A stretch of DNA of 64,000 bases from Mytilus trossulus. Lineage: Eukaryota. Both the position numbers and the translations under genes were made by a program. The DNA lies in the NCBI RefSeq assembly GCF_036588685.1, contig NC_086378.1:15438001-15502000 (forward strand), read 5' to 3'. Positions 1 through 64,000 of the stretch are shown here, in pieces. The first letter of the stretch is position 1; each line of letters begins with the position of its first letter. The notes beneath the pieces were generated by a model. That model saw only the letters and a program-made list of their open reading frames with translations, was not told where the DNA came from and searched no databases.

Positions 1-481
1 ACTGGTGGAACTTGTACGGGTGGATGGATTAAAAAATGTGAATGTGAATGTCCTTCTGGGTATGTATATAAATAAGAATTTTAAACAAGTATACATTTGA
101 ATACAAGGCGAAATGGGATATACATTATTAAAACAACAATCAAACGACATATATAGTGCATAATTCATTTTGGGGAAAAAATGATGCATGTACAACTATA
201 TGATAAACGTGACTTCTTCGTAGATAAAAACAATAGTTTTGAATAGACTTAAAACTAGACAAATTGCTATTCAAATCAAAATAACTAACACACAAGTGTT
301 GATGTTTCTGTTTTTGGCATGTACCTTAGGTATTGATATAGCATGTACGGAGGTATTAGCGTTTGATAATTGGTAATAACTGGCTGTAAATAGTTATTGA
401 CGGAATATACTCAATCATATAACAGTGCGGTTATATTTGGCATATTCTAAATTGTTAGTGTTTTCTCTTTCTTCCAGATAA
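1..481 (+). CDS. 3' end of a defensin-like (CS-alpha-beta-type) cysteine-rich peptide gene, truncated by the window edge
   Basis: Nt 1-59 read TGGTCTGGWIKKCECECPS-G, resembling the GGxCxGxWxxxCxC tail of mollusc defensins. A GTATGT donor at 60 and a pyrimidine-rich CAG acceptor at 475-477 give GGA then TAA (479-481). Only about 20 codons are visible. Confidence 0.5.
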
Positions 482-2933
482 AAGAAACAAGATATCCAAA
501 AAATATGATCCGATATCAGCGGTAGATTTATAAATTGGTATGAGTTCATCCTAAGTACATGCAGAGATTTAGAAGAAGTCTAAATTAATGATCATATTTT
601 TTGCGATCCCCTTTTTCGTTGTGCAAATAAAATAGATTTTGAATAAAGACTGTTTTCCTTCATTTGGTTCTGTTAGAAATTGTGTAAGGCTAAGTCTATA
701 CAATTTTATAATGATATTATCTGTATAATGGTACATACATTTATTATACACATAATAATCAAAATTATATGAAGCTGGTAACAGTGACCAAGTAGTCTGT
801 CCGATTTTGTCTAAATGGTGCATTTGGTCCGAAATACTTGTTTGAACATGTGTCCTCAGGTTATGATTAATTAAGAAAATGAAGATTTTTTTTTTGGTCT
901 TCATGATTTTATAAAAATCCTTAAAACGTTGATCTTATCTAATACCAACACCTTTTGGTTATGATCAGCGTAACTGATGAAAGAAATCTTATCGCATAAA
1001 CTTGTGTTGTGTTCTTGAAAATGATAAATGTAAGATAAGGAGATGTGGTATGATTGTCAATAAAACCTCTACAAATCATAGTCCAAGTGACGTTGGTGTT
1101 AGAATTTAAAGATCCACAGACATCCGTCAACAAGGAGCAAAAGTCATATAAAAGACCCTCTTCATTAAAACGGTGAAAAAAACACTACGAATTTCGTCCG
1201 TTGGTGCGCTTTGATATACAAATTAAAGGGAGGGGATTTATTGAAAAAACCCATCGGTCTTTATAAAATAGTTAATAAATGAATAGAAAAAAGTAAAATC
1301 ACAAAAATACTGGACTCAGAGGAAAATCAATTCGGAAAGTCCATAATCACATGGCAAAATCAAATAACAAAACGCATCAAAAACGAATGGACAAGAACTG
1401 TCATATTCCTGACTTTGTACAGGCATTTTCAAATGTAGAAAATGGTGGATTAAACCTGGTTCTATAGATCTGACAGATTGCAACAAATCGCAAACATTGA
1501 AAAACGTGATCATATCAATAATAAAATATCTATTGTAAAAGACTTAGGAATAAATGAGCACCCTACACAAACAAATCACTTGACAATGATTATATTTTGG
1601 CACAGAGCATATGACAGATACTTCTTATCCGATATCAAGCATAACATGCTGCAAAGTACCAGTGGTTTGAAGACAAACAATTAATAAACTGCACTAGTTA
1701 TGAAGTCTTGATTTGACTTGATATTTGAATAATAGGTACATGTATTATCAATTCAATGATCACGGCAATTGCCAACACTAAAATACGTTTTCTGATAATT
1801 TCCAAGAGCGTGCAGCATTTGGTTTTAGTTTGGTTTTAGTTCTTTGAGACTTCAGACCTCTCAATAATATTTAATGACCTTTGTAATGACAGAAGTATTA
1901 CATCTAATATGTGGTAACCCATAAAAACATGTGTGGAACTTTTATTCATAAAGTTGACCCTCGATGTCCCTAGATTATGAGGTATATGTGGCTGTTTTGC
2001 AAGGAACTCAAACATTCTCGTCTTAGGATAGAGACAGTGTGTTTAGTTGATGTGTTATCCTTGGTTTTAGTTTATAACCCAGACTTATTTTCTCTCAATT
2101 TGAACAGACGTATACTACTGTTGCATAAATGTCGTTTATCTGGTCATATACCTTATACTTTTACCATGTTCTTTAATTGTATTCACAAAGTGAAATAAGT
2201 ACAATGATAGATTTTTATGACAATATGCGCAAAATTGTATTCTCTAGGAATCACTTTTTAATCTTAATGCTTAATGGTCATTTTTTTTTATTATCTAAAC
2301 AGCTCTTTAATTGAACGATCAAACAAATTATTTTGCCAGCTTTTATTCATTCGTTTGATGTGATTTGAGTTTTGATTTTTGCCATTTCATTACGGACTTT
2401 TCGTTTTGAGTTTTCCTCGGAATACAGTAATTTTTATTTACTTTTAAGAGAGTGTTTAATGGTCTTACTTTTTTAAAATTTATAAAGTTTTACGAAAAAT
2501 CAATTTCAACAAGTCAAAACTTAAAGTTTTAAATAGATTGGCTTTCTAGTTATAGAATGTGAGCTTGTTAGAGAATAGACGTCTTTCGCTTTGTACCAAC
2601 TCTGGTAGATATTTGTCTCAGTCTTACACTTCCGATCACCTTCAGTTTTTGTGAGGTTCGTGATGCTCAAACATAAGTTTTCTATGGGGTGTTTTGTGAA
2701 CTGGTGTTTTTAACGACAACTTTTGTCAAACAAATATAGAAATTGATTACATTTTGGTTAGGTTGTTTGAAAATAAAAATTGAGTAGTAAAAATTACGAA
2801 AATCATCACTTCAAAAGAACTGTTGTTTAATCTGAAAATATTTGTTCAAAGGTTGCAATAACCTTTTTTATCGGTCGTCCCACTGTCTATATCACCCTGT
2901 TCAGCTGAAACACACAAATATAGCCCGATAAAT

Positions 2934-3096
2934 CGATTATCAGATTATCTGCATATTGATATTGTAAAATATCAGCTGCTTGACATAATATGAAGGCTTT
3001 TTTATCTCGTTCGCTACGCTCACTCGACAAAAAGCTTCATATTATGTCTCGCAGCTGATATTTTACGATATCAACATGCAGATAACCTGATAATCG
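2934..3096. mobile_element. Foldback MITE-like element (~70-bp imperfect inverted arms)
   Basis: CGATTATCAGATTATCTGCATATTGATATTGTAAAATATCAGCTGC... is mirrored by ...GCAGCTGATATTTTACGATATCAACATGCAGATAACCTGATAATCG. Confidence 0.7.
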
Positions 3097-4049
3097 GTAC
3101 AAACTCAATATCAATAGAATATATAACCACAAAACCAGAAACGTAGTGACCTACCGAATAAGACTATGACCGGTTTTGTACTAGCATGGTACAAACGGGT
3201 GCCACTTGTGGAGCTTGATAGAATGCCGGAGCCCCTTATGTTCGTATTGCGTGTTCTTTGTTTTTATGTTGTGTTTTGTTTACCATTGTTTGTCTGTTTG
3301 TCCGTTTCTTTTTCAGCCATTGCATTGTCATTTTATTTCAGATTGTTGAATGTAAATCTGGTATTTTTTTCCCCTTTTCAGCATTTTAATGAGTACCTTT
3401 TTAATTAAACTAATAAATATAAACGTTGTACTTGTTATCCTCAATACAAAGTGTTTTTTTTATTTTTGCTCTAAAGTATTTAAGAAAAAGACTATATAGA
3501 TTTCAATTCATGTTTTACATTTTTGGATATCAAGTTTGGTCCTCACTGATGACGCTCGGTTGTTATTGCAGATCTGCTGATTTATCTATCACCTTTGAAG
3601 GACGAACAAAAGTCAATGCACCCCTTGAACAGTATTTTGCGATACAATCTTTCTTTTTCACAGGGTCCTGCAGATTTCTACACATCGAACACATTACGTT
3701 TGCCAACACACTGACAATAACACTAGATTTGTCGTTGGGTAATCCTTTATTAAGTTTTACATGATTCAATTGGTCCGTTATTCCTGTAAAACAAATCCTG
3801 TATTAATCATTTTTGAACGTACACGATATTGTATTTCAAGTAATAAGCTTTCGAAAAAATACCAAGCAAGATACACTTCCACTACTAACTGGTCAGAGTC
3901 ATTACATTTTAAGCTGCTTCAATTGCTTTTTTTTTTTTTTTATCAAAATGTAAAATGAATTTAAATGATATAATTCCTTGTACATTTGTACATAGACAGA
4001 TGAAAATTGAAAAGATAGATGTTAATTATTAATAACTGGATTTCCATCC

Positions 4050-4545
4050 TTATTTGCTTTCCCCCGACAAATGTATGTATGTACTTCGAGATGCCGCCAG
4101 TTGAGACGCCTCCTTGATTGACTTCAAGGTAACAGTGGATCAATGTACTCTCCCTTAATGGATTAAAGGAGATGTGTCCTTTACAATAGTATCCCACCAT
4201 CAGAACAATCCCCACCCAAAACCGCCCAAAGGGAGCGTGTAGGAAGAATTATGGGGGAGGAAGCCGAAGTGTTCGGAGAGAACCACCGGGCTTCTCGGCG
4301 AAAACAGACAACCCGAAGAGATTTAAGAAGATTGATCGCCAGATAAATCTGGGAACAACTTTGACCTACCGGGGCCTCCGAAGTATCCAATCTAGTTTAA
4401 ACTCCAGTCTTGATACCAGAGATGTGTGTGAGAGGGTAAAATTCACCCTACTGATGTACTGTAAATTCGACGTCTCGAGTGAGAATCGAACTCGGGACTG
4501 TCAGTACTGAAGCCATCAGTCTTAACCACTAGACCACGAACTCAC
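4050..4545 (-). mobile_element. tRNA-derived SINE in the intron of paralog 1
   Basis: The minus-strand head (4545-4475) has an A box (TGGTCTAGTGG) and a B box (GTTCGATTC), followed by a GC-richer body. The 3' boundary is approximate. Confidence 0.6.
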
Positions 4546-4684
4546 ACAAACGAGATTGTTAAAGTTTGGGGCCTCCTTAGCTGCTTCCATGGGAAATTTA
4601 GGGTTGATGTTATAAGTTATGCTTATCAAAATACAAATGCATAATTAAAAAAAATATATATGCTTTTTAATTGCACAGGGTGTA

Positions 4685-4877
4685 TTTCTTATTCAAGGCA
4701 TAGATAACTTAGCCGTATTTGGTATAACGTTTTGAAATTTTGGGTTTCCCTTGCTCTTAATCTTTATACTTGTTAGGATTTCTAATTATTTTGATCTGAG
4801 CGTCAATGATGAGTCTTATGCAGACGAAACACGTATATGGCATACCTAATTATAAGCCTGGTACATTTGATGACTAT
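4685..4877 (+). repeat. Degenerate retrozyme (family A) fragment
   Basis: Matches the 15.3-16.3 kb repeat. The hammerhead core is mutated (CGTCA-ATGATGA-GTCTTATGCAGAC-GAAA at 4801-4829). Confidence 0.65.
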
Positions 4878-5383
4878 TCGTACCTTGTTGTAGTTGATTC
4901 GAACGGTTTCAATCTCATGATGTCTTAGTTTTTCAGCGTAATGTTTTTGCTTGTTGACAATACAATCTACATAAAAATAAATATTTCAAAATTGTTCTTA
5001 CCTGAATAGCTTCTTTGTGTAAAGCAATAAGACTAAAGCCAACATCAGCGAGCAATGGGACGGAATTGCCATACTGGTACTTCAGCTGTTTACTCACATA
5101 AATGCAGTAATGGGATTTAATACAATATGTCATCACTTATGTCGTGTAGTTGAATACATTTGAATAGCTTGAGGTAATTCAATACTTACTGTCGGAAATA
5201 AGCAAATCATGTGAATAAAAACCCATTTAAAACGTTCCTGTTTCATTAATTATCATAGCAAAAGTTGTCATGACAACATGTAACGATAGTACAAAGGTCT
5301 TTCTTAGATAATTGTGTAGAATATTTAGGAACAGCTTTATATTGAGGCATACAACTTCATTTAAGTCGTCGTTATTCAAGTAA

Positions 5384-7146
5384 AACTAGAGGCTCTAAAG
5401 AGCCTGTGTCGCTCACCTTGGTCTATGTGCATATTAAACAAAGGACACAAATGGATTCATGACAAAATTGTATTTTGGTGATGGTGATGTGTTTGAAGTT
5501 CTTACTTTACTAAACGATTTTGCTTCTTACAATTATATCTATCATGAACTTTGCCCATTAGTAACAGAGAACTATATTTGGTAAAAATTTACATAAATTT
5601 ACCAAATTAATGAAAATTGTTAAAAATTGACTATAAAGGGCAATAACTCCTTAAGGGGTCAATTGACCATTTAGGTCATGTTGACTTATTTGTAGATCTT
5701 ACTTTGCTGAACATTATTGCTGTTTACAGTTTATCGCTATCTATAATAGTATTCAAGATAACCAAAAACGGCAAAATTTCTTTTAAAATTACCAATTGGA
5801 GGGCAGCAACCCAACAACCAGTTGTCCAATTCATCTGAAAAATTCAGGGCAGATAGATATTGACTTGATTAACAATTTAACTTCTTGTCAGATTTGCTCT
5901 AGATGCTTTGGTTTTATAGTTATAAGCAAAAAACTGCATTTTACCCCTATGTTCTATTTTTAGCCGTGGCGGCCATCTTGGTTGAATGGCCAGGTCATCG
6001 GACACATTTTTCAAACTAGATACCCCAAAGATGATTGTGGCCTAGTAGTTTCAGTGGAGATTTTGTAAAAGATTACTTAGATTTATGAAAAATGGTAAAA
6101 GATTGACTATAAAGGGCAATAACTCCTAAAGGGGTCAACTGACCATTTTGGTCATTTGACTTATTTGTAGATCTTACGTTGCTGAACATTATTGCTGTTT
6201 ACAGTTTATCTCTATCTATAATAATATTCAAGATAATAACCAAAAACAGCAAAATTTCCTCAAAATTACCAATTCAGGGGCAGCAACCCAACAACCGATT
6301 GACCGATTCATCTGAAAATTTCAGGGCAGATAGTTCTTGACCTGATAAACATTTTTATCCCATGTCAGATTTCCTCAAAATGCTTTGGTTTTTGAGTTAT
6401 AAGCCAAAAACTGCATTTTACCCCTATGTTCTATTTTTAGAGGTGGCGGCCATCTTGGTTGGTTGACCAGGTCACGCCACACATTTTTTAAACTAGATAC
6501 CCCAAAGATGATTGTGGCCAAGTTTGGATTAATTTGGCCAAGTAGTTTCAGAGGAGAAGATTTTTGTAAAAGATTACTTTAATTTACGAAAAATGGTTAA
6601 AAATTGACTATAAAGGGCAATAACTCCTAAACGGGTCAACTGACCATTTTGGTCATGTTGACTTATTTGTAGATCTTTCTTTGTTGAACATTATTGCTGT
6701 TTACAGTTTATCTCTAACTATAATAATATTCAAGATAATAACCAAAAACAGCAAAATTTCTTCAAAATTACCAATTCAGGGGCAGCAACCCAACAACCGA
6801 TTGACCGATTCATCTGAAAATTTCAGGGCAGATAGATCTTGACCTGATAAACATTTTTACCCCATGTCAGATTTGCTCTAAATGCTTTGGTTTTTGAGTT
6901 ATAAGCCAAAAACTGCATTTTACCCCTATGTTCTATTTTTAGCCGTGGCGGCCATCTTGGTTGGTTGACCGGGTCACGCCACACATTTTTTAAACTAGAT
7001 ACCCCAATGATGATTGTGGCCAAGTTTGGTTTGATTTGGCCCAGTAGTTTCAGAGGAGAAGATTTTTGTAAAAGTTAACGACGACGGACGACGGACGCCA
7101 ATTGATGAGAAAAGCTCACTTGGCCCTTCGGGCCAGGTGAGCTAAA
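5384..7146 (-). mobile_element. Non-autonomous Helentron/DINE-1-like element with an internal ~480-500-bp tandem repeat array
   Basis: Subterminal inverted repeats GCTCACCT (5411) and AGGTGAGC (7135). Terminal hairpins AGGCTCTAAAGAGCCT and GCTCACTTGGCCCTTCGGGCCAGGTGAGC. ACGG/ACG microsatellite at 7078-7097, A-rich flanks, and about three repeat units (GACTATAAAGGGCAATAACTCC at ~5629, 6105, 6606). Confidence 0.8.
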
Positions 7147-8525
7147 AAAGGAATATATTGAAAAATTAAGGAAATAACTAAGTTGATCAATTGGTTGTTG
7201 TTTCCATACTATCAGATCAAATCAACAATGCATTCAATGTTTAGCTTTTCAAAGTCTGAAGACATATAAATCTTTATGTCTTTATATTATATTACTTAGA
7301 TTATTGGCAGTCTTTAAAGTCGCAACCCCCAAGAACACTATATTTGACAATTCGACCACTGGAATGTTGTATCATGCTGAATTCTTCTTTCTTAGTTTTG
7401 ATGTTTAAAAAAATACTCTGAAAGTGCAGTTATATTGTGTTAAGGGTGGAGAAATAAAAAGTTGTAAGCAAAGCAAATAAAAAGAATAAGCCAATACTTT
7501 AGACAAAAACCTGACGAGCCAACAAAACACTACTAATATATATAACAATTGAGCAACACCCAGCCCTCATTGTAAGTTAATCTCAGGCAATCCAAAATAT
7601 TATCAGTTTATGCGTCACTAGGAACACGGCTATTTTATTCTTAAATAAGATACTTTGATGGGCTATTAATATAACATATTAAAAATATCGTTCAATATTG
7701 TCCCTAACCGAATGTATTTTTTTAACACGACTGTCGTATTGATGTATGCTCAACCTCTGCTTCTGTCGATCTGTAATGCCAGCAGCTATACATGTCAAGA
7801 AACAATCATTCATTTAACCAGTCGACCAATTGATACAGTAAAAAATAAATTAACTTAGAATTTAATTTAGTATTTTTTTCATTTTGAAAATTATTTTGAA
7901 ATTTATAAAAAAAAAAATCAAATTCTTAATATTTGAAGATCATAGTTCATATTCTTGCATGAACTTCGATTAACGAATTTCATAAACTGTTATCTTCGTT
8001 TGCTCCTTGATATAAGTGGGCGTTTAAGGCAATTGTTTTATCAAATAATCCATTTCTGTGTATGTTGGAGTTTGTAACTGTTGCATTTCATAGTTTCTGT
8101 TGTTCTGTTGTTTTTCATTTTTAGTTAATTTGTGTCCCTCAGTTATAGTTGGTAACCCTCATTTTTCTCGTAATCGAGTTATTATGCCTTTTGGACAGCA
8201 GTATACTACTGTGTTGGATTTAAATATAAAAACTTAAAGTGTCAATATGTTTCAACAAGTAGTTCATTAAATCACCTGTGTGTTTTATATATTTATATAT
8301 CCGATGAATACACTCTCTTGTAGAGTTGTCACTTGTTCAGACGTAATTATAACATAGTTACTTCTGTGACTTCATCTTTCATTAATTTGTAGGATTCTTT
8401 ACAATGAATATTTCAGCTGATCTGTAACAACTACATACCTTATATATATCATGTACTGTATTTCGAAGCTAGATTAAAACTGACGAGGAAAAGTAGCACC
8501 AACCACCAAAGCTTTATTTTTATGT

Positions 8526-8690
8526 GGACTAAGTGGTCGAGTGGTCTAGCGCGCCGGATACTGTGCAAGGCGATATCTCAGTAGTATGAGTTCGAATTCC
8601 GGCAAGGGAAGAACAAAAACATTTGATATATCAAATTTACAGATCTAACATTGTTTGGCTGATGTTTAGACGAATTATATACAGTATATA
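8526..8690 (+). mobile_element. tRNA-derived SINE head, degenerate
   Basis: A box TGGTCGAGTGG and B box GTTCGAATT are present, but no complete cloverleaf forms. Confidence 0.45.
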
Positions 8691-10529
8691 TGATATATTC
8701 ATAAGTCTAAATTGAAAACAACGTTCAAACCTATGATTGCGTTGGATAAAAACCGCAATTTCTATACTTGTAAAACACATTTCGTTGTAAAGGGGTATCA
8801 ATACAGCACAAACAACATTTTCCAAAAGACCAAAAAAGTGAAAAAAGTATATTTAAACAAAACACATTTGACTAGCATGACGAACAACTAATGTTCTTAA
8901 ACCATGCTGACTGCCATTAGCGATTGCCAAAAAAATTGATCACAAGGTTTAACAAAACGGATCTTGATATTGATTTAATACTGAACAGAAAACAATAAAC
9001 TTGCGGCAAAGATGTTATACCACAAACATGAGGTGCAAAATTTGTACACCAGATCCGAATTTCGACAATAAATGTCTCTTCAGTGATGTTAGAGATCAAA
9101 ACGGTATTTAGTATACATATTTAGGACCTGCTGATATATAGAAAAATACGGGGATTTGGTTCGATTGCAAATAGGACAATTATATCCCGTAGACTTAAAA
9201 TGAAGTGTCTGTAAGCAAGTATAGACAAAACGTAACAATGAGGCTAACCCATATCATTCCGGTGGCAATAAACAGCCCCGACATGACGAATGTGAAACAA
9301 TTCAAACGAGAAGACCAACGAATAAATTTATAACAAAATAATTGATTCAACACAAAAAATGACTGATATGGGTACATGACAACCAATGAACTACAGTAAC
9401 TCACCTGGGGCAAGCACAGAAAGAATGTGGCGGGGTTCAGATGATTGTGGGCGTTTTAACTTCCCTAAAAGAAAACGAAAGATACTAGAGGGACAGCCAA
9501 ACTCATATATTGAAAATAAACTGACAACGCCATGGAATTGTTTTTAGGTATCATTTGACATTATAATATGAATAGGGTAATTTAGAACGACGTACAAGGA
9601 ATATACATGCATCTGCTTATGTTTACCGTTGCAAAATTGTCTACCTAAAACTTCTTAGTGACCAAGAAATTGCATCACAAATAAAGCACACATCGTACCA
9701 TACCGTATATGTTTCATATCAACAAATTTGATTCATTCATACAGTACATAGATTATTTAATAGGGATGGCCGAAAGGGGGGAGTGGCAATCAAAATCCTA
9801 TTGTCCGCCCTTTTAGATAAAAAGGAACTTCATTACATGAACATGTTGTTCAGTGGCTGCAATTGCCATTTGTTGATGTGGTTCATAAGAGTTTTTCGTT
9901 TAGATTAGACTATACTATTCATTTTCAAGTTTGAATGGTTTTATACTTGTCATTTTTACAAATTGTGACTATATAGGAGAGTTGCCTTGTTACCACTACC
10001 ACCACATCTTCTGACATTTGTTTAAAAGTGTCCACTTCTACATACGGAATATATGTTCCCCAATTGATACGACTATCTAGAGCTTGTATTTTCTATCAAA
10101 ATTTACTTGATAAAGTGTTGCTGCTCATAAGGAAGCTATTGAACAAAGAGTTTAATTTTACGGACGTCATCATGAGTTGGTTAAAAGATTATGTCTGATA
10201 TGTTCCTAATGTCGTAGCTACAATCCATTTCCCTTTTCAAGAGTGTGACCTTCCGAATTTTACTAGTTTCCGGGTTTGTTATAACATGAGCAACATGACG
10301 AGTGTCACACGTGGAGCAGGATCTGCATTCCCCGTTAGAGCACATGAGATAACCCTCACTTTTTTAGGGATTTATTCTCTAGTTTTCTTTGTTATGTCCT
10401 GAGTATTTTTGTTTGTCTTTTTGCCATGACGTTGTCAGTCGATTTTGTATCCATGAGCTTGAATTTCCTATTAGTACATTTCGCTCCTCTTCTATGTTAT
10501 ATATATCATATATGAATTCATATAAAAAA

Positions 10530-10985
10530 TATAGTTATCAAAGGTAAAGGATTATAGTTTGATACGCCAAACGCGCGTTTCGTCTACATAAGACTCATCA
10601 GTGACGCTGAGATTAAACAAAAATTGATAGTAAAACAAGTACAAAGTTAAAGAGCATTGAGGACCCAAAATTCCAAAAAAGTTGTTCCAAATACGGCTAT
10701 GATAATCTATGCCTGGGATAAGAAAATCCTTAATATTTATAATAATTAATACTTTTGCAACCAGTTAATTTATAAAAATGACCAAATAATTGACATTTAT
10801 GTCAACCCCTACTGGTCCGGTGATATCCTTGGGGACGAAACGTCCACCAGCAGTGGCATCGACTCAATAGTGTAAATATATATCAAAGGTACCAGGAATA
10901 TAGTTTTATACGCCAGACGCGCGTTTCGTCAGCACAAGACTCATTAGTGACGCTCAGATAAAAAAGTTTGAAATCCAAAACTATA
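10530..10985 (-). ncRNA. Retrozyme family A: tandem repeat with two type I hammerhead ribozymes 346 nt apart
   Basis: The minus strand at 10606-10564 reads CGTCA-CTGATGA-GTCT TATGT AGAC-GAAA-CGCGCG-TT-TGGCG with an intact core. The copy at 10952-10911 has CTAATGA (core mutated). Confidence 0.8.
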
Positions 10986-12188
10986 CTAGTTTTTCCTTTC
11001 GTGACTATTTAAAACTTTTCCATCAGCTGCTGTCAATTAATATATCATGTTTTGACATATTCGATCCTTTTTCAGCTCGTTATTTATTTGCCTGTGGTAA
11101 TATGTACTGTGTGACGTATGTTTTATGAATAAGTTATATATCGAAATAATTATTAATTATATATGTTACATAAAACATCCAAAACAGCTTTAAATTACAA
11201 ATTCATAATTAATGGAACGTATTTTGGTAGTATCCAATGATTTAAACAGAATTAATACTGTTTTTTTTAAAATAGAAAAGCTCTCGAGTTGAGATGACCA
11301 ATGATAATCTGTATATTGCTATTTTACTTATGACAACGTTGTTAATCTAATGATAGTTTTCATATCATTCGACTCCGCTGAAAAAGAAAATTATCAGTTA
11401 GCAAGATCAAAGGATAATTTCGTAAAATAGCAACAATTTTATATTTAACACAAGCATAATACAAAGTGATTAAGCTGTGCTAAGTTTTAAATGCTAAAAA
11501 TGAAATCAGTAAAAGGTATCCATAAATCATCTGAAAATATACCATCTATAAATTCATCCAATTCAAAAATACATTTTAAAATACCATTGAGTTGAACTTA
11601 CAATTCGTCAATCAAGAGAAGATTTCTCATATTACTCTTTTCAATATTAATATTTTGACTCTCACATGCACAAATTGAGGATGGAGGCAAAACAAAAATC
11701 GTAAGATGCACATACATAATCATTTTCGGTGGTCATACAAAAACTACCTGCGAATTAAAATGTTGATTATTTTACAATTGTTACGTAACACATACCGGTA
11801 ATATGCATTCGGAATAAAAAAAAAAGTATACTAGTAGTATAAATGACTACGATGGGAAAGCTATATGTTTTCTTTAAGGGTAAAATAGCGAACACTAGTA
11901 GAAATGAAAAGTAGTACTCTGGAACATTTATGAATATTTACATGTACATTTATAATTTTCGTTCCATATTTACATAAACTAAACACTTTCCATGAACTAG
12001 CAGTTATCACAGAATGCTCCACACATAATCATGCATTATCTTAATCAGACAACCTAATACTAGATATGCAGTTTTAAATGTTAAGTTTATATACAAGCGA
12101 AACTAGTATTCGAGATTTAACTGTTTTTCACAAACATTCTATTTTTAAAATATTATTATATTTAGATTTTTGTCAATGTTATTCATCT

Positions 12189-24805: not shown

Positions 24806-26205
24806 TTTGCTATATACATGTAGCCCTGGAATATCTATTTTATCACTCGGTGCATACTTAGGCAAATCATTGAGCTACATTTATAAAATCCAGTCTTCCG
24901 TGGTCGTTCTAATTTGCTCTTGGAGTATATCCTACTTATTTTTATATTATTATATATTTTTAAATGATTTCTTTGTTTTCTGTTTTTCAATGAAATTAAT
25001 GTTGTTAGTAAGGATGGAGTTGCAGGGAATACAAAGAAACCAATATTAGTAAAGATGTCAATTCGGTGAAGATTTGCTAATCGAGTACTCGTTGGATTTA
25101 CTGATTTTTACTAGTGCAAATATGAGTGTTGATAGTGCTTAAATAATTTAAGTACATGTACTTATTTGACAAGCATTCTTCTCGAAATCGAATTTCATCT
25201 CTTTGTAACAAGCAGGGCTACGGGCATACGGAATGACGAATCTCCCTAAAATTTGACAAAGATGATTGTTTGCTGTCGTGGAAACGTACAATGGAAACCA
25301 AAATGCTTGTAGTAACTTACGTACGTTACCAGAATAAATATATAAGGCTTCAATATAATTTAGTTTTTTCCAAGTATTTTTTTACAATAACTTAAAAAGT
25401 AAAATCACAAAAATACTGAACTAATTTTAATAAGTTACAAAATGCCCTCTCTTTCGGTACGAGAATTATTCAGAAATCAAAGTTCGGTTGAAGTAGATGT
25501 TGTAAAACATCAGCACAGATATTGATGAAGGTAAGGTTTGTAAGAATTAACTAACTACAAAATTTAACATACCAAGCAGAAGTATACATTTTTGTATTAT
25601 AGGGGTATGTTGACTAACACAGTGCAGGTCGTAAGTATGCTTATAAATAAAACTATTGTACGTTTTAAATCGATCACTGTGTATTCTAGATAATAAATAC
25701 ATTATATTCCGTCATTCTATTTTTAGATTTGAAAATGGTAAAATGTATTCTCACTTTTCCGACATCTCATAAAATGTAAGTAAAAGTTAAAAAAAATCTA
25801 TTAGGTTTCCACCTAATTTGTAATATATGTAATATGACCCTTTTAAAAGAAATATTTGAATGACATGCAAAACGAAACAATAGAGATATTATTTTCTGTT
25901 TTGATATTTGAGGAATTTGTATTTAATTTATTGGGGTATTTTATAAACTTCACTCTAAGGTAAGGTCCGTCATTCTTTTTTTATAACTTTTATTGTGTCA
26001 CTGGTATAAACTTATAAAGGAAAAAAGGGGGTATTCGTCAATGAGATAACAATTTATAGACACAAAAGAACAGAAAGACCAGGAGAGGGCATCGATATTG
26101 AGCTGAGAATAATCCTCGTATGTTAGTGTATTTGTAATTTCGTGGATTTATCCTATTTCTACATCAAATGTATAACGATATCGGTGAACTATATTTTGAT
26201 AAGAT

Positions 26206-26366
26206 CAGTGGCGGATCCAGAGGGGGGGGGGGGGGTTCCGGGGGTGCGCACCCCCCTTTATTTTTGCCGATCAATGCATTTGTATCGGGACATATGTTTT
26301 GCACCCCCACCCCCCCTTTGCCCTGGGTTAGCACCCCCCTTTCGAAAATTCCTGCATCCGCCCCTG
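26206..26366. mobile_element. 161-bp MITE
   Basis: TIRs CAGTGGCGGAT / ATCCGCCCCTG are flanked by the direct repeat AAGAT. A decayed relative lies at ~59767-59890. Confidence 0.7.
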
Positions 26367-28119
26367 AAGATTGATACAATTTATACATATTATATTATCA
26401 AACAACTAGACGAGTGAAAAAAGGTAAAATGAGCGATATATGTAAATCAATTCGGGAAATCATTATTATAGCTTATAAGCATACTATATAGATTACAATG
26501 ACGTGCTTGTCATCGCGACTACCGATTGATCTGTATGTCGTATATAGAATGTTGTCCCTCCTTGTCATCTGTGCAATTCAGTAATACAATTCCTTTATGA
26601 ACTTTTCTTTTAAATCGATTAGTAACGAGTTTATCTTAAGGTACTATTTTGTTCCATGTAAAATCAAAAAAGTTTTAATTGATTATTATTTTTTCAAATC
26701 ATTGTTTTATCAGGGAGATAACTCGTCTAGAAAATGTATTTCATAAATGTTTTTACAATAAAACCTATTGTGTATTGAATCAAAAAGACCAATGCATGAC
26801 TTTCTATTTTTTAAAAGTACTAAAACATACCCTATCATATATTTTATTTAGTACGGTATCGTTCAGTATTCTTTTTTTTATCATAACACATATTGTGTTC
26901 TGTCCATTTACAATCTTGACTCATTCTGTTTATTTGTTTTTCACAAACTTAAAATAAGCAAAACAAAATATTTGCCACCTATATTTTGTATTAGCAATTT
27001 GGCACAGTAAAGAAATTTGGCAAATTATGTTAACCTTTAGAAATTGTCTCTTTTTATCGAAACCAAATCTCCCTTAACCACTATGTTTATTTATTTGTCA
27101 GTAGATCTAGATCGTAAATCATAATAAATTAACCTTTTGTTGTGACAATATCAATATTCCTTTTAACAAGCTAGCCAATAGTTTTAGATCAGGTGTGACT
27201 CTAACTAATTTTAAAACTATGAATATTTTTGAAGAGTATACTTTAACATTTCATGTGGTTTATCATAACAACCCTGCATACAGAGGTACATCTGTAAAGC
27301 AAAATTATATCCGGGTGTAATTTGATCCGGAGGGGAAAATGTAACATTAGTTGTTTTTTTTTATCCGGAGAAAAATATTTCCCTGGAATATTTTTTCCTT
27401 TGCTGTGAAATTCTATCTGGGTAGTCTACTTTTTGAATAGTTATTAGAAAGGACTTATCCTTTACAAATACTATGAAATAATAATAGTGTATTTGAATTA
27501 AAGCGAATTTGTTAAAAAAGATGCATTATAAGGGGAAATAATTCCACAAATTATCATTGAAAAAAATTCCTGAAATATTCAAGCATATATCATTCTTTTT
27601 AAAAAGAAAATTATCATGAAACTTACCATGTGAAATACCATGTATAGAAAAAAAATACTATGACAAATTATCCCAGGATAAAATATCACAGAGGAAGAAA
27701 TAAACCGGTATATATCCACTTCAAGGACTAATTACTAGGCCATGGGTTTCTTTCGTTTGTAATTTATGAATATTTGTGTTTCAACGAATCTAATTTAACA
27801 TTTAACTGGATATTGGTTAACAAATGACAATTATGATAAATATACGGGCTTTATTCGGTTCAGTGGTTTTGACTTTGATTCAAAAAGTATAAAAAGCAAT
27901 TTCTTCATTTTTTAAGAAGATAATAGTTCTAATTTTCACGTAGTTTTTTACTACTATTCACACACATGGAACATTTTAACGGAGCATATTGTGTTTGATT
28001 AACTGTTCAAAAGAGTAAAACATGATGACATTATAAACTGATGTACTTTAAACACTGTCACATCACATCTAAAACAAATTATCAAAGATACCAGGCTTCT
28101 CAAACTTAGCTGTCAGTAA

Positions 28120-28620
28120 CTGTCAGTACTCTTAAATCTGTTACGTCTTTTTTGTTGTAGCAATGTATAAATACCCTGTCGCGTATTTAAACCTTTTTGT
28201 TTGCTTTGTGTCGATCTCATGGGTTCATCCCTTCTCAACTGATCTTCATTATTTGTTAATATATATTGTACTGTTACATCACTGTCCTAGGTTGGGCGTC
28301 TCCTTACATGCTAGGCCCTGCCAGATTTTGTTTGTCTATGCCTGTCAGGATCCTGTCATTCAGTTGCTGTCGGTACTCTTAAATCTGTTACGTCTTTTTG
28401 TTGTAGGAATGTATAAATACCCTGTCGCGTATTTAAACCTTTTTGTTTGCTTTGTGTCGATCTCATGGGTTCATCCCTTCTCAACTGATCTTCATTATTT
28501 GTTAATATATATTGTACTGTTACACCACTGTCCTAGGTTGGGCGTCCCCTTACATGCTAGGCCCTGCCAGATTTTGTTTGTGTATGCCTGTCAGGATCCT
28601 GTCATTCAGTTGCTGTCGTT
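28120..28620 (+). repeat. Near-perfect 246-bp tandem duplication
   Basis: The sequence from 28163 repeats at 28409, and the translated ORF is duplicated almost exactly. Confidence 0.85.
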
Positions 28621-29160
28621 TGTAAATGTAATGGAATTTGATGCGACTGTTACACAAGTGGGATGTTTAGAGCTATAAAACCACGAAAAATCCACCATTT
28701 TTAACATTTGAAAATGTCTGTACCAAGTAAAGAATACTATGTAAGACAATTGATGTCCATTTGGTTCATTTGTTTTATCATTTGATTTTGCCGTTATTAT
28801 GCCATATTTTTATTGGCTAATACAATGTACGAGAGTGGTAATTTACTCTATCACATGGCTGAGCGGGTGACATTTTTTTTGGAATGATAATGAATTGAAT
28901 TTACATCAAGTTATTAAAGACAATGTTAAAGTTCTACGTTTCGGTTCAGATTTTATTATTAGTGTGTTAAAATAAAAAATAAATAAAACATCCTCTCAGC
29001 TATGTGTTATTTATATATATATAAAGTCTTTTTTCAGATTTGAGACATAAAAGACACAGAGCAATACAAGCTATGCTAGTTACTGTTATCAATCTACATT
29101 AGAACATACAATTGAGTCAAATGGACATTCCGAAACGTAAAAGTGATAAAAGAACATAAA

Positions 29161-32100
29161 ATGGATTATTTCCATGTTAAACTTTGTTTATTTACTTTTT
29201 TCACTTGGAAGTCAATATATGGTGAGTTTTTCAATAATTTAAGTAGTCTTATGAAGAGGGGCGAAAGATACCAGAGGGACAGTCAAACTCGTAGATCGAA
29301 AATAGACTGACAACGCCATGGCTAACAAATAAAAAGACAAACAGACAAATAGTAGTACACAACACACACTATAGAAAACTGAAGACTAAACAACAGGAAC
29401 CTTACAAAAATATTGAAGGTGATCTCAGGTGCTCCGAAAGGGTAAACATATCCTGCTCCACATGTGGTACCCGTCGTGTTGCTCATGTTATTACAAAGCC
29501 GGTAAATAGTCTAATTTGGTTGGTCATATTCGTGAAACATTCGTTAGGTCATATTCGTAAAACCAGCCCCCATTATCGACTTGCGCATGTAGATAATTGG
29601 GGCTGGTTTAAATTAACCTGTGATTTTAGGAAACACCTTATTTGCTTAACTAATAGATTGATTTCTAATTGATTGCCTTTAGAGGGGCATATTTTTAGCA
29701 TTTCCGGAGCAAGAACAACTCAAAAGTACCTCCGATACGTAGGCGCTGCAGACTAGGTCATTCGAAAGTAAGGCTTAAAAATTTGAATGCCACCTTGCAA
29801 CAAGTTACCAAAGAACCCAAAATATTAGTTGAATAGATTCGTTAAGGGACGACATCAAAAGATCAATGTAAGATAAAAAAAAATTAATTCAAATAGTTTG
29901 GGGGTTGTGGGGGTTGAACTGCTGCAATATTTGGTCATCCGACATTGGTTTTTACATATATCCATATGGGTCAATCAAATTTTCCATACAAGGTTAAGAG
30001 GGGGTCGGATGGGGGAAAGAGGGGTGGTCAGTGAAAAAAATGAGTGAATTAAGTTCTTTATCCTTCATTGAACTTTTGATGTCATCCCTAACCAAGAGAC
30101 GGTTCCATCCCAGACCAAGTCAAAGCAAGGACTCGAAAGCTACCAGTTTATAAAGTAGCTACATGTATGCATAATAAAATCATGTACTGCATCTCCACTA
30201 AGGCAATCGAATTTAGAAGTAAGAGCAAATACTCGTTGTTTTTGAATCCTAATGACATTACATTAAAGACTTGCACGTAATAAATTTGACTCAGTGTGCT
30301 GGTCGATTACAAATAAGGGTTCCTATTATACATCAATTGCATGTTTGTATCCTGACGTGGATGTTTAAACTTGTCACTTTATAATTAGCATCAGTTCATA
30401 ATTCATAATCATAACAACAACATACTTTTTTTCGTCACTGCACATCAATGTTTTCGCAAGATTGAAATATGCATCAAATATCTATTAAAATTAAGAATGG
30501 TCACGTGGAATGTGTCATAAACACAACAATCCGGCCAAATAGCAGCAAGCAGCATGCATGTATGGACAACAATGTTAGGTTGCTATCCAATATATTTATT
30601 TTTATGCTTTACCTTCAATGCATTTACGAACTAGAATTCTAAATTCCCTTCCCTGTTGTTACTACTAGAACTTTCTGTGGATACTGGAAATATAAAAAAG
30701 AAGATGTGGTTTGATTGCCAATCAGACAACTGTCCACAAGAGACCAAAATGACACAGACATTAAAACAACTATAGGCCACCGTACGGCCTTCAACAATGA
30801 GCAAAGCCCATACCGCATTGTTAGCTATAAAAGTCCCCGATAAGACAATGTAAACAATTCAAACGAGAAAACTAACGGCCGTAAAGTCTATAAACATATA
30901 GGCTCTCCAGTATTCCTCCCACCGACAATAATAATAAAGGAGAAAGGAAATGGTGAATGTGTCAAAGCGACAACAACCTGACATAAAGAACCCATGTCAT
31001 AGAAGGGCGTCGATTATAGCGCCGCGCTTGGTTATTAATATGCAGACATGTTCTGTTCGAATGAAACGTCACGGTTAAATCCGAACTCTAATTTAGGAAG
31101 AATGCTGCGCTCACTGCAAGTAAAAGCAAGCTAAGAATAACTCTTTGCAGACTCCGGGGGTGACCTGTTGCAATGTCAATTGTTTAACTATCCTCAACTA
31201 TGACTTAGGACAGACACCTACATAAATAATGTGCCGGGGTTAATCATGTTAGCGGGATCCCAACCCTCCCCTTACCTGGGACAGTGGTATAACAGTACAA
31301 CATAAGAACGAACTACATGTATGATTATAAAGTAATGATGATGACATCAATTCTGTCTTACATTTACTATTGTCAGAGAGTTTACCTGAGGTTCTTAATG
31401 ACTGTAACATATCTATACAATCTCCGGGTTTTCTCGATGTATTCAAGGCCGTTTCGTTGGTTTCATGAACAATATTACACAATGCCGTCACAAAAAAAGC
31501 AGACAGTTATTAAAAACAAGCTGAAAATATTTAAGCTATTGACTATGAATGTATCAAATGTATTTAAGCTAACAAACGACAACCACTGAAATACAGTCTC
31601 CTAACCTGAGACAGGCACATGTGCAACAAATTTTGTGGTATCAAACACCTTCAATAACATCAATTTTACTCGTTTAATGTTATAGAATTTTAACAAAATA
31701 TAAACTTTGACCCTTTGACAAAAATATAAACATTTCGAAAACCTTTTTACTTCACTAGAAAAATTTCATATTGCAGTTTACAAAGACTAGTTTCGTTCTT
31801 CTCCGAATATGTCAAATGTTTTATGAAGTTAACGCGTCGAATGACTTAATTTTACAATTCTTGAAATACCTGCCCACCCAGCCCGATTTGAAAAAAAAAA
31901 TAATAGTATTCAAACTTTTGTCTTCCAAGTGTTTAAGCGTTTTTTTTAAAGATAGGTTTTGTACCTTCTATTTGAGTAAATAACATATATATACTTGTAT
32001 TGTGACTGTCATCTGTTTTGGTGTATGCTGTGTAGACCTGTAAGTTTTGCGGATGCGGATCCAAACCTAAGTTTTTACATACTTTTCTTTTGTTTGAGTC

Positions 32101-35100
32101 AAAAGATTGCAGAGTAATTAAAAGATTCAGTTGATTTTTAAAGAGTAATATTATCCCTGTAGTGTTATGTATAATGTACCTCTTTAATTAGTATTACACG
32201 CCGTTATCCACTCTAATATCGGCTGCTGCAATACTTCTGAAACATTTCATACTACAATGTTCTAAATGGTATCAACAAAACACAACTAAAACCTTTAATA
32301 CGAAAACATGACATTTTCAAGTAAATTACAGTGATCTGTTTCTTGTTTAACTGTTATACTAGTCAACGTTAGGATAAGCAAAAGTATGGTTGACCTAGTT
32401 TAGACCGATTTAATTGGATTATACATAATTATAATGCATTTTGTTTGGGATCCAACGTCAGAATTGTCGTAACATGTTTAAATATTTGTTTTTAGGTTCT
32501 ATCTCAATTGTGGGATATGGATCGCTACAATTAAATTCGCCTTTCGTATTGGCATGTTACATACCCTCCTTTAATAACAGTGGAGCAACATGGAGTAATA
32601 CTAACTTGTCGTCAAATACATGTGACAGTAATGGTTTTTGTCAAAAACCTACTGTAGGCAACTCCAATTTTTCAGCAAATGAGTCTGGCATTTTTGTGGA
32701 AATAGACCCACTATTAGAGAAAGATGATAACATAAAATGGACGTGCTTTTATGATTCTAAAAACATTTCGTATACAGTTGAAATCGGTGAGTTTTAATTA
32801 AACGTATATATTATTAATTACATGTTTTGTTGAGTCCGTCCGACCGTTATTCAGTTCTTCAATCAATATATCCTATTTATTTTGTAAGCACTTTACATAC
32901 AGCCTACAGATATTAGCCAATTGTTATAAACTTTGTTGTCAAAGATTGTTACATGTAAGTGAAACCAAAATCTTGGACACGTCCACAAAATTCTTCGAAT
33001 AGTTTCATTTGACATTTATAAGATGTGCCTTAAAGTTGAAGGTTATCCAATGCTTTAGCGACATATCAGACGAAAATCTCAGAGGAGGTTTGTAGTTCGA
33101 AAAAAAACTCTTTCGATTTTATTTTCAATTGGAGCCATATGTTTTCTGGAAATGTCAACAATTTTGACATTTCTAATATTGACGGGAAAAGGGGATGGAC
33201 TATTCTACGGAAGCCCTGGAGTGCCATGCAAAAAAAAAAATTCAACTTGTGCGCACAAGTTACAAACTTGCGCGCATAAGTTACTATCTTGTGCGCACAA
33301 GTTACACAACTTGTGCGCACGAGTTACACAACTTGCGCGCACGAGTTACTATCTTGTGCGCACGAGTTACAAACTTGTGCGCACGAGTTACAAACTTGTG
33401 CGCACGAGTTACTATCTTGTGCGCACAAGTTACACAACTTGCGCGCACAAGTTACTATCTTGTGCGCACAAGTTACACAACTTGTGCGCACGAGTTATCA
33501 ACTTGTGCGCACGAGTTACTATCTTGTGCACACGAGTTATATAATATGTGCGCACGATTATTTGAGCCCTTATTGACATGCGCGTGATTTGTACATTGCG
33601 GATTTCTTGCTTTGATGAAGTTTATGAAGAAAGGTTAGTTTAATGATATTTAATCAATGTGACATAATGCATGGATGTTAAATGTCTGCATTTGTGAACA
33701 CAATCTATGTAGCCACCGTTAGAAGCCGCGGTCTGAGACTTATACTTTTCAACAACCATACTAATTCATGCTTTTTTCGTTATTGGAGATAAAAATGTTT
33801 TAAGAACGGTCAAATCATAAACCACAGACTTATTAACCCGAATAATCCAGTCGTTATATTACGATCACTACGACCACTCCATTACCTCTGAGCACAATGA
33901 TCATAAGGGTGCGTTGTTATTATTCGAGTTACAACCTTATTACAAATTCAACAATTATGGGCTTAAGCTGACAAAATAACATTTTCCAAGTATTTGGTCC
34001 AATCGTATTCTTGTCGATTTCACATTGACAAAAAAAAACTAATGCATTAGGGAAATAATGACCCGTGAAAAGTGAGCATAAACTGAATGTCCGAAACGTA
34101 TTTGGTATGTATAATACTTCTAAAATCATTTGAGGTTATGAGAGTTTACCTCTTGCTCTAACCTCAAAAATCATATTTAATCTATGCTTAAACTGTTAAA
34201 ACGGGTACATATAAAATAAGACTGGAAATCGAAACCGAAACAAACAAAACGCAACGAAACAAAAAGAAAGGGAAAATGAAGAAACGAAATACAACCGAAA
34301 TCAAAACTATAGATTAAAATGTTAACCCAATAGCACTTTAAGAATCCAACCCTTTAGTTTTATGCAATCATTCAATTGTGTGGTGTCCTTGATAGTTTTC
34401 ACTGTTACAACTACGTTAAAACAGTAGGCTGTATATTTAAGGAAATATCCCTATTATCTCTTATTTGATGGTCTCTAAATTGATGATTGCAAATGCATTT
34501 ACACTTTTCTACAAAACTGTGTGGATGTGCAGTACGTGTAACGTACAATATAACATTTGATATTCAAGAATACTTTTTACGGACTTTGTCTTTGATCCTA
34601 TCGACTATCCTTATATGGGTAAATTTGAAGCGTGAGAAAAAAGTTCATGTCTTTGAAGTTTTCTAAAATGTATTCAGCACCAGGTGTTGCACGAGCCTCA
34701 GCCGGGTATACATGTATATAAAAGAGATATTATTGTTCAAATGTAATAACTCAAAATAGAGCCCACTGAGAAGGAAAAGGTAATGTACGTACATTTTAGA
34801 ATTATTTGACGGTGTTTTACACATTTTGATGTTGCGTTATTTCCAGTTTCAGTAGCAAACAAGCTGATATTTGAATGGCTAAATAAATAGAAGATTTTAG
34901 TAGTCCGGGTCAATATATATAAATTAACCTAACATACTTTATAAGTATATTGTTCAAGAAAAGTATGATAAAATCATAATTCATAAAATATCGACAAATA
35001 ATAACAGTGCAAAACTTTACCTTTATATACCTTATATACTTATTTTATAAATGCATTTAATTTAAACCGATTATCCTAATTTTAACCAACTTGACTCTAA

Positions 35101-38100
35101 CTCTTAACTTAAAACAATTTTAGATCCCAAATATAGATTTTTTTATGTCCCATTTATGGACATTATGTTTTCTTGTCTCTGCGCCCGACTGTTCGTTCAT
35201 CTGTCTGTCCGTTCGTCCGTCTGTCCCGCTTCAGGTTAAAGTTTTTGGTCGAGGTAGTTTTTGATGAAGTTGAAGTCCAATCAACTTGAAACTTAGTAAA
35301 CATGTTCCCTATGATACGATCTTAATAATTTTAATTTTAATGCCAAATTAGAGATTTACCCCCATTTTCAGGGTCCACAGAACAAAGAAAATGATAGTGC
35401 GGATGGGACATCCGTGTACTGGGGACACATTCTTCTTTTCTATATAAAGAAAAATAATGGAATTGCGAACATAAGGTCCACATTGGTCAATTATCTATTG
35501 TCTATATAATTATATCTTAGGGAATACCCCGTTATTCTGATACCCCAGTAGTCTGACACCCAAATAGTTAGACACCTTATTGGCCCGACACCCCACAAGT
35601 CCGAAACCCCTTTATCACGAATGTGACCTACCGATTTCGACTATTTACCCCTATTTGTGGCATTTTTACTTTTGTGTCTGTTTGTTTTGTTTACGCCTCA
35701 TTATCAATATTATAATATTTGACTATTGATTATGTACCTAGCCTAGCTGCTTAATAGATCTAGGTAGCAGCTAGGCTAGATACACGTTCATCAGTCAAAA
35801 ATCTACGTAGCCCTATGTAGCTGTTACGATATTGCACGGCACGCAACCCCGTTAAAAACATGCGGCAGTTTAAAAGGAGTTTCGTTCGAACAAGTTAGTG
35901 TCTAGAAGCGATAATGAAACAATAAGCGACGACGAGCTTGAACACGGTTGTCGTCCCTTGATTTTCGTTATCCTCGAAAATATTTTCCTTGGTGTGGACA
36001 GTGTTACTTACCAATTTATTTCATACCCTTTCACAATTCATTTCTTCAGCCCTTCAACATACAATTGTCCATATTGTGAGTTAGATCTGATGAGGTTTTG
36101 GATAATTTTGATATAATTTGTCTAAATTTTCTAATTGTCTAAAAGAAATGCACCACGGAATAACTTCTGTTCTCGGGCCATATATAAGGTAGACCCTCTT
36201 GCAAAATGGATTACTGTTTTAAAATGTTTGGTTCTTTAATATTCTCTGCAAATGTGCAGGTTGATTTCGATTTAATATGCATTTCTTATGTTTCAAAACT
36301 GGTATCCGAAATATTTATTTTAAAATATTTATGAACAAAGAAATAGTAAATTACTAATTGATTATCGTTAGCTTTCACTTCTATAAAATTGGGTAAAACA
36401 GACTTCTTTGAGTTTCCTTTCCGAAGTAGGGAGCTTCATTGCTGACAGGTGAACAACAATACTTCAATTATAAATTTATTTTTTTATGTTATTTCAGATG
36501 TCTGAACCTGACCTTTATGACTTCATGAGAAGTCGCAATATTAAAGATGATATTATAAGAACATTGATAGAGGAAAAGGTAAACTTATTCATCAAAATTA
36601 TTTTTTATTTAGTCCCTACATTTTATGCCTGATGGACAGTTGTCTCATTGGAAATCATACAACATTTGCATCAATAGAGGGCATAACATCCTGATTTTAT
36701 GTTTGTTTAATCTTAATTTTAGAGACATTTCGCTTTTGTTATACATCGACATATTCTTTTTTAGTTCAGTTTTAAAAGTCCAACAACGACAAACATATTT
36801 GGGATACCTTGATTGTCTATGTCAATTTCTAACACAAGACGATTTTTGTCTCGCTTGTGTTGAAAGTCTATTATTCGAGACATCAGGACTACTAAACAGT
36901 GATGGTGTAAACTATTTTTATAAATCTTTTTTTTTCCCATGGTGCCTCACATTGTATGCAGGATGGTGAGATCGAATTACCGTCTGCTATATGTCCATTC
37001 ACGGTCCTTGATTTAATTTCATTGTTCATAGTTAAATGCTAAGTTTTTTTGGTGTTTTGGTCTGTTTATCATTTACTTAATCTTTAAGCTAGCAATAGGT
37101 GAGCTATACTTTTGATATATGGGATTATTGTATGATGTACCTGTTTGTCTGGAAGGTATCATCTTTCTCATTTTTATGGTTCATTGTTCAATGTTAAGTT
37201 TATGTGTTATGGTTTGTTTTTCAGTACTTTAAGGAGAAGTTCAACTATGAACATATCTGTCTGGCAGATATCAACATTGGCCTCATTTTCATGGTTCATT
37301 GGTCAATGTTAAATTATTGGTTTCGGTTTGTTTTTCAGTTACCAATTAAAGTAATAGGTGGGCTATATTTGGTGTATGGAATAGTTGTAGGGTGTACACT
37401 TGGCCTCATTGTCATGGATCTTTACAAATTACAAACGTAACGGTTAATGTAATACTTATTTAAGAAATTTGCACGAGAACTGTATGTTTTAAGGCAGTGT
37501 CTTTGCGTACCAGCATGCAGGTACTAATAGTCAGATTACCGTTCGTAGGCTAAACTGGATCCCTGTTGTGTTCACTTATCGCTACACTGACAACAGGTAT
37601 GGCCTAAATCCCGTGGTCACAATTCTGACCACGGGATTTGATAATTCGACGAGACTAGTGCATCATGTGCTATGTTTATTATGTGTTATATAGTCTTGGG
37701 TCCTGGCTAATCTTGTCAGTATACGACGCGCAGCTAGATTGGGCCGGATCCCAGGCAAGAAACAAGAAATTATCACATTTATAACCCTACTGAGATCTTA
37801 AGGGAATAAAAGATACCGGTTCAGTTTTTCAAGAACATGTTAACATGCTTGTTGGTCATTTATCTGCACCACCACCATGGGGATACCAGATACTTATTTA
37901 TTTTGCGGCATCACAGTAATAACATTTCACGGAGGTCAATTTCCTATCATTATAATTGGTCAATTTTATTAGCGAATCGATGAATTTTTAAAACTCGTCC
38001 AATTAATGCCAATGTGACAATGGCACACCAACCCGTTCCTTCGGTGCAAAGCTATAGATGGAACGGCGGACCAGTTTATTCGTAGGCTACGCGTACCCAC

Positions 38101-41100
38101 ATCCGGTTATATAATATATATGCTATCGGATCGGAAATAAAACGTGAAATATGATTAAATTTATACGGAATTTGTCGTAATTAGAGAATAAATAGATTAC
38201 AACTTTTCATATATATATATAGGTACGTGAACAGTTTTTTCTCAGTTAATAAAAATTCTTTAAATGGAAGAGTGTGATATACATGTGGGGAAGACATTTC
38301 GTAGTTTGTTTTGAACAAAAACTATCAGTCGATTAATTTTATACAATTATATATAAAAAAAAAACTGAGTCAATTGCAGTTGCAGAGAAGAGAAGAACTG
38401 GAAAATAAATAAATAAAAAGGATTTAAAGTTTAACAGATTTAAATTGTAATGTGTATCAAATGTCAGAAAACCTCAGTTCACGCTCAGGACTCTTTGTCC
38501 TGTGATTGTTGTTAGGACTGGCAACACTTGAAATGTGCATGCAGGGTTCGGAAAAATGTGCCAAAACAATCCTATTGGATATGATGGTAAAATTTGTTCC
38601 AAATCTTAATTAGTTACATGAATCTTTTAAAATTGGTTTATTTTGACATTATAACTTGCTTCTTTAATTCTTATATAGACATCCAAGCTTTAATTTTAGT
38701 GGTATAAGATATTTCAAAATTTCAGTTTCTGTTTTACTAAAAGATTATTTTTAAATCTCATATGGGTATTTTTAAAATTCATATATATATATAATTCTTT
38801 AAATTCTTTTCATTTACAGGGACTGTACAGTTTCATTTACCATCAGTGTGCATTTAATTTGCAATGTATTATTACCTGATAAATACAATTTGAATTAATA
38901 ATATTTTTCATACTCTTCACTCGTTCTACACGAAATCGATAATCGAAATCCACATGTCATCGATAATTTCCGTTTATATTTCACGTTTCATTCCCGATCC
39001 GATAGCATTTTATTATAAAAACGGATGTTGGTACGCGTAGCCTACGATCGACTTTTTGACTATTCGAAAAAGCCGACCGTACCCGCATGCGGATACGCGC
39101 AGACACTGCCATGTTTTAAACTTTGATTATAAACCATCAATTTTGCATACCAATATTTTTATGCTCTTTGTCCATTTCAGATAGATTCCCAAACTATCAT
39201 TCACATGTCAGAAGAGGAATTGACAAAGTTTGTGCCGCTGTATGGGGATCGCAAAGCAATAATAGCGTTTAGCAGGGACAGAAAAGACACGTCTTGTGAA
39301 AAGAAAAAGAAGACAAAGACGTCGTTAATGAAAAAACTTCGGGCAAAAGTGAATGCAATAAAGGGAGGGGCCTCTTATAGTAGTGGAGATGAGGATGAGG
39401 ATGAAAAAGATGTACGTAGTTCTTTAAGTAAGAAACTGAAAGGCAACAAGAACGCAGAAAAAAAGAAACGTCTTGTGGATCTAAGCTGTTTCCATCATGA
39501 CGGTGATGCATATCATCAGATACGAGGAAACAAGGGCGGTGGCCCTAAGTCGTTTGACATGGAAAAATTTGATACGATGGGACAAGTATTAGACCTTGCC
39601 AAACAGCTGTATTTTCCAAATGGACACAACGCAATGAGAGGTAAAATCACAGAATTTGAGATAAAACTAACTGACACATATTTTCAAAACATCGACTTAC
39701 AGTCCACCGTGGAGTCCTGTTATAATCGTTTAAAGATGAGAACATTGAGGTTCAACTTCTGCACAGAAGGCACTACTAGTACAATTGAGAGTGACGAGTT
39801 GCCACCTTTATCACTTCCAAAGAATAGGAATGCAACAGCATCTGCTCAGAGTGGAGTTATTGAAGTAATGGAAATTATTGACTTGCCTCCAACCTGTTTA
39901 AGCAAACCTGAAAAATCAAATGACATTTTTGTCACTAATGATTTTTATAATGCAGAACTTCCGGATATCCAAACAAACTTTGATATTGCTGATTTTACGT
40001 TCGACGGTGATATTGCATTTGGTCCTAATGTACGGGCAAGCAATGTAAGCTTAGACTCGACATTACCATTAGAGAGTGGAAGTGGTGATACTTTGGACAG
40101 ACCATTAGAATTTGCGAATGCTGGTAGAGTGGAGAGAAAAATTATTCGTATACATAGGGCTTCAGCTTTAATGGATATGATAATTCATTTTAAAGATCCA
40201 AACATCATGACTGTAGACATTGATGCCATCATGGTATTAGACAATGGTAAGGAAGAAGCCGGAGAAGGAGATGGTGTTTTCAGAGATTGTATAACCCAGT
40301 TTTGGGATGAATTCTATGAACAATGCACAGAGGGTCGTATTTTCAAGGTACCTGTACTTGGGCATGATTTCCAAAAGGAGGAATGGAAAGCTGTTAGTAG
40401 AATAATAAGAAAGGGTTTTGAAGTCAGTGGTTACTGACCCATTTCAATTATGCCTGCTATATTCGAAGAGTGCATTCATGGAAGCATTGAATCAAGTCTG
40501 ATTGAATTGTTTTCAGATTACTTACCTGAAATGGAAAGTCAGATTGTTAAAAAAGCTATTTCCAATTTCAATGATGTGGATCAAGATGACTTCCTTGAAT
40601 TCCTTGATAGTCATTCTTGTAGAAAATTGGTGAATTCTGAAAATGTCCTGCCAATTATTGGAGAGTTGGCACATAAAGAGTTGATTCAACAACCACGCTA
40701 CGTGATCGAATGTTTCCGTTCAGAATTACGACAGTTGCAAGTCACTCCAGGCAAACTACAACAAATTTATCAAGAAATGAAACAAACATCTAAGGAAATT
40801 TTGAAATCCTTGAGTGTACCGGAAAACATGAAAGAAGCGGAAAGGCTATGTGCAGGCTTTTTAAAAAGATATATCAAAGATCTAGATGGAGAAAAACAAA
40901 AGGCTTTCTTGAGGTTCTGCACAGGTTCAGATGTCCTGCTGGGAATGAAAATAACGATTGAGTTTTTTTAATCTAAAGGGTTCACACGGTCACCAATAGC
41001 TCATACATGTGGGCGAGTATTACAAATTCCATCAACTTATGACACATATCCTTCTTTTAGGTTTGAGTTCAATTATCTGTTGAACAGTAAGGTTTGGGTA

Positions 41101-44100
41101 ATGGACATAGTTTAGAGTTCATATAGTGTAATAGTGCTGGCATTCCAGGATGTTCCGATGAAAATGGACATAAACTCAATGTATGAGTACAGTTCTAAAT
41201 GATTCAAGTATTCTTTATTTAATAATTCATGTTTAAAGGAGGTTCGTGTAATGATTTTGTGTAATGATTTTATGTCGTGAGTTCGGCAGAGGGAGTTTTT
41301 TTCAAGTTTTTTTTTTAAGTGTTCACAGTGTTGAACAGAAAAGCATTTCAGATTTATGTGAACAATTTGTTCTGTGTTTGTTTATGTCCATTACCCAAAC
41401 CTTACTGTTCAACAGTTTTGAGAGAAACACAAGCTGCATTAAAGTTTTGCCATAAAGGCAAGCCACTTGATTTTATTGTATTATTGTCAATATTGTTATG
41501 TTATAATGATTTCAGTCAAATAGCAGTAGGTATTACTTTTTATTTACCTTGTCATTAACTATTTTGTTGTTTTATTTCAATTACAAGTTTCAGTGAATCT
41601 ATTTCATTTAATTGTTAATTCCTCTTGCCATTAACGATTTTTTCCTCACTTTCTTCGGTCTTTGTTTCCAATTATTTTGATTCATGCGTAATCCTAAACA
41701 TTTTTGAAGATCTTTTCTTACGCTTTAAGATTGATTTGGATCAAACTTGTAAATAATTATCCTCAGTTTATAATAGAAGAAAAGTATAATATACATAGTT
41801 ATATCACAATATTGTATTGTTATCAGGCCAAAAATAGATAAATTTTCATCGATAAAATGATTTCCTTCTTATGCCTTTTCAGACCTGATTGGCGACCATT
41901 ACTGAAATAAAATGTTCATCAGAATACACCATGTATCGTAAAAATTGATAGGAGCTATTTAATTCAGGTCTTCGATTGAAATTTTGCTTAGATCAAATGT
42001 TTTAAAAGATGTTATTCGATAGTGGACATGACTTTGATACTTTATTGAAAAACATAGAATATAAAAAAAGAAGATTGGGTATGATTGCCAATGAGACAAC
42101 TATCCACAAAAGACCAAAATGACACAAACATTAACAACTTCAGGTCACCATACGGCCTTCAACAATGAGCAAAGCCCATACCGCATAGTCAGCTATAAAA
42201 GGCCCCGATAAGACAATGTAAAACAATTCAAACGAGAAAGACTACAGTTAGTGTTCATTTAGTGTATTTAAGAGCTTCCAAATGAGATAAAAATAAATCT
42301 CTCCTTAATTAAGAAGAATTCCTAGCGTAAAGCTTCCTAGCTTAAAACGTATAGTGATATACCTGTATCAACTTGATGAAGTTGCAAAGTTGTGATGCAC
42401 AATTAACTGGTTACTATCAGAAGATTGGAAGTTATACAAACCCTATCGCTTTTTTATGTTGGTTTAGACAAAGCTTCTTTATGTTGGTTTAGACAGAGAT
42501 TGTCATTGTCTACATGTATGGTAGAATAAATATATGTCTCTCGTTTAGGGGTACGAAGGGGGACCTTCTTCTGTCATATATTTCCTCCTCCTTCTTTCCA
42601 ATACTTGACCTTTTACAATTAACACTGGTTAGAGGCAACATAAATTCGACCCATTTCTTCTTTTTATTTTAAGCTTATTTGCGTAGTGATGTCCTTTGTT
42701 TGGTGTCTTGCTTTATTGTTACCAGTTGTGTTTTTGTCCCCGGTTTACTTTTGACACTTTGGTTTTCGCGTACTTCTTTACAATATCTGTTACAAGAAAA
42801 TCTTTGGTATCGAGCCTTCCAATTTATCAGACAACAAAGACGCATTGCTTCATTTTTAGAAACGACATCAACTGGTACAAGGAAACCTGGTTAAACCGAA
42901 AACCTGTATTAACCAAACATGCTCTTAAGCTCTATCGTATCAAATTGTATGCGTTAAGAACCTGGCATCAACCAAAACCGAACCACATATTAAGTCCCGA
43001 AGAGGTTCTTTTTAAACAGGTTTCACTGTTCTAAGAATTATGTATTTACAGCACAACACAGAAAGGGTTAAAAAGATTACCCCTTTGGAAAGGGCACCTG
43101 GCTTAAAAGGTCCAGAGAGCTTTGCTATCACTTCAGTATGTGTCGTCGTCTGTTGTTACCGTTTCTGAGATATCTGCAAGTTTAATAGGTACTTCTAGTA
43201 ATGTGGCATTGCTGTGTAATAAAAGTTGCATTACTTCTAGTTTGAAGACTATGTTGAGGCCCTGCTCCTAGGGCATGATCCAGCGACTTTGAATGAACTA
43301 CATTTTGCAAGTTACTTTTTCTGCTAACAGTAAAGGTAAAGGTAATATGTTTGGCTAGCTGAACCGTGAAGTCATTATGTTAGATATATCATCCTTCTTT
43401 CTGAGTAGTCTGGTCCTACAGACGGATAAATTGGTTTTTTGTCGGACTAGTCATTTTAGTCCTACAGACGGATAAATTGTTTTTTTGTCGGACTAGTCGT
43501 TTAAGTATACTTTAACTTAATGATGACTTAACGGTTCAGCTAGCAATCAAGCTAACCAAATACAAGTATATTACTTACACACTCGAATGTTTTGCTGTTA
43601 GTTAGTTTGATAGAAACTACTAATATTTGCTATCAAGTTACAACATCACGGTTTGTACATCTCAATTTTTCAACCAGTTTGAGGCTCGAGATTATAGTCT
43701 AGTGACTTTGAATTTATAAGCAATAATCCTGTTCATCAGATTGGTGTTTTTTTTCGAAACATATATCAGTGTCAACAATTTATCTTTAACGTCGAGCTAG
43801 AGCTGATGACCAAATATACAATAATTCCAGGCAGAAGTTTAACGGAAGGAGAAGGTGAATGTAATATAGCCACATATTGAGGAAAAAAACTACAAAATTA
43901 CGTTTAATGGTCTGGCAATTAATGATTAATTCTCAAAATCAATCACAACCTTCGGTTTCTTTTTAATATGGAACCTTGTATAATATCATAAAAATTCATA
44001 GACTAATACAAAAGTTATTGCCCGGATACCAGAAATTCCTTTTTGTTGACCCCTATTACCTAAACTGTTTGGACAATAACCCCCGAATACAGTCCCATCT

Positions 44101-47100
44101 GGTTAGTATTGCCGAACTGATGGTACAAATTAATACAAATCCATACACTTATATATACTCAAGTTTGACTACATTACATTCGCCTTCTCCGTCCGCTGCC
44201 CCGCAAATATTACCGTTACACTTTTCCATGAAACTTCTGTATGAAATTACTATAGGTCATGGGGATTTTCACATTCAACCTTTTATAGTAATATTCTTTA
44301 CAAAGCACAAAAATGTCGGCATTAACCTTAAAAGCTATCAAAACCTGTAAACAAGACTTTTACTATTTTTCTATAGTACAGTTACGATACTGTTGTCGGG
44401 TAATTATGGATGGTATATTTTGGCTTTGCTATTCTTTCACTTATAGGGTCTTTGCATTGGAAATAAACAGTTATGTTCTTAAGCCAGCTTTTGACCTGCT
44501 ACGGGTTATGTTCTTCTTATATATTTTATGATGGTATGATACTAAACAAAAAAAGGGAAGAATTGAGCTTGATATTCATATGGTGAAAACATAATCTTTC
44601 AATCATTTTAATTGAGGTCTAGAGCTGGCATGTCAGTAACTGCTAGTAGTCATTTATGTATAATTGTCATTTTGTTTTCTGCTCTTTGGTCAGGTTGTTG
44701 TCTCTTTGTCAGATTCCCCATTTCTATTCTCAGTTTTATCAAGATATAGCCTGGGAAACCAAATGAATTCGGACGACTATGACGACACGGTCGTTACATT
44801 AAGTCAATTAATGACTTAAATTGTAAATTCATCCCTTATTGGAGTAATTGTCATTAACAGATGCTGTTTACCGAATGTTGCGTTTTTTTTGGGGCAAAAA
44901 CTGTGATGATTGTAATCATAAAACGGCATGTCGCATAGTAAGAGTATTACTAGTAATTCTATTCTTTATTACTTTGAGCAAATGATGCTCATCAGTACAA
45001 TGTGCTTTAGGTATCATATATCACAGCATCACTGATGAAAGATATACACACCTAAAATTACGGGTCTTATCTTAATAAAAAAATACTATTCCGGCTTCTT
45101 GTAATTTCAATTGACAAATATCACGAAGATGTCTAAACAATACTTAATTCATGAAATGAGAAAAAAAATCGAAAGCTTGTAGTCAATTTCATATTATAAT
45201 ACTTTGATTTTGGAATTTGGTAAAACTTTAATACATTCTTTTCGGTGTCGGGTACTTCATGTGATGTGGAATATAATCTTACTCCGTGTCACCAGATGAC
45301 CCCATTTTTTTCATGTTCTATGCTATTGCATGGAACGTTGCCTCATTGACGCATGCCAAATAATCCGATTGTCTGTGCATGCTAAAACATTTTTGAAGTT
45401 GTATATTATTATGTTAAATGTAATTGTAGAGAGATTTATTTTAGTAAATTTATAAATAAATATAATATTAATAAAACCAATATTGAATTATAAATTTTGT
45501 TTTATTATATCTCTCATTTGTAAATAAAGTGTGGCTCTGTCATAGGGGTCTCTTGTTTTTGTCCAGCTGTTTTCCTCCATTAATATGTTAGCCAGGTCCA
45601 AAATGTCATTGTCACAGTCTGAATCTTCGAAGTCACACTCCTCGGCACAAGCATTTAGTTCGACATTGTCCAAAGGTAGTGAATAATCCTCGGTGCCTTT
45701 CAAAAAAGGTGCCTGGTATAAGACCATTGGACGCCCGTTTATGTCGCAATGCTTCGATTTGCGAATTCGGTGTGCATTCCATGTTTCAACGACATTTTCA
45801 AGCTCTCTCTGAAATAGAAATAACTTGATAAAAGTGGTGTTAAAATGCATTCTCTTCGATTAAAATCTAATTTGTTTAATGAAGACACGTGCAGTTAATA
45901 GCGACACATCTGGATGTAACTTGATGAAAAAGAAATAAATTACAGAAATAGCAATTGCGGATTTTATGATCGCCAAAAAATGTGTGGTCGTTTTTGTAGT
46001 ACTTTGAGGCGTTTTTTTCTACATGGCACCGTGAAGTAACTGTATTTCTTCTTCACGGACCTACCTGAAATTATATCAGAATGCATTTATTTTGTTTGTA
46101 TGACGATTTTGGGATTAATGAAATTAGTAGGATTATTTTCTAATAAGTAGATGTGTATGTTGTTACGACGCGTCATGCGCTTCTTGAAAAATTTCAATGT
46201 CATCTAAAATTACAATCATTGAGTTCCTTAACTTGTTTGCACACAAATTACCCACAGTCAGACGCCAAAGACTGTCTTATAGATAGGTGTTTTTTTCTGG
46301 CATGGAACCTTTTTTTCATGCAATTTACGTTCGCCTTTTTTTTCTATTCATTTCACAATAACTTTTAAGCAAGTAGATTTAAGCTCGCGCTATATCTTTT
46401 TTGTGAGATAAAAAGGGGATTGGGGTAAATTAGAACAATGCTGTTTATAATTTGAGAACTTATAGTTAAAGTCAGATTTAGATGGGATTTTTTTTTTTGC
46501 GATAAGAATCCTTATGAAATTCCTGTTTAAATTTCATTTAACCGTTCTAACATAGCTTTTTTTTGTTTGTTTCAGAGATAAAAGGGTCAAAAGATAATTA
46601 CAAGGTTGCAAATTTTTTGGACGAAAACATTGCCAGTTTAAGTCTTTATGTCTTTACGACTTTTTTTATATAAAATGTCTCTTTCAAGTACGTTTTTATA
46701 CTGAAACATATAACATGTTAAAAGTATATCAAATTAAGCGTTTGGAATAGTTCTTCGTTGTTTCGTTTTGATTTAAGATGATATTTATATATCATATTCT
46801 ATCTTACTCTGATAATATCCATGAAAAAATATTGTATCAGACTTTTATCGATGAAGTCGCCTGTGAAGTAGCCGTCTTGTTTCATCTGTTCAAAGAATTC
46901 CATCCAAAATTGTACACATTCTTTTCTAAGTATTCCCCACCAGCTCTCTATACGTTGATTGTGTTGACTTGTTCCATAGAGAAAAGCTGTTCTGCTTCCA
47001 GGACCATTCCTCCTTAAGAATGACTGCATTTCAGCAATATAACTGTTTTCGGTTCCCATGTCTGATCGTATTGAATGTGGTACCCTTTCTAAAGAAGTCA

Positions 47101-50100
47101 AAGCCTCTACATAAAATATCGCTACAATTCGTGGGTTATTATTGCTTCTACCAACACGTAACCAAATTATAAACCTTGAAAACCCATCTATACATCCGTT
47201 GACACAAATTCCATACGGTTTTAACTTATCATATGAGTCAATGTGCCATATGTAGTTGGGACCCTTGGATCTATAGTGCCTTCTTTTTAGTTTGCGCTTA
47301 ACTCTCGCAGCAACGCCAGAAGGATCCAATATGCCTAATAGGATTCTTACCATCTCCTTTTGGACAATAAAACCATTCTGTAAGCATCTCGAATGCATCC
47401 AACGGTATCCATGGAGACAACCAGATGACTTTAGTTGTTCGAAGATAAACATAGCAACTTGGAAAACATCCGAAAAATTCTTTCGTCTGTACAATCCATA
47501 CGAAGCTAAGCGTCTTTTCAAAGTTCTCATAGATAAAATAACATTATGTCTTTGGGCCAACAAACCAATAATTTCTTCATATTGCAAACCTAGGCTAAAG
47601 TAGGTTGAAATAATGATAGCTAAATCATTTGTGGTCATGATTATTTGATCTGACACCTGTAATAAAGTAAGCTGTTTAAAATGTGACTACTTCAATTCAA
47701 AGATTTGTAAACTAGTATTACTATCGAGCATCGTGGGTCAAATGTTAATCCTAAATGAGTATAATTGATCACAGTGACTAATGACTGGCGATAAGTATCG
47801 CTAAAGAAACGAAAATAAGGTTTTCATCTTTGATGTGTCGTCATAGTAATAATCTATTTGTTACGGGTGTGGACCCCCCTTTTTAAAATGTCTGAATCCG
47901 CCCCTAGGATAAAATTTGGTATCAATGCCAGACGGCCGTTTCGTCTAAATTGTGGCTAGTTTATACAGCCATAACTAAGGCCATAAACTTAGTATTGACT
48001 AGTTTTGGTACTCGATGAACATCGTTTCAATATCCTCTCAGTGACGTCGATGGTAATAAGATATACCGCCTATCTAATACACCAAAATGTTAAATGTTTA
48101 TATGTATCAAGTTAAGCAGCAAATAAGGAACGGTGTAATATGATACCCGTAGCCCATTCACGACACAATAATTTACACGACAGAAATAACATAACTTGAG
48201 TGTCAGTGCATTAAAACAAACTAAGTGTACCCCGGGGACCCTCTTACGAACAAATAACCCGTTTACATTGGAATTCATAAAAAAGGAATAGGAATTATAA
48301 GTTTCTTATTAAATAGTAACTTCGTTTTACACACTGTTCCTAATTACTTTTCTCTGAATTAATACAGTCAGTAAAATTCTACCTATGTTAAAAATTACCT
48401 TAATTTATAGAATGTTTGTCCGGCAGGATCGCCTTCCATAAAGCATAGTGTGCCCATGCTATGAACACGTGTAACTATTGATTACAATATACTAACTCGT
48501 GCGCACAAGTTGTGTAACTTGTGCGCACAAGTTTGTAACTCGTGCGCGCAAGTTATTTAACTTGTGCGCACAAGATAGTAACTCGTGCGCACAAGTTGTG
48601 TAACTTGTGCGCACAAGATAGTAACTTGTGCGCACAAGATAGTAACTTGTGCGCGCAAGTTGGTAACTTGTGCGCACAAGTTGAATTTTTTTTTTTTGCA
48701 TGGCACTCCAGGGCTTCCGTACTATTCTGATGAAACTTTGCTTATAAAAAAAACACCATTATTATAACAGTGAAACGCCAACTTTAAATACACACCGCTT
48801 TTAATGTCGGTTTTGAACTGTCAGACTGAGGTTTATCTTTTAAATTATTTTAACCATTTCAAGATACGTTACTTAGTGTTGCGAAAGAGAATATGAATTT
48901 TGATCTGTTTCCTGGGGCCGTAAGCATTTGAAATCCGAAGATGTATAAGTACCAAAACCGTTGAAGAGCTATATGTAAAAAACATCCTAATTTAAATAGC
49001 CAATTCATCTAAGCCAACATTGCTTGAGAGAGTTGAAAACATAGTTTCTTAATAATTTCAAAATTTACAAACGGACAATTTTAGTAAAGTTTGTTAAATC
49101 ATGCCAGTACCGAAATACTGACTACTGAGCTGATAATACCCTCGGGCACTGATCGTCCACCAACAGAGGCATCGACCTGGTGATGTAAAAATTGAAAATA
49201 ATACGTTTGATAATTTTTTGCGTCCGAAGCGCTTTTCTGGATTTACCTTCATCAGGAATACTCAAAGCCAAACATTCGAAATCCGAAGATGTATAAGTAC
49301 CGAAACCGTTGAAGAGCTATATATGTCAGTAAGAACATTACTATATGTACTCCCCCCCTTAGAATCGGAGATGTGTCTCTTCTAGGAACTGCTCCTCTGT
49401 CTGCAATATATAGTTGAAAATTTACAAATAAAAATGGTGAAGATGATTAAAGCCATTACATCGCATTCAATATCCATGTTATATTCATATAAAGTACTAG
49501 GATAGAAAATATCAGTACATTTTGATCTTCTGTTTAAAAATTGAGCATAAGAACACTTCAATGTCCCATTGTGGTTAATGTTAAAATTTCTGTATCATCT
49601 GCTTCAGGTTCATCAAATCCAACTGGTCAGAAGGAGTCAGGTAAGAATAACCAAAAATTAAACGTAAGTTCCATACTCAATACTAATGTGTGTATTCAAT
49701 CTCATTAAACTAAGTCAAATTGACAACGACACAAAAAAGACTAAAACTAGACATATCATACAACGCTCAAGATTAAGCAAAACGAACAAACAAAAATATT
49801 ATGCTGATCCCAGGTGCCCGGGTTTTAAATAGATCACGCTCCACATTTAGCACTCGTTCTTTGGGCAGTTTTTTGAAACGTTTTCGACCGAAGCAGTGTT
49901 ACCCAGAACAGATTCGGACAGCTCTACCCTGGAACGGGTTTAGACATTTCTACATTATAAAAGGTATGGACAATTCTATATTAGGACTGATTCTGACAGA
50001 CTGATCTTAAATCATATCCTCACAGTTCATTTTTGTAGCAAAAGTGGAAAGTAATAACATTCTGACAATTCTACCCTAGAAAAGATTTTGACAGTTCCAC

Positions 50101-50460
50101 CCTAGAACAAACCTGGATAGTTCTTACGCAAAATTGGTTCCTTAATGTCAGTTTTACCATCGTATGGAAGAACTGTCATACGATAATTCTAAAGGGAAGC
50201 TGAACAGATTACAACTTTCAAAACCAGAACCCCACTAATAATACATCAATATTCACATGTAGCTAGTGATTTAATAATACGTACAGTTTGTGCTCAAAGA
50301 GCATATTTTTTTAAGATACAGTGACTCTTTATTTATTTTAATTACAGAAACCTCCAATGGTGGACTGATAGCTGGCATAGTAGTTGGCTGCGTTTTATTA
50401 GTAGTAATAATTGCAATACTATGTTATGCACGAATAACAGAGACACTTTGTTTTTCATAA
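29161..50460 (+). CDS. Single-Ig-domain type I transmembrane protein (~165 aa, four coding exons)
   Basis: Exon 29161-29221 is the signal peptide MDYFHVKLCLFTFFTWKSIYG. Exon 32496-32786 is the Ig-like domain (LAC...ATW...DDNIKWTC, plus an extra Cys pair and several N-x-S sites). Exon 49608-49640 is a stalk (GSSNPTGQKES). Exon 50348-50460 holds the TM segment GLIAGIVVGCVLLVVIIAILCYA and a short tail. All three introns are GT-AG and phase 1. Confidence 0.75.
29846..30088. mobile_element. PIF/Harbinger-type MITE
   Basis: ~30-bp TIRs GGGACGACATCAAAAG.TCAATG / CATTGAACTTTTGATGTCATCCC with TAA on both flanks. Confidence 0.7.
30880..31200. repeat. Interspersed repeat also present inverted at ~51690-51937
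   Basis: ATAGAAGGGCGTCG...GCGCCGCGCTTG...ACGGTTAAATCCGAACTCTAATTTA...TGACCTGTTGCAA is the reverse complement of the copy in the carboxylesterase intron. Confidence 0.7.
33244..33558. repeat. Left subterminal array, ~15 units of 21-22 bp built on the palindrome AACTTGTGCGCACAAGTT
   Basis: Read directly from the sequence. Confidence 0.95.
35139..35438 (+). mobile_element. Short Helentron/DINE-like element nested in the transposon
   Basis: T-rich ends, a (CGTC/CTGT) microsatellite at 35188-35225, and a 3' hairpin CGGATGGGACATCCG followed by GGGGACACATTCTT. Confidence 0.55.
37493..39110. mobile_element. Non-autonomous TIR element with a 9-bp TSD (Mutator/Merlin-like) in the intron of the HECT gene
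   Basis: Termini GGCAGTGTCT..GCGTA.C.GCATGC.GGTAC are inverted. TSD ATGTTTTAA at 37484-37492 and 39111-39119. The long TIR resumes at 38079-38180 versus 38960-39047. Confidence 0.8.
37551..38078. mobile_element. 528-bp element inserted in the left TIR of the preceding element
   Basis: Ends TAAACTGG / CCAGTTTA. A 9-bp direct repeat TTCGTAGGC lies at 37542-37550 and 38079-38087. Confidence 0.75.
45488..47638 (-). CDS. DDE integrase/transposase (IS3/IS481-related, IS3EU-type), ~383 aa, two coding exons
   Basis: Exons 47638-46808 (GTAAGA donor, phase 0) and 45808-45488 (acceptor CTATTTCAG). An N-terminal HTH-like region (LGLQYEEIIGLL...SMRTLKRRL) precedes the triad WHIDSYD / IRSDMGTEN / NQRIESWW and a later WNAHRIR motif. 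No stops or frameshifts are seen. Confidence 0.9.
48493..48683. repeat. Right subterminal array, ~9 palindromic units
   Basis: Inverted counterpart of 33244-33558. Confidence 0.95.
48925..49322 (-). ncRNA. Retrozyme family B copy with one hammerhead (49220-49261)
   Basis: Same unit as 22905-23530, with the core CTGATGA...GAAA-AGCGCT-TC retained. Confidence 0.7.
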
Positions 50461-51300
50461 GTGTTCTGCTTCATTACCTTATAAATACTGTAATTTCATA
50501 TTAAAAATAATATTTGTGACAAGAATTTAAAATGTGTATAACATCTAGGAATAAACAATACATGAACATGGTGGTCGTCTTTTCTTTGTACATTTATATT
50601 AAGGCCGTCAATTTATCTCGTTTGAATTATTTTACATTTGTCATTTCGCCCTTTTATACATGTAGCTGACTATGTGGTATGGGCTTCGCTCATTGTTAAA
50701 GACTGCATTGTAACAAATAGTTTTAAATTCCATTATATTGACAACGATGTGTGAATAAGACAAACAGAAATTGAAGAGTTGTCATAAAAGGTTGTTGAAT
50801 TTCATTAATATTTTTGTCTTTATTGAGACACGAAAAAATTATTATTTATCTAGGTTTAACATTTTCCAATGGATTATCATTAAACTGTTTGTTGATTTTA
50901 CAGCCATGAAGACCCTGACGACACTGTATCTATAATTAGTTTATCTTCTGGGAAATGTACTTTGGATGCTTGACGACAAAGCAGATGACTGGACGTTGCC
51001 TTGAATGATTTTTACTGCGCATGCGTTACAGAATAATTGTGGATGAAAAGTAAAATTAATCAGTATAATGATTTGATCAATCAAATCTTCAAAAATTCCA
51101 CCAATAAAGAGAATTGTCTCGGAAAATGTTGTCCAATCGTAATTTATGGTACACATTGTCTGGTTTATGCTAATATTATGTTCGAATACGGAACAGATCA
51201 AAATAAATGACGACGGTGTTAGTTTTTTATTGTTTCAAAAGTTAACGGACGACAAGTGATGAGAAAAGCTTAACTGGCCTTAAAGACCAGAGCTTTTGTC

Positions 51301-53656
51301 TTACAATTCGTCATGTTCTTTTCTGTTATCATCTATCTCAATTAGTGTGTATATATCTGACCATAGTTCAGACGTCTCCATTTTGTAGAAACTTTGAAGA
51401 ACTGTTGGGATATCGAAGTTTAAATACATTCGTCCGCTCAAATCAAATGGTATCCAGAACATCGATCCAGGTCCACCTATTGGTCTACTGTAATACAAAA
51501 GAAACACATAAAAACAAAATAGAAAAGATTTATAAATTGATTGATTTTGGTATGGTTAACGTGCAGATGAAAATATTTCGTAAATTTTTAGGAGGATTTG
51601 AAATTATCTAATAAATCAAACAAACAAGTACTAGGCTTTACAAGATGGCCGACATGTATTATGGGTAGGTATACTTCTACCATAAAAAAAGGGTAAACAA
51701 TTAACTTTGCAACAGGTCACCCCGGAGTCCGAAAAGACGTATTGGTAGCGTTCTTTTACATGCAGAGAGCGCAGCATTATTCTTAAATTAGAGTTCGGAT
51801 TTAACCGTAACGTTCTCATTCCAACAGTTCATGGCTGCATTCTAATAATCAAGCGCGGCGCTACAACGACGCCCTTCTATGCCATGGGTTTTATTGTCAG
51901 TGGGAGAAGACCTGGAGAGCCTCTATGTCTATAGACTATAATAATTATAGTCTGCATTGAGGGTGTAGATAGAAAACACTTGGCTTAGCACAAAAATTAA
52001 CATATTATTCAAGGGTATCTTCCTGTTATACATGATACACAAACTGACTGTATTCGTCATTGAAATGTCCTACAGAAGACAAAAACAATAAAACAAAAAA
52101 ATATCTTCATGTATCACTTACCCTGATTTTGCGAAAGAAGTCCAATATTGTATTAAGTTTTTAGAAAATTGTTTCTCATCATCAGATATTTCATGGTCTC
52201 CAACTTTAAACAACCATATTAGATCGTCTCCATGCCCACTGCCTTCAAACCATTCAGGGGGAGTTCCTCCAAAGGGATCTGGACTAGTCTTAGAAAATAA
52301 ATACTGGTAAGTTTTTCCATTTTTCAAAGCTGCGTGGAATTCCAACATTTTTATGGAGGGATATGTGAACATAACATCTGCCAGAAGTTCTGTTGTTCTG
52401 AGACTCTGTTCTTTGGTAGATGCATCCGCTTTGTAAAAATTGCACATTTGTTCTATAATACTGTCGTCGCTTCTAAGATACTTCTCAACATAAGATGCAA
52501 TTATTGCCTCACACGCTACTTTGTGTGGAACTCCTTCCGTTACGTTAAAACTATAAAATTCTTGGAGTTCAGGAAATGTGATCAAATATAATAATGATCC
52601 TTCATTAGAAGTTGTTCCAGAAATAAAGTCAAGAGATCCGAAGAACTGAGAAACAGCAGACGTTTTGTCTTCCAAACTAACGATAGGATTTTCGGTAAAC
52701 AACTCGCCATCAACAACAGGATAACTATGCGATTTAAAAAATATATGCCTTTTTAATTTGTCTTCCGATACCGTCGAATAAAAGTCAGTAATATCTAAAA
52801 GTTCCTGAACTGTTTTTTCTCTTAAGCAATCTACGAATTTGAACTCATCTTCAATTGGACACAACGATTTTTTCGACAGTTGATTTGCATATTCTTGAAC
52901 TTCATCCTGTTTACGCATAAGGATTTTACTATGGACACCACTTTGACCAATAGCACGATGAAATAAACCTTTATTTGTAGATATAAGGGATTGAAGTGAT
53001 ACACTGTAGCCGCCTGCAGATTCTCCAAAAATAGTCACAGAATTCGGATTCCCGCCAAACATTTTAATATTATCATGAACCCACTGTAAAGCTAATTTCT
53101 GATCCCATAATGCATAGTTACCCCGTGCAGCTGGGTGATCTATGGCTAAAAATCCCAAAATACCGAGTCTGTAGTTAAAACTGACCATTATAATGTCCCC
53201 CTCTATTGCCATTCGCGAAAGATCTTCCTCATTTCCAAACCCAACTTCAAACCCCCCGCCATGAATCCAGACCATTACTGAAAAGTTATTCAATTTGTCT
53301 AATGAATTTGGTACGTACACATTCAAAAATAAACAGTCTTCAGATGTTGTAGGTCTTGATAATTCAGGCATAAAATCCGGAATATTTTGTGGACATGCTG
53401 AGCGAAAGGCAGTGGCATCTACTGTTTCTTTCCATAATCCGAAAGGCACTGGTTTCTTAAATCTTAGAGATCCAACAGGAGGTTTTCCAAATGGTATTCC
53501 ACGGAATTCGTATAAAGTGTCGCCAGTCTCAGCAAATATTCCCTTTACGCCTTTAATTGAACCCAATGAAGTTTTTAGTAAAGCGGTTTCTATCGTGTGT
53601 TCTGTTCTTACTATGGACAGGAACGATAGGTACAACGAACAGACTAAGACTCTCAT
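51301..53656 (-). CDS. Type-B carboxylesterase (carboxyl/cholinesterase family), 573 aa, with signal peptide and C-terminal HDEL
   Basis: Exons 53656-52122 (GTAAGT donor, phase 2) and 51487-51301. Motifs include FRGIPF, SEDCLFLNVY, WIHGGG, NYRLG, FGESAG (Ser), NEG (Glu), GHGDDL (His) and YWTSFAK. The protein ends KEHDEL*. Confidence 0.95.
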
Positions 53657-53888
53657 TTCCAAAATATATAACTGCAAAAGAAACAAAAAATCAACTTAGT
53701 TGTTCTGAAACTAAAAGTAGATATTATATATATTTGAATATAATATCATTAATTGAAATCACTAATTAAAAATGTTCTTTACAATTCAGACATTTTTAAC
53801 AATTTCAAATATCTTATAATCTACATAAGAACCTAAGGAAATTCACGTGTATTGTTTGAAATTTTTGTCCGATTTTCGGAATATTCTG

Positions 53889-54696
53889 GGCCCAGTTTCA
53901 CGAAGCTGTCTTACGACTATGACATGTCTTAGGATGGTCTAACGACATATCTTAGTCCTAAATGGGTTTCACAACGTGGTCCAAAATTAGGACATCTCTT
54001 AAAGTTGGTCATAAAGTTAGGACAAAGCGAGAGGTGTCTTATGATGGTCTTAGGATAGTTATACGTTTATTTAAATAAATTACACTCATTTTTTATATTA
54101 ATTTTGAAAAAAATAACTTATTATCATCTAATTATCTATTCTCCTATTCCTGCTTATAACGTTATCTTTCTAGATTGACGGATTATCATGATTTGTCAAC
54201 AATGAAAATTCGATGTATTGATATCAAGATTGCACGATTTTATCCCTTAACCTTATATAATCAATAAAGTCGAAATTGAATTAAACTCACTTGTACCAAC
54301 AAATGTCATCATTTTATATTCCTTTTTTCCTAATTTTGCATTCAAAATTTCATATTCATATTGATGTATTGTTTCAAGATAATTTATATATAAATTACTT
54401 TTATTTTTTACATTTATATTTATTTTGAAAATTATGTCATTATATTAATCAATACGTTTAGAATAATTTATGGTAAGACATACTATTATTACATGATTTT
54501 TTTCCGTAAATCATATTTATATTTGAAAATTTAAGAACTTGCGACAGGTTTAGGATGTCTTAGCTAAGATCATCCTAATACAGCTTCGAGACGAGGTCTG
54601 TGATATGTCCTAGGATAGTCATAAGAGGATCATAAGACATCATGTCCTAAGATATATCTTATGACATGTCTTAGGATAGCTTCGTGAAACCGGCCC
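53889..54696. mobile_element. PIF/Harbinger-type MITE
   Basis: TIRs GGCCCAGTTTCACGAAGCT / AGCTTCGTGAAACCGGCCC, CTG on both flanks, and TCTTA/TAAGA subrepeats. Confidence 0.75.
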
Positions 54697-55556
54697 CTGG
54701 TTTTAGCCATTTGAAAGCCTTAAAATATTTGCCATTTTTCTTTTTATAAATCTTTTACATGTATAATTATAAGCCATCATTCTGTATTTTTTTTAATAGT
54801 TTCTGAGAACTCCAACTTCTCAATGATAAAGCAATGAAAAAGAGAGAACATTTTCCCGCCACACTTTCAATGTTTTATATCTCGAAAACAAGCAGATTGA
54901 CCTATACTTAATTTCAATTTTGCTCTTTATGTTCCTTTATCAAATCCCTATCAATATATAAAAGTGGTATGAGAAGCTTGTTATTTTAAAACTGAGAAGC
55001 GAACTGCCTTAAAGAGACATATACATGTATAAACATTCACAATTACATTTGCGGGTTTATGCTCACTGTCATAATATTAATCTGAGTGTCAAGCTTGTGA
55101 TATATACGTTCTTTTAGTAATGTTTAACGGGAAGTAATTTTAAGCTAAGAATTTCTTAAAAACATCTATTTTTTATTACAACTTACATGTATTTCTATCA
55201 TACAGCTACAGCAATGATATTATTCTCATGAGGTTTTTTTCATAGTAAACAAATGTGATCATATTAACTTATATATTAAAACGATTATTACTCTTCTTAA
55301 TGTATTAAAATCCCTTTCTTACTGTACAAATTGTGCATGTAGCTTTATTTGTTATGGACTTAAAATCTTATTGAATTATGAATTTAAAAGTACGTGTAAT
55401 CGTGTATTGTAAAATTAATGGCTACATTTCCTATCTACATTTAGTTTTTAAAAAGATTTAATAAATCCAAATTTATAAAATCATATACTCTTTAATCAGT
55501 TGTATGCTAAGTCAGCGTTGACTTAAACTGTTCTTTAATAAAAGCAAATATGTATA

Positions 55557-58209
55557 GGCCGTGTTCACATTGACCTAAACTCGGTGTTGTGTTAGTTTAA
55601 CTTACACTTAAACTAAACATAATCACGTTCCCATTGATAAAACTCAATGTTTACATGTAGTTTAAATCGTGTTTTGTCTACATGCAGTCGATAGTCGATG
55701 TAGGCCTTGTGTAGGTTAAGTGTACACAAAACTAGGCATTTAGAACTGTAATTTTCCCATTTATTTAAAAAAGAAACGAATTTTACATAAAATTGATACT
55801 TATATATACGGGGCGCCGAATGGGACTCTTGTGGTTTTGTACTCAAAATTCAATTTTGTACGGACAAAAGTGACTTTTGTTCAACAAAAATGAGTTCAGT
55901 TTAACAAAATTTGTATCATACTACAAATTTGTAATTTTGTCATACAAAATTATCTATCAGCGGACAAAAGTCACTTTTGTCATGACAAAATTCATTTTTG
56001 TTACACAGACTTGACTTTTGTTACCTAATTTGAAAATTGAGCGACAAAAGTCAATTTTGTATTCAAATTAGTAAAGTTTGGTTTCTGTGAACTAATTTGC
56101 ATACAAAATCGACTTTTGTTACACAAAATTGACTTTTGTTAAACAAAATTGACTTTTGTTACACAAAATTGACTTTTGTTACACAAAATTGACTTTTGTT
56201 ACACAAAATTGACTTTTGTTACACAAAATTGACTTTTGTTACACAAAATTGACTTTTGTGAGACAAAATTGACCAATGTGAGACAAAATTGACTTTTGTC
56301 TCAACAAAATTGACAAAATTGAATTTTGTCTCAACAAAATTGACAAAATTGAATTTTGTCTCAACAAAATTAACAAAATTGAATTTTGTCTCAACAAAAT
56401 TAACAAAATTGAATTTTGTCTCAACAAAATTGAATTGTGTCTCAACAAAATTAACAAAATTGAATTTTGTCTCAACAAAATTGATTTTTGTCTCACGAAA
56501 GTCAATTTTGTCTCACGAAAGTCAATTTTGTCGTCACAAAAATGAATTTTGTCGTCACAAAATTGACTTTTGTCTCAACAAAATTTACAAAATTGACTTT
56601 TGTCTCAACAAAAATGACAAAATTGAATTTTGTCTCACAAAATTGACTTTTGTCTCAACAAAATTTACAAAATTGACTTTTGTCTCAACAAAATTTACAA
56701 AATTGACTTTTGTCTCAACAAAATTGACTTTTGTCTCAACAAAATTGACTTTTGTCTCAACAAAAATGACAAAATTGAATTTTGTCTCAACAAAAATGAC
56801 AAAATTGAATTTTGTCTCACAAAAGTCAATTTTGTCTCACAAAAGTTAATTTTGTCTCACAAAAGTTAATTTTGTTTCACAAAAGTCAATTTTGTCTCAC
56901 AAAATTGAATCTTACCTTACACAAATGACTTTTGTGATTTAATTTCCATATCAGGTAACAAAAGTCAATTTTGTATGCAAATATGTTTATATTTGCATAC
57001 CTTTTAGACAAAATTGACTTTTGTCATGACAAATATGAATTTTGTCTACAAAAATGAATTTTGTCATAACAAAAATGAATTTTGTCCAAACAAATGAATT
57101 TTGTCATCACAAAATTGAAGTTCTCACAAAACAAGTCTGTAGCACATAGTTTTGTAAGACAAAAATGATTTTGTTATGACAGAATTGAATTTTGTACAAA
57201 ACCACAAGAGTCCCATTCGGCGCCCCGTAATATAACACTTATTAATAAAGTTATTTACAGAAATATTTCTCTAAACTTGATATATTTTTTTGTTATACAA
57301 ATACTTTATGTAGCATTATTAACCCCTTATCAAGACTCATCCATCGATCCATCATTGCCGAACACATAATTCATATGACAAGGTCTTCCCGAATCGACTG
57401 GACATTCATGTACACACTGACAAAAATATTTGCCACTGGTCTATACTCAAACAACGAATCATTCATAAATGCAATACTGAAAAAGGTGAGGTTAACTTTT
57501 TTTGTGTAGTATCTCAGATCCGTTAAAATACAATTAGAAAAAAAAACAATTTCCCCCTCCTTTTGCCAAATACTCCTTGGAGAAAAAAATACTATTTAAA
57601 ACAAACGGAAAGATAGAAATGTAGTGATCCTCTTTAAAACATCGCATTTTTTTTTCTTTGTCTGTAAGCACGGTGATGCAGCCTACGTTTTTAAAGCGTA
57701 ATCGAGACCTCTTTAAACTACTGCAAATCAACCAAAATGACTTTCTCAAAGGAGTAACCACTTTACTTAAAAAAGAAAAGGGAGGAGGGGGGTCTGAGTC
57801 CGAATTTGTTTCTCGCGCGAAATTTTATATTTTTTTTTTCGATGGTACCAATTTAATATTTAACACTATATTGTATGGGGAAACTTTGGATTCAAAATAT
57901 TTGTTCATTCTAATCATCTGTATGACCCGATTTTTTTAAATCAATTTGCAGAAAAATCCATCCCCCCTTTTTTTTAAAAAGTCAAATGGTCGTTCCTTAA
58001 CTGCTTATACAGTTGTTTGTAAATTTGAATTCGGTTCTACGTAATCAACATTTAAATGACATATTGTTTAAAAATGTGAACAAATCTTATGTACAGGTAA
58101 CTAAACAAGGTGTATAGATCTGAACAAATGTCATGTGAAACTAGTGTACATTACACTAAACCAAACGTAAACATGTTTACTGTACACGGCGTTTGGTGTG
58201 AACACGGCC
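55557..58209. mobile_element. TIR element (GGCCGTGTTCACA ends) hosting nested insertions
   Basis: GGCCGTGTTCACA at 55557 and TGTGAACACGGCC ending at 58209, with TA on both flanks. Confidence 0.65.
55807..57229. mobile_element. Non-autonomous TACGG..CCGTA element filled with a 20/30-bp minisatellite (probable IS3EU-type MITE)
   Basis: Perfect 36-bp TIR TACGGGGCGCCGAATGGGACTCTTGTGGTTTTGTAC. The interior is made of ACAAAATTGA(C/A)TTTTGT units. ATATA lies on both flanks. Confidence 0.85.
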
Positions 58210-60130
58210 TAAGTTAAACAAATGTATAACCCGCGGAGCGCATATCAGCTGCTCACTTGCAAGTGTTGTATTTCATTTTTTACCAACCCACATGTGTTAT
58301 GGAAGAACTTTTGTATTAAACATTATTATTCACTCTGAAGAATATCTGTATTTTGGGCATGAGTTCTAAGCAAGTTGTACATGTATGCGTTACACAGTTA
58401 TGATAAACTAAGATTTAGGTAAATGATTCTATATGCGGTATATTATTTATACTGGGTGAATGGAACATCTGGTTGACAGAAGTACAAAACCAGCAGTTAA
58501 TTGTACAGCCTTATCCAATATGTACATGCAGATTATTTGGAGTAAAATTCACAAAGAACATGTAAGTTATAAAAAAAACACTAAGATGGCAACTCCTAAA
58601 TGCAACCTATAGCTGTGTTGGTTAGTCACATAAAATGTATCATGATTCTGTTGTTTTTTGCATTTCGTAGCTTCCAGTACTAGTGCTATTGTCTATTCTA
58701 GTTGTCTGTATTTCCAAACCAACCAATGAACATGCATGTTGTAGGTCGTACAATGTACCATAACATATAGTTGGTAATTATTGTGTCATTTTTGTATTTT
58801 GTGAAGAGTTGTTTCATTGAGTAGACCACAACATCTATTTTTTATAAGTAAAAAATATTGCTAATTGAAAAAAGACGAACAGACATTTCGATAAAAAAAA
58901 ACCTGTTTTAGATGCAAAAAAAACCCTAAAGACTGATCAACACGACCCAAAAGAAAGTTCCCCGCTGGAACTATTTTATCATTGATTTAGATTTTTGTTC
59001 CTGTACTTACGACTTTGCGATTTGTATTAAAAAAGGGGGATATCGACACGAAACATACATGTATGTCGAGTCGGTTGTTTTTAACACAAGGTTAAAGACC
59101 ACTAGCAATATTCATGTTCTCAAAGAGGAATATGATCAATAATGTCGTTCGGTGAGTCTTTCGTTCACTTTCTTTTGATGTACAATATTTCTTAAGAGAT
59201 ATTTTACAGTCAAAAGTGGTAAAAAAACAAGTGCATTATTTAGATTTATCCAGGCTGTATATTTCCCCCCTTTTTACCATTAAAATACCTGTAAAACTTT
59301 ACTTACCTTTGTGCTCGGCCAGCTATTTACCTAGATGTAGTTATTATTTATAAATCAGCAATATTTAAATATTTCTATATATATATATAGTCAACTTTTA
59401 AGGGTACTAAGGGTATAAGATATGGAGTTTTAAATTAAACTTATATGTGAGGTAAATGATCATTAATTATAAGTAAACGTAGTTCAATATGTAAGACTGT
59501 TCAAGTGGTTCATTTGTAGGTTAAGTCTGTTTTAATTTCCAAATAGAATCGACGAAAAATAATTCTTTAAATAGCAAGTGACAATAATGAATATAAGAAA
59601 TACCAATGATTTTGTGACCATTCCGATACAGCTCATAAACGTGATTCAAATTTATGGAAAAAAATGAAAACATGTACTACGGTACAGTAAACAGTAAAAT
59701 ATATATATATATATATATCGACGATTTGAAAATAAGTCGTCAAGTCCTTTAACATAATGATGTATTCAGTGTCGGATCCAGAGGGGAAAACCCCTCCCTC
59801 TATTGTAAATCAATGCATTTGCATGGTTGGTAGGTACTCACCTTGTCCCTAGGTTGGGACCCCCTGTAAAAAATGGCCAGATCCGCCCCTCACACTTAAC
59901 CTGTTCGTACACGTACACAACAATGTAACTTGTGTTTTAGTTTGATATTGTTGGTAAAATTCCTCAATCAGAATTAGGAATACGAGTGCGTTCTTTCTAG
60001 CGGATACAAAGGTTTAAATATATGGACCTAATTAAGGTTTATGACCCCTTCTGTAGCCATTTTTGTACGAACTTTTCAAACTTCAATTGTATCAAAACTA
60101 CAGATATATTGATTAATAGAGATAGGCTAT

Positions 60131-60688
60131 TTTGTACATTTTCCAAGGGGAAACTTGATGCAAAGCATTATTTTCTACTGTTTCATTGCATTAAATTTAA
60201 CAGAAAAAGAGGACTTTGTGGCAAATAAATCAAAATTTTTATAGAAAATTCACAGCCTTTATCCTTGTACTCTCATATTTGGCAATTTGATGACTAATAT
60301 ATTTAGGATTATTGCATGCAGTGCTAGCATTGATTTCCTTAAAACAAGTTTATAAATGTAGTCATTGGTTAAAACAAATATATATATGGGCAAAACCAAG
60401 TACACCTTATAGGGTGCGCTCGACTTTAGTGACGCAGCACAAGGTGTTTTGGAATTTACATGTTGCTTAGAACTTTTTGTAAAAAATAAACCCTAGCACA
60501 TCATAAAAAAATCAAGTGAGTAATTTGTGTTTCAAATTTTATAACAAAAATCTCTGTATTATAGGCTGTGGATTTTCTATAAAAATCTTGATTTATTTGC
60601 CACAAAGTCCTTTTTTTCTATTAAATGCAATGAAATAGTAAAACACAATTCTTTGCATTAAGTTTCCACTGGGAATATGTACAAAATA
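60131..60688. repeat. ~130-bp inverted repeat pair
   Basis: 60131-60263 is the imperfect reverse complement of 60558-60688. Confidence 0.7.
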
Positions 60689-61118
60689 CTGTACGACATT
60701 CGAACGCAGGTGGAAGAAAGCTCCGCTGATGTAGACCCTCAGGTAATTGGTGCACTCCGGGAATCTTGCAAATACATCCGTACTTACAACTGACGAGATG
60801 TATGATTCACATTGGGTTAATACATTTAATTGGGTATAACCGTGACATTCAGTGGAAAACATTTGACTTAATTTTTATTCTAATAGAATTTTAATATATA
60901 TGCTTTGGGGTGTTTATCTTGGAGATCGGGGCAAAATTAACACGTTTTCGGGTCATTGCAACAACTTATACGTACAATATCAGTGCTATTCAAAATCAAA
61001 TATTTAGCAGATCTATCCGTTTCCCCTTTCCAAGAAAGATCCTTGCACTTTTATTTTTAAACTAAATTGCAATTGGAACACGCAGGAAGTAGATTTTACA
61101 TTCCATCCAAAATGATAT

Positions 61119-61975
61119 CCATATGAGTATTTGGACCATACGCGTATGGCCATGACCATATCTGTATACTCATATGGTCCGACTATACGCGCATGGTCGG
61201 ACCATATGAATATAATACTCGTTTGGTTATTAACGGGCCGGACCATATGAGTATTTGGACCATATAGTTTTGTTTTTCAAATGACATAATAAACGTTTCA
61301 ATAATATAAAAAACTTTATCTTAATTTGTGCATGATCCTTTTCATTTACACCTTTTGTTTGCGAGTGAAATATAGCCTTTTTTTTGCAGCTGCGTACATT
61401 GATACCGAGGTCTATGGCCATTCTGAGGTCTGCGGTGTTTTTAAGAAGCTCTTAGACTAGATCTCAAATATCGTAAAATAACTGCAATACACAGTATTCA
61501 CAAGACAAATTAAATAAACTATGATTCTTTCCAGTGACTTCTTGTGTAACAGTTCATCATAACAAAACATTGGATTTTTTTTTTTTAGTCGACATATTGA
61601 CATTCACTCGTAATAACAGATCGGTAATGACCATCGGTATAAAATGTGTTTACTATGAATTTGACAATTAGGTAAAATATCTATGCGAAACTTCTTATTT
61701 TTATTTAGCTTATCTTTTTATTATGATGTAATAATAAAATAACCTATATGAATTTAATGCGTCTTTTTATAAATGAAAGGGCATACCATATGAAGAGTAA
61801 AGAAGTATTAAAAGTAAACTGTAAAAAAGTGTGTTAATTAACCCGACCATACGTGTACGGTCGGACCATACGCGTATGGTCGGACCATACGCGTATGGTC
61901 GGACCATATATGAGTATATACCCATATGGTCATGACCATACGCGTATGGTCCAAATACTCATATGGTCTGGAACA
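61119..61975. mobile_element. TIR element with the palindromic subrepeat GACCATACGCGTATGGTC
   Basis: ~85-bp inverted arms (CCATATGAGTATTTGGACCATACGCGTATGG...). The left tip appears truncated and no TSD is identifiable. Confidence 0.7.
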
Positions 61976-62391
61976 TGTATATATATGTAATTCATTTGTA
62001 ATAATGATTGAACCTGGACTTTGTTTGTGAAATTGACAACGCCCGCACTTGTTTGTTTGCCGCTACGTGAGACCTGTCCAGAAAGAGTGACACACATTCA
62101 GTCTCTTTTCAGGAGGAGGAGACAAACCTATTTCTTAGAGTGAATAAATTATGCTCTTTAAATATTTGTCGCTGGTTTTTACAAAATTAATAAATCAATG
62201 ACTGATTCATTTAGCATGTCATATGCTTTACTTTATGCAAACTGAAACCAATCAATCAATCAATTGATCAATCAAGCCATTAATGAACCAATGAACCAAT
62301 CAATAGATACATTTTGTACATTAACCGAACAACCAAACTACTTGATAATTGATATTATGCACTGTTTGAACATGACGAAATGTTAAAGAAC

Positions 62392-62805
62392 TGAAAACAA
62401 CACGTTAATAATGTCTTGCGTCCGAAGCGCTTTTCTGGATTTACCTTCATCAGGAACGATCAAAGCCAAACATTTGAAATCCGAAGATGTATAAGTACCG
62501 AAACCGTTGAAGAGCTACGTATATGCAAAAAATACCTAATTCTTCTAAAGCCAACTTTGCCTGAGGGAGTTGAAACCTTAGTTTCTTAATAATTTCAAAA
62601 TTTATAAACGGACAATTTTAGTAAAGTTTGTTAAATCATGTCAGTACTGAAATACTAACTACTGAGCTGATGATACCCTCGGGGACTGATACTCCACCAG
62701 CAGAGGTATCGACCCAGTGATGTAAAAAATTGAAAACAACACGTTAATAATGTCTTGCATTCGAAGCGCTTTTCTGGATTTATCTTCATCAGGAACGCTT
62801 GCAAG
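62392..62805 (-). ncRNA. Retrozyme family B with two hammerheads 339 nt apart
   Basis: Motifs at 62418-62458 (core intact) and 62757-62798 (stem substitutions). Confidence 0.75.
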
Positions 62806-62936
62806 CCAGAATATCCATACGACGTTTCTGTAATTCAGGTTCATTAGACTACATCTCAACAACACAGACGTACCACTATAAACACTAACTAACACATTAT
62901 GTTAGAGCCATCGACAAAAATAAACAGATTTTTTCC

Positions 62937-64000
62937 AACTAGAGGCTCTAAAGAGCCTGTTTCGCTCATCATGGTCTATGTGCTTACCAACAAAAAAAAA
63001 GGACTCTTCATCATTGTAGATGAGAATATAAGACAAACAACTCTATTTTGTTTATCTTGTATAACTTATCTTTAAGTCTGTTCGGTATCTCTCTGTCTTC
63101 TTTACTTTCTGTCTATCTTTTTCAGTTTTTGCTCAAAATATAAAAGGGTAAACAAATCCTCAATTAAGGGCGACCATTCCTATTTAGAGTGACAGTTTAC
63201 TAACTATATCGGCAACACTTGCCGTGAATTTCAAATACATCTCGCTTTGCTTATCATTTTTGTGATTTAAAGCGTTTATTTACCTATTTTAATTTGAATC
63301 TTAGAAGTCATAATGGGGGAAAAAGTTACTCTCAATATCATAGTTTTCATGATAATAGTCGAAAATGGAAATAGAATAAAATTCAAAACAGTGTTGCTGT
63401 GGCCATTGAATGACGCATTAAATTCATCCACGCCAAAATAAAATATTTCAAAACAGATTCTTTTAAAGCTTTTTGAATATAAAGTTTAATTCTATGTATT
63501 GAAATGTGTAACAAGTGATTTTTTAAATCCCCACGTGAAGTCCTCTAATAGACTAAGTGAGCTTAAAATCATCGCCAATGACAAACAAGTTATAAGTAAT
63601 TTTTTCACTTCAATTAATAACAAACTTTTTACCGTCGACCACACTGTTATGATTTTGATTCTAAATGGAATAATTTGTCATTTATCGGCAATAACTCATA
63701 TGATATATAAAAGAAAGAACATAGTTTGTCTTTAAGTTTTTACGTATATTGACAACTTGTAGAGCTAATTAATCTGAACATTTGTGCTCCTTTCAGATTT
63801 TCTCTATTTATAACGGTTAACAAAATAATAGACAAAACTTGCATTTTACCCTATGTTCTATTTTTAGCCATGTCGTCCATGTTGATTGATAGGTCGGGTC
63901 ATACAACACATTTGTAAAACTAAATACTCAAATCATGATTGTGGCCAAGTTTTTTTTAAATGTGTCTCAGTGGTTTCAAAGGAGAAGATTTTTGTACAAG
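62937..64000 (-). mobile_element. Decayed second copy of the Helentron-like family, running off the window edge
   Basis: AACTAGAGGCTCTAAAGAGCCTGT.TCGCTCA at 62937 and GCATTTTACCCTATGTTCTATTTTTAGCC...GGAGAAGATTTTTGTA at 63840-63996 match 5384-7075. Confidence 0.7.

Follow-up and report, generated by a model that had tools for sequence, protein, structure and literature searches.

IS3EU/GingerRoot transposons (Kojima and Bao 2023, PMC10045372; Cerbin et al. 2019, PMC6839031) have TA..TA ends, a 6-bp duplication and an integrase-like DDE core in common with the element analysed here, and a figure legend in PMC10853768 states that IS3EU elements have two genes. According to Kojima 2025 (PMC12730594), fungal IS3EU elements carry alpha-kinase and TET/JBP genes inside their TIRs, opposite to the transposase. 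The mussel element likewise bears a gene for a protein-modifying enzyme opposite its transposase, but this is a putative ubiquitin ligase rather than an alpha-kinase or dioxygenase. Helitron VTD/OTU deubiquitinases, as described in PMC9741609, have conserved catalytic residues and have been proposed to aid transposition; they too are transposon-borne enzymes of the ubiquitin system, but they remove ubiquitin and are fused into the RepHel frame, whereas the mussel ligase is a separate gene on a DDE element and would add ubiquitin.

Within the 64,000-nt stretch of Mytilus trossulus DNA analysed here (the window), the second gene of an IS3EU element was identified as a predicted SAM-Ubl-HECT gene. 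The words HECT and ubiquitin are absent from the main text of PMC10045372 and PMC6839031, and a search of published papers yielded no report of an IS3EU element with a HECT ligase; Repbase probably lists the second protein. The closest named transposase seen was the oyster IS3EU-1_CGi_2p (core ~55% identical, by hand count from the paper's supplement), the suffix _2p of which implies another oyster-element protein in Repbase. With cellular HECTs (HUWE1/TOM1, UBE3C, UBR5 and the NEDD4 family) the predicted ligase shares a bilobal fold, a C-terminal position and the catalytic Cys motif, but it is only 12–17% identical to them, has N-terminal SAM-like and ubiquitin-fold domains, and is mobile and multicopy. 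Two surveys, covering HECT genes of animals and of mussels (PMC2837046, PMC11353290), do not use the word stem 'transpos'.

Ends and genes of the element

The element spans 15,516 bp (33206–48721), with inverted TAC...GTA termini and exact boundaries on both sides (Table 1). Its left and right ends are identical over the outermost 35 nt and alignable over ~227 nt, and CTATTC flanks the element on either side as a perfect 6-bp duplication, bearing out the TIRs and duplication reported in the first-pass annotation. The integrase-type IS3EU identity proposed there also held: TA..TA termini with TIRs (part of the IS3EU definition in PMC10045372), the 6-bp duplication, a DDE core matching Pfam rva_4 (98.7 bits; cut-off 26) and a second protein-coding gene mark it, by sequence, as an IS3EU/GingerRoot DNA transposon of a Mytilus mussel. 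It had moreover been called complete, which is true of the ends, the duplication and the presence of both genes, but not of the ligase frame, which has two in-frame stops in this copy. The core end repeat of the left array recurs in the ends of family F2, and the repeat units are likely transposase binding sites. By tblastx, families F1 and F2 matched in both genes and in three short further bins, taken as nested repeats.

Table 1 Features of the element in the window
Feature	Position	Strand	Remark
Left target-site duplication	33200..33205	+	CTATTC
Left TIR and repeat array	33206..33560	+	TAC start; 15 units of ~21 bp around GTGCGCAC-type palindrome
Ligase coding exon 1	36498..36578	+	27 codons; first half of SAM-like domain
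Ligase intron	36579..39180	+	GT..AG, 2602 nt; joint in contigs of runs X1, X2
Ligase exon 2	39181..41115	+	Remaining SAM-like part, basic tracts, predicted ubiquitin fold, predicted HECT
Basic tracts, ligase exon 2	39301-39318, 39460-39474	+
Predicted ubiquitin-fold domain	about 39450-39780	+
Predicted HECT domain	about 40125-41112	+
In-frame TGA, codon 446	40435..40437	+	Private to window copy among 17 compared
In-frame TAA, codon 624	40969..40971	+	Common to copy at G000:C2:56.20 Mb
Catalytic-position Cys codon	41008..41010	+	AHTC motif
Transposase exon 2	45488..45808	-	106 codons + stop
Predicted transposase intron	45809..46807	-	GT..AG
Transposase exon 1	46808..47638	-	277 codons; helical N-terminus + integrase-like core
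Transposase D134 / D193 / E231	47239 / 47062 / 46948	-
Right TIR	48469..48721	-	9 counted repeat units, GTA terminus
Right target-site duplication	48722..48727	+	CTATTC

The transposase gene had been described as an open two-exon DDE integrase. Exon 1 is indeed open, D134, D193 and E231 are invariant across 14 aligned relatives, and the assignment of exon 2 is backed by relatives that lack the intron and encode both parts in a single frame; the spliced form of the predicted intron joint, however, was seen in none of the four sequencing runs examined. By inspection of the alignment of relatives, no conserved HHCC zinc motif precedes the core, unlike in Ginger1 and retroviral integrases.

The ligase gene is convergent with the transposase gene. 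The splice from 36578 to 39181, through which the SAM-like N-terminus is formed as first proposed, was present, as a joint with GT..AG borders, in contigs from two of the four runs (two studies) and is consistent with the named database protein P0002. None of the listed runs is recorded as RNA; that X1 and X2 represent RNA is surmised, with this joint as the only support. Contigs of these two runs carry stop-free ligase alleles, and, presuming that the runs are RNA, the ligase gene is probably expressed and spliced.

Predicted domains of the ligase

The ligase is predicted to combine a SAM-like domain, a ubiquitin-fold domain and a HECT fold, with a disordered acidic linker between the latter two; profiles and predicted folds upheld both this order and the convergent gene as originally outlined. 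On an intact copy, the HECT domain scored 31.5 bits against a Pfam cut-off of 23.9, and Foldseek with the predicted model (pLDDT mostly above 95 over residues 345–665) recovered the whole HECT fold (HUWE1 HECT, E 6e-13, 379 columns). The size, bilobal fold and C-terminal position of this region agree with those of HECT domains, which are ~350-residue, bilobal and C-terminal (PMC9547173). In a profile search of PDB sequences, the AHTC motif fell opposite the catalytic motif of the TOM1 HECT domain; phmmer with the single intact ligase protein against PDB sequences gave no relevant match. Its catalytic Cys is present in 81 of 82 aligned homologues, and conservation within the ligase peaks in the C-lobe, at a column mean of 0.53 versus 0.24 for the SAM-like region. 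At the same time, the domain is very divergent, with Pfam scores of 19–31 bits across sequences and 12–17% identity to solved HECTs. At the fourth position from the C-terminus, canonical HECTs commonly carry Phe, which is hydrophobic and aromatic; the fourth-last ligase residue is Met, hydrophobic but not aromatic, in 69 of the 82 homologues and Phe in 4.

What had been noted as a possible ubiquitin-like region matched beta-grasp folds (5fr6, Z 9.9, rmsd 2.4, 80 aligned; 6fj7, Z 10.0, rmsd 2.4, 79 aligned), the top rows of the search being nearly all Ubl folds, tied. The outcome for the SAM-like N-terminus was mixed: hhalign of residues 7–66 against a profile built from 18 host SAM domains gave a probability of 91% (E 1e-6, 51 columns), compared with 0.3% and 0.9% for the Ubl and HECT controls, but Pfam SAM matched none of 66 family members. 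In the profile and structure searches of the spliced protein that the first-pass annotation had suggested, HECT was confirmed by both approaches and SAM was supported by profile–profile comparison. The SAM-like region is modelled as five helices (pLDDT above 95); a SAM fold was absent from three fold searches, all dominated by the ubiquitin-fold domain, and the SAM clusters in an Atlas comparison (0.81–0.82) are a lead only.

Copies, relatives and linkage of the two genes

The ligase gene of the window copy is a pseudogene: because both stops precede the catalytic Cys codon, this copy is unable to make the ligase. One of these nonsense alleles is common to two copies, implying that the ligase gene is dispensable in cis. 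In all, 17 near-identical ligase-bearing copies are present in the genome, with exon 2 open in 10 and broken in 7; a naturally intact ligase sequence lies at G000:C14:15886232-15888160. Divergence among 11 copies is only 0.07–0.33%, and both ends with a 6-bp duplication were found in 12 of the 17 (12 different duplications, 10 of them perfect); the family has recently been mobile and spreading in the mussel genome.

Within this young family, private mutations were neutral (38 amino-acid-changing or nonsense versus 9 silent; expected ratio 3.95), while shared variants (8 versus 6) are a weak sign of selection. Between families, the ligase genes gave pS 0.77–0.90 versus pN 0.31–0.44, similar to the transposases, and no dN/dS can be given since synonymous sites are saturated. 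The purifying selection on the HECT gene that the first-pass annotation had proposed to test for holds between families, but not for private mutations among young copies. Transposase and HECT distances are correlated (rho 0.67, p 0.0002, 14 families), as physical linkage alone would lead one to expect.

A convergent HECT gene lies within 30 kb at 17 of 18 transposase loci of the family (chance ~0.001 each), which refutes its restriction to a single copy and sustains the earlier assignment of the ligase gene to the element. The same arrangement was found in 14 of the 23 transposase lineages sampled in the genome (one weak), with the catalytic Cys kept in all 14 HECT-bearing families, and it persists across transposases only ~30% identical and in other animals. 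Of 12 metagenome contigs extending 2 kb or more downstream, 11 repeated the pair, three pairs being bounded by TIRs and a perfect 6-bp duplication, and molluscs, fishes and a beetle retain the SAM-Ubl-HECT design. The pairing of element and ligase gene is almost certain; judged by these comparisons, the gene is not a chance capture but is long-term co-inherited and conserved with the transposase.

A RING exon replaces HECT in two lineages, as the sole cargo found there, and a scan of cargo-strand frames at least 52 aa long gave no Pfam match in lineages T39 and T40. Together with the alpha-kinase of fungal IS3EU, these lineages indicate that the HECT ligase is not obligatory. Two other segments were rejected as cargo: the Ubl-kinase of T42, for which element ends were not found and the N-terminal part of the kinase had one full genome match, and a Ubl-RING segment beside T41, for which element ends were likewise not found.

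Candidate roles of the ligase

The reading we favour, at a probability of roughly 0.4, is that the standard second gene encodes a HECT ligase that acts, in trans, on the complex by which the element itself transposes. The protein has a good chance of being active as a ubiquitin ligase, and about half of that probability falls to the element's own complex as its target. The transposase would bind the 21-bp end repeats, cut, and insert with a 6-bp stagger. The ligase would enter the nucleus via its basic tracts, oligomerise or dock by its SAM-like and ubiquitin-fold domains, receive ubiquitin from a host E2 on its Cys, and tag either the transposase or some protein that stays bound alongside it where the element has inserted; the host would then clear the stable post-insertion complex, or the transposase level would be limited. 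The window copy, with its ligase dead, would depend on sister copies. On such a scheme the element likely exploits host protein-tagging to aid its own movement, and a target carried along by the element itself would agree with the presence of the same SAM-Ubl-HECT design across molluscs, fishes and a beetle.

A clue to docking comes from five lineages of a second clade, in which the host SAM profile matches the N-terminus of the transposase (E 3e-4 to 0.046) while the ligase-strand gene begins with SAM (over the Pfam cut-off in three). The transposase matches are weak (best Pfam E 0.009, in one of the five lineages), but both proteins appear to start with a SAM domain, which would allow transposase–ligase docking. 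The clue belongs to that clade, because profile comparison and alignment showed no SAM domain in the transposase of the family to which the window copy belongs. We consider it rather unlikely that IS3EU/GingerRoot elements are obligate-like two-component machines in which the ligase (HECT, sometimes RING) docks on and ubiquitinates the transposase, driving or resolving transposition, with SAM–SAM contact in one clade. If this two-component reading were true, many of the multicopy HECT genes regarded as 'orphans' in molluscs, fishes and insects would belong to transposons.

Alternatively, and only slightly less probably, an active ligase could mark a host silencing or restriction protein (a piRNA, heterochromatin or repair factor) or the element's chromatin, thereby keeping the element expressed and mobile. 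Viruses and transposons bear enzymes against host control, as PMC12730594 (TET/JBP) and PMC9741609 (VTD/OTU) illustrate, and the way in which HECT, RING and possibly kinase modules replace one another after a related ubiquitin-fold domain fits effector swapping, although the gene looks conserved, not fast-evolving, between families and hosts. Splicing and expression of the gene in the probable-RNA runs would suit this role, as would the Polycomb RAWUL domains among the best ubiquitin-fold matches, tied with many other Ubls; yet no result points to any host target, and the SAM-like starts on both proteins of one clade suggest an element-internal partner.

The marked divergence of the HECT domain and the Met at its fourth-last position would be compatible with a non-catalytic or self-limiting helper, either a SAM/Ubl scaffold for the transposase or an E2/ubiquitin decoy, with substrate ubiquitination secondary. 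Such a role is improbable given the catalytic Cys (81/82 homologues, 14/14 families) and a C-lobe conserved above all other regions. That a host HECT gene was captured once and copied without benefit to the element is largely refuted and very improbable. It would fit the neutral private mutations, the 7 of 17 broken copies and the weak selection signal of the shared variants (8 versus 6) within the family, but neutral decay is normal for any transposon gene after insertion, open frames and the catalytic residue are kept despite saturated synonymous sites, and the convergent layout spans ~30% identical transposases and other animals.

Throughout a eukaryotic transposon superfamily, the hitherto unexplained second gene thus gains a likely identity and a testable role, and the mussel element would exemplify a DNA transposon encoding its own ubiquitin ligase. 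A further warning is that HECT gene counts in molluscs and fishes are inflated by transposon copies. The Mytilus genome offers a good test system, with ten open, near-identical natural copies, a spliced gene (in probable RNA) and very recent movement.

Structure of the element and its ligase

The first-pass annotation had described a complete IS3EU-like transposon with matching TIRs, a perfect 6-bp duplication, an open two-exon DDE integrase and a convergent SAM-HECT ubiquitin ligase gene. The ends were confirmed: 35 terminal bases of the TIRs are identical, about 227 are alignable, and CTATTC flanks the element on both sides. Transposase exon 1 matched Pfam rva_4 (98.7 bits), with D134, D193 and E231 invariant among aligned relatives, and the two-exon model is supported because five related families hold both parts in a single frame; the intron joint (window 45809-46807) was seen in none of four sequencing runs, whose contigs cover the intron. 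Every IS3EU feature tested (PMC10045372) was present, in agreement with the assignment. The word "complete" held for the ends, the duplication and the presence of both genes, but not for the ligase gene of the window copy, a pseudogene with in-frame stops at codons 446 and 624, both upstream of Cys codon 637.

At the two stop positions the contigs of all four runs have G, so it is the stop-free ligase alleles that are expressed. The predicted splice from 36578 to 39181 was recovered in contigs of two runs from two studies (guessed to be RNA from the GT..AG joint), in which the missing 2602 nt have GT..AG borders and coincide exactly with the intron; the joint was absent from the other two runs. 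The contrast between unspliced transposase intron and spliced ligase intron in these probable RNA runs possibly reflects regulated splicing, or DNA within the runs. Elsewhere in the window, inverted arrays of a 20-bp unit (55835-57200, about 1.4 kb) are possibly a non-autonomous foldback element.

Features of the window element and of related loci (L numbers, stretches taken from the host genome assembly G000; Ubl, ubiquitin-fold)
Feature	Position	Strand	Remark
Whole element	33206-48721		15,516 bp; TAC start, GTA end
Transposase exons	47638-46808, 45808-45488	minus	383 codons
Second gene (ligase)	36498-36578 joined to 39181-41115	plus
Transposases with a SAM-like start	L098:3863-5257+, L100:951-1517+, L123:6102-6590-, L118:2342-2572+, L132:3839-4417+		second clade
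SAM-starting second genes	L099:8618-9643-, L121:9365-9712-, L122:412-681+, L116:3911-4177+		second clade
C3HC4 RING exons	L067:4439-4642-, L071:3109-3297-		families T37, T38
Ubl variants	L060:625-2697+ (G000:C7:48.99 Mb), L062:3443-6822+	plus

The HECT domain with its catalytic Cys was upheld: an intact natural copy scored above the Pfam HECT cut-off (31.5 bits), the best solved relatives were TOM1, UBE3C and HUWE1 (profile of 82 homologues), and the Cys is present in 81 of the 82. The fourth-last residue, usually Phe in HECT domains, is Met in 69 of these 82. An AlphaFold model comprised three confident domains and a disordered linker. Residues from about 345 to 665 align over 379 columns with complete HECT domains (rmsd 5.9, E 6e-13), and those from about 120 to 230 form a beta-grasp fold (about 80 residues aligned at rmsd 2.4, Z about 10), bearing out the suspected ubiquitin-like region. 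The SAM-like N-terminus (about 7-65, five helices) matched host SAM domains in profile comparison (91%, E 1e-6; controls <1%), but Pfam SAM detected none of 66 family members. There were 2404 matching representatives at E 0.001. The closest named protein is from Mytilus trossulus (99% identical), which places the host among the Mytilus mussels; named matches for five of ten looked up were killifish, cavefish, characin, abalone and flour beetle, the cavefish relative occurring at many near-identical loci.

A young mussel family

Within the host assembly the HECT part occurs at 17 places (98-100% identity), 10 of them with an exon open over 658 codons. The proposed linkage was consistent across genomic copies: the HECT gene is convergent to 17 of 18 matching transposases, 16 of them spaced 5.8-6.6 kb (chance about 0.001 at each), and the one exception is a deletion derivative of 3.2 kb. 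Of the 17 copies, 12 retain the two ends together with a 6-bp duplication; no two of these duplications are alike, and 10 are perfect. Among 15 compared copies, 11 diverge by 0.07-0.33%, and the window copy and three others, all four older, by 0.7-1.6%. The ligase gene is broken in all five older-type copies, and in young copies by one insertion and one truncation. The family is young and, with the RNA status of the runs guessed, expressed; it offers ready test material though the window's own ligase copy is dead.

Compared with the young subfamily, about 180 bp at 36342-36344 and about 400 bp at 38211-38221 are missing from the window copy. Copies were also seen paired, inverted and 130 bp apart at G000:C14:15879627-15911946 and in tandem at C14:49773374-49804556, and other clusters of end matches occur, which suggests local hopping or insertion beside the element's own ends. 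Exact matches to the initial 24 nt of the TIR number 109 across the genome, and many form pairs separated by 0.4-13 kb. Such pairs are non-autonomous derivatives; the one that was checked measures 3.2 kb and has a duplication.

The second gene across IS3EU lineages

A second family, whose transposase is 55% and whose ligase is 30-37% identical to those of the window family, repeats the gene layout at four of its six places, each time inside TIRs and a perfect duplication. When 23 transposase lineages from the host were placed on a tree, 14 had a convergent HECT gene (12 above the Pfam cut-off, one by profile, one weak) and two a RING exon; the remainder were two short deleted elements, a Ubl-RING locus, a Ubl-kinase locus and three in which no second gene was found. 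Counted by place, linkage held for 29 of the 37 belonging to the second clade but for only 1 of 38 in the group with RING or no assigned second gene; for most second-clade families the ends lie beyond the 20-kb stretches, and linkage there means constant spacing across copies. Distances of linked transposases and ligases correlate (rho 0.67), as linkage alone predicts. Outside mussels, a relative occurs on 31 metagenome contigs. In 12 of them the downstream sequence reaches 2 kb or more, and a convergent transposase is present in 11 of the 12, with TIRs and a perfect duplication bounding three of the pairs; some contigs are near-duplicates. The pairing of IS3EU transposase and HECT gene is real.

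The RING exon was convergent to the transposase in 2/2 (T37) and 2/3 (T38) copies examined, inside TIRs and a duplication in T37; a search for exons upstream of it found none in either family. Two loci, each convergent to an IS3EU transposase, have a related ubiquitin-fold domain: in one it forms a fusion with a protein kinase, in the other a RING exon follows it; searches for the element ends of both loci found none.

IS3EU structure and function are called largely unexplored in a passage of PMC11934779. We found no published report of HECT in IS3EU in the literature covered, outside which lie Repbase reports that possibly annotate the second protein already; "HECT" does not occur in the main texts on IS3EU (PMC10045372), GingerRoot (PMC6839031), TET/JBP (PMC12730594), Hydractinia and VTD (PMC9741609).

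Possible roles of the ligase

For a mobile element whose second gene is paired with the transposase, spliced and conserved, a route of action can be proposed in which basic tracts would take the ligase into the nucleus and its Cys would transfer ubiquitin. Because a nonsense allele is common to two copies, the protein may act in trans. The target would tentatively be the element's own transposition complex (probability roughly 0.4). This is favoured over a host silencing factor because, in five second-clade lineages, the start of the transposase resembles a SAM profile while its convergent partner gene opens with a clear SAM domain, and because the design is stable across hosts. The transposase matches are weak, however, and the window element's transposase lacks a SAM, which makes this docking clue indirect. 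Attack on a host silencing factor is a possible, slightly less favoured, reading. A non-catalytic helper is unlikely beside both; the Cys is kept in all 14 HECT-bearing lineages.

Purifying selection on the HECT gene was evident between families, where pS is saturated (0.77-0.90) and pN lower (0.31-0.44 for ligases, 0.21-0.30 for transposases), but not among private changes in the young family, which are neutral (38 to 9, expected ratio 3.95). Compared with either target, a neutral passenger is highly improbable. Shared changes in the young family are weakly constrained (8 to 6), and combined with neutral private changes this is typical of a gene on which selection acts through transposition alone.
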